Virus record (IMG/VR): IMGVR_UViG_3300021979_000003 | Coordinates: 160,001-224,000 of that record | Length of the DNA stretch: 64,000 bases | Origin: a virus | Taxonomy: Duplodnaviria > Caudoviricetes | Strand: one strand, 5' to 3' | Shown: positions 1-64,000 of the stretch, piece by piece | Numbering within the stretch: the stretch's first letter is position 1 | Layout: each line of letters begins with the position of its first letter | Notes under the pieces: generated by a model | Databases searched by the model: none | The model's input: only the letters and a program-made list of their open reading frames with translations | What the model was told of the DNA's origin: nothing | Made by a program: the position numbers and the translations under genes

Positions 1-1385
1 TTCTTTTCACTCTCAGATTCGATGGTGTTAAAGATACGGTCGAATTGTGGAATGAAACAGAAGCCATACGCATCAAGGATTTTACCCGCCAAGTCACGAT
101 CAATACCAGATGTAAGCTCTGCAATATCAAATGCTTCTTCAGGCTTTTTAATCTTAAAGATGTCGATGAGCGTTTGAAACTCATTCTTATATCGGTAAGT
201 TTTCGGCAACACCTTTTTATTAATAAGTGTTTCAATGTGACATGAAAGGGTCGGTGAGTAGGTTTGAGTTACCCCACAGTCAATAATCTGTTTCATCACA
301 TAATTAAGCTTGATAAGGTTTGTGATCGAGGATGATGTGACCAGTGAAGACACAAAGTCCCTAACTTTATCAAAAAGCTCAGTGTATGTGCTTAGAGCTT
401 CGTCATTGATCTGCTCTTCTTCAGCATATTCCATATCAATACGATCACGTGAACGATTGACTGAAAGCTTTTTGTTAAGGCTGCTCACATCAATATTGAA
501 GTATGGCTTATGCTTACTTGCAGTAATACAATAGTTAGAAAGGCCCCAACCTTCAAACGGATAGATGATATTTTTGTATTTAACAGAGAACGCCTTGTCG
601 TTAATCTTATTCTGTCTGTCCAGCATGTTGTAATCAATGAAGTAAAGATTTTTGTAATTGAATACACCGTCTAGGACACTTTTTAATTGTTCAATGAAAA
701 GTGTATTAGTGCCTTGTATATCAATAGTAGTCGCGTTTTGATTATGGACATAAAAAGGAACCAACACTTTGACAAGCTCTTCAGTATCACCATCCATAAC
801 ATTGATATTTGAAGTGAGGTTATATGCGAATGGTAGAGAAACTTCAGTACCGCTTTCTTCGTCGGTTTCCTTTGAATCAATCAAGTCATAAGATGGAATT
901 CCTTGTTCGGAAAGGTACATGATGTACATATAAGCAACACCATCATAAATGGTCTTAACCAGATAGTAATCAATTTCATAAGGCCAAAAATGATCAGCCG
1001 TTGCAGAAGTTGCGATACGAATATTACGAATATTCTTTTGTTCAAGATCATAAAGAACACCATAAGGTGCTTTAGAACCAATGCCGAACTCACCGTCACG
1101 GTCTGTGATTTCGTCTTCGTCTGTGGCACGTTTGGTACTTTGATACATAGACCCATAAATATCGGCAATGATAGAAGGACTCATACCAGTCCCAAAATCA
1201 CGAACAATGGTTGAATCGTAGTTGAAGGTTACAATTACTGGCTTAGTAGCTTTGTTGTCTTTATTAGCATCTACGGCGTTAGCGATGATTTCACGAATAG
1301 ACGCTTTCTTTGGGTCTGCGTAGATACTCTTTACAACGGTTTCGTATACTTCCCGGTTAAGTTCTGGGATTTTGACTGAAGGCAT
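1..1385 (-). CDS. rIIA: rIIA-like protein with N-terminal GHKL/HATPase domain; 3' end runs off the window
   Basis: Not in the ORF track. ATG at 1385 follows GAGGA. Manual translation gives MPSVKIPELNREVYETVVKSIYADPKKASIREIIANAVDAN...VRDFGTGMSP...YQSTKR...GEFGIGSKAPY (GHKL N, G1 and G2 boxes). The same frame is also open over the first ~90 nt of the window. Confidence 0.75.
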   Translation of the reverse strand, partial: MPSVKIPELNREVYETVVKSIYADPKKASIREIIANAVDANKDNKATKPVIVTFNYDSTIVRDFGTGMSPSIIADIYGSMYQSTKRATDEDEITDRDGEFGIGSKAPYGVLYDLEQKNIRNIRIATSATADHFWPYEIDYYLVKTIYDGVAYMYIMYLSEQGIPSYDLIDSKETDEESGTEVSLPFAYNLTSNINVMDGDTEELVKVLVPFYVHNQNATTIDIQGTNTLFIEQLKSVLDGVFNYKNLYFIDYNMLDRQNKINDKAFSVKYKNIIYPFEGWGLSNYCITASKHKPYFNIDVSSLNKKLSVNRSRDRIDMEYAEEEQINDEALSTYTELFDKVRDFVSSLVTSSSITNLIKLNYVMKQIIDCGVTQTYSPTLSCHIETLINKKVLPKTYRYKNEFQTLIDIFKIKKPEEAFDIAELTSGIDRDLAGKILDAYGFCFIPQFDRIFNTIESESEK

Positions 1386-1406
1386 ATAGTTCCTCTGTTT
1401 TAGCTA

Positions 1407-1434
1407 TTGACGAAATTTCTATTTGAGATACTAT
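1407..1434 (+). promoter_or_regulatory. sigma70-type early promoter
   Basis: TTGACG-N16-TACTAT upstream of the ORF at 1474. Confidence 0.45.
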
Positions 1435-1473
1435 ACCACTCTAATCATTGAAAATCAAATTGTGGAGAACAAA

Positions 1474-1857
1474 ATGAGTAAGAAAAAATATGGCCTCATG
1501 ATTTACGTTGTGCACCCTCGTGTATTGTCCAAGAAAGCTGAAAAGAAGTGGGACGTGTACGAGGAAGTTTATATTCGTAACGGTATTCGTAAAAACCTTC
1601 TAGAACAATCTACTATTGTATTAGACTGTGCCAATATGGAAGTTTACAAGAACCGTTCTGAACGTAAAGATGACTTTTACACTATTGTATCATACCTAGC
1701 TAAGAGCCACCAACAGGTAGCTGAATTTAAAGAAGTGTACGACACCTTTATGACACAGATGGAGAAAGTAGAAGAGGAAATGCGTAAAGCCGCAGAAGAG
1801 CCTACTACGGAATCTACTGATACTACCGAAGACGAAGAAGGCGAAGGCAAAGCCTAA
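1474..1857 (+). CDS. hypothetical protein, acidic C-terminal tail
   Basis: Track ORF 1423..1857; start moved to ATG 1474 after GGAG; host-like codon use. Confidence 0.7.
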   Translation: MSKKKYGLMIYVVHPRVLSKKAEKKWDVYEEVYIRNGIRKNLLEQSTIVLDCANMEVYKNRSERKDDFYTIVSYLAKSHQQVAEFKEVYDTFMTQMEKVEEEMRKAAEEPTTESTDTTEDEEGEGKA

Positions 1858-1956
1858 ATAGAACTGTGAGAATGGTGTAAAAAATGTTGACGTTCTCACA
1901 ATTCATGATAAGTTATAATTTCATTGTTAAATATAATAATAAGAGGAAAATGTGAA

Positions 1957-2340
1957 ATGACTAGTAAAGTTATTATTCGTATCGGTGAGAAATCTGATCA
2001 AATTGAAAAAGAAAATATTTTCGAACGTGGGAACTACCGTTTCTGTAAGCAACTTTCTGTAGTATTTGTACAAGCTGGTATTTATTACCTTATCGTTACC
2101 GATGAAGAAATGATTAACAGTCTGTATGATGCAACCGCAGAAGCAGTAGAAGACGGTGACTATTCAGAAGCCGATGAAATCGTAGAAGGAATGATTAAGA
2201 ATTACATTGCACAAAACTTCGATGACTTTAATAGTCGTGTTGAGAAAGCAGTTAAAACAGCACATGGAATTGGTGTTAAGAAGATGTCTTCCAAGACATC
2301 GAAAAAGCCTAAGATTCAAAAGAGACGAATCACAGCATAA
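1957..2340 (+). CDS. hypothetical protein, basic C-terminus
   Basis: Track ORF 1924..2340; likely ATG 1957 after GAGG; followed by a terminator. Confidence 0.7.
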   Translation: MTSKVIIRIGEKSDQIEKENIFERGNYRFCKQLSVVFVQAGIYYLIVTDEEMINSLYDATAEAVEDGDYSEADEIVEGMIKNYIAQNFDDFNSRVEKAVKTAHGIGVKKMSSKTSKKPKIQKRRITA

Positions 2341-2344
2341 TATT

Positions 2345-2367
2345 AAGCGCCTACGGGCGCTTTTTTT
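2345..2367 (+). terminator. intrinsic terminator
   Basis: AAGCGCC-TACG-GGCGCTT followed by a T run. Confidence 0.85.
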
Positions 2368-2368
2368 G

Positions 2369-2376
2369 TATAAATA
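2369..2376 (+). promoter_or_regulatory. T4-type late promoter
   Basis: TATAAATA 22 nt upstream of ATG 2399. Confidence 0.7.
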
Positions 2377-2398
2377 TTCTTAAACGGGAGAATATTGT

Positions 2399-2947
2399 AT
2401 GAAAATTCTAGAAAATGAAGCACATCCTTACGAAGAAGGTATGAATGCATTTAGTGAAGGTAAGGGATTGGAAGCTTGTGATTATAGACCTTACTCACTA
2501 GGCGAAGATGAATGGATTCGCGGTTGGCGTTATGCCAAGCAGGAATCTGTTATGGAAGATTCAGACCTTTGTGAAGATGAAGTTTATGAAAATACTGATG
2601 ATTTTTATCTAAACTATGGTTGGATGCCTCTTGACGAAGATAAGTACGGATACTATGATGGTTCTAGAGTTAAGTTAGATAATCCTCGTTACAGTGGGGA
2701 TGATGAAGATAAACGCTTTGTTGTTTACGTAGACAGCGAAAAGAAAACATCTGATGGTAAGGTGAAAGCTAAAAAGATTACTTTTGGTTCAGAAAAAGGT
2801 TCCGACTTACGTGTCAATAAAGACGACGAAGAGGCTAGGAAAAATTTCGTAGCCAGACATAATTGCAAATCAGCGAATGACAAGAAAACCGCTAGGTACT
2901 GGTCTTGTCGTGCACCATTAAGTAAAGGCGATGGAAAGTATTGGTAA
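2399..2947 (+). CDS. probable virion/head protein: N-terminal Rmf-like domain plus conserved FG...NFVARHNC...ARYWSC domain
   Basis: YEEGMNAFSEGKGLEACDY...EWIRGWRYA resembles the Rmf pattern; C-terminal KITFG...RKNFVARHNC...TARYWSCR motif is recurrent in large T4-like phages; late promoter upstream. Confidence 0.65.
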   Translation: MKILENEAHPYEEGMNAFSEGKGLEACDYRPYSLGEDEWIRGWRYAKQESVMEDSDLCEDEVYENTDDFYLNYGWMPLDEDKYGYYDGSRVKLDNPRYSGDDEDKRFVVYVDSEKKTSDGKVKAKKITFGSEKGSDLRVNKDDEEARKNFVARHNCKSANDKKTARYWSCRAPLSKGDGKYW

Positions 2948-3630
2948 TGACTGTATTTGAAACACTGGAAAGCAAATTCAAAACCGAAAGAATTGAACCA
3001 ATGTCATCTGTATTTGTAAAAGATATCCCAGAAGATATCTTTTATTACATTAAGGATTCAGTTCAGAATATTACAGATACAATGAAAATGTATCAAAAAA
3101 ATAATAATCCCGTATATGAAACTTTGGGCCTAACATACAATCCAACATTAAAAATACCGGGACATGAACAATATAGTAGAAATATAAGCTTGGGTGATAA
3201 CGGTAGGGATGACACTCATTCGTTTGTACATCCACTTGCTAACTCCGAGTTTTTATATGACATATGTGAATACACACCGGTAAGAGCCAAGATAACTCGT
3301 ATGGAAGGGCGTTATAAGCAATCTGAATGGCATTATGATGAGCCTTTGAACGAGTGTATTAAAGTCATTATACCAATAGAAACAGACCCACAATGCCTTT
3401 TCCAGATTGATGACAAGAAACCAGTCAACTTGGAAATAGGACGTGCGTACTTCTTTGACTCCATATTCCATCACCGCTATTTGTATGGTAATTGTACCAA
3501 GCCCATTACTCATCTTGTGTTTGGACTTTCTACCAAATATCAATACGACTATTCAAAAGGCGAATGGTATAATCCAGACAGAAATATATCAGATATAACT
3601 CAGGTCATTGACAGTTCAGTAGTCTTTTGA
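2947..3630 (+). CDS. 2OG-Fe(II) oxygenase, aspartyl/asparaginyl beta-hydroxylase-like
   Basis: WHYDE (HxD), then KVIIPI...GRAYFFDSIFHHR (distal His), a double-stranded beta-helix pattern; ATG overlaps the upstream TAA. Confidence 0.7.
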   Translation: MTVFETLESKFKTERIEPMSSVFVKDIPEDIFYYIKDSVQNITDTMKMYQKNNNPVYETLGLTYNPTLKIPGHEQYSRNISLGDNGRDDTHSFVHPLANSEFLYDICEYTPVRAKITRMEGRYKQSEWHYDEPLNECIKVIIPIETDPQCLFQIDDKKPVNLEIGRAYFFDSIFHHRYLYGNCTKPITHLVFGLSTKYQYDYSKGEWYNPDRNISDITQVIDSSVVF

Positions 3631-3660
3631 TATCCTTCTATTTCAATATAAGGGTATGAC

Positions 3661-4242
3661 ATGAAAAAAATTATTGTAGATATTGACGATACTTCATTAA
3701 ATTACGCAAATGGCTTGTTTGATTTTGTCGGGGTCGATTATCCGCATGGCAAAGAGTACGGAAGTATTAGCGACTATTTAATTGGTGAACATAACTTTTC
3801 TAGTCAAAAAGTTTGGGACGTGATCGCAGAATTTAATGAGTCCGAAGGATTTCGTCACCTACAACCTCTCAACAACTCCGATGAAGTTTTAAAAGCCTTA
3901 CACGACGAGGGTGTAAAAATTTCTGTCATTTCATCTTGTGGCGATTCCAATATCACTAAAGAACACCGATACTATAACTTGTACAAGGTATTCGGTAACA
4001 TATTTGAGTCTGTAACAATGCTCCCATTGGGTTCAAGAAAAACTAATGCGTTATTGAAATTCATTGATCGCGAACCTATTCTGGTAGAAGATACACTTAC
4101 TCATTACCATGATGCTATTATTTTAGGAATGGATAGTTATATTGTAAAAGGCGAAATGAATGCAACAGAAGTAAATGACTCTATTGACCACTTTGTAGAC
4201 TGGAATGAATTTTACAAGATGTATCATACCATCCATAAATAA
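3661..4242 (+). CDS. HAD-family 5'(3')-deoxyribonucleotidase-like phosphatase
   Basis: IIVDIDDT (motif I), ISSCG, K, LVEDT motifs. Confidence 0.75.
   Translation: MKKIIVDIDDTSLNYANGLFDFVGVDYPHGKEYGSISDYLIGEHNFSSQKVWDVIAEFNESEGFRHLQPLNNSDEVLKALHDEGVKISVISSCGDSNITKEHRYYNLYKVFGNIFESVTMLPLGSRKTNALLKFIDREPILVEDTLTHYHDAIILGMDSYIVKGEMNATEVNDSIDHFVDWNEFYKMYHTIHK
4234..4241 (+). promoter_or_regulatory. late promoter variant heading the baseplate cluster
   Basis: CATAAATA upstream of the 4269 start. Confidence 0.5.
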
Positions 4243-4268
4243 CCATATATAATATGGAGTTTGTGGAT

Positions 4269-4829
4269 ATGAATGATATAAAAATAATTTCAAAAAATGA
4301 ACTTTCCGTAAGTGATATTAAAACAGTTATTCGAGTTATTAATGACGCTTCTGGAAAGCAACTTATTACTATTTCCAAAGATAAGCCCTTGGCTAAAAAA
4401 TACACACTGGATGACGGTTATACTGTCTACTGCTTTGCTTTTGATGAAGCCATTGATGGTGATGAAGCTGATAGTATTGTTGGTGGTTTATACAATACTC
4501 TTACTTTCGACTTTGTTGCTGAAATAAATTCAGATGTTGTAGACTATGAAGATGACATCGAAGAGTCAATTGAGGAATCCGATCCAATCAAACATGCAAG
4601 ATGGGTACAAGAACAAGTAGACGAGGGTTGGTCTTATGGTCTTGAGTTTGATGAATCTAATAAAAAGAATCCTTATATCAGACCTTATCACCAGTTAACT
4701 AAAACTCAAAAGAAAATGATCGATAAAAGCAAGTCAAAGCTTGGTCATTATGGTCTATATTTCCCATACATTTCTGGTAATAATAACGATGATTCAGGAG
4801 CCGGTGTTGGAGGCGATGGCGGCGAATGA
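4269..4829 (+). CDS. RyR (ryanodine receptor repeat) domain protein
   Basis: HARWVQEQVDEGWSYGLEFDESNKKNPYIRPYHQLTKTQK matches H..W......GW.YG...D...K.HP.L.PY..L; track start 4254, ATG 4269 follows GGAG. Confidence 0.75.
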   Translation: MNDIKIISKNELSVSDIKTVIRVINDASGKQLITISKDKPLAKKYTLDDGYTVYCFAFDEAIDGDEADSIVGGLYNTLTFDFVAEINSDVVDYEDDIEESIEESDPIKHARWVQEQVDEGWSYGLEFDESNKKNPYIRPYHQLTKTQKKMIDKSKSKLGHYGLYFPYISGNNNDDSGAGVGGDGGE

Positions 4830-5821
4830 GTTACGACTTCGACTATGATTCTGAATCAGGACTAACGCCTTGGCCTATGGTCTGGACAGTGGCACCCGCT
4901 CAATATAATTGGGAAGGGACACTTGGTGATGCGTTGAACTTTAGCGTAGAAGCGATTCCCGATCCTGCCTATCCTGCCGCTTGGGATGAGCATTACACTA
5001 GCTCTGGTGATACTGGTGGTGGTCTGGGAGGCGGTACTGTATCTGCCCCCCCACTACCGCCACAACCGGTCATTCAGGAATACATTTATGAATCATCTTC
5101 GACATTAGAGCCTGATTACTTCTCAATTACAAATGCGGACGGTCTTGTTATAAATGATGCCGATACTGAGCTATTCTTTCCTTATGCAAGGATTGTTTAT
5201 TTTAAAAACGATGTCAAAAAACAAGCACAATTCCCTCAAGAAGTAATTGATGATGACTACGATTACGTATCTGCGTTGGTTCCAGATGACAGAGAATTTA
5301 TTGTAAAAAAATCAAACTTAAGAGCAGTATCCACCTCAAAGACTGATCTAACTGGAAGTTTCCAATTTAAAATTAATAATGATTGGAGTAAGTCGAAGCT
5401 TACATTAGAAGCAATGGCGGAAAGATCAAAAGAATACTTCGATGATTTAGTTGGTGACAGTACACAACAACCACCACAAGGACAAAATTCAGATTCGCCT
5501 ACAGAGACAACATTAGAGCCTAGTCTACCAGACACCTCTTCATCCGATGAAACATTCGAAGAAGAAAACCAACAGACATATGATGAGTTATTCAGAGAGG
5601 GTGATAGAGACAAGATAAATAATATAATAAGTGATGAAGAAGAGTTTTACAATAATCTCAAGAACGAAACTCAAACTACATCACAAGTAATAGATGACGA
5701 AGAACTAGGAACCGAAGAATCACCAATCGACAAGGCCATACGTGATGGAAACATTGATGAGCTTATGAATGAACATGGTTATTCTTATAATGAGGTTCTA
5801 GATTTAATTAGGGGTATATGA
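4826..5821 (+). CDS. hypothetical acidic, Pro/Gly-rich protein in the baseplate operon
   Basis: 331-aa ORF with ATGA overlaps to both neighbours. Confidence 0.6.
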   Translation: MSYDFDYDSESGLTPWPMVWTVAPAQYNWEGTLGDALNFSVEAIPDPAYPAAWDEHYTSSGDTGGGLGGGTVSAPPLPPQPVIQEYIYESSSTLEPDYFSITNADGLVINDADTELFFPYARIVYFKNDVKKQAQFPQEVIDDDYDYVSALVPDDREFIVKKSNLRAVSTSKTDLTGSFQFKINNDWSKSKLTLEAMAERSKEYFDDLVGDSTQQPPQGQNSDSPTETTLEPSLPDTSSSDETFEEENQQTYDELFREGDRDKINNIISDEEEFYNNLKNETQTTSQVIDDEELGTEESPIDKAIRDGNIDELMNEHGYSYNEVLDLIRGI

Positions 5822-6120
5822 TGTCCAATCCAACAGCACAACTATCATCACCTACAACAGGTCACGGCTGTTGGCCTTCTACCACAATTTGCGAAGCAGC
5901 AGAGACTGTGATAGCTGAAGGGCTACCTGTGGCATGTCTAGGTCATGCCGCGATACCACATGTGTGTGTTGTTCTTCCATTTCCAGTACATGGTTTAGTA
6001 GTGGCAGAAGGTTCAGAGACTGTCATAGTCGAGGGTGTTTCAGCGGCTAGGATTGGCGACAGTATGTCATGTGGAGACATAATTGCTTCAGGTTCACCAA
6101 CTGTTATAACAGGAGACTAA
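5818..6120 (+). CDS. PAAR-repeat baseplate spike tip protein
   Basis: TTGHGCWP...TVIAEGLPVACLG...PH...GSETVIVEGVSAARIGDSMSCG..IASGSPTV. Confidence 0.9.
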   Translation: MMSNPTAQLSSPTTGHGCWPSTTICEAAETVIAEGLPVACLGHAAIPHVCVVLPFPVHGLVVAEGSETVIVEGVSAARIGDSMSCGDIIASGSPTVITGD

Positions 6121-6128
6121 CAAAAGAA

Positions 6129-7232
6129 ATGCGTTTACATGAATTGAATAATAATAAAAATACCATATACTTTATGATGGTTTATGCTAATCCCCCAACG
6201 TATGGTTATAAGCTAGCTTATGAAAAGCTTCTAAAGGTTTCTAAAGATGCAAACCATGTCGTCTTTATCAACCCTATGGTTGATAGTGAAATTAATCCTT
6301 TGAGCTTTAAAAAGAATCTAAGCTACAACAAAGCACTGTTTCCTTCTGTTAACTTCAATGAGGCGGGAAATATTAAAACACCATTAGAAGCTTTAAAGTA
6401 CCTTTCTAATGAATACGATATTATATACTTGGTCACAAAAGATGAAAATATAGAAGAGTACCGCCGATATACAAAGTATGCTGAAAATTGGGGTGTATAT
6501 GATTTTGACGTAATTGGCCTTGGTGATAGCAAAAGTGACGACACTAAAGGAAGAACAAATAAGCTGGCTAGAAAATATGTTTTAGATAATAATTACCAAG
6601 ACTTTAAAAATACAATTCCAACTGATAATGAGCGCTTAATGTCGAGCCTATACCTTGACTTAAGAAAAGCTATGCTTACAGACTCAAAGAAAAAGAACGA
6701 TGAGATTACTGAACAAGTAAACAAGGTTATTGAGACAATCAGAGAAAAGAACTCTGGATTTTCCGTAATAGAAGAATATTTTAGTACTGATCAAGAGGGC
6801 AATAGATATATCATGCTAAATGAAATAAACAACTTCTTTAAGAATATTAAATTAGTTGTATCAAATAAGTATAAGGACTATTCAATCGCAAAAGATAAAG
6901 ACAAGAATTATGTTATCTTTATTAATTCTTCATTGAAAAGTATCGATAAAAAATTAACTGAAGATGCTGATCTTTTTGAAAAGACTATTAGAAATACTCA
7001 GCGTTTAGATGAAACAACTGCCGGTGCAATTGCCAGTTCAAATGCTGTTCTCGGGCAACCAATCAAACGTATACCTAATTCAGATGAGTCGGCATTTGAG
7101 TTTGTTAAAAAGATAAAGTATGACAGAAGCTGTCGTGACAAACTAAATGCATCTATGGGTGAGTTTATTAATAGAAACGGTTATATCGATCAAAACGTTA
7201 TTAAAAAGATTAAAGAAATACTGGAAAAGTAA
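6129..7232 (+). CDS. cytidylyltransferase-like (HxGH superfamily) protein, degenerate active site
   Basis: YANPPTYGYKLAYEKL resembles phage GRFNPPTxGH; also NPL..KK, R....Y.DF and ETTAGAIA; track start 6069, ATG 6129 preferred. Confidence 0.55.
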   Translation: MRLHELNNNKNTIYFMMVYANPPTYGYKLAYEKLLKVSKDANHVVFINPMVDSEINPLSFKKNLSYNKALFPSVNFNEAGNIKTPLEALKYLSNEYDIIYLVTKDENIEEYRRYTKYAENWGVYDFDVIGLGDSKSDDTKGRTNKLARKYVLDNNYQDFKNTIPTDNERLMSSLYLDLRKAMLTDSKKKNDEITEQVNKVIETIREKNSGFSVIEEYFSTDQEGNRYIMLNEINNFFKNIKLVVSNKYKDYSIAKDKDKNYVIFINSSLKSIDKKLTEDADLFEKTIRNTQRLDETTAGAIASSNAVLGQPIKRIPNSDESAFEFVKKIKYDRSCRDKLNASMGEFINRNGYIDQNVIKKIKEILEK

Positions 7233-7597
7233 TGGCTAGAATATATAAGTCTTTTAGTACTACCTCCCCTAATGCAACTAAAAACGGCAATCTATATGAT
7301 ATGGATGTTGTTGTAGACGACATTAGAAATCTTCTTTCAATTAAGAAAGGGGATTTCCCTATGTTATATGAACTAGGTAGTATTGCACATGAATATGTTC
7401 ACCAACCATCATTAACAAATTCAGAAAAGTCAATTATAGTCAGCGATACGATAGAATTATTATCAAATGACCCTAGACTAAATAATATTAACGTTTATAT
7501 AGAAGAATTATCTAATGGGTATTATATAATTATTAATGCCAATGTTAGTCCACAGGATCAAGAAGTAAACCTGTCAGTCAATCTTAACGATATTTAA
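7232..7597 (+). CDS. gp25: baseplate wedge subunit, gp25-like
   Basis: LYDMDVVVDDIRNLLSIKKGDFPMLYELGS...DPRL matches the GPW/gp25 pattern. Confidence 0.85.
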   Translation: MARIYKSFSTTSPNATKNGNLYDMDVVVDDIRNLLSIKKGDFPMLYELGSIAHEYVHQPSLTNSEKSIIVSDTIELLSNDPRLNNINVYIEELSNGYYIIINANVSPQDQEVNLSVNLNDI

Positions 7598-7606
7598 GGG
7601 GTTCTA

Positions 7607-10600
7607 ATGTCAGAAAGTATAAGACAAAACAATTTATTCGCTGCCGAAGATTGGAAAGTAGTATACAACGCTTTCCGTAATGTTTCTCTTCAAGCATACG
7701 ATTACAACACAATATATAATGCTCTTATCGATTATTTAAGAACTAATAATCCAGATGAGTTCAACGACTATGTTCAGCATTCAGAAATGCTTGCACATAT
7801 TAATATGCTGGCATATCTAGGTCAGTCATATGCTTTTCGTATTGACCTAAACGCAAGGGAAAACTTCTTTGACACAGCAGAACGTCGTGAAAGTGTTTTA
7901 AAGCTTGCACAGGGTTTATCTTACAAACCCAAGCGTAATAGAACAGCAAACGGTCTATGTAAAATTGTGTCTGTACAAACAACAGAACCACTATTAGATT
8001 CACAAGGTAATAACATTTCAAATACTGAAATATCTTGGGAACAGATCAACAATTCAAGCTGGTATGAAAACTTCATAAAGGTTTTAAATAGAGCATTCCT
8101 ATCCACTAACCGTTTTGGTGAGCCAGTCAAATCAGGTTCTGTCAACAATATCGACACACAGGTTTATTCCATAAACAACCTTAGTGTTAATAACAGCGAT
8201 ATTGTATATAACTTTAGTTCTTCTGTTAATGGTGAGAACATGTCATTCGAAGTGGTATCCGCTGATATTGATGAAAACGTTATCAAGGAAAGATCACCTC
8301 GTCCAGAATCCAGTATTAATATTCTTTACAGAAATGATCAACTAGGAAGCTCATCACCGGATACTGGTTTCTTCGTATACTTCAAAGAAGGTGAATTAAA
8401 CTTTACCAACTTGGAATACAACACACCAGTACCTGACAGGGAAGAGCTTATTGATGTGGCTAATATCAACGAAACCGATGTGTGGTTACAGGAGCTTGAT
8501 ACTGATACTGGTAATGTAACTACTGAATGGACGCCTATCTCAAGTCTGGTTGGACAGAATATTATCTATAATGATGTTTATCTTGACCGTAGAAAAGTAT
8601 ATTCAGTAAACACGGAGTCTGGTAACCGCGTAAGACTTAAGTTCAGTGATGGTAACTTCGGTGAAGTGCCTATCGGTAGCTTCCGAGTTATGTATAGAAC
8701 ATCAAGAAACCAGTCATTCATAATCAGACCTAACGACATTCAAAAGCGTACTATAAACATTCGTTACGTTGGTAAGGATAATCAGAACTATATTTTAACA
8801 CTAAAATTCTCCCTTCAGTACACAATTGATAATGCTGAAGCAGAAGAAACTACCAATGAAATAAAGCGTAACGCGCCTCTGGTACACTACACACAGGATC
8901 GTATGATTAACGGTGAAGACTACAACGTCTTCCCATTAACACAGTCAAACCTTGTGAGGAAGGTCAAGGCGGTTAACCGTACACACGCTGGTCACAGTCG
9001 CTATATTGATATTACTGACCCAACCGGTGCACACTCCAATACTACTGTTGTTGGTGATGATGCATACATGTATAAAGACTATGGTTTGAATTCCGATGGT
9101 TTCAAAATAGAAAGTAATACTAATTATGCATCACTAGTAAGAACTCGTATCGAGCCTTTATTAAACAGCTATGGTATCGATAACTACTATTTCCACGACA
9201 TTCGTTCTGTCATACTTTCAGAACAGATAGACAACCTTGGTGGGTACGGTAGCGATTATCTAAGCTATGATAATGGACGCTACGTATGGAAAACATTACC
9301 AATGAATATGTATGCTACAACTGGCTATGTTTATGACACGCAAACTTCACAGAACGTCGAAATTGGGGTTGAGTCACCAGACAATAAGCTAAAGCTTCTA
9401 AGAGAAAATTCCAAGGTTCTGTTTAAAAATAACAATGGTCAAAGTAAATGGGTTACTATTCGTGGCCTAGAAGAAGGCGGTATTGTGAACTTACAAGTTG
9501 ATACTACAGGAACTGTAGAGTTAAGTGATGATGTTGATGATGGATGGTATATCAAAGAAGTCATCCCCGGCATCCGTAAGAGTCTTAACACCGATGAAAA
9601 GATTGCAGTTCAAACAGAAATAGAGAACAACCGATCATTTGGTTTAAGATATGATTTTATCAATGATTCATGGTTGATCATTGCACAAGAAAATATTGTA
9701 AACACCGATAACAATACGTTTGACCTGAATGCACCTGCATTGCCTAACGCGCCAGATAACCGTTGGGTTCTAAAAGCTACCTTTATCAATGAACAGGGTG
9801 AAAAGAGATACAATATTATAACAAGACAGTTACGATATATATTCGGTTCAGATAAGCAAGTACGCTTCTTCTTCAAGAACAATGATAAAGTCATTGATTA
9901 CGAAACAGGAAAGTTTGTTCAGGATTACATAAAGATTCTTTCTTCAAACTCTGATAGAAAAGATATTAAAGAGCAAACAACTACCGCTCGTGCAGTAGTT
10001 GGACACATGTATACGTCTGCTACTCATAGTTCAACAACTGAATATGACATCACTAGTAGCATTCCATATAATGCTAATATTGGTGATGTGAAGCTTTTAA
10101 CTGTTGATAAAAAGATTATCAACAATTGGGAAATAACATTCGATAACAACCGAACTATACTTACTATCAACGATAGTTTAATTCCTGACAATACTGTTAC
10201 TGCTTTTAAAATAACAGATGTTATTGAAGTATATGACTTAGAAGGCGGTAACGATACGTTGACGCAGAGTTACAACTTCTCAGTGGTTGACAACTTCATT
10301 CAGAATGATGGTATTGTGGATTACTCTAAGGTTCTTATTGAGCCACAAGATAGTGATGACGATGAGATACAGGATTATCCACTGGCGTTCGAGGATATTG
10401 TTAATCTAAACGAATATGTGTTCTTTAAAACATACTCAGATATTGATAATATCATCTATAACCGTGTTGATAGCAGTGTTCTTCTATTAAATGATAACAC
10501 TACAAGGATTAATGAAGGCGTAGTTTATTATTGTAGTTCCGATATTACTATCAATGATAATTATGGAAATCCAATAAACTATGTAGCTGGAAACTTTTAT

Positions 10601-11338
10601 GAAGGTGATGATGTCGATGGAAGTGGTGTTCGCCCAAATAGTGCTACGCTTCTAGTTAATGACTCAGACGATGATGGTAATACATATAGCGCCTTTATCG
10701 GTAGAACATTTACTAAAGATGATCCATTCTTCTTCCAGTGGAAACATTATGCTGGTGGTAAGGATCGTATTGACCCAAGTATATCAAATATCATTGACAC
10801 ATATGTACTTACTCGCTCATATGATAATGCAGTTAGAACGTGGTTGAACAACAGAGAGAGTGTTGAAACATTCCCTTCGCTGCCAACGTCTAATGAAATC
10901 AAAAGCAACTTGCAAATGATTGAAAATAATAAGTCCACTTCGGATCAAATTATTTACATTCCTGCATCATACAAACTATTGTTTGGTGTATCTGCGTTGC
11001 CTGAGTATAGAGCGAAATTCAAGATTGTTAAAACAACTGGAAGTTATTTAACAGATAATGAAATAAAGTCACAGGTCATTGAAGCAGTAAACGAATTCTT
11101 TAATATAGACAATTGGGACTTTGGATCAGGTTTCTACTTTACTGAACTATCCACATATGTTCATACAAAACTTACTGGTAATATCGCTTCGGTTGTTATT
11201 GTACCTGAAGATGAGAACTCTAGGTTTGGTGAGCTATTTGAAATACGTTCTGAACCAAATGAACTGTTCTTGTCTACTGCGACGGTAGATAATATCGAGA
11301 TTGTTAGAACTTACACTGATGCAAACTTAAGGAAGTAA
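7607..11338 (+). CDS. gp6: large baseplate wedge protein, gp6-like
   Basis: 1243 aa; AYDY..I...L.DYL...Y.DEFND...SE, LAYLGQSYAFRIDLNARENF.DTAERRESVL.LA..L.Y.PKR, LKFSDGNFGEVP, QDRMINGEDY; follows gp25. Confidence 0.9.
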   Translation: MSESIRQNNLFAAEDWKVVYNAFRNVSLQAYDYNTIYNALIDYLRTNNPDEFNDYVQHSEMLAHINMLAYLGQSYAFRIDLNARENFFDTAERRESVLKLAQGLSYKPKRNRTANGLCKIVSVQTTEPLLDSQGNNISNTEISWEQINNSSWYENFIKVLNRAFLSTNRFGEPVKSGSVNNIDTQVYSINNLSVNNSDIVYNFSSSVNGENMSFEVVSADIDENVIKERSPRPESSINILYRNDQLGSSSPDTGFFVYFKEGELNFTNLEYNTPVPDREELIDVANINETDVWLQELDTDTGNVTTEWTPISSLVGQNIIYNDVYLDRRKVYSVNTESGNRVRLKFSDGNFGEVPIGSFRVMYRTSRNQSFIIRPNDIQKRTINIRYVGKDNQNYILTLKFSLQYTIDNAEAEETTNEIKRNAPLVHYTQDRMINGEDYNVFPLTQSNLVRKVKAVNRTHAGHSRYIDITDPTGAHSNTTVVGDDAYMYKDYGLNSDGFKIESNTNYASLVRTRIEPLLNSYGIDNYYFHDIRSVILSEQIDNLGGYGSDYLSYDNGRYVWKTLPMNMYATTGYVYDTQTSQNVEIGVESPDNKLKLLRENSKVLFKNNNGQSKWVTIRGLEEGGIVNLQVDTTGTVELSDDVDDGWYIKEVIPGIRKSLNTDEKIAVQTEIENNRSFGLRYDFINDSWLIIAQENIVNTDNNTFDLNAPALPNAPDNRWVLKATFINEQGEKRYNIITRQLRYIFGSDKQVRFFFKNNDKVIDYETGKFVQDYIKILSSNSDRKDIKEQTTTARAVVGHMYTSATHSSTTEYDITSSIPYNANIGDVKLLTVDKKIINNWEITFDNNRTILTINDSLIPDNTVTAFKITDVIEVYDLEGGNDTLTQSYNFSVVDNFIQNDGIVDYSKVLIEPQDSDDDEIQDYPLAFEDIVNLNEYVFFKTYSDIDNIIYNRVDSSVLLLNDNTTRINEGVVYYCSSDITINDNYGNPINYVAGNFYEGDDVDGSGVRPNSATLLVNDSDDDGNTYSAFIGRTFTKDDPFFFQWKHYAGGKDRIDPSISNIIDTYVLTRSYDNAVRTWLNNRESVETFPSLPTSNEIKSNLQMIENNKSTSDQIIYIPASYKLLFGVSALPEYRAKFKIVKTTGSYLTDNEIKSQVIEAVNEFFNIDNWDFGSGFYFTELSTYVHTKLTGNIASVVIVPEDENSRFGELFEIRSEPNELFLSTATVDNIEIVRTYTDANLRK

Positions 11339-11339
11339 T

Positions 11340-12710
11340 ATGTACAGTAGAGATTATTTTTACGATAAGCAACTTAGAAGATACCTTTTACAAATAATTA
11401 GGTTATTCTCTGGATTCAAAGTTTATGATGGAAAGCGTAATGGTGCTGACAGATATAAGTTAGTACCATGCACATATGCTGATATGTCCAGACTAGGTGC
11501 AACATATCTCAACAAAAACAGTGAGAATATTCTTACGTCTGCACCTATGCTGTCATTACATATATCAGACTTCCAGCCACTTCCTGAGTATAGACATACA
11601 CCACATTACGAAGGTGTGAGTCATATAACTGAAAAACAAAAGAATAGTTCTGGTGATTATATTAATAAACCAGCTAGCAAGTACACAATATCTCAATTGA
11701 TGCCTGTTCCGTTTACTATGAACGTGAACGTTGATGTTTTCACTACATCAACTGATCAGAAAATGGAACTTATGGAGCAGATATTAGTGTGGTACAACCC
11801 CGGCTTTGAATTTAGAGTTAATTCTTCTCCTATGGATATGGGTAACGTTGCCAATATTCAACTGGATAACATTCAATGGACCTCACGTAGCGTACCACAA
11901 GGCACAAGTACTGAGATTGACGTTATGACTCTAACGTTTAGAGTATACCCTGTGTTTATTACCAGTCCTGCTAAGATTCGAAAACAAACCAAGATACATA
12001 GTATCTACACTAATATGCATCTAACCACTGGTGATGAAAACACGCTTCTTAGTAACTCTTTAGATGACATCTTTACCCGAGAAAACTACCTACTTGAACC
12101 GGTTGTTGCTACTCCTAATGGCTATGATTTAGAAGTTTATAAGAAGCAAGACAATAACTATTATGCTAAAATAATAAACACGTCTGGTGGATATGATAAC
12201 TGGAATACATTATTTGACAAATATGGTAAAGTCGATGAGGGCGTTACCACAATCAGGATTGGGCAGTCTAATAACCCTGAAGACGATAATAGTTTCATAT
12301 TTGGTACGTTCCTATATACCAATAGTGAGGAAGAAATACAATTAGAGTTTGATGTAGATACATTCTCTACTCCTACGCTTGATCCTGTAGATGCAATAAT
12401 TAACCCGAATGCAACAACGATACCCACACCTAACACCGAAACAAGATTTTTGATCGCTAGTGATATAAAAGATTCTTCAAGATGGGGTGGACTTGTAGCC
12501 TCACAATGGGATATAATAGAAACTGTAGATGGTGGAGCAACATGGTCTATAGCATTTGATGCATCTGAAACGACAAGTGAAGAATATGTTATTAATTTAA
12601 CAAAAGACGATCTGTATAAGTTTCACAATGGACAATGGATATCTGCTATATCCGGTAGGTATACCGAAGGCTTTTGGGCCTTTGATGTTGAAAAGCTTGA
12701 AGGTACATGA
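11340..12710 (+). CDS. gp15: tail sheath stabiliser/terminator, gp15-like, with C-terminal extension
   Basis: YFYDKQLRRYLLQIIRLFSGF...VPCTYA, PVPFTMNVNVDVFT, QKMELMEQILVWYNP. Confidence 0.75.
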   Translation: MYSRDYFYDKQLRRYLLQIIRLFSGFKVYDGKRNGADRYKLVPCTYADMSRLGATYLNKNSENILTSAPMLSLHISDFQPLPEYRHTPHYEGVSHITEKQKNSSGDYINKPASKYTISQLMPVPFTMNVNVDVFTTSTDQKMELMEQILVWYNPGFEFRVNSSPMDMGNVANIQLDNIQWTSRSVPQGTSTEIDVMTLTFRVYPVFITSPAKIRKQTKIHSIYTNMHLTTGDENTLLSNSLDDIFTRENYLLEPVVATPNGYDLEVYKKQDNNYYAKIINTSGGYDNWNTLFDKYGKVDEGVTTIRIGQSNNPEDDNSFIFGTFLYTNSEEEIQLEFDVDTFSTPTLDPVDAIINPNATTIPTPNTETRFLIASDIKDSSRWGGLVASQWDIIETVDGGATWSIAFDASETTSEEYVINLTKDDLYKFHNGQWISAISGRYTEGFWAFDVEKLEGT

Positions 12711-12739
12711 TACAATGCTCCTATATAGGAGCATTTTTT

Positions 12740-13156
12740 ATGAGTCAATTTAAACTAAAAAAGTCTGGTCTAGTACTTTACCGCAAAACCAAAGATGATG
12801 TTTTGTTTCGTTGTATGATCCCTAGTGATCCTATGTATGGTGGATCATCCCCCCAAATTCCCAAAGGTGGAATTGATGAAGGTGACAGTGTTAAGTTTAC
12901 GGCAGTGAAAGAATGCTGTGAAGAATGTGGCCTTATACCTACAAACCTTGAAAGCATCGAAGAATTTAAAATCTATCCTAAAATGAAGATGGCAATTTTT
13001 ATTGGAACCGTTGATGATCCCGACGATTTTGTTGAACCACATTGGGAATCTAAATGGTCTGGTTGGGTCAGCTATAATACTGAAAGAGAACGTCTACGAG
13101 ACATTCAAAGACATATTTTCGATGATATTTACGAACATGTAACGGGTAAGGAATAG
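12740..13156 (+). CDS. NUDIX hydrolase
   Basis: PKGGIDEGDSVKFTAVKECCEECGL Nudix box; ATG 12740 follows AGGAG (track start 12707). Confidence 0.85.
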   Translation: MSQFKLKKSGLVLYRKTKDDVLFRCMIPSDPMYGGSSPQIPKGGIDEGDSVKFTAVKECCEECGLIPTNLESIEEFKIYPKMKMAIFIGTVDDPDDFVEPHWESKWSGWVSYNTERERLRDIQRHIFDDIYEHVTGKE

Positions 13157-13158
13157 GT

Positions 13159-14052
13159 ATGGAAATGTATACGTCAGAAGATGAAGAACTAATGATTAAT
13201 GGTCAGCGGTTTACTGATTTTCTGAGTACTATCGAACTGAAGATTATGGACTTAGAATATCAGGTAGGTAATCAACAGGTTCGCATTGATAACTTAGAAT
13301 CAGATAACGTAATGATTGAAGGTAATCTAAATGAACAGGTTGTTATTAATAATAACTTCAGAGACTTCATAACTTACATTATTGATGCAGAAATGTTTTA
13401 TACCATGTCTTACAACTTTGCAAAGAAGCTCTGTTATGATAATAAAGTTACTGGTGATCACCTTATTAGTAACGCATCTATGGTTTCGTCAACCATTTCC
13501 AACACCGTTAACTATGGTGACGAAGCATACAGCCTTGAATATTGGAGCCTCATTTTTGAAAGGGCAATAGAAATGGGCGTCTCTAAAGACATCTTATATA
13601 ATCGTCTGATTGAGTATTCTAAAAATGTGACACGGTATTCGGCACATACTATTACTGGTTATGACCTTAATAGTCAACGTCCGAAGTTGTCTTCATTTCT
13701 TCAACGAAGATTTAATTATTACGATATTCTTACACTTTTTACATCAAACTGTTCAGATAAAAATTGTCTTGCTAAGATTGTAATTCAGTCACTGTGTCCA
13801 TACTACAAAGTTGAATACATTAATTATCTCTTTAAACAATGGACTCCTAATATGATTGTTCAACATTGGCAGTATATTAGAAGTGTCGATTGTAGTTCAT
13901 TGAGGGATTCATATTTCGACAATATGTATAAAATTCTTTCTAGTAAATCCGGGGAGCATTATGAGGCATTTAAAGATGACAAACGGTTCATTGAGTCTTT
14001 GAGAAATGCATCTTCTAGGATAGACAACTATTATAAGTTAAGGAACCAATGA
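13159..14052 (+). CDS. hypothetical protein, N-terminal coiled coil plus helical domain
   Basis: 297-aa ORF with heptad N-terminus. Confidence 0.65.
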   Translation: MEMYTSEDEELMINGQRFTDFLSTIELKIMDLEYQVGNQQVRIDNLESDNVMIEGNLNEQVVINNNFRDFITYIIDAEMFYTMSYNFAKKLCYDNKVTGDHLISNASMVSSTISNTVNYGDEAYSLEYWSLIFERAIEMGVSKDILYNRLIEYSKNVTRYSAHTITGYDLNSQRPKLSSFLQRRFNYYDILTLFTSNCSDKNCLAKIVIQSLCPYYKVEYINYLFKQWTPNMIVQHWQYIRSVDCSSLRDSYFDNMYKILSSKSGEHYEAFKDDKRFIESLRNASSRIDNYYKLRNQ

Positions 14053-14060
14053 GGTTCCTT
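14040..14060. terminator. hairpin between convergent genes
   Basis: AAGGAACC-AATGA-GGTTCCTT. Confidence 0.5.
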
Positions 14061-14062
14061 AA

Positions 14063-14584
14063 TTATCTTATACATTTTACTCTTACTAATTTAGCGTTAT
14101 CCAAAGATTTGACAGTCACATGTTGAGATTTTGATGAAGTTACTGACCCTAAGTTTTCTAAAATTTTTGATCCAGAGTTGTGTATGAGTTCCGCCTTCCC
14201 CTCAAAGCAAATTATTGTTTCATCTTTACTTATAGGAATTATTTTTTGTTCGCCCGTATTCAGCCACATATCAGATACAGATTGAATTTCAATGTTATCT
14301 TTTCTTATAAACATTAGGTAATCAATAGTATCTTCTGATAAGGCATGATACTCTAACGTTTTATATTCAAAACGTGATATATTCTCAATATATCTACTAA
14401 TAGTATCAGGGTGAACCTTCTCATTCATTTCTGGACAATAAACATAACCATCGCCTCGTATTCCATAAAAAAATATGTGAACACCATATTTGTCATTGTT
14501 TTCATGTACTAAAACATCGCCCTTACGCATAGACCCATAACATAAGTTGAAGTTATTAAATTTTTTCAAGCTTGTTGCAATCAT
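14063..14584 (-). CDS. hypothetical protein downstream of tail fibre (cupin-like beta protein)
   Basis: 173-aa ORF coupled by ATGA overlap. Confidence 0.6.
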   Translation of the reverse strand: MIATSLKKFNNFNLCYGSMRKGDVLVHENNDKYGVHIFFYGIRGDGYVYCPEMNEKVHPDTISRYIENISRFEYKTLEYHALSEDTIDYLMFIRKDNIEIQSVSDMWLNTGEQKIIPISKDETIICFEGKAELIHNSGSKILENLGSVTSSKSQHVTVKSLDNAKLVRVKCIR

Positions 14585-14847
14585 ATTACATCCTCGCCAT
14601 TATCTGTATCTGAATATGGGTCTTCTGGTTGATTACTTTTTTCATAGAGCGTTTTCAAAACCGTTGGAATTTCAATAGGTTCAGGTTCTTCTGGTCGTAA
14701 CTTTTCTATAATTTCTATAACTTCATTTTCAGTAAGATTACTATTATTAATTATCTCTTCCGGTATATAATGGTTGAGTCTAATCCATCCCCAATCAATA
14801 ACCATGGTTCTTTCTTTTTCATTAAATCTTAAAATTTTAAAATTCAT
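14581..14847 (-). CDS. putative tail fibre assembly/accessory protein
   Basis: 88 aa directly downstream of the tail fibre; GAGGA RBS. Confidence 0.55.
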   Translation of the reverse strand: MNFKILRFNEKERTMVIDWGWIRLNHYIPEEIINNSNLTENEVIEIIEKLRPEEPEPIEIPTVLKTLYEKSNQPEDPYSDTDNGEDVI

Positions 14848-14860
14848 AAATTCCTCTCAA

Positions 14861-17209
14861 TTAAACATCACTTCTACCTATCACTGTACTATTTATATTA
14901 GTAAATGATTGTATATTTCCACCACTATCTTGTATAGCATATCCAGCAGCACCGCCCACACCTAAGTCACCTGAACGTCCACTACTAGATGTCACGGCAC
15001 CGCCTACTAATTGATAAGAAACCGTTTCTACATTACTTGATCCTGTCGAACTCGCACCGGGGCTTCCATAGGCACCACCATTTCCTCCATATAAATCAAA
15101 AGTATGATTTACTGTATATGGATTATTGTTGGAGTCATATCTAGTTTCTTCTTCAGTGTGTCGTGCACTACCACCTACACCAGCGCTACTACTCGTTCCT
15201 TGTGTAGCATTTGTTGTTGAAACGTTACCGATAGCGTCAGTAACAGTTGCAACTCGACCTGTAATAGACCTACCACCACCACCGGGGCCTAGCGCATTAG
15301 TTGAATAGCTTGTGTCACCACCCTTACCTGCGTTACTTGATGTGGCAGTATAGCGCACGGCACCGCCACCACCACCACCACCAGCGCGGACGGTACAACC
15401 ATTTATTGTTAAGTTAGTAGGCACTGCCGACACGTATATACACGTTCCACCGGGGCTTCCGTCATTACTACGATAATTTCCACCACCAGAGCCACCATGT
15501 GAAGTTATATTTGCATTGTAAATATTGAGTGTTAATTCACTACCTTCAGTAAAAAGAAAATAATTTTCTGTACGTATTGCAGCGTAAATAAGTCCGCCTT
15601 CAACTGTACTATAATTTCCGTATACATTAACAGTATAATGTAACCCCGGCTCAGGCATTCCAATTGCATCATATATAACAAGATTGCCGCCACTAAAATC
15701 AGTTATGTCTATTGGGTCTGGCTTTCCTAAAATAGTTATTGTTTTTTCGACTACAATTGATCCACTTGTAACACTAAGTGTTTCTGTATATTCATTCTCA
15801 GTTCCCGGTGGGACCGAAATAGTTATAATACCACCTGAAAAGGTATAAGGAAACGATGTACTTATGTTATAAGTCATTGTAGAGTCATATGGATCGATTG
15901 TATATTGAAAATCAGCCCCCGGCCAAACTTCATCACGCCCTACTACGTCATAAGGTGGAACTGCTAGTATAAGGGTGTTTATACTATCACTAGAACCTTC
16001 TCTAGTAACTGTAATAGTAGCCGTTACATCGTTCTCTAACGTGGCAGGTGTAATTAATGTAATAATATCATCTGTCCTAGACACAGTACCGTGTGTGGTT
16101 GTAACAGTATATGTATAATCTGGGTTATAGTTTCCAATTGTATATTGATAATTTCCACCGCCTGAATTTATTTCTGTAGGACCAGAAATCGTAACAGAAG
16201 GGTCTGCAACCAGAGTTATTGTAAATACATTTTCAAAACCATCTTTTAATACAACTAAATCTGTTTGTGTTTCAAATGGAATTGTATTAGGACCAATAAC
16301 CTCAATTATGTCTTCTGAAGAAAAGCTTACCCCAAATCCTGCATCTGAAGGTGGTAGTTCATACTCACTAAAGCTATTGTAGTTTGTTATTAAATAACTA
16401 AAAGTTCCACCAGAAGAGATTTCGGTTGGACCGTTTAAGGTAACTAATGTCTCCCCACGTGCGCCATATATCCATGCATTATCTATTTTTCCATTACTGT
16501 CAGAGACTGGTATAGCATATTCCTTTGGTGTGTTAGATAACATATATCTTCCTACACCTACTCTTCCAATACCACTTATAGGAGTGTATGTATCTATTGA
16601 TGTTGCATTGGTTTCTAGTGTGCCTATGAAAATTTTATTATCTTCATTTACTTCAAAGTTTTCCTTTATTCGTATGTCAGCAATACCAGCTTCTATTTGA
16701 ACATAGGTATAAAAAACTTTATTTTCAAAATTAGCATTAACGTCTCGAATGTCAAATGTATCAGTCGGAATGGTATACTTGGAGCCGTTTATCAGACATT
16801 CCATTTCACTAAAACGAATATTATACGAATCCAGAACTGAGTAGTCATATGTAGTTGAGCTTTGGTCACCAATAGACGTTATCCCATAAAACTCCCCACT
16901 TCTGACATTCTGTGGTATACTGTTCTGTAGATATAGTCTTGATACCGCATTTCTATTCTGTGTTGGATGATTAGCTAGTATTAGTTCAGGTATAGTGTCG
17001 TTTTCAGTTAAAAGAAACTCGTTACTTAGATCACCATAAGTATTACCTGATAATACATTAGCGTCTATTCCACCACCATCACCTTGTGATCCAGTTGCTA
17101 ATGTATTGAGTCCATCAATGTCACTAGCACTATGTCTATGATTGTTTGCAATACCTTTGTGTATTATTTTCTTACCACCAATGGTAGTACCGTTTGGTAA
17201 ATCTGCCAT
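14861..17209 (-). CDS. tail fibre/receptor-binding protein with ~3 Ig-like repeats and C-terminal gp38-like Gly-rich adhesin domain
   Basis: N-terminal TTIGGKKIIHKG...H.H.ASDIDGL fibre-root motif; repeats (L/I)xGPTEI...Y.ITNY; C-terminal ITSHGGSGG...GGTCI...TVRAGGGGGGG...GGAAGYAI; late promoter upstream. Confidence 0.8.
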   Translation of the reverse strand: MADLPNGTTIGGKKIIHKGIANNHRHSASDIDGLNTLATGSQGDGGGIDANVLSGNTYGDLSNEFLLTENDTIPELILANHPTQNRNAVSRLYLQNSIPQNVRSGEFYGITSIGDQSSTTYDYSVLDSYNIRFSEMECLINGSKYTIPTDTFDIRDVNANFENKVFYTYVQIEAGIADIRIKENFEVNEDNKIFIGTLETNATSIDTYTPISGIGRVGVGRYMLSNTPKEYAIPVSDSNGKIDNAWIYGARGETLVTLNGPTEISSGGTFSYLITNYNSFSEYELPPSDAGFGVSFSSEDIIEVIGPNTIPFETQTDLVVLKDGFENVFTITLVADPSVTISGPTEINSGGGNYQYTIGNYNPDYTYTVTTTHGTVSRTDDIITLITPATLENDVTATITVTREGSSDSINTLILAVPPYDVVGRDEVWPGADFQYTIDPYDSTMTYNISTSFPYTFSGGIITISVPPGTENEYTETLSVTSGSIVVEKTITILGKPDPIDITDFSGGNLVIYDAIGMPEPGLHYTVNVYGNYSTVEGGLIYAAIRTENYFLFTEGSELTLNIYNANITSHGGSGGGNYRSNDGSPGGTCIYVSAVPTNLTINGCTVRAGGGGGGGAVRYTATSSNAGKGGDTSYSTNALGPGGGGRSITGRVATVTDAIGNVSTTNATQGTSSSAGVGGSARHTEEETRYDSNNNPYTVNHTFDLYGGNGGAYGSPGASSTGSSNVETVSYQLVGGAVTSSSGRSGDLGVGGAAGYAIQDSGGNIQSFTNINSTVIGRSDV

Positions 17210-17249
17210 TTCTAAGACCTTTTCCTATTAATAGTATCGTGTTATAATG

Positions 17250-17257
17250 TATTTATA
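17250..17257 (-). promoter_or_regulatory. late promoter for the tail fibre operon
   Basis: TATAAATA on the minus strand 40 nt upstream of ATG 17209. Confidence 0.7.
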
Positions 17258-17278
17258 CAGTTATAAATGGAGCGCTTA

Positions 17279-18343
17279 ATGAGTACTTTTTACGATCCTC
17301 AAGATGAAATTGATGAGCTTTCACATAGAGTTAATGAGCTTGAAAATTGTATCAATGATCTTGAAGCTTCGGCATCGACACTAGAGACTGAAAATAATAA
17401 CCTTAAAACCGAGATTGAAGAGCTTAATGAAAAGCACAAAGAAAAAGTAAGCAACCTTTTAGATGAGGTTAGTGGGAAACAATCAGAAACATTTAACATA
17501 TTCTACGAACTCTATGTCTCACCTTTGATCGAAAAGCTTGAGTCTAAAGAATTGCCAGCGATTGAAGTATTTGAGGAAAGTGTTGATCACCACATTTTTT
17601 GTGACCTTATCAACGAAACCATGGAAATGAACTTGGGATTCTTCCATGAAGATGAAGACGAAAGTATTTTGAAAAACTCTTATTCCCTAGCATGTGAAGG
17701 TATCCAAAGGCTTCTCAAAGAAATAAATTCAGTTATCGACTCAGAATCATATTTTGAGTTTATCAATGAACTTTGCAAGCATGTTTCTCTATGTCCTACA
17801 AACATACTGGCATTCTTAAACGAATATACATGCGGGAACATAACATGTGATTTTGTACAGTCACTACCAGAAAAGGTAAAAAATTCTTTGGCTCGTAGTC
17901 TGATGAGCAACTTTTATGTTTCTAGATCATATATCCCAAACACTATGATGAACAGTATTACTTCTTATTCAGTTGGTATGCCTTACACTAGTGCTATCAA
18001 AGAATTGTTTGTTGTTCTATGGGACCATTTAAATCAAGACAAACTCAAAGTTAAAATGAAAGATCATAGTGATGTTGCAAGTAAGATCAATGCAGTAGTG
18101 AACTATAAGAAAGGCTATCGAAAGAGTACGGGTAAAACCAGAGGTTTGCTTGAAGACATTATGGATAGGGATATCTCTGTTTCTGATGATTTTTGGGAAA
18201 CATATTTTACTAAAAACCAAGAATCCTTTAAATCATTTTATAAGAATATCGTATCAAAAGAGGATGGAAGTGACTATATTGAGAAAATTCCATCCTCTAT
18301 ACGGAAAGAGGTTAATAAGCTAAAGATAAAAGGGGATTTTTAA
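17279..18343 (+). CDS. hypothetical protein, N-terminal coiled coil plus helical domain
   Basis: Track ORF 17267..18343; ATG 17279 follows GGAG. Confidence 0.65.
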   Translation: MSTFYDPQDEIDELSHRVNELENCINDLEASASTLETENNNLKTEIEELNEKHKEKVSNLLDEVSGKQSETFNIFYELYVSPLIEKLESKELPAIEVFEESVDHHIFCDLINETMEMNLGFFHEDEDESILKNSYSLACEGIQRLLKEINSVIDSESYFEFINELCKHVSLCPTNILAFLNEYTCGNITCDFVQSLPEKVKNSLARSLMSNFYVSRSYIPNTMMNSITSYSVGMPYTSAIKELFVVLWDHLNQDKLKVKMKDHSDVASKINAVVNYKKGYRKSTGKTRGLLEDIMDRDISVSDDFWETYFTKNQESFKSFYKNIVSKEDGSDYIEKIPSSIRKEVNKLKIKGDF

Positions 18344-18780
18344 ACAAATCCCTTGAACTCTATGTCATCTTCGGTGACTTCAAAATATGCATTTAGATAT
18401 TCATCGAACTCATTTTTGCATTTAAAAACAACAACAAGACCATTCTCAAGGGTAAATCCCATGATCATATAGCTGTCACATTCATATGTGTCACCATCAT
18501 TAATATAACCTGTAATACCTTCTCGAACCATGTCATTAACCTTAGTTACGTGCTTTTTAACTTTCGATAAGAATGACATAGACTCCGATAGATCAATTTC
18601 TTTACCATCAACGGACTCAGTTACTTTGTTGCAACCACAATCACAATCAGAAGGGCAGTCACAAGGTTTTGTTCCATCGCAATCACATTTACTCTCTTCT
18701 ACTGATTCTTCACTTTCAGCTTCTTTCTTTTCGACCGATTTCATCATTCTCATGTAATCGCCCATTGTTTTACTTGACAT
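18340..18780 (-). CDS. acidic hypothetical protein with Cys-rich cluster
   Basis: CDCDGTKPCDCPSDCDCGC flanked by VEES/VTES/LSES motifs; GGAG RBS. Confidence 0.65.
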   Translation of the reverse strand: MSSKTMGDYMRMMKSVEKKEAESEESVEESKCDCDGTKPCDCPSDCDCGCNKVTESVDGKEIDLSESMSFLSKVKKHVTKVNDMVREGITGYINDGDTYECDSYMIMGFTLENGLVVVFKCKNEFDEYLNAYFEVTEDDIEFKGFV

Positions 18781-18792
18781 TATATTCTCCTT

Positions 18793-19287
18793 TTACTTCC
18801 CACATATATCTGCAAATGGTACTAAGTTATCGTCAAAAAATGTATCATAATCAAAAAAGTACCATCCTTTGTACTCCAAACCACGCTCTAGGTTTAGGTT
18901 TTCATTCTTCTCAATACAAATAAACTTCCCTTTTCTATTTACTTTTATTGCTATAATATTAATATCACCATCGTCAGCAGCATCATATGTTTGACCAATC
19001 CATGTATCTAGTTGGCTACAGTTACCTTGAAAAATCTGGTGAAATAGCAAGTCTGAGTAAAACTTACATTCCATGTTCATTCTATAAAAACTATCAGGTG
19101 GAGTAACATCACCTTTATGATGACGTGCTTGATTCTCGGTTAAAGAATCTTTTCTGAATCTATTGCTACCACCAGTGAATGCACCAGACCCAATAGTTCT
19201 AACAAAATTTTCACCATATCGTTCTGTTAAATCTTTTGCAATTTCCCTTTCAAATCCACTTCCTTTAGTTTTTTGTTTACTTGGCAT
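18793..19287 (-). CDS. Holliday junction resolvase, Hjc/T5-D14-like PD-(D/E)xK nuclease
   Basis: KTKGSGFEREIAKDL...R..GSGAF...GDVTPP...MECKFY; TATAAATA at 19309-19316. Confidence 0.8.
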   Translation of the reverse strand: MPSKQKTKGSGFEREIAKDLTERYGENFVRTIGSGAFTGGSNRFRKDSLTENQARHHKGDVTPPDSFYRMNMECKFYSDLLFHQIFQGNCSQLDTWIGQTYDAADDGDINIIAIKVNRKGKFICIEKNENLNLERGLEYKGWYFFDYDTFFDDNLVPFADICGK

Positions 19288-19308
19288 AATACTTCCTCTT
19301 AAAAATAA

Positions 19309-19316
19309 TATTTATA
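19309..19316 (-). promoter_or_regulatory. late promoter
   Basis: TATAAATA on the minus strand upstream of 19287. Confidence 0.6.
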
Positions 19317-19417
19317 CCTTGAAAAATATACAGTTAATCCGATATATACTATTGAGGGCGCTCAACGGTAGGCTCTCCACAACTATATTTCTAGCTTAAA
19401 CGTAAGGAGAATATATT

Positions 19418-19885
19418 ATGACAAATAAAATGCCTAGAAGAATAACAAGCGACATGCTTTTTGATAACTCATTTAAAGATTTATTTAATATCTTTGATAG
19501 TGCACCTGCTTTTGGTATGAACAAAAGTGTGCCTCCATACCCACATTTTAACTTGACTAACCTAGACGAAGATGGACGCTATACAGTAGAAGTGGCTCTT
19601 GCTGGATTTGATAAAGATGATATTGCTGTTCGTTTTGAACCATATCAACAAAATCCAAACAGTGGTGTAAAAGTTCTTAAAATAGAAGCTTTACATAGCC
19701 ATAGCGAAGAAGAGGAAGGTTCTGGATACCTTCATCAAGGTATCGCAAAAAGGGATGCTAAGTTGTCTTTACTAACACATAAAACCGATAAGGTTGAGAA
19801 CTGTACTTATGAAAATGGTGTATTGTATATAACCATTAAAAAGACCGAGCCTGATAGTCAGGTCGAAAACATAGATATAATGTAA
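19418..19885 (+). CDS. small heat-shock protein (Hsp20/IbpA family)
   Basis: PPYPHFNL...YTVEVALAGFDKDDI...YLHQGIAKR...ENGVLYITI. Confidence 0.9.
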   Translation: MTNKMPRRITSDMLFDNSFKDLFNIFDSAPAFGMNKSVPPYPHFNLTNLDEDGRYTVEVALAGFDKDDIAVRFEPYQQNPNSGVKVLKIEALHSHSEEEEGSGYLHQGIAKRDAKLSLLTHKTDKVENCTYENGVLYITIKKTEPDSQVENIDIM

Positions 19886-19889
19886 AAAG

Positions 19890-19915
19890 AAAAAGAGGGC
19901 AATGCCCTCTTTTTT
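19890..19915. terminator. bidirectional intrinsic terminator
   Basis: AAAAAGAGGGC-AAT-GCCCTCTTTTTT between convergent genes. Confidence 0.85.
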
Positions 19916-20471
19916 ATTGTTCCAAGAACCTATGCTCTCCAACGTCTCCTACTAAAATATAATGCTCTGCCCATGATGGGTTTGCAGTTTTATAGTTATA
20001 GTAGTGAGTGGCTTCACCAACCAACGGCTCGTACAAATCATGGTATGCATAAAATGATGCCAAGATAGATTCCCTCCAAGCATTCTTTTCAAGAACATTC
20101 ACTTCACCTGACTTAGTATGAAGTTGAATAGTATCAGGGACACCATCACAATACCAGCTATACCAGCACTCGTTTTTAATTGGATTACCTTTTGAATCAA
20201 TATTAGAGCGCTTTACAATACCACAGACATTTGAATAACGGCGAAACTCACCTTCTTCGTCATGTACGCGATTCATTACCGCTTGGGCTACTGCCACCTT
20301 ACTCTCAAAATCTTCACCACGTGTTTCATGGTATGTATTGATAGTGAGACAGTAAAGCTCTTGTGCATACTGCGGTTCTGGTGAGTAATTATGCATTGGC
20401 TCTACGTCTGTAAGAAACGCCTGCCCAAAGATTGTAATCAAATTAAAAAACATAGCTTCTGCAAGATTCAT
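19914..20471 (-). CDS. SleB-like cell wall hydrolase (Hydrolase_2)
   Basis: CLTINTYHETRGE...AVAQAVMNRV...C.IV...WYSWYCDG...ATHYY...P.WA...GEHRF; start moved from 20483 to 20471. Confidence 0.85.
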   Translation of the reverse strand: MNLAEAMFFNLITIFGQAFLTDVEPMHNYSPEPQYAQELYCLTINTYHETRGEDFESKVAVAQAVMNRVHDEEGEFRRYSNVCGIVKRSNIDSKGNPIKNECWYSWYCDGVPDTIQLHTKSGEVNVLEKNAWRESILASFYAYHDLYEPLVGEATHYYNYKTANPSWAEHYILVGDVGEHRFLEQ

Positions 20472-20528
20472 AAGTCTCTCCATCAGTAATATAATTATTA
20501 TACTACCTTGGTTTTAAAATTACAATAC

Positions 20529-21002
20529 TTAGAGTGGTTTTGCTTCAATAGAAACGATTTCATACTCAATAGTATTGGGTCCAATATTGATTTCAAATGC
20601 GTCATCAACACGAAGCCCCATCATTTCACGTCCAACTGGACTAGTGTAACTAATCATGCCTTTCGAAGGATCGCTTTCTACACTACCTACGAGGCGGTAA
20701 ACAACTTCCTGATCTGTATCAATGTTAACAAGGGTTACGACAGAACCCACTGTTACTTTGTCCGTTTGAATAGTAGTGACATCAACGACTGTTGCATTAG
20801 ACATGATGTCTTTTAGTTCACTATATTGCTTTTGTAATGAATCATAACGCTGGTTATATTCATTGGTTTCTGTGTTGTCTTCGGTAGAAAGGGAGTTATC
20901 ACGAACCTCTTTCATTTCCACCATAACGTTTTTCATTTCTTCCTGTAGGGCGTCCATACGCTTTTTCAAAATACCAACACCATACTGTGTAATAACATTC
21001 AT
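20529..21002 (-). CDS. greA: GreA/GreB-family transcription elongation factor
   Basis: VITQYGVGILKKRMDAL coiled coil, DNTETNEY acidic tip, VTVGSVVTL...YRLVGSVESDPSKGMISYTSPVGREMMG C-domain; ATG 21002 follows GGAG. Confidence 0.85.
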   Translation of the reverse strand: MNVITQYGVGILKKRMDALQEEMKNVMVEMKEVRDNSLSTEDNTETNEYNQRYDSLQKQYSELKDIMSNATVVDVTTIQTDKVTVGSVVTLVNIDTDQEVVYRLVGSVESDPSKGMISYTSPVGREMMGLRVDDAFEINIGPNTIEYEIVSIEAKPL

Positions 21003-21039
21003 AAAGTTTTTCTCCAATTTAAAGATTATATTTATTGAA

Positions 21040-21858
21040 TTAAATCAATTTTAGATAATTTACAATTTCGGGTTTGATTTCTTCGTTAATAACGGTAAAC
21101 GATTCATCAAGTATGTCACTTTTCATTAATCTGAGAAGTGTTTTATTTTTAGATTGTTTCACTGATTCAATGAATGAATAGAAAGATTTGTTATAGTCTT
21201 CAATTGCAATCTTAAGCATTTCGTTTGTATTCTTTCCATCATTGACAATAGACGAAGTAAACGATTCAAGGTGGGTTTTACCTTCAGTTTCAACATTTTC
21301 ATCACGTAAGGATTCTAGTTCACCAATACTAGAATAGGTATACTCTAGTACTTCAAAAGCTAAACGTGCTATATCTTCACAGTCATACGATGAAATTTGA
21401 AACACTTTTGCTAGTTGTGGAGTGAATGCAATTAAAGCGGATACTTTTGCCACATTAGCGTCTTTTGTTGATGCATATATGGTATACCCAACGACGTTGA
21501 TTGCAAAAGACAAACCTTCTATTGCATCACCGGTTTCTGTCACATGTTTGAAATTCTGGTAGTATTCAGAATCCACATGAGAAGGAAATAGGAATTTAAA
21601 AATCTGTAGGAAGCGAAATACTTCATAACCATTTGGATCACCCTGCTTACTTACTACAGCTTGGGCTAGAATCCTTTTCTTATGGTTATTAAGAACAAAG
21701 AAACATGAATGCAAAATAAACTCATCGACCATTTCAGTTTCTGAGATAGATTTTTCAAACATATATGACGTGATTTTCGATTTGATGTTTTGTGGTGTCA
21801 GCCTTGCTGTATAAATCAGCTTGCCCCAAAAGTCTTTACTCTCTTCATTAAAATTCAT
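21040..21858 (-). CDS. hypothetical protein
   Basis: 272-aa ORF with GAGG RBS. Confidence 0.6.
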   Translation of the reverse strand: MNFNEESKDFWGKLIYTARLTPQNIKSKITSYMFEKSISETEMVDEFILHSCFFVLNNHKKRILAQAVVSKQGDPNGYEVFRFLQIFKFLFPSHVDSEYYQNFKHVTETGDAIEGLSFAINVVGYTIYASTKDANVAKVSALIAFTPQLAKVFQISSYDCEDIARLAFEVLEYTYSSIGELESLRDENVETEGKTHLESFTSSIVNDGKNTNEMLKIAIEDYNKSFYSFIESVKQSKNKTLLRLMKSDILDESFTVINEEIKPEIVNYLKLI

Positions 21859-21872
21859 ATAACAACCTCATT

Positions 21873-21896
21873 AAAAAAGAACCGCATTGCGGTTCT
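21873..21896 (-). terminator. intrinsic terminator
   Basis: AGAACCGC-AAT-GCGGTTCT plus T6 on the minus strand. Confidence 0.8.
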
Positions 21897-21929
21897 ATAA
21901 ACAAATAATTATCTCATGTCCTTATGGAA

Positions 21930-23159
21930 TCACTTCTTATCATAGATATCTGATTCTGTAACGTTATAGCCATTGTAACCTTTAACGTCCTGTAGGTCAA
22001 CCTTCATTCCATGAATTTCTCCGTTACGACCAACAACATAAATATTCTGAGAAGCCTTACCAGCAAGGTCTAGAGCATTCTGTGAATAGTTGTTTGATCC
22101 CGGCAGACCCGAAGACCTAGCAAATAGATCACTAATCACAGCACTGTGAATATGACCAAAGATTGTGTAGTTAATGAAAATACCTTTCTGAGCATATTGT
22201 CCATACTTTGCCGCAATCTTTTTATCAGTATCACGAGCAAAGCCATTGTGACCATGAAGTAGTAGAAACTTTTGACCAGCCACTTCAATAACTTTCTCCA
22301 CGAAAGTGTCATCAGGACCATGAAAGTATACACCTTTGCTACCTTTGAAAAGATAAGCTAGGGTATTGTATATTACAAAGTCGAAGTTGTCTTGTGCAAT
22401 TTCGTTAATCCAGCCCACGTCTTTTTCAATACGTGATTCATTACCAGTTACGTTAGCACACTCAACATTGAAGTCTTCGTTAATGTCTAGAATAGCTTGT
22501 TGAAGAATATCAACAGCAACGAATGTTGCATTAGCTCGGTTGGTCGCATTCAGTAGTAATTCATCAGGACGACGGTTAGAGTTCATTAGATCGCCTGTAA
22601 AGGCAAAGATGACCTTCGACACACCGTAAGCCTTAAACACCCTCTTAGCGTGTTGTACGTGCTTCTGGATACGCTTAGATGCAATGTCTACATCAAACTT
22701 GTTATTGGCAAGTAGAACTTGCTCGTTAATATGCAAGTCGCTTAGGTGTATCACACCCTCATACTCACCTTGTACATTTTGATGAACCTGAGTAAGACCA
22801 GAAAGATTTTTACTTTTAAATACCTTTAGTAGGCTTTCAGAGTATTCTTCTAGTGCATTTACAATCCTAGACTTCTCACGGAAATACTTTCTTTCAACTC
22901 GCATAACATCAGCTTGACGCTGTTTAGTTTTTGCTAGCTTGATCAAAGTATTTTTAATGTCGTCGTTAGGAGCTTTTTCAATTTGTTCGATCAGGTCTTG
23001 ATCTTCCTTACTAAACCCAACTTTCTTTAGTCCACGACGTAAAGTGGTTCTAGGAACACCAAGTTCTTTTGCGAGTTTACGGACTGATAAACCTTCTTCG
23101 GTTTTTAAACGGTCTGCGCACTCTTCAAAAAATTCATCACTATAATTTGATTTTGACAT
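21930..23159 (-). CDS. HTH plus calcineurin-like metallophosphoesterase
   Basis: N-terminal LSVRKLAKELGVPRTTLRR HTH; SDLH, GDL, GNE, HGH, GHIH motifs. Confidence 0.85.
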   Translation of the reverse strand: MSKSNYSDEFFEECADRLKTEEGLSVRKLAKELGVPRTTLRRGLKKVGFSKEDQDLIEQIEKAPNDDIKNTLIKLAKTKQRQADVMRVERKYFREKSRIVNALEEYSESLLKVFKSKNLSGLTQVHQNVQGEYEGVIHLSDLHINEQVLLANNKFDVDIASKRIQKHVQHAKRVFKAYGVSKVIFAFTGDLMNSNRRPDELLLNATNRANATFVAVDILQQAILDINEDFNVECANVTGNESRIEKDVGWINEIAQDNFDFVIYNTLAYLFKGSKGVYFHGPDDTFVEKVIEVAGQKFLLLHGHNGFARDTDKKIAAKYGQYAQKGIFINYTIFGHIHSAVISDLFARSSGLPGSNNYSQNALDLAGKASQNIYVVGRNGEIHGMKVDLQDVKGYNGYNVTESDIYDKK

Positions 23160-23200
23160 GAGATATTATTCTCCGATTTATTTTTGTAATAATTACAGAC

Positions 23201-23228
23201 ATACTATCATGGGATTGACATATGTCAA
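23201..23228 (-). promoter_or_regulatory. sigma70-type promoter with palindromic -35 region
   Basis: TTGACA-N16-TAGTAT with TGn extension; -35 lies within the perfect palindrome ATTGACATATGTCAAT (23214-23229). Confidence 0.6.
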
Positions 23229-23242
23229 TATATTTATCACAT

Positions 23243-23264
23243 AAAAAAGCCCCTTTTCGGGGCT
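23243..23264 (-). terminator. intrinsic terminator after the VWA gene
   Basis: AGCCCC-GAAAA-GGGGCT plus T5. Confidence 0.85.
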
Positions 23265-23281
23265 AATCGGAGCATTTTCGA

Positions 23282-24673
23282 TTAATTTGCATAATCGTCG
23301 TAATAGAGAGTAGTACCGAAGGGAGCTTTTACCTTATTGCTGATCGCATAGCGGTCATGAATAAGGAAAACCGTTTCACAGTACTCAGGATCGCCCCAAG
23401 AGTCCCATGGCATACCATCTGTGAGCATGATAAAGGTTTCAGGCTGAATATCTTCTTCTTCGAAGAACCTCCAACAGCACATGAAATCAGTACCACCACC
23501 ACCTTTCGGGTTGTATGACAGAAGGTCATCAATAGTGTCCTGTGTAAACTCTTCATAGTTGTACACCTTAGTATCGAAAGTGAAGATACCAATCTTGAAG
23601 GACATGAACGCGTCTGCAATAGAGTAGATTTCACTCAGGAAGTCCCGCAATTGCTCATTGCTCATAGAGCCAGAAGCATCGATACCAATGACAAAATCAA
23701 AGTGATCATCAACGGTCAGGCTTGGCAGCATGATACGCTGTGACATGTAACGACGGTTTAGACGCTTCCATGTGTAATCACTAGTAACCTGTGACTTGGC
23801 AGTTTCACGAACAATGTCACGCCAGTTCATTTTAGGTTCAACAAGCTGTTCGATTAGGCGTTCTACCTCGGCAGGAACCTTACCAGCCTTCTTGCCGACA
23901 TCAGCAGCCTGCATAATGGTAGACGTAATTTCGTTTTCGATTTCAGACGCTTCACTTTCGCTGATAGTCATAGAGCCACCAGAACCATCCTGATCGCCAT
24001 CACCGTCTTCACCGTCACCGGAACCATCACCAGATACGTCTACTTCAATATGATCATCGAAGTTACCACCGGCACCGGGGCCGCTACCAGCATTGCCAGA
24101 ACCGCCACCTTCGCCGGAACCACCGCCGCCGTTTTGCTGAGCTTGTTGGTACAGTTCTTCATACAGGTCTTCAGTTGTACGGTTACCATAGCTTTCTTCG
24201 TACAGGCCACCTACGGAAGGGAAACGACCAACATTATCACGTACAAGAATGTAGTTAATGATGTAGTCACCTGCATAGTTCCAGATTTTCGGATCACGCT
24301 TACCACGACGTGTAAGGTGGCGAAGAACACAATGCATAACCTCGTGTGCTACAAGAAACACAAGCTCTTCGTCATCCAGAGCATCAATGAAGCACGGATT
24401 GTAATAGAAGTTGCGGCCATCTACAGCGGCAGTTTTAATAACCTTGTGGTCCTTCTCAACGCCTTTAAGCTGTAGGTTAATTGCGATAGTGCCATAGAAA
24501 GGCTCTTTCTGTAGTAGACGAATACGGGTTACAAGAAGACGAGAATGAACCGCACGTTCATCAACATCCTTTTCGTAATCGACTTCTTTGGTTGCTTCAC
24601 CAATCTTGGCATGAAGCATTGCCGATTTGTTACTTAGTACGTTATGCATAGTTATCTCCAACTTTTGTTTCAA
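23282..24673 (-). CDS. metallopeptidase-like plus VWA domain protein (DUF2201-type MoxR partner)
   Basis: TAAVDG...YN..F...L...HEVMH (HExxH), WNYAGDY.IN, Gly/Asp linker, IDASGSM (MIDAS), GGGGTDF, LTDG. Confidence 0.85.
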   Translation of the reverse strand: MKQKLEITMHNVLSNKSAMLHAKIGEATKEVDYEKDVDERAVHSRLLVTRIRLLQKEPFYGTIAINLQLKGVEKDHKVIKTAAVDGRNFYYNPCFIDALDDEELVFLVAHEVMHCVLRHLTRRGKRDPKIWNYAGDYIINYILVRDNVGRFPSVGGLYEESYGNRTTEDLYEELYQQAQQNGGGGSGEGGGSGNAGSGPGAGGNFDDHIEVDVSGDGSGDGEDGDGDQDGSGGSMTISESEASEIENEITSTIMQAADVGKKAGKVPAEVERLIEQLVEPKMNWRDIVRETAKSQVTSDYTWKRLNRRYMSQRIMLPSLTVDDHFDFVIGIDASGSMSNEQLRDFLSEIYSIADAFMSFKIGIFTFDTKVYNYEEFTQDTIDDLLSYNPKGGGGTDFMCCWRFFEEEDIQPETFIMLTDGMPWDSWGDPEYCETVFLIHDRYAISNKVKAPFGTTLYYDDYAN

Positions 24674-24710
24674 CTACTATGGTGTATTTAAACATAGTTT
24701 AGACTTGATG

Positions 24711-24968
24711 TCAAACTACTTTGCAAATAATGGCATCTTCAGCCACACGATAAACGGTTTCATCAACAACATCATCTAACTTTTTCACAGCATCGGAAAA
24801 CCAGATAATGTCACCTTCTTTAATAAACTCAAGGTCAGGTCCAACACTTAGAACCTCACCCCTTAGATTTTTCTTATCAGTCAAATCTACGTGAATGATA
24901 GTATCATCCTCATAGTCGTCAACTAATTTTACAATACAATGATTCTGCAACGCTTTCAAATGCGACAT
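24711..24968 (-). CDS. groES: co-chaperonin GroES/Cpn10
   Basis: LKALQNHCIVK...RGEVLSVGP...IKEGDII.F...V.EDAIICKV. Confidence 0.75.
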   Translation of the reverse strand: MSHLKALQNHCIVKLVDDYEDDTIIHVDLTDKKNLRGEVLSVGPDLEFIKEGDIIWFSDAVKKLDDVVDETVYRVAEDAIICKVV

Positions 24969-24980
24969 TTTATACCTCTA

Positions 24981-25847
24981 TTATTGTAGTCGTTTTGTAC
25001 TTAAATCAATTACTTTTTCTTCTTTGTTCAGGCACCCAAATTTATCTTTAGAATACTTCACACCATCAACCTTGTCGTAAACTTCAATGTTCATGCTCAA
25101 AGACTCAAAAGTTTCAATAATGAAATCTTCAAGCGGCTCAAGTGGTGCGTTATGGTCCTTATAGATATATCGTGCCAAATCAGGGAATCTCAATGCGGCA
25201 TCCCTTTTACAGAATACATCTATGTCATGCACCAGTCCGTACAACTGGATAAACATAAACGCAATATCCTTTACAATTTCAACATCAGGTAACTTTTTGT
25301 TAAAAGTTTCTACTGAAGAAATTCCATTTTGAGATACCACCTTAAGAATAAATTCAAGTCTTTCTTTAAAAGAACCTTTCTTAAGAAGATATTTAACTTC
25401 TTCCCTATAAGAAGTTCTGGATAAAAATGTCAGAAGCGTTCGAACTACTTTGACAATCTTAAATGAAACATTTTGTTCAAGCTTGAGCTTAATAGGATTT
25501 TTCCCATAAAGCACATTGTTGTTATAAGCATGATGATCAAATGTGTAATAAAGAGCGTTGTTACACTCTTCAAGATCATCGTATTCACACCAATCTACTA
25601 CACCATCCTTCGATATATGGATGAATGAAAAATCAACGGTCTTATCAGAGTTTGAAAATTGTCCTGAATAGCGAAGAGTATAATCAATAGTTTCATGAAT
25701 TTCATCCATCATGATACGGTCATCTTCATCATCCATATCAGGTACACGACTAAGACCAATGAAAACATCAATATCATCAGAATCGTTCGAGCCGTATCGG
25801 TAAATTCCAGTTATGTCTAGTTCTGTTTGTTGGATCATAATAGTCAT
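24981..25847 (-). CDS. putative pol-beta-superfamily nucleotidyltransferase
   Basis: YRYGSNDSDDIDVFI (GS...DxD) signature. Confidence 0.55.
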   Translation of the reverse strand: MTIMIQQTELDITGIYRYGSNDSDDIDVFIGLSRVPDMDDEDDRIMMDEIHETIDYTLRYSGQFSNSDKTVDFSFIHISKDGVVDWCEYDDLEECNNALYYTFDHHAYNNNVLYGKNPIKLKLEQNVSFKIVKVVRTLLTFLSRTSYREEVKYLLKKGSFKERLEFILKVVSQNGISSVETFNKKLPDVEIVKDIAFMFIQLYGLVHDIDVFCKRDAALRFPDLARYIYKDHNAPLEPLEDFIIETFESLSMNIEVYDKVDGVKYSKDKFGCLNKEEKVIDLSTKRLQ

Positions 25848-25892
25848 CCTTTTTTTAATATCTTACTATAGTTATACTTTTTAAGCAAGTAT

Positions 25893-25918
25893 AAAAAAGG
25901 GAACCTTAAGGTTCCCTT
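25893..25918 (-). terminator. intrinsic terminator after MoxR
   Basis: AAAGGGAACC-TTAA-GGTTCCCTTTTTT. Confidence 0.85.
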
Positions 25919-25993
25919 TAAGTTTGGCATTCTGACATGCTTTACAGCATATCGAGAATGTCCTGATGACGGTCCAGCAGAGTAGACAGAGAG

Positions 25994-27265
25994 TCACAGG
26001 TGATCAATGTCAAGCTCGTACTGATCCAGAGCGATAGTAGCACCCATGATGATGAAATCTTCTTGGAATGCCATGTTTTCCATCAGGAAGTCAAGGTAGT
26101 GATTACCAAGCTTGCGCATTACGGAATCATACTTGTCTTCATCCTCATCCTTGGTACGACCCTGAAGGTCACGCATGACGTAGCACAGGTTGACGATCAG
26201 ACTGTAAGATGCAGACAGCTTAACATCCTCAAGGTTGAACTTCTTAACACGACCTTCCAGAATATCCATCACATCCGGCAGCTTACCGATGATTTCGATA
26301 GAAGCCAGCAGCGCAGCAGCGATACCAGTGCCTACCAGAGCCGCAACGTTACGAGTAACGAAAGCGTTGGATACAGACTTCTGAATACGACCGTTCTCAT
26401 CAGAGATAGACCACAGGAAGTCAGAGACGAAAGACCAGCTACGCGGAGTAGCGAAGGCATATGCAGCCTTGTTCTTCGCATCGAACTCGTTCAGATGTCC
26501 ACGGTTACCCTTGATGTAACCAACAACTACAGGGTGAATACGTGCGCCTACAGCCCAATCCAGCCATGCATCAGCATCAACCTCTAGGGTACGGTGACCA
26601 AAGCGGTTACGCAGCGGAGTAGGCATTGAGAAGTGCTGTGTAGCATCTTCTGCACGGTTACCGGCAGCTACGATAGCAACACCGTCAGCAAGCTCGTAAG
26701 TACCGATACGGCGCTCAAGTACAAGCTGTAGTGCAGCCGCCTGTACGGCAGGAGTAGCACTTGAAAGCTCGTCAAGCAGTACGATTGCCTTACCCTGAAT
26801 AACCAGATGCATCAGGTAGGACTTTTCAGTATCGTCAAGGTCTTCGTCAGCCTGCACCTTACGCATTACAGAGTTGATCTGATATACGTCAGGCTCTTGC
26901 TCGGAAGGACTAACGACGTTATCACCGCCGATTGCACGAAGGTACGCGCTAAGCTCTTGCTTGGAAGGCGGCAGTTCATCAGGAGCCGCGTAAAGCATAC
27001 GCTTGTGTTCTTCGTTGTAGTACGGAATACCAGAAAGATCAGTAGGGTCTTTCAGAAGTAGACGAATGTCGATAACGGGACGGTCAAGCTCATCACCAAC
27101 TTGGCGAATAACTTCCGACTTACCTACACCCGGCTGGCCCCAGATCATCATAGGCTGCGGACGACGACCCATTTTAGGCATGGTATCGATGGCGTGAATG
27201 ATGTCTTCCTTTAGTTGTACAGTAGTAACAACCGGATGAGTGTAATTGTTGTCTTTCTTAGCCAT
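25994..27265 (-). CDS. MoxR-family AAA+ ATPase; C-terminus probably extends to 25942 via a frameshift
   Basis: WGQPGVGKS (Walker A), VIDIRL, VLLDELSSA (Walker B), AAGNR, PLRNRF, FATPRSW. Confidence 0.9.
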   Translation of the reverse strand: MAKKDNNYTHPVVTTVQLKEDIIHAIDTMPKMGRRPQPMMIWGQPGVGKSEVIRQVGDELDRPVIDIRLLLKDPTDLSGIPYYNEEHKRMLYAAPDELPPSKQELSAYLRAIGGDNVVSPSEQEPDVYQINSVMRKVQADEDLDDTEKSYLMHLVIQGKAIVLLDELSSATPAVQAAALQLVLERRIGTYELADGVAIVAAGNRAEDATQHFSMPTPLRNRFGHRTLEVDADAWLDWAVGARIHPVVVGYIKGNRGHLNEFDAKNKAAYAFATPRSWSFVSDFLWSISDENGRIQKSVSNAFVTRNVAALVGTGIAAALLASIEIIGKLPDVMDILEGRVKKFNLEDVKLSASYSLIVNLCYVMRDLQGRTKDEDEDKYDSVMRKLGNHYLDFLMENMAFQEDFIIMGATIALDQYELDIDHL

Positions 27266-27309
27266 AATATTGCTCCTGTTTACAATTTGATTTGCGATTT
27301 GTGTGAACC

Positions 27310-27339
27310 ATTATAAGGCTTAACTCTTCGATCTGTCAA
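27310..27339 (-). promoter_or_regulatory. consensus sigma70 promoter for the MoxR operon
   Basis: TTGACA-N18-TATAAT. Confidence 0.75.
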
Positions 27340-27362
27340 CACCCTTTTGAAAACTTTTTCTG

Positions 27363-27704
27363 CTATCGTTTGTAGGAGTTGGCGACCTTTGTAAAGTCTT
27401 CACCGTATAACTTTATACGATTTACTAAAGCTTTATCCGTGGTGAACAATCTCACTCGGTCTTTATCTTTAGTGTTCGTTAAGTAGTATAGGCCCTTTAT
27501 TCGCTTATGTAAAGCCAAATAATCCAAAACTCTCTTACTAAATTTAAATTCGACCTCATAAAACTCGTACATCTTTGAAAGATGACGATAGCCACAGAAC
27601 CTTAACTTACCATCAGAAGGCGTGATATTGTGGAAAATGTCAATTATTTCAAAGTCGTCGTCAAACTTTTCGTTGATGGCGTCTACGATTTCTTGCTTAA
27701 TCAT
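27363..27704 (-). CDS. hypothetical protein
   Basis: 113-aa ORF overlapping its neighbour. Confidence 0.55.
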   Translation of the reverse strand: MIKQEIVDAINEKFDDDFEIIDIFHNITPSDGKLRFCGYRHLSKMYEFYEVEFKFSKRVLDYLALHKRIKGLYYLTNTKDKDRVRLFTTDKALVNRIKLYGEDFTKVANSYKR

Positions 27705-27960
27705 AAACTTTTACTGTGAATTCATCCGTATCAAACAGCTTGTTGAGGCGGGATGCTAGATTGTCTGCATGTGCTTTGCTAGTAAATGCAGTCTTCTTAT
27801 AGGCAGGGCACTTGTCTTGTAGTTTGTTAAAGCTTTTTATGTTGATAGGCTTACCTCTATATACCACCGCATATAGTTCAGCACCCTCTATAATCTGTTC
27901 ACACTTACCATCTTTAGGGTTAACATGCTCTAATAGTACTGTAGGCTTTGGTCTAGACAT
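27697..27960 (-). CDS. conserved jumbo-phage hypothetical protein
   Basis: MSRPKPTVLL...YAVVY.GKPINIK...YKKTAF...HADNLA..LN..F.T..F.V. Confidence 0.7.
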   Translation of the reverse strand: MSRPKPTVLLEHVNPKDGKCEQIIEGAELYAVVYRGKPINIKSFNKLQDKCPAYKKTAFTSKAHADNLASRLNKLFDTDEFTVKVYD

Positions 27961-28009
27961 CGATTTATCCGTTTTTTATTATTGTAATTATATGTATTGT
28001 TAATTATAT

Positions 28010-28240
28010 TTATTTAAATTTTCCGCCATGTAGAACTATTTTTTCATTTTTTGAAGAAATTTTTTCCTCTCTCTCACTAACACCTTGATTTCCTGCACTT
28101 TCTAATTCATCTATCTCAGAAATTAAATCAGAAATATAGTCAATATCTAGCGTTATTGCCCTCGACCCTTTGATTTTCATGGCCGAGAGCTTCTTTTTTA
28201 GGTCAGTAATTCTACTCATATATCTTCCCCAAGAACTCAA
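28010..28240 (-). CDS. hypothetical protein
   Basis: 76-aa ORF in the operon. Confidence 0.5.
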   Translation of the reverse strand: MSSWGRYMSRITDLKKKLSAMKIKGSRAITLDIDYISDLISEIDELESAGNQGVSEREEKISSKNEKIVLHGGKFK

Positions 28241-29207
28241 GATATAGAGCGGGATTATTGCCGATGTTCACAAGATCGTATTTTGAACAGAATTTCATAA
28301 ACTTGAAACCCATATCCGAGTTAGGTATACGCTTTTCCGTTGCGCCATTAATAGATTCTCGAACTTCATCCATAATAAAATCTGGAATCATCTTAAGGTC
28401 TATTAATAGACGGTTAAGCTCATAGACATCCTTGACCTTATGGTTCTGTCCTTTATGATCTTCCCATTCATGGAGCATGACGGTATTCCATTCAAACCCT
28501 TTAGATTTACGATCTTCAAAGCAGTCGATCATACCTACTTTGTTTTTAGTACTTTTTTCTCTAAGTCTAGGGTATGCGGAAGAAATGTTGTCTGACGAAT
28601 CACCCCTGATACATTTTTTAAATAGAATCCACTCAGGATCACCAATTTCCTTTTGCTTTTTAGTCTTACTATCCATGACAGGACGCATACGGTCATCAAA
28701 AATACCTTCAATAGTAATGATATGCCCTTTCATTGCATCATACATTCTCACATTGTGCGTGATAAGTTGATGGAAATCACTGTCAGAAGATACAATGATG
28801 TGTTGTTCATCAGGTCTATCAAGAATGAATGTTGCAATCACATCATCCGCTTCTGCATTCGGTGAAGATATAGCAGGAACATTCGTATACAAGTCAATGT
28901 ACTCAATGAAATCATTAGCTGCTTTTTGAAACTCTTCATCCAGTTCGATTTCAGAAGGCTTTCGCTTTAAACGCTGTGCAACGCGGTTCATTTTATAATC
29001 TGGATACACGTGCTTACGCCAACTTTTTCCCTCTAGTGCAAGAATACAACGATCAGCATCAAATTTTTTCCAAGCAGAACGCATACCTACTAGGATTTGA
29101 TGCATGACCATTCCGATTCTTTCATCATCCGAAGCCCCTTTGATCGTCTGGTGCTTCATTCTATGAAACAAATTATTGAAGTCGATTAGTATATTTGTTT
29201 TACTCAT
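28212..29207 (-). CDS. rnh: RNase H / 5'-3' flap exonuclease, T4 rnh-like
   Basis: ILIDFNN, SWRK.VYPDYK.NR, EADDVIA, IVSSDSDFHQL, GDSSDNI, N..LIDL..IP. Confidence 0.9.
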   Translation of the reverse strand: MSKTNILIDFNNLFHRMKHQTIKGASDDERIGMVMHQILVGMRSAWKKFDADRCILALEGKSWRKHVYPDYKMNRVAQRLKRKPSEIELDEEFQKAANDFIEYIDLYTNVPAISSPNAEADDVIATFILDRPDEQHIIVSSDSDFHQLITHNVRMYDAMKGHIITIEGIFDDRMRPVMDSKTKKQKEIGDPEWILFKKCIRGDSSDNISSAYPRLREKSTKNKVGMIDCFEDRKSKGFEWNTVMLHEWEDHKGQNHKVKDVYELNRLLIDLKMIPDFIMDEVRESINGATEKRIPNSDMGFKFMKFCSKYDLVNIGNNPALYLEFLGKIYE

Positions 29208-30190
29208 TTGTACATTCTACGGTTTCGTGTTTTATTCGCAATGTCTTGTATTTGTTCTGGTGTTAGTTCATCACCATAGTACTCTTCCAGATTATCTCTA
29301 TCAATTTCTAGATGTTGAACTATAGTTCCCTCGGGTTCGGAAGCCACCACGGAGCGAAACGTGTCACCACCATCGTCAACTAACATGGTTGCGGCTAGTG
29401 ACATCAATGCACCTTTTGCCCATTTTTCAACCAGTAGCTCCGAGTATTCTTCTGAATCAGGATCAACATCTTCGTGTTCAGTACCATCTAGGGTTACACC
29501 AAAATCAACAAGCCAGTTAACGAATTCATCATTAAAATCTACTTGTAGTTCAAATGCTTCAGGTCTATTTTCAGACTCATCAATTTTAATTTGATAATTA
29601 AACCACTTTCTGCCTTCTAGTGAGTACAGTGATTTTTCATAATCAAGAAAGCCAATTTCGCCTTTCTTGTACCTTAGCTCAATTATTTCTTTACGTAGTC
29701 TGAACTCTGCATCTTCACGTTCTTCTTTTGAAGTGTCAGGCATAATGGCTTCCAGATGATTCAACTCGTTTGTTTTTAGCTTGATATCAAACTCAATGGA
29801 TTTGTCACTTCTAAATCCATACTGTGTCCTTTCAAACAAAAGGTTTTCACGAACCATTGTGTATTCGTCAATCTCTCCACAGTCCTTTTTAGCCTGCATA
29901 AAGGCTTTGTGTTTTTCAAGCTGTGTTTGTCCAGAACGTTCACCCTTTGCACTGGTTGCTTTAGCAAACTCATACTCTGCTTGATAACGCTTGGCAAAAT
30001 TCTCAGGCATACCGCAAGCCATCATAAGATGTGTAACTGAGCTTTCATGCATTTCGATAAGCGGTGCTTTATCCTGACCAAAGAACACAACCTTCTCAAG
30101 CATTAATTCAAATGCTTTGCGATAAGCCATCTTATCGATGTAGCTGGTCATATTTTTCTTAGCTTTTTTAAGCTTAAATCCTTCAAACAT
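29204..30190 (-). CDS. hypothetical protein in the replication operon
   Basis: 328-aa ORF with GGAG RBS and ATGA overlap. Confidence 0.65.
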   Translation of the reverse strand: MFEGFKLKKAKKNMTSYIDKMAYRKAFELMLEKVVFFGQDKAPLIEMHESSVTHLMMACGMPENFAKRYQAEYEFAKATSAKGERSGQTQLEKHKAFMQAKKDCGEIDEYTMVRENLLFERTQYGFRSDKSIEFDIKLKTNELNHLEAIMPDTSKEEREDAEFRLRKEIIELRYKKGEIGFLDYEKSLYSLEGRKWFNYQIKIDESENRPEAFELQVDFNDEFVNWLVDFGVTLDGTEHEDVDPDSEEYSELLVEKWAKGALMSLAATMLVDDGGDTFRSVVASEPEGTIVQHLEIDRDNLEEYYGDELTPEQIQDIANKTRNRRMYK

Positions 30191-30229
30191 TTTGTTCTCC
30201 TATATCAAAGGGGGTGTTATCCCCCTATA

Positions 30230-31000
30230 TTAAATGCTACTTAGCTGGAATGAGTATACTGCATGATCAGTATCAAGATTGATATTAATCATGGATAGCT
30301 CATCAGAGATATTAAAAGTAACATTTTCAATACTTGGCGCTTGTTTCAAGATCGATAGTACTTGCTTGATCGGCCATGTATTTACAGGGCTGATGTTCTC
30401 GCAGTCTGTTTCGCACACAGGGAAACGTGCTGTGTCATCATCACCAAGGTTCATGTAAAGAACACCTTCATCAATCGAAAAACTAAATTCATTACTAAAC
30501 TTAGCTAGGATCGAAGCAAAAGACTGAAAGTCTTTTAGAAACTGTTCAGATGGTTGGAAACTGATGTCGTATTCCATTTCAGTTCCGCTTGCCAAACGGA
30601 AAGATTTAACTTTTTGCTTTACTGCTTCAGGGTTCATGAAACGATAAGTACATTTATGTCCCTTATCAGAAGCAAACTGAATTTCATTGGGCGACCCACT
30701 AGCTTCTTTGTAGGTTACCTTAAGGCTACTGCCACCTTCTTCGTTAAAGACAGGTGAATTAACATAACCAGAAAGTACGTTTAGACGAGAAAAACCAACA
30801 GTGGTTTTCTTATCATCATCCAATTGCTGATTGAATAGTTCAGGAATTGGATTCTTTAGAGTGGCATTCATGATAATACTTAGGTCTTTTGAAGATGACT
30901 TCACTTTACCATTACCATCTTTATCTACAATCATTTTAAATGCTTCAAATTCACCCAGATCGTGGGTGTATCGAATAACATCTTTAAGAACACTTTGCAT
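30230..31000 (-). CDS. gp45: DNA polymerase sliding clamp, gp45-like
   Basis: 256 aa directly after the polymerase; size, position and beta-rich pattern fit. Confidence 0.65.
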   Translation of the reverse strand: MQSVLKDVIRYTHDLGEFEAFKMIVDKDGNGKVKSSSKDLSIIMNATLKNPIPELFNQQLDDDKKTTVGFSRLNVLSGYVNSPVFNEEGGSSLKVTYKEASGSPNEIQFASDKGHKCTYRFMNPEAVKQKVKSFRLASGTEMEYDISFQPSEQFLKDFQSFASILAKFSNEFSFSIDEGVLYMNLGDDDTARFPVCETDCENISPVNTWPIKQVLSILKQAPSIENVTFNISDELSMININLDTDHAVYSFQLSSI

Positions 31001-31062
31001 ATTTTTTACCTCATAATTTCAATATATGACCAGTTTACCACTGATCGTTATAGCGTCAATAG

Positions 31063-33852
31063 TTAAAAGAATTCATCTTCGTCATCGTCCATAATGAACG
31101 TATTAGTGAACTTAGTACCTTTACGAATAAGGTTCACATCCCAACCTAGAACACCAAATATAGTAATAATTGGCTTGTAGTAGATTGTTTCAAGCATTGT
31201 TTCCGAATCAAATGGCATTGCTTTGAACCATTCTGGAAACTTTGTTTGGTCTGTCAAATAAGATATGTTCTTGTATCCAAAATCATTTGTCTTTAGCTTA
31301 CAAGTTACTACCTTAGATTGATTGCCAATGCGTTCAATATGTTGCTCATTATGAATATCAAGTTGCTCATTCCATGCGATTGCTCCCGATATAGCACCCG
31401 GAATAGCTGGTTTCTTATCAATCTGACCATTTTGATATTTGTAATGTAGATCAGTGTAATGTGAAACCGCATTCGCACCACTTGGTCTACCTAATACCCA
31501 TGGTTCTTTATTAGCAAGATCGTCTTTAAACTTAGTAAAATAGTTGACAACCTCATCTTCTGACGTACCATTCAACAACATATCCATGCCTTCTTTAAGA
31601 CAATCTTGGATCATCTTTGGTGTATCAGAACGCTTGATCTGTAGACCCATGATCTTAAGCTTACCATTCTTTCCATTCTTATCAAGACGAATACCGTCTT
31701 TATCAAATAGATTCATGGCATAACGCTTTTTCTTGATAAACAGTGAGTAGCTTGCAAGGTTTTCACGTCCAGCTTTTATAATAGAACCATTCTCAATTCC
31801 AGTGTTAAAGCGTTGATCCATAAATGATGGGAAACTACTGTTTGTTTTATCAGAAATAGCATTATAAATTTCTACTGCTAAGTCACGATCCTCAAACATA
31901 GCATTAGCCATAGCTTTTTTCTCGGAATCACCAGAAGCCATATATGCTTCATACACTGAGAAATAACTACTATCGGTATCACCGTATACGATAGTATCAC
32001 CAAGATGGTTGTAATCACCACATACTTGCTCATTAATATGTGAACTCATATGCCTTGTGATACTTCTACCAGTTAACGTAGTAGACTGACCAATACGCTT
32101 ATCGTAGAATCTACAATGTTGGTTTAGAAGTGCACCATACAATGCGTTCAGGTTAATCTTCTTAGCCATCTGGCGTTGATCCCAATACTTATAGTTTTTG
32201 GTAGCTTCAGCTTTCTTCTCAGGATCAGTTTCGTTAACCATAAGGTTTTCCCACTTCTCAGCTTCTGCTTGCATCTTCTTACGTTCAGAATACCAACGTT
32301 CAAGCAGTGCCGGGATAACACCTTTCTTTTCTCTACTAAAGACAGTTCCATTAGCACTTATACTAAACTTCTCATCATCGTAGATCATTTCTTTAATTTT
32401 ATAGGCAGGTGCTGTTATCTTTTCATCTGAACGATTAAACTCAAATGTAACATCCTCATCAGTACCGTTATATACTCTATCAAACTCAAAAGTATTGAAG
32501 AATGGTTGCCATGCTTCAGCAAATGATTCTGCTTCACCACTGTTCACCTTTTCAATAATATGATTTTCAGTCTCATCGCTATTGATGTGTCCTATAAGTG
32601 TTTCAGGACTCATGTTCAATGCACGAATCGTACTTGGATATAGTGAGTTGATATCGTTACCTGCTACGAGCTTTCTTATACCCACTTTAGGTGGAGATAC
32701 GAATGCACCAGCCGCGCCAGATTCATTTTCATCTTTCTTTGGCTTAGATGGGAAGATAAGCTCTTCTTCACTAAAGTAATGTCCTTGGTTAATAATGGCC
32801 TGTTCAGTAATACCTACAGTTCCTAACGTAGTTTCTAATAGAACACCGTTGTTGTGTGCTAGTAGATTGGTTAGATCAATGAATTTCTTTTCATCATCAA
32901 TACGCTTTACAAGATAGGTATCTTTAATGTTGTATCGAACAAACTTTTCAAAGTCTTGCTTGTATAACTGATCTAGTGTACCGGGATATTCAACCTTTCT
33001 CTCATCAAGTTCAATATATGCAACATGGTCCAACTTATAAGTTGGTAATTCAATATATGTATATTTTTTGTACAGATTCATGTAATCCAGATGAACACGA
33101 CCAATAGGCGAGAACACTTCCTCGAATTGCTTAGTCTTTGGATTCATCAATGTCTTTGAGGAAGGCTTTTTACCACCAACACACATTTCGCGTAAGTAGT
33201 GCTGACCGATCACTTTAGATATACGGTTATATAGATACTTGAAGTCGTATGACTCTGAGTTCCAACCAGATATGACATCACTGTCTTCAATTAATAGTAA
33301 AAAGCACTTCAATAACTCTGCTTCACTATTAACCATGACACATTTTACTTCGTACTCGCTGTCTTCTTCTTCGATTTTTGAGCAGATAGCCTCGCACTCA
33401 CTCATGGTCATAGTGGGTGGTGGTAGTGCAATCATGTACATGATGTTAGACCAGTTCTGATATACGGCTACTGATATAACTTCATTTTCTGCATCGTCTG
33501 GATTTGAATAACGCGTATCTTCGTGGAACGCAACCTCAATATCGTAGAACGCAGTGTTAATATTAGGGACTGCATCAAACTCATAGTTTTTACTTAGGTA
33601 TCTAAAAATAGGGTTTACGTCATGCTCATAAATAACATCACTAGGATATTGGCGCATTGCTGCGTAAAATTCTTTGCGGTTATCATATACGTGTTTACTA
33701 CACTTGTCTCCAAATATGGTTGTATAATCACCATATTGATCGAGCGTATAGAACACATATTCTATGTTGTCTCTTTTTATAATTCTTTCACCATCCACAC
33801 GTTCAATGATTACAATTTCATCATCGTCTGTGAATGCGCTTACATATGACAT
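31063..33852 (-). CDS. gp43: family B DNA polymerase with 3'-5' exonuclease
   Basis: YDIEV, GWNSESYD, YNIKD (Exo I-III); DINSLYPS, KINLNALYG, YGDTDS, KKRYA; uninterrupted 929 aa. Confidence 0.97.
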   Translation of the reverse strand: MSYVSAFTDDDEIVIIERVDGERIIKRDNIEYVFYTLDQYGDYTTIFGDKCSKHVYDNRKEFYAAMRQYPSDVIYEHDVNPIFRYLSKNYEFDAVPNINTAFYDIEVAFHEDTRYSNPDDAENEVISVAVYQNWSNIMYMIALPPPTMTMSECEAICSKIEEEDSEYEVKCVMVNSEAELLKCFLLLIEDSDVISGWNSESYDFKYLYNRISKVIGQHYLREMCVGGKKPSSKTLMNPKTKQFEEVFSPIGRVHLDYMNLYKKYTYIELPTYKLDHVAYIELDERKVEYPGTLDQLYKQDFEKFVRYNIKDTYLVKRIDDEKKFIDLTNLLAHNNGVLLETTLGTVGITEQAIINQGHYFSEEELIFPSKPKKDENESGAAGAFVSPPKVGIRKLVAGNDINSLYPSTIRALNMSPETLIGHINSDETENHIIEKVNSGEAESFAEAWQPFFNTFEFDRVYNGTDEDVTFEFNRSDEKITAPAYKIKEMIYDDEKFSISANGTVFSREKKGVIPALLERWYSERKKMQAEAEKWENLMVNETDPEKKAEATKNYKYWDQRQMAKKINLNALYGALLNQHCRFYDKRIGQSTTLTGRSITRHMSSHINEQVCGDYNHLGDTIVYGDTDSSYFSVYEAYMASGDSEKKAMANAMFEDRDLAVEIYNAISDKTNSSFPSFMDQRFNTGIENGSIIKAGRENLASYSLFIKKKRYAMNLFDKDGIRLDKNGKNGKLKIMGLQIKRSDTPKMIQDCLKEGMDMLLNGTSEDEVVNYFTKFKDDLANKEPWVLGRPSGANAVSHYTDLHYKYQNGQIDKKPAIPGAISGAIAWNEQLDIHNEQHIERIGNQSKVVTCKLKTNDFGYKNISYLTDQTKFPEWFKAMPFDSETMLETIYYKPIITIFGVLGWDVNLIRKGTKFTNTFIMDDDEDEFF

Positions 33853-33875
33853 TAAATTTTATACCTCCATAAATT

Positions 33876-33901
33876 AAATAAGGCTCTTAGGAGCCTTATT
33901 T
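33876..33901 (-). terminator. terminator hairpin
   Basis: AAATAAGGCTC-TTAG-GAGCCTTATTT. Confidence 0.75.
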
Positions 33902-33919
33902 ATTAATCACCAAGTTCGA

Positions 33920-34177
33920 TTATGCAGTACGGCCAATCTTGCGTAGAGCTTCAGAAACTGCTTCAAACTCTTCTTCTTCGTCTGCGTAGTTCATGTTCTT
34001 AGCAATGGTGATTACCTTGCGAATTACTTTTGGTTTAACGTCAAACTCTTCAGCTAGTGCTTTGATAGCTTCGTTGAGGCCATCGCGCTCTAGTTTGATT
34101 TTCTCATGAATGCGAACACCTTCGCTTACTAGGGAATCGAGCTTACGTACTTGATCTGGGTTAAGATTATCTAGCAT
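33920..34177 (-). CDS. dsbA: small dsDNA-binding protein, T4 DsbA/GapR-like
   Basis: 85 aa, ..IK.LAEEFDVKPKVIRKVI..A helical pattern; strongly biased codons. Confidence 0.6.
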   Translation of the reverse strand: MLDNLNPDQVRKLDSLVSEGVRIHEKIKLERDGLNEAIKALAEEFDVKPKVIRKVITIAKNMNYADEEEEFEAVSEALRKIGRTA

Positions 34178-34292
34178 TGTTTTTCTCCTTCTACGTTATT
34201 AACAATGATGGGTCTATTCAACCACACTTATGAAATCTGTCAAGAACAAAAATGTCGTTCGATCAATAAATATCCAAAAAGGGAGATAAATT

Positions 34293-34865
34293 ATGATTCT
34301 TGAAAATGACAAATCACTAGTAATAGTGACAAACCTTAAGTTTATATTAGAGCGACTTCGCGTTGTGTCAAGACTTTTTATGGTCGGATACATGATTGCG
34401 CTCTATCAAGCCATACAATGGGTTTATGGATTACCTGATATATCAGGTGCACAATCCGCTATACTATCCTCACTGGCTGCTATAGCGTCCATACTGACTA
34501 AGTTTTACGTCGATACGGGTAGGAATCTATATGATGACTATGAAGATATCAAATATGCAAACAAGATGGTTATGTATATAGACAAGGTAGGATATATAAT
34601 CGATAAGTTCCGGTTATTCCCATTAGTCTTTACGCTGTTCTACTTATTCTTCTGGTATGATGTATTCATATGGGCAATGAGTGTTGAAGTTCTATCCAAT
34701 GCACAAGCAACATTTGTAAGCATATATTCTGGTATCGCGTCAGTTGTTCTAGGTTTGTTTATTACATCTGGTGATGTGAGTCTAAATCTTGAGAAGAACT
34801 TTTTGAAAAGATTCTCATCTAACGAGGATTTAGAAGATTCTGAAGACGAAAAGAAACCTAGTTAA
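34293..34865 (+). CDS. membrane protein with two tandem 2-TM repeats (holin-like)
   Basis: Two copies of (E/D)(R/K)(L/F)R...Y......W....S.AQ.....IAS...TG/SG; AATAAATA at 34265-34272. Confidence 0.7.
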   Translation: MILENDKSLVIVTNLKFILERLRVVSRLFMVGYMIALYQAIQWVYGLPDISGAQSAILSSLAAIASILTKFYVDTGRNLYDDYEDIKYANKMVMYIDKVGYIIDKFRLFPLVFTLFYLFFWYDVFIWAMSVEVLSNAQATFVSIYSGIASVVLGLFITSGDVSLNLEKNFLKRFSSNEDLEDSEDEKKPS

Positions 34866-34898
34866 CAATAAATATATCTATAACATAGGATAAAATTT

Positions 34899-35213
34899 AT
34901 GATAGGTTTCGTAGAAGTCGAGATTTCTAAGATTAAGAAGGCTTATGGCCTTCTTAAAAACGATTTGAAAAATCAATCGTCACCAAGTATTGATAGCAAG
35001 ATAAAGAATCTGTCTAGTATCATCAATCACGATGCTGGTAAAAACAGGTTGTTTTCACATAAAGAAAAATTAAAAGTAAAAGCGTTACTTCATGAGTTAG
35101 TGTACTCATCATACGTTTCAAACTCATCAGTAATGCTATTGAGAATTGAAGTGGCTAGCTTGATCCAAGATATCATCAGTCTACATGAAGATCATATAAA
35201 GGATGTAGAATGA
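34899..35213 (+). CDS. hypothetical protein
   Basis: 104-aa ORF after AATAAATA (34867-34874). Confidence 0.55.
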   Translation: MIGFVEVEISKIKKAYGLLKNDLKNQSSPSIDSKIKNLSSIINHDAGKNRLFSHKEKLKVKALLHELVYSSYVSNSSVMLLRIEVASLIQDIISLHEDHIKDVE

Positions 35214-37135
35214 ACATTACAAAAATTATAAAGAAAAACGAAGACGAAGTACGTAAAGTCATAACAGATGCTAATCTAAGCAAAGACTTTGAAGAAGCGG
35301 CTGAACTTTACTACCAAGCTTCTGCATTAGCCAAACGCGCTGAAAGCGTTAAGTCCGGTATTGACGAAAGCATCATAAAAACTGTAAAAGGTTATTTCAA
35401 TGCATCTGACCAGACCATTGCTAAGTCTTTACAGGTCGGTGGTCTACTTGTTAAAGTAGGAAAAGATTCTCAACGTTCATATACAAATTATGATACAGAA
35501 AAGGTGTTGGCTGATGTTAAAGAAGCGCTACCTAAGCTTACTGATGTCATTGACGACATATACAAGAAACATTTAGAACTGAACAAAAGCCCCACATCCC
35601 CACGTCTATACGTGTTTAAGAGAGACGAAGAAGAATATTATAGAAATATAATTGATGGCAACTATAATGAATCGGTAGGTTCTGGTGTAATCGGCAAGCT
35701 AATGTCAAAGTTAGGTGATGCACTAAAGCGCCATCTTTATAGATTTATAAAGAATCAAAAAGTTACTGCGTTCGAAATAGTAGACAGTTTGTATGCACTC
35801 ACAGAATCAAAGAAATATTATAAGGGTTTAGATTCAGAAACCAAACAAAAGCGTGAAAAGCACTTTGATAAACATGCTGATATGGATGATGGTGATGACG
35901 ATGCATATAAACCAGCACCGGGAGATAAGGATGCTGAAACCAAACCTTCAAAGCATACCAATAAATATCAAGACATGTATGGTGAAAGTGAACTAAGTGA
36001 AGACAGTAGTTCAGAAAGGGCTATTAAGAATAAGTCTGAAGAAACCGGTATTGCATACGGGATACTAAAACAGGTCTATAACCGTGGTATGGCGGCATGG
36101 AAATCTGGTCACAGACCGGGAACCACGCCCCATCAATGGGCACTGGCACGAATTAACTCGTTTGCAACGGGTGGTAAGACACGTTATACCGCAGATGCAG
36201 ACTTATGGAAGAAACATAAAAAGAAAAACAAATCAAGGGTACACACAATGGAAGATCAAAAAGAAAGATCAAATCTGATCGAAGTATTAAAAGAAAAGAA
36301 AAATGAAGTTTCTGCATGTATGAATGAAGGGGTTGAAAACGAACATCTTCAAGAACTTTTAAATGAGTACATCGTAGCAAATGATATTGCTCAAACTGCG
36401 ACTAGTGTGAAATCTGAAATGTCTCAGACCATCAAAGAAGAAGCCACTAATCTTTTTGATGTACAAGAATCTATTCTACACAAGTTCCTTGAAGTTGGAG
36501 ATTATGTAGTTGCAGTATGTGCAGAAGGTGAGCGTACAAACAATAAGAAAGCACTAGAAGGTTTCATTAAAGAGCTTTCTGAAACTGTTCCTGAATACGT
36601 TGATATTATTGAAAACATCATGAAGGTCAACACTGACATTAGTAAAGTTGATGTTAAGCCACGCACTAGTGTTAAAAATGTTGATGAAAGCTTAGTTGAA
36701 TCTATCGAGCAAATGGCAGAAGCTTTTGACAAAGTTTCAAAATACGTCAATTCACTAACACGTGTTTTCTCAAAGTATCTACCTAAAGTATCGAAGCATA
36801 ATGAGAAACTTAAAGGGTACGTAAACAATCTTTATGAAGAAATTATAGTAGAAGAATCTGTGAAAGGTGATCACTACTGCATTATCCAGCCTAAGTTTGC
36901 TATCTTTGGTGTTGGACGTACTGAAGATGAAGCATGGAAAGATGCCGAAGAGTGGGCCGATACAACAGATGAAAACTGGAAAAATTCTTTTGAAGTAAAA
37001 CCATGTACTAAGGCAGTTTACGATTATGTGAACTCTAATGGTACTCCTGATGAATGGGAAGAAAAAGAAGGTGTTGTAGCAATGCCTGAAGAAATCTCAG
37101 AAATGAAAGAAAAGATTCAGGAATCAGTAATTTAA
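35210..37135 (+). CDS. modular probable internal head protein with duplicated domain and a GHRPG-motif domain
   Basis: PGDKDAETKPSKHT and GI.YGILKQVYNRGMAAWKSGHRPGTTPHQWALARINSF motifs; internal duplication; many xxES sites. Confidence 0.7.
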   Translation: MNITKIIKKNEDEVRKVITDANLSKDFEEAAELYYQASALAKRAESVKSGIDESIIKTVKGYFNASDQTIAKSLQVGGLLVKVGKDSQRSYTNYDTEKVLADVKEALPKLTDVIDDIYKKHLELNKSPTSPRLYVFKRDEEEYYRNIIDGNYNESVGSGVIGKLMSKLGDALKRHLYRFIKNQKVTAFEIVDSLYALTESKKYYKGLDSETKQKREKHFDKHADMDDGDDDAYKPAPGDKDAETKPSKHTNKYQDMYGESELSEDSSSERAIKNKSEETGIAYGILKQVYNRGMAAWKSGHRPGTTPHQWALARINSFATGGKTRYTADADLWKKHKKKNKSRVHTMEDQKERSNLIEVLKEKKNEVSACMNEGVENEHLQELLNEYIVANDIAQTATSVKSEMSQTIKEEATNLFDVQESILHKFLEVGDYVVAVCAEGERTNNKKALEGFIKELSETVPEYVDIIENIMKVNTDISKVDVKPRTSVKNVDESLVESIEQMAEAFDKVSKYVNSLTRVFSKYLPKVSKHNEKLKGYVNNLYEEIIVEESVKGDHYCIIQPKFAIFGVGRTEDEAWKDAEEWADTTDENWKNSFEVKPCTKAVYDYVNSNGTPDEWEEKEGVVAMPEEISEMKEKIQESVI

Positions 37136-37160
37136 AAAGAGGGCTTTAAGCCCTCTTTTT
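37134..37160. terminator. bidirectional intrinsic terminator
   Basis: AAAAAGAGGGCT-TA-AGCCCTCTTTTT between convergent genes. Confidence 0.85.
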
Positions 37161-38284
37161 TATAATCTATCTTCGTCGTAAGACTCTCCGTATTCTTCTT
37201 CAACTTCCTCATCGTCAAACGCCTGTTCAAGTCGTTCCAAATCTTCCTCACTGATATCTGTCGATTTAAGATGTCTAACTTCACCACCTTCCATATTGTT
37301 AACACCAAGTGCTTTATCCCAATATTCGGTACGTGACATATCATTCTTTAACTGTTCTGTATAACTAGGATCGTAATTGTTTTCCTGTAACACTTTATCT
37401 CTATGTTGTTGAACCGCATGTTCTTCATTGAAAATAACAGTGAATGAATTGTTGACGGTGGAAGTATAGTATGAGAATGGATTACTTGAAAACATTTCAT
37501 TAAATTGTAACCCCATACTGGTTAACTGTGTTAATGCATTCCCAACCATATCGTCGGTGTATGTGTACCCACGCCAATTATAATTTTGCGCGATCTTATT
37601 ACATAGTTTGATAAAACCGATAGCCAGTGGTTCATTGATTTGTCCATGAGTGGTGTTAAACTTTTCGCCATCAAAGTGACTGATAGCTACACATGTAGTT
37701 TCACCATCAACTAACGCATAGTGCTTATAGGGAGGGAAGTTCACCTTCTCTTTGGTATCAGCAAACTTATTAGTCTTTTTAGTATTTTTGTCAGTATTAT
37801 CTGGAATATGCTCATAAGAGAATACGCGTATAACTACGTCTTCGTCATTGACCTTCTCAATTTCTTCTTCTGGCATATCAGTAATACGCTTCTTTCCATC
37901 TTCGTAAAGCTTTCTATTGATATGTCCAATTTTCGCAAGTCGTAGAATTTTGCTATCTATTTCACCTTGAAATAGTACTAGCTTATCTTCTATAAGGTCA
38001 TAGTCTTCTCTTTCTAGGAAACGATCTATGTCAGTATCATTAAGTACTGATGTACGCTTCTCATTGTTTTTCAGACGTTTTCTGTTGATTGCTTGTAGCA
38101 TCATTTGTGCTTTACATTGCTCATACATTTCTTCGTCACAAACAATGATATCGTAATCACGATAATTGGTTGTTTTCCAATTACCATCGATGTACCACGT
38201 ATACGAGGCTTTAGACAGATGAATGTTATTCATCAAGTCTCTATTTCTAAGGTATTTTTGCTTAACTTGTTTCTTAACGGTCAT
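37160..38284 (-). CDS. gp55: late-transcription sigma factor, gp55-like
   Basis: YLRNRDLM..I..SK; F.KLC.KIA...NWRGYTYTDDMVGNAL.QL...G.QF....S.NPFSYYT..V.NSF. Confidence 0.85.
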   Translation of the reverse strand: MTVKKQVKQKYLRNRDLMNNIHLSKASYTWYIDGNWKTTNYRDYDIIVCDEEMYEQCKAQMMLQAINRKRLKNNEKRTSVLNDTDIDRFLEREDYDLIEDKLVLFQGEIDSKILRLAKIGHINRKLYEDGKKRITDMPEEEIEKVNDEDVVIRVFSYEHIPDNTDKNTKKTNKFADTKEKVNFPPYKHYALVDGETTCVAISHFDGEKFNTTHGQINEPLAIGFIKLCNKIAQNYNWRGYTYTDDMVGNALTQLTSMGLQFNEMFSSNPFSYYTSTVNNSFTVIFNEEHAVQQHRDKVLQENNYDPSYTEQLKNDMSRTEYWDKALGVNNMEGGEVRHLKSTDISEEDLERLEQAFDDEEVEEEYGESYDEDRL

Positions 38285-38390
38285 AAATTTTCCTATTTTA
38301 TTGTTTTTATTATCTTTTATTTTATATAATATCGTTGTGATCCTAAATCAACTTGTCTGGATGTTAAAGTTGTTCTATCATTTCTTTTTA

Positions 38391-38418
38391 AGTATAAACT
38401 TATTAGTTAATTTGTCAA
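38391..38418 (-). promoter_or_regulatory. sigma70 promoter for the late sigma gene
   Basis: TTGACA-N16-TATACT. Confidence 0.6.
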
Positions 38419-38442
38419 GATTCATAGGCAGATAATAGGAAA

Positions 38443-38450
38443 TATAAATA
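38443..38450 (+). promoter_or_regulatory. late promoter for the baseplate hub operon
   Basis: TATAAATA 25 nt upstream of ATG 38476. Confidence 0.7.
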
Positions 38451-38475
38451 GATATATAAGTTAAAAGGATAACGT

Positions 38476-39132
38476 ATGTCTATAGCAAACAAACAAGGTA
38501 ATGTAAGATCATCAAAACAAATTGATAAGTGTAAGTTGATTCTACAAAATCCAATAGAAACTGACGGTGACAATTCATATAATTTATTAGGGTCACCCGG
38601 AAATATTATGTACCCACTGGTTTCAGAAGGTGGTGTGGTATTTGAAAACACGCCCTCCATTTCAGTTGTATATACATCTTCATATACTGCCTACGAACTT
38701 GCACACTCTAACTATGAAATCAACGCATACCAGAAATCTTCTATTAGTGACTTCCAGATCACGGCGGCACGTTTAACCTCAGAAACAAGAGAGAAGGCCG
38801 ATTACACGCTAGCAGTAATGCAGTTCTTCAGAACATTTACTAAGATGAATTATGGTCAGAATGATCCAGATGCAGGTCTACCACCACGTATAATGAATTT
38901 TTCAGCATATGGTGAATATATGTTTAAGGATGTTCCGGTTGCTGTAAGGAACTACACAATCAGCTTACAGGAAAACGTTGACTACGTACAAACTAGCTTC
39001 AATACTCAAGTACCACTTGTAGTAGATATTAACGTTATACTAACATATATGCCTACACCATCTAACATTAAAAGAGAATTTAGTCTAAACAGCTTTGCAA
39101 ACGGAAGCTTGATTAAGAAGGGTTACCTATGA
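38476..39132 (+). CDS. baseplate tube-initiator/tail-tube-fold protein (gp48/gp54-like)
   Basis: GVVFENTPSI...H.NY....YQ.S....FQITA..LT.E...EA...LAVMQFFRTFTKM.YG...G.PP.I..F.AYG..MF..VPV. Confidence 0.65.
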   Translation: MSIANKQGNVRSSKQIDKCKLILQNPIETDGDNSYNLLGSPGNIMYPLVSEGGVVFENTPSISVVYTSSYTAYELAHSNYEINAYQKSSISDFQITAARLTSETREKADYTLAVMQFFRTFTKMNYGQNDPDAGLPPRIMNFSAYGEYMFKDVPVAVRNYTISLQENVDYVQTSFNTQVPLVVDINVILTYMPTPSNIKREFSLNSFANGSLIKKGYL

Positions 39133-39413
39133 GTGCAGAATCTTCACCATATTTTTTAACAAATGTAAAAGACTATTATTTGGATATTCTTGAGAAGCCA
39201 GAAATACCGGCAAATCCAGATGATAAATATTACACCATCGAATTAAAATACCAATATAGACCAGATAAACTTGCGAGAGATTTATATGGTGATAGTGGAT
39301 ATTGGTATGTTTTCATATTAAGAAATATGGACGTATTAGAAGACCCAATCTTTGATTTTACGGAAGGTAAGGAAATACGTCTTCCAAGCAAACGAGCTAT
39401 AAGAGGACTATAA
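39129..39413 (+). CDS. gp53: baseplate wedge gp53-like (LysM-like) protein
   Basis: YQYRPDKLARDLYGDSGYWYVFILRNMD..EDPIFDF..G..I.LP. Confidence 0.85.
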   Translation: MSAESSPYFLTNVKDYYLDILEKPEIPANPDDKYYTIELKYQYRPDKLARDLYGDSGYWYVFILRNMDVLEDPIFDFTEGKEIRLPSKRAIRGL

Positions 39414-41281
39414 TGGCCGAATACAATTTGAATCCAACCAGTGGAAACATATTAAATAGGTACTCATCGTATACATATAATTTTAAATTATACGCAATTA
39501 GTAAAGATGCTTATAATGCGATTTCTAAAAATTCTATCGACTTTAATCTTATTCATAAAAGTGAAGCAGTTAAAAACTCACCAAGGGCTATAATTGCTGA
39601 AACGGGTGTTACTAACTTAAAGATTGATGATGTATCTATAACTTCTAGACCATCTACTACAGATGCCACCTATATTACTAACTTGGGATTCAAAATCACA
39701 CAGCCTAAAGGTTTTACTTTTATCGAATCTATGGTTGCCGCTGGTACTATGTGTGGTTGGGAAGGGTTTTTTTCATCACCGTTCCTAATCTTTGAAATAC
39801 AATTTAAAGGTTGGAATGGTACTACTGGACGTGAACAGACTGCACAAACTATTTCTATACCTATTCAGATTACAAATGTAAACACTGAAATTGATGGTGG
39901 TGGTAGCCGATATTCTATTGATGCCGCTGTGCTATTTAATTCTAATAGACAAGCATACAACTCGACATTGGGAGCTATGACAATTGATGCGTGTGATACA
40001 TTTGGGGCATTTCTAACAAAGTTTGAAAGTGCCTTGAATGAAGAAGCCAAAAAAGATAAATCGAATGGTGATGTTCTTACAACCACACATAAATTTGAAA
40101 CAGATGAGGATTTAAAAAGCTTAAAGCTTTCAGCACCAAGTGAAGCAGGACATATGGTATATAATCGATCCGCAAATCCCGATAACGGAAATGGGTCCGG
40201 TTCATCATATTCTATTTCCAGTCAATTATCTATACCAAAAATTCTAGAAAGTGTACTTATATCATCACCTCAATTTCAAAAAAACTTGTCAAAGGATGAA
40301 AAGCCAAACGATTTATTTGGAAAATGTTTTCAAATAGACCCTAAAATAGATGTGAAAAATTATAACCCAATAGCGGGAGAGTATACATATGAAATAACAT
40401 GGGTTATAAGAGCCACACCAATCGCGCTTATAAGAAATAGAGGATTAAGTTCGAACGAAGCACTTAAACAATTAGTGGATGATCAAAACACAAAATTTAG
40501 AAGAGTATACACACACTATTTTACTGGAACTAATACCGAGGTATTAAGTGCAAATATAGAAACAAATAAATTATACTTCAATAAGCTTACTAGATATGAA
40601 AATTTATTTTCAAACTCAGCAAACATTGATTCGTCAAATAAAGGCGAAAACTTTTTAACACCAGAAAACAAGCAAAATGTACAAAATGAAATGATCACTT
40701 CCAGAGAGCAAAATACTCCAACTAGAAATACATCAAACGTTAAGGGAAGGCTTTCTAATGGTGATCAGATGTATGTAGATGATGTGGACGTTGGTTCAAT
40801 AGAAAAGCTAGCTAGATTTAAATACCAATATAGATTTGCTAGAGATACACAAGGTTCTGTTCCTTTAGAAGCAAAGCCTGAAGATGCAGGTTCAAGATCA
40901 CAAGAAATGTACGATTTGCTTAGGAACACAAGAAACAAGCTTTATCTTTCAGCATTAAAACTAGATTTAGAAATAAAAGGCGATCCTTTCTGGTTATCCC
41001 CAATTAATGGGAACTATGAAGAAAACAGCGGTGAGCGTTTGAGTAATTTAAAATCAAACGTTATAGGATTTGTTACTGGTTTTCCTAACGAAGTTCAAGA
41101 AAAAGGAATACGTAACGATTACATGTTTTCAGGATTATATTACGTTACAAACGTAACTTCTTCTTTTAATGCTGGAAAATTTACACAAAAATTAGAATGC
41201 TCTAGAATAAACGATGTGGATGGTGGCACATTCCTAAATAGATATGGAAGAAATGACGATGAGAGTGGTGAACAACAATGA
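39413..41281 (+). CDS. baseplate hub protein (gp27/VgrG-N-like)
   Basis: N.L..YSSYTY.F.L...IIAETG; LEIKGDPFWL; FSGLYYV..V.S.F..GKFTQ.L; lies between gp53 and gp5. Confidence 0.75.
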   Translation: MAEYNLNPTSGNILNRYSSYTYNFKLYAISKDAYNAISKNSIDFNLIHKSEAVKNSPRAIIAETGVTNLKIDDVSITSRPSTTDATYITNLGFKITQPKGFTFIESMVAAGTMCGWEGFFSSPFLIFEIQFKGWNGTTGREQTAQTISIPIQITNVNTEIDGGGSRYSIDAAVLFNSNRQAYNSTLGAMTIDACDTFGAFLTKFESALNEEAKKDKSNGDVLTTTHKFETDEDLKSLKLSAPSEAGHMVYNRSANPDNGNGSGSSYSISSQLSIPKILESVLISSPQFQKNLSKDEKPNDLFGKCFQIDPKIDVKNYNPIAGEYTYEITWVIRATPIALIRNRGLSSNEALKQLVDDQNTKFRRVYTHYFTGTNTEVLSANIETNKLYFNKLTRYENLFSNSANIDSSNKGENFLTPENKQNVQNEMITSREQNTPTRNTSNVKGRLSNGDQMYVDDVDVGSIEKLARFKYQYRFARDTQGSVPLEAKPEDAGSRSQEMYDLLRNTRNKLYLSALKLDLEIKGDPFWLSPINGNYEENSGERLSNLKSNVIGFVTGFPNEVQEKGIRNDYMFSGLYYVTNVTSSFNAGKFTQKLECSRINDVDGGTFLNRYGRNDDESGEQQ

Positions 41282-42696
41282 GAAATGATAGAGAATATGA
41301 TGCGTCAAACCATCGATTAAATGGACTTTACATGGGCTATGTAAAGAATAGTTCAGATTATCAAAAGATGGGAAGGTTAGACGTATGGATTCCAGAGCTT
41401 TGTTCTTCAGACACTGAAACCATTGCTGTGATATACGGTTCTCCGTTTGCAGGTGCATCGGCGCAATCTACTAATGACACTTCTGATACTTATGAACAAA
41501 CTCAAAAGTCATATGGATTCTGGGCAGTCCCGCCAGATATTGATACTATGGTGCTGGTGATGTTTATTAATGGTCACATATCACGTGGTGTATGGATTGG
41601 TTGTCTGTTCCACCAAGATATGAACCATATGATACCTAATGTTCCTGTAGGAGATACCTATCAAAAAGATAATCCTGTTCCAAGCGCGGAATACAATAAA
41701 AAAAGCCCAAATGCAACAACTGACCCAGAACAAGCTAAGCCTTATCATAAGCCACATTATGAAGCTATTCGTAATCAAGGATTAAAAAATGATAAGGTGC
41801 GTGGATTTTCTCAACATGGTGTTCGTTCTGAAACTACTCCCAAAGTTTCAGGTTTCTTAAGTCCTAAAGGACATTATTGGTCTATTGAAGACACGGCAGA
41901 TGATGAAAAGATACGTTTTCGTTCAAGGTCTGGTGTTCAAGTCCTTCTAGATGATACTAATGGTATGGTCTATATGATAAATAAGTCTGGTAAAGGATGG
42001 GTAGAAATCGATGACGAAGGGAAGATCATGATCTACGGCGAACAGGGTATTGCCATGAGAAGTAAAGGTGATATCAACTTACGTGCTGATAATGATTTAA
42101 TTTTTGAATCTGGTAGAAATATAGTAATGAAAAGTGTTGCTAATACTAAGATGGAAAATTACAATTTCATTCATAAAACAAAGATGGACCAAACAATAAA
42201 CGTCGCTGGTATTCAAAGTGAAAAAGTTGGCAGGCAGCATACTTTATCACAAGATGATATACAGGTAATTGCTACCAACAAATATAATCTTGGAACAAAC
42301 CTGTTCAATGTCAACAGTGGTACGATGGCAAATATTACTTCTGGTGCTGATATGAATTTAAATAGTGGGAATAATTTTAACTCTACTGCGGCAAGTCAGG
42401 TTAATGTTAATTCAGTATCTAATATAAACATGTCTGCGGGTGCGACAATGACGATGAGCTATTCCATGATTTTACAAAACGTGGGAGGTGCGGCATCACC
42501 AGCAGCATCAGCCGACCCATCGCAACCTAATATTGTTACAATTCCAGATTTGCAAACATATGATAAAATAGATGTGGAACAACCTCATAGTGATTCTGAC
42601 CCTGTAGAGACGACTATTCCGTCTATCAATACAGTGTTTCCATCACATGAACCTTGCCCTGAACATGACAAAGACCCAGAAAAAAGGACTGATTAA
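41278..42696 (+). CDS. gp5: baseplate central spike, gp5/VgrG-like (OB-fold plus beta-helix), no lysozyme domain
   Basis: Y.G.VK...D....GRL.VWIP.L; SYGFWAVPPD..T.VLV.F.NG....G.W; R.RSR.G.Q.LL.D..G..Y.IN..G..W.E. Confidence 0.85.
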   Translation: MRNDREYDASNHRLNGLYMGYVKNSSDYQKMGRLDVWIPELCSSDTETIAVIYGSPFAGASAQSTNDTSDTYEQTQKSYGFWAVPPDIDTMVLVMFINGHISRGVWIGCLFHQDMNHMIPNVPVGDTYQKDNPVPSAEYNKKSPNATTDPEQAKPYHKPHYEAIRNQGLKNDKVRGFSQHGVRSETTPKVSGFLSPKGHYWSIEDTADDEKIRFRSRSGVQVLLDDTNGMVYMINKSGKGWVEIDDEGKIMIYGEQGIAMRSKGDINLRADNDLIFESGRNIVMKSVANTKMENYNFIHKTKMDQTINVAGIQSEKVGRQHTLSQDDIQVIATNKYNLGTNLFNVNSGTMANITSGADMNLNSGNNFNSTAASQVNVNSVSNINMSAGATMTMSYSMILQNVGGAASPAASADPSQPNIVTIPDLQTYDKIDVEQPHSDSDPVETTIPSINTVFPSHEPCPEHDKDPEKRTD

Positions 42697-43010
42697 ATAT
42701 CACAGTCCTTTTTTCCATAGTCAATTTTATTGATTTGTTGTTTATGACGTTTACGATCTAATTCAGATTCTTCCACACTTTTCGAAACATCAGACGTACT
42801 TTCAATTTTAGGATTTAAAAATAATAATCCCGGCTCTTTTGAACCGGTTTTGATTATCATATGTTTTCCAGAGGTGAAAAGAATATTTTCATCTGTTGAT
42901 ATAAGAAGATTCTTTTTAAATAGAACACGAATTTGTTCTGAATCTTCTTCAATATCTATTTTATCTACAAGCTTGATTAGCTTCGATAGTTTCCTAAAAA
43001 ACTTGATCAT
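42693..43010 (-). CDS. hypothetical protein
   Basis: 105-aa ORF. Confidence 0.55.
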   Translation of the reverse strand: MIKFFRKLSKLIKLVDKIDIEEDSEQIRVLFKKNLLISTDENILFTSGKHMIIKTGSKEPGLLFLNPKIESTSDVSKSVEESELDRKRHKQQINKIDYGKKDCDI

Positions 43011-43327
43011 TAACCTGCACCAACAATACCAGTATCATCCTGACGTAGTGTTTTATCAATACTGTCCATTGCTTTCAAGTGAGTGATAATCTTTTCTTTT
43101 GAAAAAGTCATTTCACACTTTTGAGCATCTTCACTTGAATATGAAATAGGATGTAGAGAAATGCCTACACCACCTTGGGCATTGGCTTGTGGTACGATCA
43201 CACGCACACAACTGAGAACTAGTGATTTCTCATCTTCAGACACAAAGCGCCCAACAATTTCATTCATGTTATCAAGAACGACAGTTACACCGTCGCCTTT
43301 TTTCAAGCCAGTGTTAATTTGTAGCAT
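43010..43327 (-). CDS. Sm-like-fold hypothetical protein
   Basis: GDGVTVVL...EIVGRF..ED...LVL...RVI. Confidence 0.55.
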   Translation of the reverse strand: MLQINTGLKKGDGVTVVLDNMNEIVGRFVSEDEKSLVLSCVRVIVPQANAQGGVGISLHPISYSSEDAQKCEMTFSKEKIITHLKAMDSIDKTLRQDDTGIVGAG

Positions 43328-43336
43328 TTAAACCTC

Positions 43337-43636
43337 TTATTCGATTTCGTTTGTAATAGTAAATTCGGTATAACCGTATTGATTTGCCAGTTCCATAGCA
43401 CGGTCTGCAAGGGTTTCTAGATAGTTCCTCAGACCGTATTTAACAATAGACTGTCCTTGTGTATGTGTTTGCATTGTAAGCGCAACAGCTTCATCCATAG
43501 GTTTCTGATATACTTCAGTCAACACAAAGATTACAAATTCGAATGATGTAGTATCATCATTATGGATGATAGCCTTATACTTCTTAGGGCTTACAACCTT
43601 GATATCATTCATTTCAACAACTTCTGACTTAGCCAT
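43337..43636 (-). CDS. clpS: ClpS N-degron adaptor
   Basis: YKAIIHNDDTTSFEFVIFVL...F/Y...A..L...H..G..IV. Confidence 0.9.
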   Translation of the reverse strand: MAKSEVVEMNDIKVVSPKKYKAIIHNDDTTSFEFVIFVLTEVYQKPMDEAVALTMQTHTQGQSIVKYGLRNYLETLADRAMELANQYGYTEFTITNEIE

Positions 43637-43656
43637 TTTTAACTCCCAACAATTGA

Positions 43657-43905
43657 TTAATCAAAATTACGAAGACGTTTCGCTTCTTCTCTTAGCTGCT
43701 TTTCGTGACGTTTAATAGCACGTTTTTTGTCCAACTTCTTTTTCATCGAAGGCTTTTGGAATTCTTGACGTAATCCATAGTCTTTAATACGACCATCTTC
43801 ATCGACCTTCTTACGAAGCTTTTTAAGCGCACGGTCTACATTACCATTTCTTACTTCTACTTTCAACCCATTTATTCGATGGGCATCACCTTTAAATCGT
43901 CTCAT
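43657..43905 (-). CDS. rpsU: ribosomal protein bS21
   Basis: VEVRNGNVDRALKKLRKKV...G.I......F.KPS.KKK..K.RA.KR. Confidence 0.9.
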   Translation of the reverse strand: MRRFKGDAHRINGLKVEVRNGNVDRALKKLRKKVDEDGRIKDYGLRQEFQKPSMKKKLDKKRAIKRHEKQLREEAKRLRNFD

Positions 43906-43946
43906 TGTTATTATTTAATCTCCTGTTTAATTTATAATATGAATAG

Positions 43947-45164
43947 TTATTTATTGTTAGTTGTTTTATTCTTTCTGTTGTACCTAAATGTAGTCTTGAG
44001 TCTATTAGTATTAGAATCATAGCCTACCACAACAGTCTTAATGTTTCGAGAATGATACTCTTCAATATCATATTGGATGTTTCTTAGTTCTTTTTCTAGA
44101 ACCTTACGCAGACCACGAACACCAATTTTATCTTTAACTACTTTGTCTGCAACAAAATCTACTGCTTCTGGTTTAAATTGTAACTTCACTCCATCAACAG
44201 CAAATAACGTCTCGAACTGCTTCACAACGCTGTTCTTTGTCTCTGTCATTACACGCTTGATATCACTACGCGTTAGCGTGTTTGTATAAGTATGTATGGG
44301 CAATCTACCAACCAACTCAGGAATCATACCAAACTCAACTAAGTCATCAGTTGTAACATTTTTGTAAACATCTGCCATGTCTACGTCTTGTGTTGTCTTG
44401 GTTCTACCAAAGCCGATAGCATTTGTTTCCATCCTTTGTTGAACTATTTTTTCCAACCCCACGAATGCACCACCAGCAATGAATAGAATATTTTTAGTGT
44501 CAATGGATACGTTCTTGGCTACTTTTACTTCTTTACCTTCTAGTAGTCGTAGGAACGACTTCTGAACATCTTCACCACTAACATCGGCAGTGGAACCACC
44601 ACCTTTAGATTTTCTCTTTTTATCTATCTCATCAAGGAATACAATACCTTTCTCAGCCAGTTCTTTGTTTTTATCAGCTTTAGCGTAAAGCTCTTTGATA
44701 CAGTTTTCTACGTCATCACCTGTGTATCCAGAAGCAGACATGCTTGTTGTATCTACTACGACCATAGGTACGTTAATAAACCTTGCTATATGCTGAATGA
44801 TAGCTGTTTTACCTGTTCCTGATTCCCCCATTAGAAGAATATTACTTTTATCAAGGTCGGTCTGCTCTTCTACCGAGAGACTAAGCCTTTTATAATGATT
44901 TCGAACAGCAATAGCAATATCTTTCTTAGCCGTTTCCTGACGAATGATGTACTGATCAAGATATTCTACCAATGTCTTAGTAGAAGGAATGTCAGGCTCT
45001 GAACTAGATTTTGTTTTCTTAATTTGGTTATTCAAAGTGTGTTTTAAATAGTGTTCATACATCTTATTGACACAATCCCCACAAACGACTTCATTACCAG
45101 TATTGTCTATTGCTATAAAGAAATCGTTTGTTTTATCAGTATTGGGGCAAACTTTACACTTCAT
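43947..45164 (-). CDS. clpX: ClpX-like AAA+ unfoldase
   Basis: CxxC..CxxC zinc finger, LDQYII.Q..AK..IAV.NHYKR, KSNILL.G.SGTGKT, GY.G.DVE, DEIDK, DVSGEDVQ, IGF loop, G.IPELVGRLP. Confidence 0.93.
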   Translation of the reverse strand: MKCKVCPNTDKTNDFFIAIDNTGNEVVCGDCVNKMYEHYLKHTLNNQIKKTKSSSEPDIPSTKTLVEYLDQYIIRQETAKKDIAIAVRNHYKRLSLSVEEQTDLDKSNILLMGESGTGKTAIIQHIARFINVPMVVVDTTSMSASGYTGDDVENCIKELYAKADKNKELAEKGIVFLDEIDKKRKSKGGGSTADVSGEDVQKSFLRLLEGKEVKVAKNVSIDTKNILFIAGGAFVGLEKIVQQRMETNAIGFGRTKTTQDVDMADVYKNVTTDDLVEFGMIPELVGRLPIHTYTNTLTRSDIKRVMTETKNSVVKQFETLFAVDGVKLQFKPEAVDFVADKVVKDKIGVRGLRKVLEKELRNIQYDIEEYHSRNIKTVVVGYDSNTNRLKTTFRYNRKNKTTNNK

Positions 45165-45176
45165 ACGTACCTCTTG

Positions 45177-46265
45177 TTATTTTTTGAATTTAGGTAACCA
45201 AGATGACGCACCGCGTTTGGGCTTATCGAGGTTGTGCAATTTATATGGGGATTCCACTGATTTAGATTCTTCATCTTCAGGGATTTGATCGACCAAATCA
45301 TCAGCTTCTTCATCAGAAACTTTATTTCTATCAACCATTCCCTCATATTTCTTTTGAGTGTCTTCATTAACAGCATCATCTTCACTTTCGTTCATGCTAT
45401 CAATATACTCTCTTACTTTCTGACGATGGATTTCTTTCTCATCTTCACTTAGATCATCATACAGTAATTCTTGATCTTGTACAGTCTCTTTTTTCTTCTC
45501 AAACATAGAAAACTCAGATCGTACACGGTTATCATTTCTATGCATATGAGCATGGTTTGCACAAATCAATAGCATAATAGCCAGTGGATCAAACATACAT
45601 ACAAGAATAATAATAAGTATCTTAACTGCCTTATCAATAGCCTCTGGTCCATCACCATAAATTATCTCTGCAATATATTTAATTGGACCCACCTTCAATT
45701 CAATGTCCTGAATATTACTTCGGATATCAGATATTGAATTACGGTATTCGTCTATCTTATTTTCACTGGTAGCAATAGCACTTTCAACTTGCTCTCTCTG
45801 TTCAGACTGTTCTTCGCGCTGCTCTAGACCACGTGTTACGAAACCAAGCTCTATATACTTGTCTAGTGCTTGATCAAGGTTGTCCAGCACAGATTGATTA
45901 CGTTCAATTTTCTTACGTTCCATATCAATCTTTTCTTCCAGTCTGTCTATTTGAATAACATACTGTTCTTGTGGACCTACCTTCTCTAAGTGTGCTTTAG
46001 ATAGGAAACCGAATATACCGATAGATGTTAGTGCCATCAAGCCAGCTATCAGCATTATCATTAGAGACTTTTGTATGAATCCGATCAGTTCCCAAAAACG
46101 ATATACATAAGATACCGCCACTAGTTTACCGGCTTCTATCACAGTACCCATAACAATAATGGCAATAGCACTGGCGGAAAATACCGCCACCAAGCCTGTG
46201 ATTGAGAAGTAAGCTGCAACAGCAGCTATTGATAATGCGCTTAAAAATAGTATTGTAATAAACAT
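45177..46265 (-). CDS. membrane-anchored coiled-coil protein
   Basis: 3 N-terminal TMs (AAYFSITGL...F...IIVMGTVIE.GKLV...GIFGFLSKAH), coiled coil, VGPIKYIA, TM FDPLAI; TATAAATA at 46286-46293 (minus). Confidence 0.75.
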   Translation of the reverse strand: MFITILFLSALSIAAVAAYFSITGLVAVFSASAIAIIVMGTVIEAGKLVAVSYVYRFWELIGFIQKSLMIMLIAGLMALTSIGIFGFLSKAHLEKVGPQEQYVIQIDRLEEKIDMERKKIERNQSVLDNLDQALDKYIELGFVTRGLEQREEQSEQREQVESAIATSENKIDEYRNSISDIRSNIQDIELKVGPIKYIAEIIYGDGPEAIDKAVKILIIILVCMFDPLAIMLLICANHAHMHRNDNRVRSEFSMFEKKKETVQDQELLYDDLSEDEKEIHRQKVREYIDSMNESEDDAVNEDTQKKYEGMVDRNKVSDEEADDLVDQIPEDEESKSVESPYKLHNLDKPKRGASSWLPKFKK

Positions 46266-46284
46266 ATAAGTTAACCCTTTTAAG

Positions 46285-47637
46285 TTATTTATATTCTTTC
46301 AAAAGGTCGCGTAAATCTTTTAGATACAACTTCTTAGCAGTTTGTTTATTCCACCAATCTATATCTTTTTTATGACTAGTAACTTCTCGTTGGAGCTTTT
46401 CAATGTTGTCCTTAGTCATCGTATAGACTGGAATTGAAATGATCTTGGTCACCAAGTCAGTATCGTATCCCTTTTTTACCATATCGTCATGAAGTTGCTT
46501 ACGCGTAACATTTCTTATATTGATTTTATTGTTGAGTACATCATTGATGAAATCAATTTTCGCATTCTTCAAAAGAATCTGTTCATTAAGCTTCTTAAGA
46601 TTATGCTGTATACGATAGTTATAGAATCCAATTCTGAAATCACAGAATGTTTTGATAACATCTTCAACACAGTCATATGATTTTATTTTTATATTACCCA
46701 TACCATCTTCACCAGTTTGATTAAAGTCTTCGATCAAACTAATGTTTTCGGTAATAGGCTCCACAAGTTTTAACTCTTTTTCTAGGTGTTCCTGAGTTAC
46801 CCCCCTTGCTGCATATATTTTAAAATCAAAGATGTCTGAAGTATCATCAACATACTTTTTGATTAAGCCTTTCTCTACTAATGAATCCAAGTGAGATACA
46901 TATTTTTCATGTACATACTTCAAAGGAAGCTCTTTGATTCGGTAGATGTTAAGGCGTTCATGTTCCAATACACCTTTACAGATAAACTTACTTGGGCCTA
47001 CCTTTTCAAACGTTCCTTTGAATGGAGTAAGGTTGGGCATAACTTCAAGTACCTTTCCTTTGGAAACATAGTTTATACATGACTCAGTAATATCAACTAT
47101 AGACCTTGGTAAAATGTTCACTGCAAATCCTACTGCCATGCCCTTAGCACCGTTTAACAGCACAGTTGGAATGATTGGTAGGTAATATAGTGGTTCAGGG
47201 TGATCATCCTTATCCAAAGACTGAGGGAGTATATCATTGTCCTTGAATATCTTGTCAAAGTTCTCACCTAGCTTTACAAAGATATAACGTGCTGCACCAG
47301 CATCAGGTACAGGACGTGTACCGAAAGTTCCTTCATAATCCAGTAATGGAATATTCTGGTTGAAATCCTGTGCCATTTTAATAATCGCATTCTCCGCAGA
47401 AACGTTACCATGGTGGTACGCTGATACTTTCGCAAGCACCCCACCAAGGGCAGATAGCTTTACAAAATCATTAGAACACTCTTTAATCGCGGCATAAATG
47501 ATTTTTCTTTGTACTGGTTTGAATCCATCAATGATACTAGGAATTGCACGATCATTATTTGTGTATATTGAATAATCCCTATAACGGGTATTGATATAAT
47601 CACTAATCTTTACTACATTCTTTTTTGTTCTACTCAT
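46285..47637 (-). CDS. gp52: type IIA topoisomerase subunit A (gp52/GyrA-like)
   Basis: RAIPS.IDGFKPVQRKI, YHHG..S, AARYI (catalytic Tyr), P.VLLNG..G.AVGF. Confidence 0.95.
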   Translation of the reverse strand: MSRTKKNVVKISDYINTRYRDYSIYTNNDRAIPSIIDGFKPVQRKIIYAAIKECSNDFVKLSALGGVLAKVSAYHHGNVSAENAIIKMAQDFNQNIPLLDYEGTFGTRPVPDAGAARYIFVKLGENFDKIFKDNDILPQSLDKDDHPEPLYYLPIIPTVLLNGAKGMAVGFAVNILPRSIVDITESCINYVSKGKVLEVMPNLTPFKGTFEKVGPSKFICKGVLEHERLNIYRIKELPLKYVHEKYVSHLDSLVEKGLIKKYVDDTSDIFDFKIYAARGVTQEHLEKELKLVEPITENISLIEDFNQTGEDGMGNIKIKSYDCVEDVIKTFCDFRIGFYNYRIQHNLKKLNEQILLKNAKIDFINDVLNNKINIRNVTRKQLHDDMVKKGYDTDLVTKIISIPVYTMTKDNIEKLQREVTSHKKDIDWWNKQTAKKLYLKDLRDLLKEYK

Positions 47638-47649
47638 GTTAGTACCGTA

Positions 47650-49503
47650 TTACTCCAACCATTCTTTACGTAATTTCGCATCATCACCAAATACCACTTC
47701 CAATATATCATCACAGTTTTCGTCATCTTGTACTGCTTCAATCAAAGGCTGTTCGATCAGATATTTCTTATACTGATTGACTCCGAGAGAGCCTAAACCC
47801 TTGAGGTATTTGATAGTTTCACCAGACTTTACTTTATATTTTTTATAATCACTTAAGGTATAAAATGATTTCACGATCTTTCCACTCTTACGAATTTCCA
47901 TAATAGGTGTGTAAAGAATATGAACAATACCTCTTTCAAATAGTTCAGGCCATAGCTTAAAGAAGTTGATCAACTGTGCAGTTATACAGTAACCATCAAC
48001 GTCAGCATCAGCCGTGATATAAATCTTTCCGTAGTTATGATGTAGCCTATCTGGTACTGGCTCACCTAACCTTAGCCCTAGAATGGACATCAACTCTTTA
48101 CATTCATTATGCTGAAGAATATCCATTTTATTTTTTCTGGATACGTTCACAAACTTACCCTTTAGAGGATAGATACCATGATAGTTTCTATCACGCACTG
48201 TCATGAAGTTACCCTTCGCACTATCACCCTCTACGATGTAAAGAACGTTTTTAGCAACATCCTTACTCTTAGGGGGAATGTGCTTAGCTACTTTCTCTTT
48301 CAATGCCTTCTTCTGTTCAGCTTGAAGCTTTTTCCTTTCAGCACGTTCAGCTTTCATCAACTGAAATTCGATAATAGGCATTATGATATCTTCAGTCTTG
48401 AGGATTTTCTGTGCTAGCTTTTCAAAGTCGAGGTCTTTATACACAGCCTCAATTTCAGCTTTGTCATTTGTAATTCTTTCTTTTGTTTGTGAATCAAACT
48501 TCAAGTTTGGGAACTCTCTGGTAAAGTTCACAACAAATAGATGTTGCTTAATCTGTGATGGGACTACATCGATTTTATATTTCTTATTGATAGCAGGTCT
48601 TAGATAAGATGCTAACGTATCCATTATATAATCAATATGAGAACCACCTTTAGTAACATTAAGGCCATTCACAACTGATATGAAACGAAACTCTTCTGAA
48701 GTGTTTGGTAGAAAAGCCACCATACTCTTAGAATCTTTCTCATATACACTCTTTGATTCAAAATGTTTTAGGAAGTCACTGGTTTCTTTATAGGAAACCT
48801 TTACTTCATTGAAAACGAATGTGATTTCTGGATAGATAGCAGCAAGCTTTTCAATCCTGTCTCTAATAACATCAATATGTTGCTGATCAAAACTCTTGAT
48901 ACCAAAGCGTGTAAAGTCTGGTTCAAAATAAACCTGCGTGTAGTTTTTCTTACTGCGTCCAACTTTAACATCATCCAAGTTATTGTTTTCGCTGGTATGG
49001 AGAATAAGTTTCTTTGAACCGTCACATGTTTCACCTACAAATTTCTTTGAGAAGATACTAACAACAGTAGAGCCAACACCATTCATACCAATGCTCTGAC
49101 GCGCATCTTCAATACTGTCATCGAAGTTCGTACCAGCTTTTGTATACGTCCAAGACATAACAGGGTTCCAGACATCTTTACCGTCTCTGTCCTGTACTTT
49201 AACAACCGGTATACCAGTACCATTGTCCTTGACTCGAACATAGTCTTCTGTCATGTCAATTTCAATTTTATTACCATACTTAAAATTAGTTTTAATAGCA
49301 ACGTCTACTGAGTTATCAATTATTTCGTTCACCAACTTTAGTAGTCCGGGGATATATTCAATCTCACGGTACTCATTGATAATAAACTGAGTGTACTTTT
49401 CCTTAGACGTTGAACCAATAAACATGTGCGGTCTAAGCAGCACATGTTCTTCATCACTTAAATGCTTTGATACTTTGTGATATTTTTTAAGTGCATTACT
49501 CAT
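47650..49503 (-). CDS. gp39: type IIA topoisomerase subunit B (gp39+60, GyrB-like), uninterrupted
   Basis: EHVLLRP.M.IGS, EIIDNSVD, DNG.GIP, G.NG.G, VEGDSA, PLKGK, DAD.DG, Y.KGLGS. Confidence 0.95.
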   Translation of the reverse strand: MSNALKKYHKVSKHLSDEEHVLLRPHMFIGSTSKEKYTQFIINEYREIEYIPGLLKLVNEIIDNSVDVAIKTNFKYGNKIEIDMTEDYVRVKDNGTGIPVVKVQDRDGKDVWNPVMSWTYTKAGTNFDDSIEDARQSIGMNGVGSTVVSIFSKKFVGETCDGSKKLILHTSENNNLDDVKVGRSKKNYTQVYFEPDFTRFGIKSFDQQHIDVIRDRIEKLAAIYPEITFVFNEVKVSYKETSDFLKHFESKSVYEKDSKSMVAFLPNTSEEFRFISVVNGLNVTKGGSHIDYIMDTLASYLRPAINKKYKIDVVPSQIKQHLFVVNFTREFPNLKFDSQTKERITNDKAEIEAVYKDLDFEKLAQKILKTEDIIMPIIEFQLMKAERAERKKLQAEQKKALKEKVAKHIPPKSKDVAKNVLYIVEGDSAKGNFMTVRDRNYHGIYPLKGKFVNVSRKNKMDILQHNECKELMSILGLRLGEPVPDRLHHNYGKIYITADADVDGYCITAQLINFFKLWPELFERGIVHILYTPIMEIRKSGKIVKSFYTLSDYKKYKVKSGETIKYLKGLGSLGVNQYKKYLIEQPLIEAVQDDENCDDILEVVFGDDAKLRKEWLE

Positions 49504-49519
49504 AAGATTAATTTAACCT

Positions 49520-50023
49520 TTAGTCTTTTTTATAATTCATTATGTTTATATACATGTCCGTTTCTGTTTTATATTCTTCGTATTCGGACATTGGAGTCTC
49601 ACTTATAGAATTAAATTCATCTACATAGACTCTTTGTTTCTTCCCTACACGTAAACTGATAATGTTATCAAGTAGTGTTACATGTACGAATTCTTTATTA
49701 CGTTCAATACAGTAAGGAAGTGTTTTGTTGTTATAGGTATCCAGTAACGAAACACTGTTACTACCATCCACATATAATACCTTATCTTCCTGATCAGTCA
49801 ATATACCTAGCATGTAAGAACTGTTTTTTATCTTTTTAAAACAACTAGGTACGAAACCATCCTCCACATCTTCTTCAATTGGCAGGGAGACAACCGTATG
49901 GTTTACAATCTCTCTTTCGATGATTTCAAATATATGAAGGACGGTATGCACGGACCTTACGTTTAATTCGTATAGATCACAAAAGGTTCTCTTTCCAAAA
50001 GAACCAAAGAAGGAACTGTTCAT
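49520..50023 (-). CDS. hypothetical protein
   Basis: 167-aa ORF in the operon. Confidence 0.55.
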   Translation of the reverse strand: MNSSFFGSFGKRTFCDLYELNVRSVHTVLHIFEIIEREIVNHTVVSLPIEEDVEDGFVPSCFKKIKNSSYMLGILTDQEDKVLYVDGSNSVSLLDTYNNKTLPYCIERNKEFVHVTLLDNIISLRVGKKQRVYVDEFNSISETPMSEYEEYKTETDMYINIMNYKKD

Positions 50024-50034
50024 AATTTTCCTTA

Positions 50035-50556
50035 TTAACGTAGGATATCATCGTCGTCTAGGCCAGCAGCCTTAAGCTTGACGATATTAGTTATCTGGTA
50101 GTGTTTTACTTCCAATGCTTTAGTTATACTTGCAAATTTATTCCTTACCATAGCTACCTTATTGATTAGCATTAGTTTTTCAAGAACATCCGACTCACCA
50201 TCGATATATTTTTCCACATCACGGCTGGATAGTGCACGTGAGTAATGTTCTAGGTATTGCTTATAATGCTTACTTTTAAGGTACTTCAGTTTTATATTAA
50301 ACATTTCCAAAACGGCTTCGATTTCTTGTAATTGGGAGAAGCGCTTATCGGTAATAGCTGGCATCATTCGTGCTAGCTTTTCTACATGACCATCTATGCC
50401 TAGCTCTGACTTGGCATCTTCAACCTCAGACATGTAGTAATTGTAGAATTGATCAATCTGCGTTTCATCTTGATCGAGTATGTCTAACCAGTTCTTTCTC
50501 ATAATTTCCTCTAACGAATAATTGGCTATATAACCACAGTTTCCTGATGTAGTCAA
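50035..50556 (-). CDS. uvsY: recombination mediator UvsY-like
   Basis: G.VEK....MP.I...RF.QLQEIEAVL.......K.YLE.Y.RALSSRDVEKY.DGE..V........VA..RN.F..I.K.LE.K.YQI.NIVKL..AG.DD. Confidence 0.8.
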   Translation of the reverse strand: MTTSGNCGYIANYSLEEIMRKNWLDILDQDETQIDQFYNYYMSEVEDAKSELGIDGHVEKLARMMPAITDKRFSQLQEIEAVLEMFNIKLKYLKSKHYKQYLEHYSRALSSRDVEKYIDGESDVLEKLMLINKVAMVRNKFASITKALEVKHYQITNIVKLKAAGLDDDDILR

Positions 50557-50661
50557 GTGGTTTCAATGTCTAACTTAAAAAGTCTAACCTAATCTTTATT
50601 ATTTCTTATAAAGAAAAAGTAAGAGTTTTAGTTACAAAAGAAATATAATATCTTAATAAAA

Positions 50662-50779
50662 GAAATATCATGATAATGATATTTCATGTCTGTATTGAAT
50701 GGAATGAAATACAGACAATAATATTTACTGATGTAGATTATCGCGTTCTTCAACGCGATATGAGTTGCATTGCAACTCA
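50662..50779. repeat. four back-to-back perfect inverted repeats in an AT-rich intergenic region
   Basis: GAAATATCAT/ATGATATTTC; TGTCTGTATT/AATACAGACA; TATCGCGTT/AACGCGATA; TGAGTTGCA/TGCAACTCA. Confidence 0.85.
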
Positions 50780-50780
50780 G

Positions 50781-50788
50781 TATAAATA
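50781..50788 (+). promoter_or_regulatory. late promoter
   Basis: TATAAATA 24 nt upstream of ATG 50813. Confidence 0.7.
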
Positions 50789-50812
50789 TTAATAAACAGT
50801 AGGAATACATAT

Positions 50813-51463
50813 ATGAAATACGAAAAGATCAAAGATGGCATTATAAGTATAATGAATTCATTGGGTTACCAGTTCAAACTCTATGATGGGGATGGCACTG
50901 CTATATCAAATCCATACGAATCCAAGTATATATTCGTAAAAGAACCCAATATGATGTTTATATTTGAAGAAGAACGAAATACAATAGAGCTTCATAAGTC
51001 AGATATGAAGACCAGTACCTTTAAGAAAGTCCTTCAGTTAGTAAGACAACTGACAAAAAAGTACTTCGTTAATCTTGAAGTTTCCAATTACAACCAGATA
51101 TTAGAACCTAAAGACTTCTCTAAAGATATTTTGAAGAAGCGTTACAATCTGAAACAGATGATGAACGCTGTTCACGAATCGTTAACAAATAATAAATCGA
51201 CGTATGAGTTATATGACCATATATTGTTTGTTGACAACGGTATAAATATTAAGGTAATCAATGAGGATAAGGCAGAGATTCTTAGTACCGAGTTGAGGCC
51301 ATTTTTACCAGCTATTGCTAAGGGAGTTGATCATAAAAAGATCAGTAACCTGTTGGAAAGAAAGAAAGAGCTTGACAAAAATGGTAGATCGGTTACATTA
51401 GAAAGCCGTTCATATGACGACTTGAATAAGATCGTTGAATTACTTGAAAAGATGTCCTACTAA
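50813..51463 (+). CDS. probable virion structural protein
   Basis: 216 aa after a late promoter; HES/LES motifs. Confidence 0.6.
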   Translation: MKYEKIKDGIISIMNSLGYQFKLYDGDGTAISNPYESKYIFVKEPNMMFIFEEERNTIELHKSDMKTSTFKKVLQLVRQLTKKYFVNLEVSNYNQILEPKDFSKDILKKRYNLKQMMNAVHESLTNNKSTYELYDHILFVDNGINIKVINEDKAEILSTELRPFLPAIAKGVDHKKISNLLERKKELDKNGRSVTLESRSYDDLNKIVELLEKMSY

Positions 51464-51523
51464 TTAGGACATCAAATTATTAGCCAAAATTAGCACTATT
51501 ATATAACTAGGAGTAGTAACACA

Positions 51524-51883
51524 ATGCGTAAATCTTTTAATACCAAGCCTGTTGGGGAAACCGTGAGTACCGCTAAAGAACAAATTCAAAATGGCGACTT
51601 CGATTTTTATATGCGTAATCGCAAGCAACAGGAATATCACCCCTCCAACGTGGGACAATTCACCCACAACCACTTCAAATTTGCATATATCCTACAAGAC
51701 ATGGCGATGTTGTGTACGTCGTTAGAAATATCTAACTTCATTTGCAATATTGCATACTATCTTCGTAACGGTGAATTCGAGAAGATCACCCAAGAAGACC
51801 TTGAGTACACAGTAATGTTCGTACAAAAGGGAAGAGAGAAATACAATAAATCAGACTATGTGGACCTAGATTCACTTCTATAA
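51524..51883 (+). CDS. hypothetical protein
   Basis: 119-aa ORF with AGGAG RBS. Confidence 0.6.
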   Translation: MRKSFNTKPVGETVSTAKEQIQNGDFDFYMRNRKQQEYHPSNVGQFTHNHFKFAYILQDMAMLCTSLEISNFICNIAYYLRNGEFEKITQEDLEYTVMFVQKGREKYNKSDYVDLDSLL

Positions 51884-51999
51884 AAAAATATAGAAAAGTC
51901 TATTGACGTATTTCAATTTTATGATTTAATCATATTAACAATTACATTAACAAACTTATAAAAGTTAACACACTAAAATAATAAAAAGGAAACAAACTT

Positions 52000-52974
52000 A
52001 TGTCTAGCTTAGATGAAATCCGCGCAAAACTTGCAAAATCCCAAGGTGACAAAGCACCTAGCTCCACTTCCAGTGGCGATATCTATCCGTTCTGGAATGC
52101 TCCAAACGATTCAACCACTATTGTACGTTTTCTACCAGATGCTGATGAAAACAATACCTTCTTCTGGCGTGAGCGTCAAATGATCCGTATTCCATTCGCC
52201 TCTGTAGAAGGCCATCCAGAACTATCCAACGTAGTAGTTGAAGTTCCATGTGTGGAAATGTACAAGGAAGGTGATAAGTGCCCAATCCTAACCGAGACAC
52301 GTCCTTGGTGGAAAACTGATAAAGAGGAACTAGCACGTCGCTACTGGCCTGCAAAGACCTACATTTATCAAGGTTTTGTACGTGAAGGTCATATTGACGA
52401 AGAAAGTCCAGAAAACCCAATTCGTCGTTTCGTAGTAGCAAAATCTATTCACAAGATCATTGAGGCATCCCTACTTGATCCTGAAATGGAAAATCTACCA
52501 ACAAACTTCGATCACGGTACTGATTTCAAAATCACTAAGAAGAAAGATGGTCAGTATGCATCCTATGCAACATCTGGTTTTGCACGTCGTGAATCATCCC
52601 TAACTGTCGAAGAGCGTGACTCAGTAGACAAGTTTGGTCTATTCGACCTAAGCGGCTTCCTACCACGTAAGCCAACTCAGGAAGACCTAAACGTGATCTA
52701 CGCGATGTTTGAAGAAAGCCTAAAAGAAGGTGATTCTGTATATCGCCTAGAGTGGGCAAACAAGTATCGTCCTAAAAACACGAAGCTTGATTTAGGTAAT
52801 GCTGCGGTAGGTACTGGAACTAGTACACCAACCCCTACGCCATCCGCTGCACCTGCTCAGGAATCAGCACAGAGTGCGCCTGCTCAAGAACCTAAAGAAG
52901 AAGCACCTGCTGCATCTTCCGGTGGTACTGATGATGTTCTAGCACAACTACGTGCAAAAATGAACAAAGGCTAA
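52000..52974 (+). CDS. gp32: single-stranded DNA-binding protein gp32
   Basis: IYPFW...T.VRFLPDAD..NTFFW.ER..I..PF...VPC.EM...CPI...W...ARRYW..K.Y..QGFV; G.DF.I.K..K.QYA.Y.TS.F; acidic tail DDVLAQLRA. Confidence 0.92.
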   Translation: MSSLDEIRAKLAKSQGDKAPSSTSSGDIYPFWNAPNDSTTIVRFLPDADENNTFFWRERQMIRIPFASVEGHPELSNVVVEVPCVEMYKEGDKCPILTETRPWWKTDKEELARRYWPAKTYIYQGFVREGHIDEESPENPIRRFVVAKSIHKIIEASLLDPEMENLPTNFDHGTDFKITKKKDGQYASYATSGFARRESSLTVEERDSVDKFGLFDLSGFLPRKPTQEDLNVIYAMFEESLKEGDSVYRLEWANKYRPKNTKLDLGNAAVGTGTSTPTPTPSAAPAQESAQSAPAQEPKEEAPAASSGGTDDVLAQLRAKMNKG

Positions 52975-53029
52975 TTCGAATTAAAATATTGGGGCCTTAG
53001 TGCCCCAAAACTATTTGGGGATAATAATA

Positions 53030-54133
53030 ATGAGAAAACCTGTAGATATGACAAAATTTGCTTCTAGTGTAACTAAGAAGCTGAACGTTAGTTATGGTTT
53101 TAATGACCCTAAGATTTGGGTTGATACCGGTAACTATATGCTTAACTATTTAATTTCAGGAGACTTTCATAAAGGGATTCCTTTGAGTAAAGTTTCTATG
53201 TTTGCTGGTGCATCTGGCTCTGGTAAGTCGCTGATTGTTTCTGGTATGCTGGTTAAACACGCTCAAGATATGGGCATCATTCCAGTTTTATTCGACTCAG
53301 AGAACGCACTAGATGAAGATTGGCTTAAGAACTTTGGTATTGATACATCACCTGAAAAGATTCTCAGATTCCAAGTATCTATGATTAACGATGTTGGTAA
53401 GATTATGTCTGAGTTTATCAAAGACTATCGTGCTAACTATTCTGATCTTGATCCTGAAGAACGTCCATGTTTCTTATTTGTAATAGATTCATTGGGTATG
53501 CTATTAACCGATACTGACGTTGACCAATTTAATAAAGGTGACATGAAAGGTGATATGGGTCGTAAGCCTAAGCAGCTAAATGCACTTGTGCGTAACCTAG
53601 TTAACCAAATTGCTGATCTAAACATCGGTGTTGTATGTACTAACCATACCTATGCCTCACAAGATATGTTTGATCCTGACGATAAGATCAGTGGTGGTAA
53701 TGGGTTTATCTTCGCATCGTCTATCGTAGTAGCAAGTCAAAAGCTTAAACTTAAAGAAGATGATGAAGGTAACAAGACTTCTGATGTTCATGGTATTAAA
53801 TCCGCAATCAAGATTATGAAATCTCGTTATGGTCGGGCTTACGAAACCTGTAAAATTCACATTCGTTTCGATAGTGGTCTTGATCGTTATTCTGGTCTAT
53901 TTGAATATATTGAACAGCTTGGTGTTATTGAAAGACAAGGTAACAAATACAAGTATGTTGATAAGGAAGGTGTGGAACATTCAGAGTTCAGAAAGAACTT
54001 TGGTCCAGAGCTTCTAGAAAAGATCGTTGAAGAATGGGATTATGATAAGTATAAGCTACTTTCAAACAAGGTTAGCCTTGAAGAAGAACGTGAAATGCTT
54101 GGGATAAAAACAGAAGAAAAGAAAGACGATTAA
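53030..54133 (+). CDS. uvsX: UvsX/RecA-like recombinase
   Basis: W.DTGNY.LN.LISG.F..GIPL.K..MFAGASGSGKS, FDSENALDE, VIDSLG, NHTY, SGG.GF; start moved from 53000. Confidence 0.95.
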   Translation: MRKPVDMTKFASSVTKKLNVSYGFNDPKIWVDTGNYMLNYLISGDFHKGIPLSKVSMFAGASGSGKSLIVSGMLVKHAQDMGIIPVLFDSENALDEDWLKNFGIDTSPEKILRFQVSMINDVGKIMSEFIKDYRANYSDLDPEERPCFLFVIDSLGMLLTDTDVDQFNKGDMKGDMGRKPKQLNALVRNLVNQIADLNIGVVCTNHTYASQDMFDPDDKISGGNGFIFASSIVVASQKLKLKEDDEGNKTSDVHGIKSAIKIMKSRYGRAYETCKIHIRFDSGLDRYSGLFEYIEQLGVIERQGNKYKYVDKEGVEHSEFRKNFGPELLEKIVEEWDYDKYKLLSNKVSLEEEREMLGIKTEEKKDD

Positions 54134-54135
54134 AG

Positions 54136-54164
54136 AAAAAGGGAACCAGAAGGTTCCCTTTTTT
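54136..54164. terminator. bidirectional intrinsic terminator
   Basis: AAAAAGGGAACC-AGAA-GGTTCCCTTTTTT. Confidence 0.85.
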
Positions 54165-54168
54165 GACA

Positions 54169-55149
54169 TTATTTAGATACTTGGATAACCATGTCCACAA
54201 ATTGTGCCATTTCATCGTAAGCATCACCCACTTCCCTGATTTTTTTAGCTAAAGTCTTTGAGAGTTCATTCAGCTTTTCTTTATCAAGTTCTTGGTCTTT
54301 AAGGAATCTTAAGAATACTTCTTTTGTATTTTTAAGGTCTTGTGGGTAAAGACGCATAATATTATCTTTGTAGTGATCGAAGTTGTTAGCGATGTGCTTC
54401 TTTAGATCATACTTGCTAGAAACGTGACCCATAGTCATGTCTTTCTCATCTAGCTTAGAATCTTCTTTTAGTTTGTCAGCAACAGCGTGTACAAACCAAT
54501 CCATGTGAGCAACGTTATCAAAGATTTGTCCGTTGTCTTCTGCAACTTCGATAGCTAGATCAGATTCGTCTTCGATTTCTTTCTTTGCCTTTTCAACAAA
54601 ATCTTCATCGGACTCTTCCATTTCTTCAGATTCATCTAGATCACTGTAATCATCTTTGTAATCTCTTAGGTCTTCATTTAGACTATATAATTCATAATCA
54701 TATGGAAATGATTGGATTCCTTTTGAAGATAAATATTCTTTTAGAGATTGATCTTTAGGTTTTGTAAAAACAATATTATGATCGTGTTCTCGTGTCATTG
54801 AATGATCAATGCCTTTATTACTAAGAACTTTAGATACTTCGTCGCGCTTTTCGGGTGGTATAATAACCACAACCTTGTCAAGCTCTTCACCTTCACCTTC
54901 ATATATAGAAGGCTTACACATCTTACAGCGGCAATCTTCAGGATGATCAGCCGACTCATCAAGATCACTGTAATCATCTTTATAATCTTTTAGGTCTTCA
55001 TCTACCTGTTCTTCACATTCCATGCACTGTTCACAATCACAATCCTGATCGTGTTCTTCTTCCATTTGTTCGGCCTGTTCTAGAATCTGTGCAATCATAT
55101 CACGATGATTCTTATACATGTCAGAACCGCTATAGTATTTCTTACTCAT
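54169..55149 (-). CDS. acidic protein with duplicated EDL(K/R)DYKDDYSDLDES motif and HxxDCxCxxC motifs
   Basis: 326-aa ORF with GGAG RBS; ~47-nt DNA repeat near 54631-54678 and 54956-55002. Confidence 0.7.
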   Translation of the reverse strand: MSKKYYSGSDMYKNHRDMIAQILEQAEQMEEEHDQDCDCEQCMECEEQVDEDLKDYKDDYSDLDESADHPEDCRCKMCKPSIYEGEGEELDKVVVIIPPEKRDEVSKVLSNKGIDHSMTREHDHNIVFTKPKDQSLKEYLSSKGIQSFPYDYELYSLNEDLRDYKDDYSDLDESEEMEESDEDFVEKAKKEIEDESDLAIEVAEDNGQIFDNVAHMDWFVHAVADKLKEDSKLDEKDMTMGHVSSKYDLKKHIANNFDHYKDNIMRLYPQDLKNTKEVFLRFLKDQELDKEKLNELSKTLAKKIREVGDAYDEMAQFVDMVIQVSK

Positions 55150-55209
55150 ACCTAACTCCTTAAATTTATTTTTTATTATAGTTATATTTATAGGTAGTAA
55201 GAAATATTA

Positions 55210-55488
55210 TTAATAAACTCCCATAACAACGCCGAAAACCATACCAACTGCAACCACAATAAACACAAGTACCGCGACAGCCGCCAATGCCAGAAAGTAT
55301 GTAGCGACTGCAATACATACACCAATCGCGATCCACGTCCCGACCCATGTTCCGATAAAAAATATACAAAAATAAGCGATAGCCATTGCGAACCCAAGTC
55401 CTTCCGCCAGCGCTGCAAAGAAATACAACGCGCCTGCGATAGTTCCTAATGTGATACCTATACCGTTGATTATGTTCATATCAGTCAC
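55210..55488 (-). CDS. small hydrophobic membrane protein
   Basis: 92 aa, almost entirely TM character. Confidence 0.55.
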   Translation of the reverse strand: MTDMNIINGIGITLGTIAGALYFFAALAEGLGFAMAIAYFCIFFIGTWVGTWIAIGVCIAVATYFLALAAVAVLVFIVVAVGMVFGVVMGVY

Positions 55489-55563
55489 CCTTTTATTTCA
55501 ATATGATTAATTATAACATAAATACTATATAGACTTCAACTAAAACTATGGAGGTAGTCTATT

Positions 55564-55863
55564 ATGAGTAATAAAAATTTTGTCGGAATGGTTAACATGA
55601 TTAACAACATTAGTTCGGGTTTAAATGAACAAGAATCTTTAAACGAGTACCTAACTATGTTAGAATCTGTACAGAATCTAGAAGAACAAGATGATGATCT
55701 TGAAGAGACTGAAATGACCAAAGAACTCGAAGATAAACGTGAAGAATATGTTTTAGAGTTGAAGAAAAAAGCAGATTACTTTAAAAAACGTTACGGCGAT
55801 GATTGGGAAAACGTTATGTATGGTACAGCTACCAACCTCGCTAAAAAAGACTTAGGAATGTAA
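55564..55863 (+). CDS. probable internal head protein
   Basis: KREEYV.ELKK....FKKRYG.DWENVMYGTATNLAKK motif recurrent in T4-like head proteins; CATAAATA at 55517-55524; GGAGG RBS. Confidence 0.7.
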   Translation: MSNKNFVGMVNMINNISSGLNEQESLNEYLTMLESVQNLEEQDDDLEETEMTKELEDKREEYVLELKKKADYFKKRYGDDWENVMYGTATNLAKKDLGM

Positions 55864-55872
55864 AATACTTTT

Positions 55873-56436
55873 ATGGCTGAAGATATTGATAAAATACAAC
55901 AAATTCTGAAGAAGGCAGAAGAATATGCTGCTAGAAAAGCTGAAAAGGGTGAAAAACCTAAGCTCTCTAGTGGTGCTTTCTGGGTTTCTCCACAAGGTAA
56001 AGTCCGTGTTGTAAAAAGCGGAAACTACCACATCAATGATGTTATTCAGAATCCTGACATTTTCGGATGGACTAAAGAAGACATCGATAACCTCTATGAT
56101 CAACACGGTGAAAAAATTGGTCAGGAAGGTGACGCACGTGACAATCTCATGACTTCACTGCTTAAAGATGGGTGGGTACGTATTCGTATACGTAAAAACT
56201 TTTACAGTATTCAGGTTTGGGATTTCAACCCAAGCACTTTTACTAAGCTTGAGAGTTTTGTATCTGAAGCTATTACAGATGGAATTAATGGTCAATACGC
56301 ATCTGAGTATGATGAGGCCAAAATCAATGCGCTAAAATCTGGACGTATGAAATCACTATCCTTTGATGAAATATTGAAAGGGTATTTGTACGAATCGGAA
56401 GAGCGTTCTATTGATTTCAACTTTTTTACAAGGTAA
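55873..56436 (+). CDS. hypothetical protein in the late operon
   Basis: FWVSPQG...HINDVIQNP..FG...L.KDGWVRIR. Confidence 0.65.
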   Translation: MAEDIDKIQQILKKAEEYAARKAEKGEKPKLSSGAFWVSPQGKVRVVKSGNYHINDVIQNPDIFGWTKEDIDNLYDQHGEKIGQEGDARDNLMTSLLKDGWVRIRIRKNFYSIQVWDFNPSTFTKLESFVSEAITDGINGQYASEYDEAKINALKSGRMKSLSFDEILKGYLYESEERSIDFNFFTR

Positions 56437-56439
56437 GCC

Positions 56440-57066
56440 GTGAGAATTACAGATATCACTGAGGCTGTTAGCGACAGCCTTCTATATCATGCTGTTAAAA
56501 TAGAATATGCAGTTAATCAACTCGCTAATGATAAGATAGAAGGCCGAAGCAGCCAACGTGTTTGGCCTGACGGTGTTCGTCGTAAAGAAGATGATGAGCA
56601 TTATGAAGATCATTGGCTTTTAAAAGGAATTAGTACCACCAGAGATTTTTCTTTTGCTAAAAATTTCAATGGCGTGGTATATATCCTTGATCGCGACAAA
56701 GTGTCACATAATTTTAAGATAGTTCCTTATAATTGGGGCTTTCATATAGGTGGTGGGTACGTACAGAAAGATATAAAGCGTGAGCGTGAAGAGTTTGTTG
56801 TATTCAACACTTTGAAGAAATCATTTGATGATTTAAAAAGAGAGTGGGAAAAATACATAGAAAAGCATAATGAAAATCCCGATGAATTTGAATTCGTTAA
56901 TCAGTTTGATTTTATGTTTGGCCCTAGTGGAGAAATGAAACCGTTAAGTCGCTATTTACGTGGAGTAATGATAGCCGATTACATTGTTGAAATTTATGGA
57001 GAAGATAATGATATGGTTAAAACCATAATGTCTCATCCCAAGTATAAGGGGATATATAAAACATGA
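56440..57066 (+). CDS. putative ADP-ribosyltransferase-fold protein
   Basis: LLYHAV (strand 1), GISTTRDFSFA (STS-like), EREEFV (ExE-like); GTG start. Confidence 0.55.
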   Translation: MRITDITEAVSDSLLYHAVKIEYAVNQLANDKIEGRSSQRVWPDGVRRKEDDEHYEDHWLLKGISTTRDFSFAKNFNGVVYILDRDKVSHNFKIVPYNWGFHIGGGYVQKDIKREREEFVVFNTLKKSFDDLKREWEKYIEKHNENPDEFEFVNQFDFMFGPSGEMKPLSRYLRGVMIADYIVEIYGEDNDMVKTIMSHPKYKGIYKT

Positions 57067-58409
57067 AACAGTATATAGACCTTATCGATAAAGTTCTTAA
57101 TGAAGCAACGAATGACTACGACAAAACAAAGCTTCAACCCGCCTTGATGACACGTTCCGAATATATATCTCATCGTAATCCTAGAGGTAAGATGCACTCT
57201 TCTGATGCATACAAAACCACAATAGATTCATTGAACCAAGACTATTCACTATCGCTTAACCGCCAAGGCGGAATGCTGATTGTTGGTGGTGAAAGATATA
57301 CTTTACTATCCAATGAGCAAGATGGAAAAGAATTATACTTAGTTCTGAAGAGTGCTGATAATAAGGATGATATAGAAGCATTTGCTAAAGATGGTGTTCT
57401 TTATTATGATCCCATGAGGATTAGACGAGACGATGCAGTAAGTGCTACGAATGCAGATTACCATGATCTTGAAATTCAACCCGTTAAATATATCGAACCT
57501 TTGTTTAAACGTCTTAACCTGAAGTCTCAAATAGATAAGTATCCCAAGCCTATTAAGAATATAACGATAGATGGTGAACAAATAAGAATTCGTCAAGCAG
57601 ACGATCAGTTTGGAGATATAGCAGCTTTTAATGAAGATGATATGAAAGTAGCAGTGGGTCAGGATGAATGGGGCGCTGTACTAGTAATGGTTGCTGATGA
57701 ATACCGTGGTAAGGGTATTGGTCCGATAATGCAGAAGATATACACTGAACTGTATCCAGACAAAGAATCTGGTGGATTCACACCATCTGGACTTAACAAC
57801 GCTACTAAGGTATGGGAAAGAGAAGTAAGACGATTCTTAGCTTCTGGTATCTATAGTAACTTAATTCGTAAAGGTGAAATAAGTAAAGAAAGAGTAGATG
57901 ATATATTGTCGGGATTAAGTGGTAAGGTTGACTTTAAATCGAATCTTCCAAAGAAAGTTCCACAAAAAGAAAAAGATTACATGGTTTATTATAACGGTGC
58001 GAATGCTTTTATATTATATGACAAAGATTATTTACTTGATCATGACTTAAAATACATCTATGCGTATATTCATTTAGAACAGAAACCAACTGCAAAAGAT
58101 AATGAGGTTTATGTATTCCGTTTTGAATATGAATCAGATAAGGATAGACAGACGCTATTCCATATTGCTATTCAACAGATGGAATCTGAAGGTGTTACTG
58201 TACGAGAAGACGAAGCCGGATCAGACTATTTCAAATATAATGATATGAAACACATTGAAGTAAAAGATGGTGTTTTCAAAATGAATAAGAAGCCATTTTC
58301 TAATCTGAAGATGCTTTATAGCAAAGAAAAGCAGTTAAGAAACCAAATCGATAAATATAATGAAGTACTATACAATTTACTTGAAGATGCCGAACGAAAA
58401 TGGAGATAA
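57063..58409 (+). CDS. multi-domain protein with a GNAT acetyltransferase-like motif
   Basis: VLVMVADEYRGKGIGPIM (motif A) ...SGGFTPSG. Confidence 0.6.
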   Translation: MKQYIDLIDKVLNEATNDYDKTKLQPALMTRSEYISHRNPRGKMHSSDAYKTTIDSLNQDYSLSLNRQGGMLIVGGERYTLLSNEQDGKELYLVLKSADNKDDIEAFAKDGVLYYDPMRIRRDDAVSATNADYHDLEIQPVKYIEPLFKRLNLKSQIDKYPKPIKNITIDGEQIRIRQADDQFGDIAAFNEDDMKVAVGQDEWGAVLVMVADEYRGKGIGPIMQKIYTELYPDKESGGFTPSGLNNATKVWEREVRRFLASGIYSNLIRKGEISKERVDDILSGLSGKVDFKSNLPKKVPQKEKDYMVYYNGANAFILYDKDYLLDHDLKYIYAYIHLEQKPTAKDNEVYVFRFEYESDKDRQTLFHIAIQQMESEGVTVREDEAGSDYFKYNDMKHIEVKDGVFKMNKKPFSNLKMLYSKEKQLRNQIDKYNEVLYNLLEDAERKWR

Positions 58410-58415
58410 TTTAAA

Positions 58416-59324
58416 ATGAGTATGAAAAAATACAGAGAACTTCTTGAAAGCGTAGAAAACGGAAAAGAAGTTGAAGAATCAAAAGAAGAAATGGAAGAAA
58501 CCCTTGAAGAAGATCGTTACGAAGAAGAGCTTCCCGGTGATGAAGATATGGGTATGGATTCCTCACTAGACATGGACGACTACGATCTAGACAGCGAACT
58601 AGATATGGAAATTGCACGTGATGGTCTGGAAGATGAGTATATGGGTGATGACGAAGAGTATATTGCACCTGATCTAGACGCGGATATGGACGTTGATGAT
58701 GAACTAGGTTCAGAAGAGGACGATGTTATCTTTAACTACACTGCAACTATTCAACTAACTGGCTATGATTATCCACTAGTTCTACAGGCTGACGACATGG
58801 AAGAAATCAAAACTGTTATGCGTGTAATGCAACAAAGTGGTCTAAACCCTAAAGGTGATTACAAGTGGAACAGTAAGACATTTGAAATTGAGCTTGATGA
58901 ATCTGCTGAAAATAACCGTAAGCGAGAAATCGTTCATAGTGAAAATGGATTTGATATTGTAAAAGTCAAAGGCGGCGGTTGGGCCGATTCATATAAAGTA
59001 TATAAAGGCAACAAAATAGTTAGTAATTGGAATTATTATGATGATGCCTTAGATTTTGTTCAAGGTAAAAAGTCTGATAAAGAATCTGTTACTGAAGAAG
59101 CTGATGATAATTGGGCATACGATGAAGGCTGTGAAGCTGCGAAGGCCGATTGTAAAGCAGGTCTAGGTAATTACATTGGTGATCCTCGTGATACTGTTAA
59201 AGATGATAAGGAAATGAGTTCTTCTGAAAAACAGAAATACATGAAGGGTTATAAGAAAACTTTAGATGATAAAGGTTATAAGCTTTCAGGCTCTGGTGAG
59301 AAGACGCAAATTGTTAAGAAATAA
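58416..59324 (+). CDS. very acidic probable head-associated protein
   Basis: E/D-rich with LLES/VEES/LDES/VTEE motifs; ends at a terminator. Confidence 0.65.
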   Translation: MSMKKYRELLESVENGKEVEESKEEMEETLEEDRYEEELPGDEDMGMDSSLDMDDYDLDSELDMEIARDGLEDEYMGDDEEYIAPDLDADMDVDDELGSEEDDVIFNYTATIQLTGYDYPLVLQADDMEEIKTVMRVMQQSGLNPKGDYKWNSKTFEIELDESAENNRKREIVHSENGFDIVKVKGGGWADSYKVYKGNKIVSNWNYYDDALDFVQGKKSDKESVTEEADDNWAYDEGCEAAKADCKAGLGNYIGDPRDTVKDDKEMSSSEKQKYMKGYKKTLDDKGYKLSGSGEKTQIVKK

Positions 59325-59345
59325 TCTATAACAAGCATTAGATAT

Positions 59346-59373
59346 AAAAAGGGACGCTATACGTCCCTTTTTT
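59346..59373 (+). terminator. intrinsic terminator
   Basis: AAAAAGGGACG-CTATA-CGTCCCTTTTTT. Confidence 0.85.
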
Positions 59374-59374
59374 A

Positions 59375-59402
59375 TTGACAATAAATAAACTTATGATATT
59401 GT
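59375..59402 (+). promoter_or_regulatory. sigma70 promoter overlapped by a 10-bp inverted repeat
   Basis: TTGACA-N16-TATTGT with TGn extension; ATTGACAATA (59374-83) / TATTGTCAAT (59397-406). Confidence 0.55.
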
Positions 59403-59421
59403 CAATATAGTGAGGTGAAAT

Positions 59422-60120
59422 ATGGCTAATAATAACAAAAATATAGAAGATGATGGAATTGATACTTCAAGTTTTAAGTCAAGTCTATCGGACTATCTAT
59501 CAAGCTCTAGTATATTGGATAAACTAAAACAATCTCAAGATGATTTTAAAGTTAATACATCAATGCCAAATTATACAGACTATTCGTATGATTATGACTA
59601 CACAACTGCAAGAAAGAATTTAACAAGCACTGGCGGTCCTGTTGGTTGGGGAACTACCACTACGGGAACTACCAACATGGGTCATGTTCATACACATACT
59701 GGAACGACTAGTATAGGTGGGACTCATACACACAACCTAGTTTATGATTCATCCATGTATCAGTTCTACAAACAGCCATTTTCAAAGGCTGGATTCATCA
59801 ATGATGTGATTGTGGCTGGTAACTCTGTGAAGAGACATATCGAATCGCACATAGACAACTATACTGATGATGGTCTAATTGACTGTCTTGAATTTTGTGA
59901 TAAGTTCGAACTATTAACCCCCGATTTATTCTGGTATGCGGTAAGCAAAAACCTAGTGTTATATCCTTTGTACACCAAGTACCATGAAGTAGATAGATGT
60001 CTTGAAATTATAGAACGAGAAAAAAATAAAAACATAATTGGGTATACCGCAAAGAATGTCAAAGAAGATATTGAATTCAAACGTGGAGTCAATAAGTTAA
60101 AACTTAAAGGTGTTCTGTGA
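59422..60120 (+). CDS. hypothetical protein with Thr/Gly/His low-complexity linker
   Basis: 232-aa ORF with GAGGTG RBS. Confidence 0.6.
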   Translation: MANNNKNIEDDGIDTSSFKSSLSDYLSSSSILDKLKQSQDDFKVNTSMPNYTDYSYDYDYTTARKNLTSTGGPVGWGTTTTGTTNMGHVHTHTGTTSIGGTHTHNLVYDSSMYQFYKQPFSKAGFINDVIVAGNSVKRHIESHIDNYTDDGLIDCLEFCDKFELLTPDLFWYAVSKNLVLYPLYTKYHEVDRCLEIIEREKNKNIIGYTAKNVKEDIEFKRGVNKLKLKGVL

Positions 60121-60575
60121 AAATACCTTGGAAGTATTCTCTTATTGAACAAATAACAAATACAACACTTGGCCTCTTTATTGGGGCCTTGTTTCTGATA
60201 TTTGTCATAAATCCTATGTTCTCACTATCTCTAACTGTTATTGTGAGTATAGAAGTATCTATCATCATGTTTATTGTAAGCACGATTAGAGGGCTTCTGA
60301 TACGTAGACTGTGGATTCGATTTATAGAAGAGAAGCAATCGTTGAGACATAGTTTTGTTGAAAAGTTCATAGACGTTGGTTTGGGACTTGTCATTGCTAC
60401 TATTGTTTGGTCGTTCTTCGTAATGCCTGCGTATGATGTGCAGACCACATTCTTCGTAGATTTGTTGATTAACTTGATGTTCTTCTTCGTGAATCTATTA
60501 CGCTCTGTAGTAGTTAGAAGATTCTTTGAAATTCATTCACAAAAGTACTTGACAGGAAGTACCCAGACTGTATAA
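60117..60575 (+). CDS. membrane protein, two tandem 2-TM repeats
   Basis: SLIEQITNT.LGL.I...IMFIVSTIRG..IRR.W and SFVEKFIDVGLGLVI...MFFFVNLLRS.VVRRFF; GTG start. Confidence 0.65.
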   Translation: MKIPWKYSLIEQITNTTLGLFIGALFLIFVINPMFSLSLTVIVSIEVSIIMFIVSTIRGLLIRRLWIRFIEEKQSLRHSFVEKFIDVGLGLVIATIVWSFFVMPAYDVQTTFFVDLLINLMFFFVNLLRSVVVRRFFEIHSQKYLTGSTQTV

Positions 60576-60576
60576 T
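60549..60576 (+). promoter_or_regulatory. consensus sigma70 promoter
   Basis: TTGACA-N16-TATAAT. Confidence 0.75.
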
Positions 60577-60594
60577 TGAACACAGTTAGCGCTA

Positions 60595-60863
60595 ATAGGG
60601 AATGTAATTCCCGAGTAGATAATCATGGCAATTCAAGTTCCAGATTATTATATTATGGAGTTTTCATCCGGTTTAGATATATAAAATACTAGATTTAATA
60701 TATTATTAAACACTAACATATATCTATTAGCTAGATGTTAACAAGCAACTGATTGGGTTAAATTTATAGACACTATCATAGAATATATATTCTATAATAC
60801 TTATAAAAAGTGTCGAATCTGGGAGCCGCGACTCAGTTGTTTCATGTTATCTACTTCCCCTAT
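60595..60863 (+). ncRNA. candidate structured, pseudoknotted ncRNA or long leader; family not recognised
   Basis: ORF-free; follows the promoter; 5'/3' closing stem, nested helices and a crossing 9-bp helix found by eye. Confidence 0.55.
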
Positions 60864-60890
60864 CTATATTGATATATCAGGACAATGAAC

Positions 60891-61700
60891 ATGCGAAACT
60901 TTGACGAAATAATTGATTCTGCAACACATGAACTTGTAAAGAGTCATGGCTTTACTGATGAGAACAGTAACGAATATAAAGTATTATTCGAAGGTAGACG
61001 TGCCACACTCCTATCAGATTTCAATGATAAGGTCGATCTTAATAATATAACTGCCCCTGCCCTGAAAGGTGTCAAAGAACTTATCGCCAATGGTGTCATT
61101 GAAGACACAAAACAAACTGCGGTGGTATCGTTTTCGAGTTTAATGGCTGGTCAGTTTATCCACTTAGTTAACTTCATCAAAGACAATGACGAGCTTAAAT
61201 ATCATCAGCTTCATAATAGGTCTAATATTCTTATTGAAAATCTAACACCTTTTAAAGCTCTGCAACTTTCTGAGCTATTGAAAAATGATCTTGTATACTT
61301 GACTCTCAGTCTGAAGTACCTTGAGAAGTATGCTGAGTTGGTTCAAAGTAAAGTAATAACCATCAGTACTGATGGCAAGCTTTACAATAAAAATAAGACA
61401 TATAAGATCAATGTTCGCGTAGCAGCAAATGTTCCTGCCGCCGAGGCAAATAGACGTAAAGATCATTATGCTGACGTTATTCTAAGACTATCCAAAGGTC
61501 TAAAAGAAAAAGGCTATGATGCAATGATCGGAACATCAGGTGGTAATGTCGGTCACTCATTGACAATGTACACTGATGATATTCCATCACTTAATATTTT
61601 TAAGCTATATCGTCTTGGTAATATTAGTATTGGTGTACGTGACGATCTTAAGATGGTAACGGATGAAGAGTTTGTAGGTATTTTCAAAGACCTCTTATGA
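60891..61700 (+). CDS. hypothetical protein
   Basis: Track ORF 60885..61700; ATG 60891 is better spaced from AGGA. Confidence 0.65.
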   Translation: MRNFDEIIDSATHELVKSHGFTDENSNEYKVLFEGRRATLLSDFNDKVDLNNITAPALKGVKELIANGVIEDTKQTAVVSFSSLMAGQFIHLVNFIKDNDELKYHQLHNRSNILIENLTPFKALQLSELLKNDLVYLTLSLKYLEKYAELVQSKVITISTDGKLYNKNKTYKINVRVAANVPAAEANRRKDHYADVILRLSKGLKEKGYDAMIGTSGGNVGHSLTMYTDDIPSLNIFKLYRLGNISIGVRDDLKMVTDEEFVGIFKDLL

Positions 61701-61752
61701 TCTTGAATTATATTTTTAATTCAGGTATTATGTTCATAAGAGGATTTGGAAT

Positions 61753-62106
61753 ATGCTAGATTACGCAATTGAAAAAGCAAGAGAGATAGACCTTGATGAA
61801 AACTATGTCAGGGTCTATGCTGTTATTACTGACAAGCGTGGACGTATTGTTAGCGAAGCTCATAACAGTTACACAAAAACGCATCCACTCCAAGCACGGT
61901 TTGCTAAGATTGTTGGTAACGAAGAAGCTGTATACCTTCATGCTGAGATTCGTGCGATGGTTAAATGTAAAGAAGGTCAGGGACATAAAATGTATGTAGC
62001 TAGGGTAGGAAGAACAGGCAATCCACTTCCTGCCTGTCCGTGTGAAATTTGTCAGGCTGCAATAGAAAGACTTGGGGTGGTTAAATCAGTGGAGTATACT
62101 GTATGA
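61753..62106 (+). CDS. CMP/dCMP-type zinc-dependent deaminase
   Basis: V.AVI.DKRG.I.S...NS...HAEI.A...PCEIC. Confidence 0.85.
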   Translation: MLDYAIEKAREIDLDENYVRVYAVITDKRGRIVSEAHNSYTKTHPLQARFAKIVGNEEAVYLHAEIRAMVKCKEGQGHKMYVARVGRTGNPLPACPCEICQAAIERLGVVKSVEYTV

Positions 62107-62870
62107 GTAAAAATTTTATTGACCTTGATGCGTTTACTAAATTTGTTGCAAATACTATCAGTGGTTATATATGTGATCCTGAAACGGATTGTGACGTAAA
62201 CGATTTTCTATCTTATCCCCAATTTGTTTGGTCCTTCAACTATGGAAGTATGATTTATCATCCAGAGCTTGCAAAGGATTATGATGTTTGTGTAATACTA
62301 TCAGAACAGTTAGTTGATATCTTCAATAACATCTTTAATAAAGACATTTTCGATACATGGACTATCAATGGATATCCAATAGATGTTAAGCATACGGTGT
62401 TCAGTTATCTAGATAGTTCTGAACTCCTAGAGCTTGATTACAATATACAGAATGACCGGTCTTGCTATAGGCCGCTATATCTTAAAATGTCACACGCATA
62501 TCTACATCAAGATTCGGTAGAAATGCTGGTGTCTATGGCTTTGTGTGAAAAGCAGAAGGTTCGTCATTCTATATCACAAAAATGCTCTAACTCATTTGTT
62601 AAAGCAAAGAAAAAGTTAACGGTAGAAAAGGATTATGATCGTTATTCTTCCATGAAGTCACTGTTTCATAGTATTCGAATGGCAGTCTTTGCATATAACT
62701 ACGCTAAAGATGGTATTATAAAGCCTTCGGCGTGTTCTGAGTTATACAAAGAAATTATTGAAGATTATGAAAATCATAGTGATGACGAAGTACTTGAATT
62801 AATTAAGACTAAATACAAAGGGATTTATAATGAAAAGATGAGACTCTTTCGTCTCTTTTACCCAAAGTGA
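62103..62870 (+). CDS. pol-beta-superfamily nucleotidyltransferase-like protein
   Basis: FNYGSMIYH.ELAKDYDV (GS...DxD); C-terminal KAKKKL...KSLFHSIR helical domain. Confidence 0.7.
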   Translation: MSKNFIDLDAFTKFVANTISGYICDPETDCDVNDFLSYPQFVWSFNYGSMIYHPELAKDYDVCVILSEQLVDIFNNIFNKDIFDTWTINGYPIDVKHTVFSYLDSSELLELDYNIQNDRSCYRPLYLKMSHAYLHQDSVEMLVSMALCEKQKVRHSISQKCSNSFVKAKKKLTVEKDYDRYSSMKSLFHSIRMAVFAYNYAKDGIIKPSACSELYKEIIEDYENHSDDEVLELIKTKYKGIYNEKMRLFRLFYPK

Positions 62871-62877
62871 GAAAAGT

Positions 62878-62901
62878 ATGGTAGGTCCAAAAGTTATTTA
62901 A
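62878..62901 (+). CDS. candidate micro-ORF MVGPKVI
   Basis: ATG GTA GGT CCA AAA GTT ATT TAA, 7 nt after the nucleotidyltransferase stop, with GAGA upstream. Confidence 0.45.
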   Translation: MVGPKVI

Positions 62902-62918
62902 TATAGGAGAACCTTATT

Positions 62919-62942
62919 ATGGTTGGCCCAAAACTTATTTAA
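62919..62942 (+). CDS. candidate micro-ORF MVGPKLI
   Basis: ATG GTT GGC CCA AAA CTT ATT TAA, preceded by AGGAGA with an 8-nt spacer. Confidence 0.5.
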   Translation: MVGPKLI

Positions 62943-63999
62943 TATTAGATTTTATACTTTTAACTAAATCGTGTAAGATCATCGGGTTGGATACTGAAGG
63001 CATTGTGTTCGCTTCTAGGAAGTAAACATTGCCTTCAATTTTACCCCTTGTTATTTTACCTGAAATCTTACCAACCCCTGATACGAAAGCCCCTAGTGAC
63101 TCAGACACTTCCGTTTTTGATATTGCTATATCAACACCGCTTGCACCGTAACCTAATTCTTTAATAGCTGTAATGGCTATATTCTTACAAACATTATATA
63201 CTTCACCACTAGTAATAGATGTCATTGACATATTACTACCCATCTTTTTGTAGATACCACTTAGGTGATAATCACCATTCATGTAATACACTACAACTCT
63301 ATACTCAGACGCTATATCTAATAATGGTTGGAATACATAGTCTTCTGGGTTTTTAGGAACCTTATTAATAAGTTGACCTTCCTGTCTTTGACCACTCTTA
63401 TGTTTTGCTATAAATCGACCCTGTACATCATCACTGTCTTCATAAGTAGGAACCGTAGGAACTTTGCCTTTAAGCATATTATATTGTGATTGTTTGTTGT
63501 AATATGCATTACCGAAATGAATTGTATTTCCAACTTCAGATATAGATGAGCGCCTACCAAACTTAATCATAGCTTGTCCTTTAAGAACACTTTCGCCTAT
63601 TTCAAATACGTTGCTTTTATCTGCAAGTTTATATATGTAATTTTGGAATTGCGCAGGTGCTTCATGGACATTTGATAGAATTATTTTAAACTCAGTATCT
63701 TCTTCTGGTTCTTCTTCGTTTTCGTTTAAGTACTCATCACTAAGATGCTGTTCTACTTTATCTACTGACATTTTAGTTCCATGAGCTATCCAGTAGTTAA
63801 GAATGTTTGAACTGAATGGTGATTTTTGTGAAAAGCCAAAAGTAACATATTGGTTGCGCTTCATCAGGGTATTGATAGTTTTATTAGATGTTACGGTAGT
63901 TGCAAAGATAAACTGATAGTTATTAGCTACATCTCGTACTGCACGATATAGAAGAGTATAGGCATTAAAACTTCTCGCTTCAGGTTTGATATAAAGATA
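62935..63999 (-). CDS. ATP-grasp (RimK-like) domain protein; 5' end beyond the window
   Basis: FIAKHKSGQRQEG, YVFQPLL...EYRVVV, LGYGASGVDI, YFLEANTMPS; frame stays open upstream of the track start (63864) to the window edge. Confidence 0.75.
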   Translation of the reverse strand, partial: YLYIKPEARSFNAYTLLYRAVRDVANNYQFIFATTVTSNKTINTLMKRNQYVTFGFSQKSPFSSNILNYWIAHGTKMSVDKVEQHLSDEYLNENEEEPEEDTEFKIILSNVHEAPAQFQNYIYKLADKSNVFEIGESVLKGQAMIKFGRRSSISEVGNTIHFGNAYYNKQSQYNMLKGKVPTVPTYEDSDDVQGRFIAKHKSGQRQEGQLINKVPKNPEDYVFQPLLDIASEYRVVVYYMNGDYHLSGIYKKMGSNMSMTSITSGEVYNVCKNIAITAIKELGYGASGVDIAISKTEVSESLGAFVSGVGKISGKITRGKIEGNVYFLEANTMPSVSNPMILHDLVKSIKSNIK

Positions 64000-64000
64000 C

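Follow-up and report, generated by a model that had tools for sequence, protein, structure and literature searches.

A probable new family of pseudoknotted 5' leader RNA in giant T4-like phages

Results

A promoter and a noncoding stretch precede ORF269

The DNA analysed was a window of 64,000 nt (positions 160,001 to 224,000 of IMG/VR record IMGVR_UViG_3300021979_000003) from a phage that is T4-type by its DNA polymerase, topoisomerase II and baseplate genes. Between the upstream ORF 60117-60575 and ORF269 lies a stretch without a credible ORF (60576-60884), for which a preliminary description had proposed a promoter-driven, pseudoknotted RNA of about 270 nt. The promoter and the pseudoknot both held up, and the length is here about 285 nt. 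The features of the locus are as follows.

60549-60576, + strand: sigma-70-type promoter TTGACA-N16-TATAAT, a 12/12 match
60582-60597, + strand: 5' tail with the 10-nt palindrome UUAGCGCUAA (60586-60595), window clade only
60598-60612, + strand: P0 hairpin GGGAAU-GUA-AUUCCC, from the minimum free energy (MFE) fold, window clade only
60613-60628, + strand: 5' strand of the closing stem P1, GAGUAGAUAA-U-CAUGG, pairing with 60842-60856
60629-60637, + strand: linker CAAUUCAAG from P1 to the pseudoknot strand, present in all lineages
60638-60645, + strand: pseudoknot 5' strand UUCCAGAU, pairing with 60817-60824
60660-60742, + strand: P2, a long AT-rich hairpin domain of variable length and sequence, from MFE and consensus folds
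60744-60752, + strand: P3 5' strand AGCAACUGA, pairing with 60833-60841
60754-60761, + strand: core motif UGGGUUAA, of which GGUU (60756-60759) forms P3b with AGCC (60824-60827)
60769-60814, + strand: P4 (GACACU/AGUGUC) and the palindromic hairpin P5 (60778-60795), an insertion in the P3b loop, window clade only
60817-60828, + strand: pseudoknot 3' strand AUCUGGGA (60817-60824), overlapping the motif GGAGCCG (60822-60828)
60833-60856, + strand: adjacent 3' strands of P3 (60833-60841) and P1 (60842-60856)
60857-60890, + strand: A+U-rich spacer of 34 nt, with Shine-Dalgarno (SD) sequence AGGA (60879-60882) 8 nt before ATG 60891
60891-61700, + strand: ORF269, always downstream of the RNA

The consensus promoter had also been reported in the preliminary description; it is the sole 12/12 match across 58000-64000, and its -10 box contains the TAA stop of the upstream ORF. 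Judged from the promoter spacing, host RNA polymerase would start at A60582 or C60583. It can be seen from the relatives that a promoter stands at the same distance from the RNA in each case: TTGACG-N17-TATAGT in L003, TTGACA-N16-TATACT in L026, L048 and L053/L056, and TTGCAA-N16-TACAAT in L055, where a terminator lies upstream of the promoter. In all lineages the RNA begins at, or no more than ~30 nt from, the predicted transcription start, and in L048, L053 and L055 it begins with P1, directly after the promoter. The gene upstream of the element varies among relatives.

Every frame of the RNA region (60582-60866) contains stop codons (3-10 per frame), and the longest reading frame starting with ATG spans 19 aa here and 0-25 aa in five other leaders tested, as expected from the claim that the stretch is ORF-free. 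The MFE of the same region was -67.4 kcal/mol against -50.4 +/- 4.4 kcal/mol for 200 dinucleotide shuffles, none of which equalled the native value (z -3.84), so that the fold passed the shuffled control that had been proposed for it. The minus strand gave a weaker z of -2.74. Because several G-U pairs are compatible with the plus strand only, and because this strand folds better, we take it to be the functional one. For three full-length leaders of the minimal lineages the fold z values were -2.34, -3.21 and -0.92. When the structure was placed on five close variants, 92.7% of cells were paired, compared with 34-44% in slid controls, and 11 pairs were changed on both sides, compared with 0-4 in the controls.

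The element recurs with the same order of parts in four lineages

Four close variants and three distantly related lineages have the same element. In each case a host-type promoter immediately precedes it, and 23-38 nt separate its end from the start codon of an ORF269 homologue, the homologues showing 23-90% identity overall and 23-30% across the four lineages. The order common to the four lineages is promoter, P1, AAG linker, UUC-pseudoknot strand and AT-rich arm, followed by P3, UGGGUUAA, a loop, GGAGCCG, P3' and P1'. The element is 170-285 nt long, with compact forms of 173-221 nt in L053, L055 and L048. The minimal forms of L055 and L053 lie at positions 94-288 and 3803-3975 of their loci. 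For the deep lineages each sequence was folded separately, and the helices were assigned with the invariant motifs as anchors. Compensatory changes, which the preliminary description had named as a check, were present in P1, P3 and the crossing helix, this covariation resting on four independent lineages, too few for R-scape-grade statistics.

All of the complementarities listed in the preliminary description are present in the DNA, namely 60595-600 with 60858-63, 60614-27 with 60843-55, 60638-46 with 60816-24, 60743-52 with 60833-42, 60769-74 with 60809-14 and the palindrome at 60778-95. They fared differently when the relatives were considered, as set out below.

Closing stem P1 and the 5' end

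In L003 and L024, P1 has compensatory changes together with a paired deletion, and in the other lineages its strands have wholly different sequences that are still complementary. Duplexes formed from the two strands of one lineage averaged -11.4 kcal/mol and those combining strands across lineages -1.5 kcal/mol. The 3' strands of P3 and P1 are adjacent in L048 and L055 also, and are separated by a 7-nt linker in L053.

The outermost helix of the preliminary description, ATAGGG/CCCTAT (60595-600 with 60858-63), was not supported. It is not conserved, a T-to-C change at the position of 60596 in L026 and L024 would break its distal pair, and it competes with the MFE-preferred hairpin at 60598-60612. 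This 5' hairpin, P0, had no place in that description, and neither had the AT-rich hairpin domain at 60660-60742. P0 is symmetrically shorter in relatives (GGGA-GAAA-UCCC in L003 and GGGAA/UUCCC in L024) and is missing from L048, L053 and L055. The 5' tail is unpaired in every fold and is invariant, bar one position, in those clade variants that include it; the window contains one copy of its palindrome UUAGCGCUAA, no excess over chance. Pairing of the tail with P3 or with the loop of P2 was considered and rejected, as by eye it was not conserved.

A covarying H-type pseudoknot

The linker between P1 and the pseudoknot is 5-11 nt across lineages (its length in the L053 lineage depending on where P1 is ended) and ends in AAG or AAA in all of them, the other versions being ACGAGAAA, AAAUAAAAG and GACAACUAAAG. 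The strand after this linker covaries with the nucleotides immediately 5' of AGCC, giving four versions of the pseudoknot: UUCCAGAU/AUCUGGGA, UUCCAAC/GUUGGGA, UUCGAGC/GCUCGGA and UUCUGG/CCAGAA. Relative to the window there are six double substitutions and zero disruptions, and the duplexes averaged -7.5 kcal/mol within a lineage and -2.1 kcal/mol across lineages. From the single sequence the pseudoknot was borderline, with 14 of 300 loop shuffles giving an equally good inter-loop duplex. The crossing helix that the preliminary description had drawn between 60638-46 and 60816-24 thus changes in sequence and keeps its pairing across four lineages, and we conclude that the predicted pseudoknot is confirmed by covariation in the other lineages.

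The helix order is P1-PK5'-P2-P3-P3b-(P4/P5)-PK3'-P3b'-P3'-P1'. The topology is one H-type pseudoknot, formed by a hairpin loop with the strand after P1, inside a three-way junction, and the double-nested topology of the RNase P/MRP kind that had been suggested does not fit it. The only feature shared with RNase P/MRP RNA is the presence of crossing helices, and the element here is the leader of a protein gene. No RNase P model matched even at E <= 10 and the conserved CR regions are absent, in agreement with the remark in the preliminary description that RNase P conserved sequences are lacking.

Core motifs and variable arms

The motif U[G/A]GGUUAA was found in 8/8 sequences from all four lineages, and G[G/A]AGCCG is kept unchanged in every lineage. 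Some 20 nucleotides in all are nearly invariant; they cluster in junctions and loops, and the helices covary. P3 exists in five sequence versions, all of which pair (own-lineage duplexes average -10.1 kcal/mol, cross-lineage duplexes -2.7 kcal/mol). RNAalifold on the minimal lineages recovers P3b; a plain MAFFT alignment of these forms yielded no other helix, owing to their different junction lengths.

The base of the P2 stem covaries (CAUC/GAUG in the window, UAUC/GAUA in L003 and GUUC/GAAC in L024), and different AT-rich hairpins occupy the P2 position in other lineages. The P3b loop is 9-10 nt in L048, L055 and L053, compared with 55-64 nt where it carries the P4/P5 insertion. The inner GACACT helix and 18-nt palindrome of the preliminary description therefore exist and pair, the region showing an A-U to G-C compensatory change in L003, but they are a clade-specific insertion outside the core. 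A terminator-like hairpin at 60819-60836 was rejected, since it is not conserved in L003.

Searches for related RNAs

No Rfam 15 family matched at gathering thresholds over the whole window, and at E <= 10 over 60400-61000 there were chance-level matches only (STnc430, 22 bits against a threshold of 47). Likewise, at E <= 5 no match was seen on the leaders of L048, L055 and L056. In this respect the element does belong to an unrecognised family, as had been claimed, with no Rfam match in any lineage. ARAGORN found no tRNA or tmRNA gene in the window, and no DNA similarity was seen among 50,697 phage records. Searched with an RNA model, the 239-kb genome showed no further copy and Salicola phage SCTP-2 none at all, and a regular-expression search for the core likewise gave one site in the genome. 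The RNA and the ORF269 protein are both absent from this nearest cultured relative, and the element was not found in cultured phages.

Scanning IMG/VR with an 18-mer from the 5' tail returned the known relative and a chance match inside a small ORF (L004), and a 17-mer returned 19 loci, none fitting the RNA model. A core pattern with AGCCGATAC gave 57 loci, most of them recurring matches in otherwise unrelated sequence; none had an ORF269-family gene by tblastn. The single one of these loci with flanking complementarity, L106, lies inside an ORF and was also rejected. One metagenome that was scanned contained the known contig and chance coding matches only. The T7 A1-A2 leader (T7 460-760), read directly, has no UGGGUUAA...GGAGCCG core motifs, and nothing relevant was found in the literature on jumbo-phage structured RNAs.

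The spacer and ORF269

In all lineages the spacer is 23-38 nt with 59-78% A+U, and the initiation region has a predicted accessibility of ~0.5 by thermodynamic prediction without pseudoknots. The same kind of prediction gave no conserved anti-SD or SD-sequestering alternative fold. Neither a terminator nor a second promoter was found between the RNA and the ORF, and no lineage has a terminator there. We place the start of ORF269 at 60891 rather than 60885 because of the SD spacing and the N-termini of homologues.

ORF269 is near neutral (pI ~6.3) and has no Pfam or PHROG family match. An AF2 model predicts N-terminal helices and two ferredoxin-like domains, with a pLDDT of 87 when built from a 9-sequence alignment and of 51 when built from 4 close sequences. 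Its best structural match had a generic Z of 7.3; fold searches of PDB, AFDB clusters, BFVD and VIA-wide returned generic ferredoxin-fold matches only, and the protein atlas none. A search for loci related to P0007 alone found nothing, and word-indexed protein searches added little. The P0009 protein lineage (L050/L051) has a 111-nt upstream region without the RNA motif; this lineage keeps the protein without the RNA, and therefore the protein does not depend on the RNA. Next to ORF269 on its 3' side are a dCMP deaminase gene (61753-62106) and then a 255-aa ORF. The operon includes a nucleotide-metabolism enzyme in three lineages, and that of L055 has an RNA ligase and no deaminase.

Discussion

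We conclude, with a probability of roughly 0.9, that the element represents a new family of structured 5' leader RNA; it belongs to a small group of uncultured giant T4-like phages. We favour a leader over a separate gene because no terminator or promoter intervenes, the spacer is constant at 23-38 nt, P1 directly follows the promoter in three lineages and a terminator precedes the L055 promoter. For a stand-alone small RNA gene the promoter is present, but in no lineage is there a terminator before the ORF. Among the options offered in the preliminary description, a leader of ORF 60891 therefore fits best.

Our tentative suggestion, to which we would give somewhat less than an even chance, is that the leader is a cis-acting translational operator, most likely bound by the ORF269 protein itself. 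In the leader reading itself, host RNA polymerase would start at about 60582 at the consensus early-type promoter, and the first ~275 nt (60582-60856) fold into the closing stem P1, the variable AT-rich arm P2 and the hairpin P3/P3b, the P3b loop pairing back to the strand after P1 to make the H-type pseudoknot in the three-way junction. The short A+U-rich spacer then leads to the ribosome-binding site of ORF269, followed by the dCMP deaminase and the 255-aa ORF. In the operator reading a trans factor, most likely accumulated ORF269 protein, may recognise the conserved core (UGGGUUAA, GGAGCCG and the pseudoknot) and block or occupy the adjacent unstructured initiation region, so that synthesis would be limited. 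The promoter, the noncoding status, the fold, the covariation of P1, P3 and the pseudoknot and the association with one gene family are established from the sequences; the transcript ends, the binding of the factor and the regulatory outcome are the parts of this scheme that we infer.

We prefer autogenous control in view of the restriction of the RNA to a single protein family and to one copy in each genome, the absence of both RNA and protein from Salicola phage SCTP-2, the lack of a visible SD-sequestering alternative fold, and the gene 32 pseudoknot mechanism for which T4-type phages are known (PMC3014915). Against this reading, known phage operators are far smaller than the element (170-285 nt), the conserved junction nucleotides of the element would equally suit a small-molecule pocket, and ORF269 is near neutral, with generic ferredoxin-like domains that gave weak matches. 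T4 gp32 limits its own synthesis from a pseudoknot in its own leader. In the gene 32 leaders of T4, T2 and RB69, as here, a T4-type phage has a 5' H-type pseudoknot and, after it, an A+U-rich unstructured stretch extending into and over the ribosome-binding site (PMC3014915); our leaders show the same layout of covarying pseudoknot and moderately accessible spacer (23-38 nt, 59-78% A+U). The gene 32 pseudoknot is, however, a small two-stem element ~67 nt upstream of the start codon, whereas the present element has a closing stem, three-way junction, large AT-rich arm and core motifs of its own over 170-285 nt, and the downstream protein, with its predicted helices and two ferredoxin-like domains, is not gp32, an OB-fold ssDNA-binding protein. 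The leaders of rpsO (S15), the alpha operon (S4) and L20 are also pseudoknotted, with covarying helices and a conserved core ahead of one gene family. They mimic rRNA sites of known RNA-binding proteins, whereas RNA binding by the near-neutral ORF269 is putative, and no Rfam leader model matches.

It is unlikely, in our judgement, that the pseudoknotted core is instead a riboswitch aptamer for a small molecule whose binding alters translation of the operon. A pyrimidine nucleotide would be suggested as ligand by the dCMP deaminase in the operon, and three lineages have a nucleotide-metabolism enzyme there. The ~20 nearly invariant junction and loop nucleotides among covarying helices, and a periphery (P2, P4/P5 and P0) that is variable or optional as in many riboswitch classes, agree with this, and a conserved core (U[G/A]GGUUAA and G[G/A]AGCCG) with covarying P1, P3 and pseudoknot is the generic make-up of a riboswitch. 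An A-rich strand beside an H-type pseudoknot resembles SAM-II and preQ1-II type aptamers, and SAM-II, SAM-V and preQ1-II share with the element a hairpin whose loop is paired to a flanking strand, with the A-rich strand adjacent, directly ahead of a translation start. Those aptamers, however, measure 50-80 nt and have the SD within or next to the 3' strand of their pseudoknot, whereas here the SD lies 15-25 nt past the closed P1 stem, with no sign of a ligand-dependent switch. Nor was an expression platform found: no terminator follows the element, and thermodynamic prediction without pseudoknots gave no conserved pairing that would hide the SD. None of the known riboswitch models fits, and the L055 operon has an RNA ligase instead of the deaminase. 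Riboswitches usually head several related genes, but this motif stands ahead of one gene family only, once per genome. The RNA might otherwise be cut from the leader as a stable noncoding RNA, forming an RNP with ORF269 or countering a host factor as decoy or guide, and this too we consider improbable on balance. Such an RNA would be served by its own strong early promoter and protected after processing by the long closed P1; the RNA and ORF269 are gained and lost together, a three-way junction with pseudoknot, and an element of this size, are commoner in functional noncoding RNAs than in simple operators, and L026 has an Acb2/Tad1-type anti-defence gene a few kb further downstream. A terminator of its own is missing in every lineage, however, the short and unvarying spacing from the start codon hints at a coupling with translation, and the P0009 lineage has the protein without the RNA.

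We regard as quite improbable a promoter-proximal RNA that acts on transcription, modifying RNA polymerase in the manner of put, or that shields early mRNA from 5'-end-dependent decay. In every lineage the RNA begins at or no more than ~30 nt from the predicted transcription start, which would suit either role, but a simple 5' hairpin is enough for protection, the conserved core and pseudoknot would be left unexplained, and no terminator to override was found at the start of the operon. Very improbable indeed is a DNA-level element (an origin, packaging, protein-binding or mobile inverted-repeat site) or a functionless stretch, with the RNA fold a by-product of inverted repeats. The inverted repeats are long (60614-27 with 60843-55), the 10-bp palindrome at +5 to +14 could be an operator, and the upstream gene differs between relatives. 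Yet the G-U pairs suit one strand only and the plus strand folds better, the crossing helix covaries, which a DNA cruciform would not require, and the element is single-copy and constant in position and orientation relative to promoter and gene.

To our knowledge, structured RNAs whose pseudoknots are backed by covariation are seldom found, and very few of them come from virulent phages. A bolder and rather doubtful proposal is that giant T4-like phages use the core early in infection to sense nucleotide metabolism or host defence or to interfere with them, either as the aptamer of a riboswitch class not described before or as the RNA partner of the ORF269 family in a novel phage RNP. If the core binds a metabolite, this would be a new phage-carried riboswitch class; if it binds its own protein, as in the operator reading, the T4 paradigm would be extended to a much more elaborate operator. 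The RNA would mark the ORF269 gene as tightly controlled, and a large RNA with a sharp conserved core and an uncharacterised protein family each provide a handle on the other. The compact forms of 173-221 nt (L053, L055 and L048) are ready constructs for probing, binding and structure work.

A pseudoknotted leader RNA upstream of ORF269

The window lies within a 239-kb IMG/VR virus record (bases 160001-224000; estimated completeness 54%) with a T4-type gene set comprising a gp43-like DNA polymerase, both topoisomerase II subunits and baseplate wedge and hub proteins. The closest cultured phage is Salicola phage SCTP-2 (61% DNA polymerase identity). The features concerned are:

60117-60575: DUF7220 ORF, directly upstream of the leader RNA
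60549-60576 (+): promoter, TTGACA-N16-TATAAT
60582-60866 (+): leader RNA
60885/60891-61700 (+): ORF269, downstream of the leader RNA, with a small dCMP deaminase gene and then an ORF of 255 aa after it

We found that the promoter is the sole 12/12 match within 58000-64000, that every frame of 60582-60866 is interrupted (3-10 stops each) and that ORF269 is reached from this promoter without an intervening terminator or second promoter. This arrangement makes the element, at the least, a leader at the 5' end of the ORF269 operon.

For 60583-60870 read as + strand RNA, the minimum free energy is -67.4 kcal/mol; dinucleotide shuffles average -50.4 +/- 4.4 (z -3.84; 0/200 as good), and the minus strand gives a z of -2.74. 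Since G-U pairs suit the + strand, which also folds better, and the helices covary, we conclude that the element is a + strand RNA. Every complementarity listed in the preliminary description is present at the positions given; instead of the RNase P-like double nest proposed there, however, the fold has one H-type pseudoknot, formed by the P3b loop with the strand after P1, in a P1/P2/P3 three-way junction. Within this one sequence the crossing helix is the best inter-loop duplex, but is equalled by 14/300 loop shuffles.

Two further sequences were noted. The perfect palindrome TTAGCGCTAA (10 nt; 60586-60595, about +5 to +14 of the predicted transcript) is unchanged in those window-clade variants that include the region and resembles GTAAGCGTAAT at the L048 5' end; it occurs once in the window, no more than expected by chance, and might serve a dimeric DNA-binding protein as its operator or allow the RNA to dimerise. 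On the minus strand, a 10/12 promoter-like site (60789-60816, TCGACA-N16-TAGAAT) falls inside the clade-specific P4/P5 insertion and probably arises incidentally from the AT-rich palindrome there.

Covariation among close relatives

Four close protein clusters were found for ORF269 (73-100% identity), and in all of the contigs L003, L024, L025 and L026-L030 the element lies directly upstream of the ORF269 homologue, preceded by a differing gene. Across five distinct variants the consensus structure has 92.7% of cells paired, compared with 34-44% in controls that shift the partners by 1-3 columns. Eleven pairs change on both sides; the shifted controls give 0-4 such pairs and shuffles average 5.1 (0/500 shuffles reach 11).

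Helix changes within the window clade
P1 (closing stem): CAUG/CAUG to UGUGG/CCGCG, compensatory
P4: GACAC/GUGUC to GGCAC/GUGCC, compensatory
Base of P2 (AT-rich arm): CAUC/GAUG, UAUC/GAUA, GUUC/GAAC
End of P3: A-U to U-G

The 5' hairpin P0 shortens on both sides (GGGAAU/AUUCCC to GGGAA/UUCCC to GGGA-GAAA-UCCC). This shrinkage is symmetrical. The alternative distal helix suggested previously, ATAGGG/CCCTAT, would be interrupted in L024 and L026 by a C-A mismatch. Because both pseudoknot strands are invariant within the clade, these variants could not test the knot.

The same architecture in deep lineages

HMMER, run exhaustively against 1.84 billion representatives, returned five remote ORF269 homologues (23-40% identity), whose contigs and cluster members supplied complete upstream regions in three more lineages: L048, L053/L056 (L053 from a 361-kb marine contig) and L055/L052. 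Each has a host-type promoter (two TTGACA-N16-TATACT; one TTGCAA-N16-TACAAT, with a terminator before it). At L055:1-30 a strong intrinsic terminator (ACCGGCC-AATT-GGCCGGT + T5) stands ahead of the leader's promoter. The common order is promoter, P1, a linker of ~5-11 nt ending AAG/AAA, a strand starting UUC, at least one AT-rich hairpin, P3, U[G/A]GGUUAA, loop, G[G/A]AGCCG, P3', P1', an A+U-rich spacer of 23-38 nt and the start codon. In the deep lineages, helices were assigned from per-sequence folds anchored on these conserved motifs, and with the window clade the independent lineages number only four. The helix sequences differ entirely between lineages, yet pair in each, and each 5' strand was tested against 3' strands of its own and other lineages.

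Helix versions and duplex energies (kcal/mol)
Pseudoknot, one version per lineage: UUCCAGAU/AUCUGGGA, UUCCAAC/GUUGGGA, UUCGAGC/GCUCGGA, UUCUGG/CCAGAA; own lineage -7.5, cross lineage -2.1
P3, five versions, all pairing: AGCAACUGA/UCAGUUGUU, GGUAACUGU/GCAGUUGCU, CACGGUAAU/AUUGCCGUG, UACUGGGUUU/AAGCCCAGUA, GGGUAUG/CAUACUC; own lineage -10.1, cross lineage -2.7
P1: own lineage -11.4, cross lineage -1.5

The preliminary description had named compensatory changes in homologues as a check, and these were seen both in the close variants (the 11 double-sided pairs) and in the deep lineages. Its crossing helix is confirmed by the own-lineage pairing, because the invariant AGCC and AAG-UUC anchors fix the strands and leave little freedom of choice. 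The minimal forms have full-length MFE z values of -2.34, -3.21 and -0.92 with the pseudoknot left out of the energy, and their plain alignment recovers P3b only. The inner GACAC helix and 18-nt palindrome described previously do exist; they are not core but a clade-specific insertion, since the P3b loop, which spans 55-64 nt in the window clade, is only 9-10 nt long in the deep lineages. The 5' tail and P0 are clade-specific too.

At L048:1091-1132 the caller's GTG start of P0008, the ORF269 relative, falls within the P3 3' strand; homologue alignment and an AAGGA Shine-Dalgarno sequence point to an in-frame GTG 13 codons downstream (L048:1130).

A new family of restricted distribution

In line with the earlier term 'unrecognised family', Rfam gave no match to the leader at gathering thresholds, chance-level matches only at E <= 10 and no family for the minimal deep-lineage forms; ARAGORN found neither tRNA nor tmRNA. 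Leader and ORF269 are both missing from SCTP-2 and all cultured phage records searched, and pattern scans of IMG/VR and a metagenome collection found no more members. In the P0009 lineage (L050/L051) the upstream region is only 111 nt and the motif is not in it. The T7 A1-A2 leader, when read directly, likewise contained none of the core motifs. We conclude that this is a new covariation-supported family of pseudoknotted leader RNAs in rare uncultured T4-like jumbo phages, which confirms the original observation and extends it to further lineages.

Possible role

Our leading, though tentative, reading (probability about 0.4) is a cis-acting translational operator: a trans factor, most simply the ORF269 protein, would recognise the leader and thereby control ORF269 translation. 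This is suggested by the strict linkage to one protein family, the one copy per genome (a single site in the 239-kb record), the constant short A+U-rich spacer leading to an accessible initiation region and the lack of a detectable expression platform in the leaders. The logic would be comparable to that in T4 gene 32, whose leader has a 5' pseudoknot at which gp32 binding nucleates before extending along an A+U-rich region covering the RBS (PMC3014915). The ORF269 AlphaFold model is confident (pLDDT 87) but has only N-terminal helices and two ferredoxin-like domains with generic structural matches (Z <= 7.3), and the protein is near neutral; as modelled, structure and charge lend the operator no independent support.

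A riboswitch would fit the conserved junction nucleotides and an operon of nucleotide metabolism, but we consider it unlikely, and we give similarly low odds to a stable RNA processed from the transcript or an RNP partner. An element acting promoter-proximally on polymerase or mRNA stability seems less probable again, and one that is functionless or works at the DNA level very improbable.

Neighbouring genes

ORF269 has two in-frame ATGs, 60885 and 60891, respectively 2 and 8 nt from the Shine-Dalgarno AGGA (60879-60882). Because this spacing and the N-termini of homologues, which match the second ATG, favour 60891, the annotated 271-aa form is probably two residues too long.

The leader's immediate upstream neighbour varies: the window, L026 and L056 have DUF7220 (intact in L056, 148 aa), whereas L003 has an unrelated 168-aa ORF (L003:2157-2663); farther upstream, a 448-aa ORF (phrog_29287) is syntenic in all four. 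In L053 the DUF7220 gene appears internally deleted by a few hundred bases (L053:3590-3790 versus L056:3339-3785) between short direct repeats (CTGTTTTT), so that 398 nt there appear to be intergenic. Beside ribonucleotide reductase, some 3 kb beyond the operon's downstream end, L026 (8018-8251) and L027 (6223-6323) encode a protein of 77 aa carrying an Acb2/Tad1 hairpin domain, which belongs to a family of anti-CBASS/anti-Thoeris sponges; this gene places the leader close to a possible anti-defence region. In the L055 operon an RNA ligase (PF09414; L055:1913-2899) takes the place of the dCMP deaminase.

Follow-up and report, generated by a model that had tools for sequence, protein, structure and literature searches.

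Putative seven-codon genes in tandem, shared by giant marine phages and Marinobacter, with signs of selection on the encoded heptapeptide

Genes of only seven codons are skipped by gene callers and, to our knowledge, just a handful of them, mccA for instance, are known to be functional. The bar genes of phage lambda are drop-off minigenes, and minigenes with strong drop-off are shorter than seven codons. The leader peptides of erm, cat, cmlA and msrD, as well as TnaC, are encoded ahead of the gene under their control and depend on alternative RNA folding. Arbitrium AimP and the Phr peptides of Rap-Phr pairs are 5-6-residue products cut from secreted precursors of ~40 residues; those we know of invariably come with a receptor gene (AimR or Rap, of the TPR family) and stem from Gram-positive hosts. 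The mccA gene consists of seven codons and encodes MRTGNAN, the precursor of microcin C, the C-terminal Asn of which is adenylated by MccB (PMC4010828). CreT of the CreTA modules is a tRNA-sequestering minigene (PMC8501985).

Here we analyzed two tandem seven-codon frames, micro-ORF 1 and micro-ORF 2, located near the end of a 64,000-nt stretch (the window) of a 239-kb IMG/VR phage record that is 54% complete according to CheckV. Together with their relatives, they fit the family consensus M-[V/T/I]-G-P-[K/R]-[V/L]-[I/Y]-stop. Like mccA, these are seven-codon, Shine-Dalgarno (SD)-led frames that gene callers miss and that reside on mobile DNA, and the peptide would be the selected product. However, mccA ends in an Asn codon and always travels with the gene of the MccB (ThiF-like) adenylyltransferase and with export and immunity genes, whereas the micro-ORFs end in I or Y, form tandem arrays, occur in phage and lack a partner of this kind in all contexts. 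Pfam scans of the ORFs flanking the Marinobacter loci yielded no MccB-type gene, and neither ThiF/MccB (PF00899) nor Pth nor peptide deformylase was found in the 239-kb record, 54% complete as it is.

With CreT and bar the micro-ORFs share their shortness, a strong SD, a location in phage or defense loci and the lack of a protein partner in cis. Nonetheless, CreT and bar act via particular rare codons (AUA, AGA/AGG), and what peptide they encode does not matter, whereas here residues are kept while codons drift. This codon variation argues against CreT-type tRNA sequestration (PMC8501985), and an unsystematic look beside the micro-ORFs revealed no CRISPR-derived creA-like element or hairpin. 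The resemblance to AimP and Phr lies in the 5-6 residues of their mature product, a central basic residue, phage or mobile-element coding and sequence variants among lineages; in contrast to them, the whole micro-gene has seven codons with in-frame upstream stops, and it shows neither signal peptide nor adjacent receptor and belongs to a Gram-negative lineage. Leader and arrest peptides are similarly conserved, short (<10-25 residues), sensitive at every residue and equipped with strong translation signals, but the micro-ORFs either close an operon at its 3' end or stand by themselves, in most cases opposite a convergent gene, and give no fold signal. As for graspetides, whose core needs Asp/Glu plus Ser/Thr/Lys, the heptapeptides lack an acidic residue; moreover, the ATP-grasp gene occurs without micro-ORFs in L002, L015, L017 and L019, and micro-ORFs occur without an ATP-grasp gene in Marinobacter. 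Searches with MVGPKVI-type peptide strings and with minigene and small-protein topics returned no matching description, and the micro-gene family is without a description in the literature searched.

The original prediction, made from the window alone, had described two frames running from ATG to TAA within a direct repeat with three differences, an AGGAGA ahead of the second copy, a GAGA at the upstream stop ahead of the first, and an overlap of the last 8 nt of copy 2 with the stop region of the ATP-grasp gene. On re-reading, all of these sequence details were correct (Table 1). The two 28-nt copies are identical at 25 of 28 positions, their starts lie 41 nt apart, and both copies close with 12 nt identical to the 3'-terminal part of the ATP-grasp gene. 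A degenerate micro-ORF pattern matched twice in the window against 0.00 matches expected from 100 shuffles. Neither the repeat nor its sub-motifs recur elsewhere in the whole 239-kb record, which rules out a genome-wide regulatory motif. In relatives, the position of the GAGA ahead of micro-ORF 1 is occupied by GAGA, GAGAG or GGGGAG, and TATAGGAGAAC is kept 5' of the counterpart of micro-ORF 2 in L004, L008 and L011. SD-like motifs precede 65% of the long ORFs of this phage as compared with 5% in a control window; hence, the signals of the micro-ORFs match those that the phage normally uses for translation. The end of micro-ORF 2 is also under constraint from the overlapping 437-aa gene.

Table 1. 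Features at the convergent junction near the end of the window (positions in nt of the window)
Feature	Position	Strand	Description
255-aa gene	62103..62870	+	Upstream and co-directional; stop codon TGA at 62868-62870; probably a Pol-beta-type nucleotidyltransferase; context only
Weak Shine-Dalgarno-like GAGA	62869..62872	+	5 nt 5' of micro-ORF 1; overlaps the TGA of the upstream gene
28-nt direct repeat	62877..62904 and 62918..62945		
Micro-ORF 1	62878..62901	+	ATG GTA GGT CCA AAA GTT ATT TAA = MVGPKVI; 7 codons + TAA; sequence reading
Shine-Dalgarno site AGGAGA	62905..62910	+	Site of micro-ORF 2; AGGAG at 62905-62909, its end 9 nt 5' of the ATG
Micro-ORF 2	62919..62942	+	ATG GTT GGC CCA AAA CTT ATT TAA = MVGPKLI; 7 codons + TAA; last 8 nt (62935-62942) shared with the 3' terminus of the convergent gene; sequence reading
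437-aa gene, 3' part	62935..64000, continuing past the window end to ~64248	-	Convergent; stop codon at 62935-62937; L001:1736-3049; probably a GNAT + RimK-type ATP-grasp fusion; context only

The micro-ORFs occupy the 64-nt gap between the stop of the 255-aa gene and that of the convergent 437-aa gene. Sequence searches of Pfam, PHROGs and PDB with both flanking proteins were blank. A language-model atlas related the 255-aa protein to NTP_transf_2/Polbeta/RlaP clusters (score 0.95, 188 shared features) and the 437-aa protein to GNAT+RimK clusters resembling N-acetylglutaminylglutamine synthetase (score 0.92), and some homologues of the latter carry PF00583. On these model-based leads, the two genes probably encode a Pol-beta-type nucleotidyltransferase and an N-acetylglutaminylglutamine synthetase-like fusion of GNAT and RimK-type ATP-grasp domains, respectively. 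The micro-ORFs most likely form the tail of the transcript of the 255-aa gene. An internal sigma-70-like site (TTAAGA-17-TATAAT, 62803-62831) was discarded as a dedicated promoter, being unconserved (TACAAC in L011) and embedded in codons of the upstream gene. Folding of the gap on either strand was no better than that of shuffled sequences (four regions folded, z -0.07 to 0.9), a site scan found no terminator-like site in the gap, none was consistent downstream of the bacterial units, and Rfam gave no match to the repeat. These fold scores, the terminator scan and Rfam rule out both a terminator and a structured RNA where the two genes converge.

Relatives of the locus were collected by synteny through homologues of the 437-aa protein, a route that carries no pattern bias for their micro-ORFs. 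Five phage lineages (437-aa protein identities of 98, 87, 87, 86 and 84%) keep the same gene order and place two to three seven-codon frames in the same gap. These frames read, in order, MVGPKVI, MTGPRVY and MVGPKLI in L004/L005; MVGPRVY and MVGPKVI in L006/L013/L014; MVGPKVI and MTGPKLI in L008-L010; and MIGPRVY, MVGPKVI and MTGPKLI in L011/L012. Each has exactly seven codons and follows a GGAG or AGGAG (in the first position also GAGA or GGGGAG), and the arrays have spacers of 13-24 nt. L004, L008 and L011 each carry an identical or synonymous counterpart of micro-ORF 1 at the corresponding position. The last-copy orthologues of micro-ORF 2 encode MVGPKLI (L004) or MTGPKLI (L008 and L011), with silent changes in the Gly, Pro and Lys codons. 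Comparison of the window with L004, its 98% relative, showed that the middle copy is missing from the window through a clean 38-nt indel; this indel and the third copy of L004 between the other two indicate that the copies of the window are old paralogues rather than a fresh duplication.

Outside these lineages, L002 (an 83% relative) has 9 nt between the two stops and no micro-ORFs, and relatives at ≤65% ATP-grasp identity carry 6 nt or a hairpin in the gap, again without micro-ORFs. Judged from these junctions, the micro-genes are dispensable. Searches by blastn of GenBank phage records did not match the locus, and IMG/VR contributed a single relative of the ATP-grasp gene (L002 itself) and none of the 255-aa gene. 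Scans of IMG/VR with the tandem pattern and with an SD plus generalized ORF returned 0 further matches. An 87-kb viral contig of the same collection (L003) holds a lone MVGPKVI copy which, at ~1-4 such matches expected there, may be due to chance.

The window by itself says little about selection, as two of its three differences fall at third positions, a proportion reached by chance at ~0.26 (binomial; not significant). The coding-selection signature put forward in the original prediction was accordingly not borne out by these three differences, and it emerged with the mostly synonymous changes of the relatives. Across the phage ortholog groups we counted 12 synonymous against 6 replacement-site events (P = 1.4e-3 against a neutral share of 0.30), and all six of the latter affect codon 2, with V, T or I as the only residues. 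The family of ~20 copies includes 15 distinct nucleotide versions, with three bases at the third position of Gly (GGT/GGC/GGA), four at that of Pro (CCA/CCC/CCT/CCG), and invariant positions 1-2 in both, which for the pattern-found copies were fixed by the search. Arg is encoded by AGA, CGA or CGG and Lys by AAA or AAG; this free codon identity indicates that no particular tRNA is targeted. Variation follows a strict three-base period, ATG and stop (TAA, TAG or TGA) are always 21 nt apart, and an SD precedes every copy.

The original prediction had also named frameshifted or non-synonymous homologues as the outcome that would speak for a DNA repeat, and had proposed a pattern search of this and related genomes. 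Family copies came to light in the relatives by synteny and in Marinobacter by pattern search. Throughout the evidence base of five phage lineages and ~10 bacterial loci there was neither frameshift nor length change, and replacements stayed within V/T/I, K/R, V/L and I/Y. All copies end in I or Y; those in Y always read R-V-Y and always accompany an I-ending copy, which argues for the upkeep of two particular peptides and against a merely generic effect on translation. Taken together, the comparisons make it highly probable that the two frames are genuine translated genes under selection at the peptide level.

To cover further sequence collections, a tandem pattern consisting of two consecutive family members was run on IMG/VR, the JGI metagenomes and 185,579 species genomes. 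It detected one array in the JGI metagenomes (L020/L021, MVGPRVI + MVGPRVY) and one in the species genomes (L022, a Marinobacter MAG, MVGPKVI + MVGPRVY). At the positions that the pattern leaves free, these arrays again show V2, V6 and I/Y7, a coincidence with a chance of ~5e-10. L020 is Marinobacter-like, its tig gene being 73-84% identical to those of Marinobacter genomes. A single-copy pattern gave 10 matches in 9 of 191 Marinobacter species genomes (~0.7 expected; 0 with the reversed-pattern control) and none in 400 evenly sampled other Gammaproteobacteria (reversed-pattern control, 1). Cultured species of Marinobacter are among the carriers. Since ATG, GG, CC and TAA were fixed in these patterns, only the free positions of the bacterial copies count as evidence. 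With relaxed patterns, a second copy with TAG as its stop was picked up in L029 and one with TGA in L032. Between the orthologous loci L029 and L031, 9 of the 24 nt of the micro-ORF have changed, yet the encoded MVGPRVY and MTGPRVI are both within the consensus, and the SD is kept.

The bacterial loci have ~49-53% G+C, as opposed to 35% in the phage, and similarity between contexts is limited to the 24-28-nt ORF, plus a promoter-like block in six units. This block, TTGGCG-N18-TATnnT, lies ~40 nt 5' of the ATG at five loci (L020, L025, L027, L028 and both copies of L032), and the units behind it appear autonomous. Bacterial units sit among accessory (defense or mobile) genes, namely an MmeI-type restriction enzyme gene adjoining tRNA genes, an FRG-domain (PDC-S15) gene with IS21 on one side and IS66 on the other, Abi_alpha (PDC-S47), a fragment of GmrSD, antitoxin genes of the Xre/ParS and Phd types, and a TnsA-like gene. 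Searches by tblastn, blastp, Pfam and PADLOC identified no neighbor protein common to the contexts, except between orthologous loci; the peptides are therefore not dedicated substrates of the GNAT/ATP-grasp or nucleotidyltransferase-like gene products. The gene that follows is convergent in the phage and at the majority of Marinobacter loci, the exceptions being L029/L031, where a gene follows ~400 nt downstream, and L003.

We favor, with a probability of about 0.65, the reading that these are separately initiated seven-codon genes of a family shared by phage and Marinobacter, and that the released heptapeptide acts in trans. In the phage, the micro-ORFs would be the 3' tail of an operon made up of a 271-aa gene, a dCMP deaminase gene and the nucleotidyltransferase-like gene. 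Translation of micro-ORF 1 might depend on its weak SD or on re-initiation at the upstream stop, and that of micro-ORF 2 on its own AGGAGA. At five Marinobacter loci (six units) the gene would instead stand alone behind its own promoter-like block. The selected product would be the free heptapeptide, made in quantity from two to three tandem genes and frequently as a pair of an I-ending and an R-V-Y form. The beta-branched residues at position 2, Ile among them, argue from the specificity of methionine aminopeptidase that the initiator Met need not be cleaved off. Since length, frame, start, stop, SD and residues are all conserved, and in view of the tandem arrays, the promoter-like block and the lack of a partner, we infer that the heptapeptide is the product acting in trans, a step for which the odds are close to even, if not slightly below. 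Its target could be a conserved cellular component of the Marinobacter lineage, on which it may work as inhibitor, ligand or decoy, and the setting could be a phage-host or mobile-element conflict with no dedicated partner gene adjacent. That the peptide is under selection in two such dissimilar genomic backgrounds, and with no partner enzyme, suggests activity of the unmodified ribosomal product, something that would be unusual.

The main rival is an effect of the nascent chain on its own ribosome, which we consider rather unlikely. It supposes that the chain M-x-G-P-(K/R)-hydrophobic-hydrophobic pauses elongation or termination, and so could trap ribosomes or release factors, cause peptidyl-tRNA drop-off, or protect or regulate the mRNA 3' end at the convergent junction; the released peptide would be irrelevant. 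Densely packed tandem frames with strong SDs would draw in many ribosomes, the Gly-Pro pair forms its peptide bond slowly, and a convergent gene lies just downstream in 7 of ~10 contexts. Such a minigene also needs no partner gene, in agreement with the absence of conserved neighbors. All residues of this heptapeptide, which is short enough to fit entirely inside the tunnel close to the peptidyl-transferase center, are constrained, much like those of short arrest peptides. However, most contexts lack a regulated downstream gene and the gap forms no alternative RNA folds (z -0.07 to 0.9), while a generic ribosome effect leaves the side-by-side …I and RVY forms unexplained. The stop codon varies, the Arg and Lys codons change freely and so point to no particular tRNA, and seven codons exceed the length of minigenes with strong drop-off. 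The drop-off or sequestration role that the original prediction had listed among its options is thereby weakened, as codons vary while amino acids stay.

Two further explanations carry much less weight. The flanking nucleotidyltransferase-like and GNAT/ATP-grasp enzymes might convert the heptapeptide into a modified product, either RiPP-like or a peptide-nucleotide conjugate as in microcin C. A seven-codon gene beside a nucleotide-transferring enzyme is indeed the microcin C layout (PMC4010828), and in the phage clade the micro-ORFs lie exactly between the two enzyme genes. Yet both enzymes occur without micro-ORFs in L002 and L015/L016, and conversely ~10 Marinobacter loci and L003 have micro-ORFs with neither enzyme nearby; the same pattern, with L002 and L015 on the one hand and the Marinobacter loci on the other, does not support the earlier proposal that the peptides are substrates of the adjacent ligase or nucleotidyltransferase. 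Furthermore, the C-terminal residue is I or Y and not the Asn demanded by MccB-type chemistry (PMC4010828), and no ThiF/MccB family gene was found in the 54% complete record. The peptides offer no acidic residue, and a hydroxyl only in the T2 variants, which leaves an ATP-grasp macrocyclase nothing to join, and the ATP-grasp enzyme resembles, in model-based comparisons, small-molecule dipeptide synthetases. We regard this modification as improbable, and marginally more so the notion that the repeat is non-coding, be it a protein-binding DNA site or an RNA motif with GGNCC at its core, or else a tandem duplication, recent and neutral, that mimics two ORFs. The latter draws on the three differences of the window (~26% by chance), on a palindromic GGNCC and a 41-nt spacing of about four helical turns, and on the shared last 12 nt at the end of the ATP-grasp gene, as a junction duplication would yield. 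It is hard to reconcile with the three-base periodicity, the constant 21 nt between ATG and stop and the SD before each copy, and with copies in unrelated DNA that have only 24 nt in common. Neither other motif copies in the phage record nor any structure signal were found, and the third copy of L004 with its 38-nt indel reveals old paralogues.

A broader and more speculative version of the trans-acting reading, which we think doubtful as a whole, is that the heptapeptides serve both sides as a common currency when phages and hosts of the Marinobacter lineage are in conflict. As effectors, they would be translated directly, without processing, and come in two forms, …[K/R][V/L]I and …RVY; the island units would set the state of a conserved cellular machine (for example, a protease, a defense sensor, or the ribosome or its release factors), and the giant phage would have captured and multiplied them to override or mimic the signal. 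If true, this would define a new class of effectors of minimum gene size and tie uncultured giant phages to a host genus. Even apart from it, confinement of the family to Marinobacter among the bacterial genomes searched provides a host hypothesis for this uncultured clade of giant marine phages. Relatives of the phage's genes are located on contigs of 458-462 kb that derive from marine sampling, including TARA.

Close relatives of this phage carry zero, two or three copies of the micro-ORF, a variation which, on sequence comparison, shows the array to be recombinationally dynamic. Between window positions 62871-62934 and the corresponding stretch of a 98% relative (L004:2213-2314) lies a clean 38-nt indel, that is, the gain or loss of exactly one Shine-Dalgarno site (SD) plus micro-ORF (MTGPRVY), flanked by two TTATTATG-like repeats. 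At the same junction in distant relatives devoid of micro-ORFs (L017 and L019), a G+C-rich hairpin separates the convergent genes, and no hairpin was found at the corresponding junction in the micro-ORF-bearing clade.

Pfam returned no match for the convergent 437-aa GNAT and ATP-grasp fusion itself (window 62935-64000; L001:1736-3049, in the record region with the whole gene). Its homologues in marine assemblies number >20; shorter, 270-aa forms span only ~57% of the fusion, which suggests that split or single-domain versions exist.

Outside these phages, Marinobacter micro-ORF units have in common a promoter-like block, TTGGCG-N18-(G)TATnnT, ~40 nt 5' of the ATG. The unit has the look of a small mobile cassette, roughly 95-190 nt in length. 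Two whole promoter+SD+ORF units occur in one Marinobacter locus (L032), separated by 194 nt. In the 87-kb viral contig L003 (4844-4932, minus strand), a 28-codon ORF stands ahead of the lone MVGPKVI frame, and the start of that ORF forms a TAATG overlap with the preceding gene. Ribonucleotide reductase genes lie ~1.4 kb from this frame, a proximity likewise seen in the giant phage.

Coordinates of junction hairpins, promoter-like units and PF24729 genes
Feature	Locus	Position	Strand
Hairpin GGAGCC-ACTT-GGCTCC	L017	2282-2297	
Hairpin GGGAGTAGT-ATC-ACTACTCCC	L019	3809-3945	
Promoter-like unit	L020	10030-10100	
Promoter-like unit	L025	1431-1500	
Promoter-like unit	L027/L028/L032	about 1525-1594	minus
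77-aa PF24729 protein	L008	323-556	
77-aa PF24729 protein	L011	1581-1814	
77-aa PF24729 protein	L013	1918-2151	
77-aa PF24729 protein	L015	1353-1586	

In relatives, a 77-aa protein encoded two genes past the ATP-grasp gene has precomputed matches to the Acb2/Tad1 hairpin family (PF24729); the corresponding place in this phage is just beyond the window's right end. This gene adjoins an intein-containing ribonucleotide reductase in relatives. The arrangement hints at anti-defence genes in the neighbourhood. For the 271-aa gene that comes first in the operon (window 60885-61700), the Pfam match to superinfection exclusion protein B (SieB) is weak and sub-threshold, with E = 0.0055 and a score of 16.8 bits versus a cut-off of 26.
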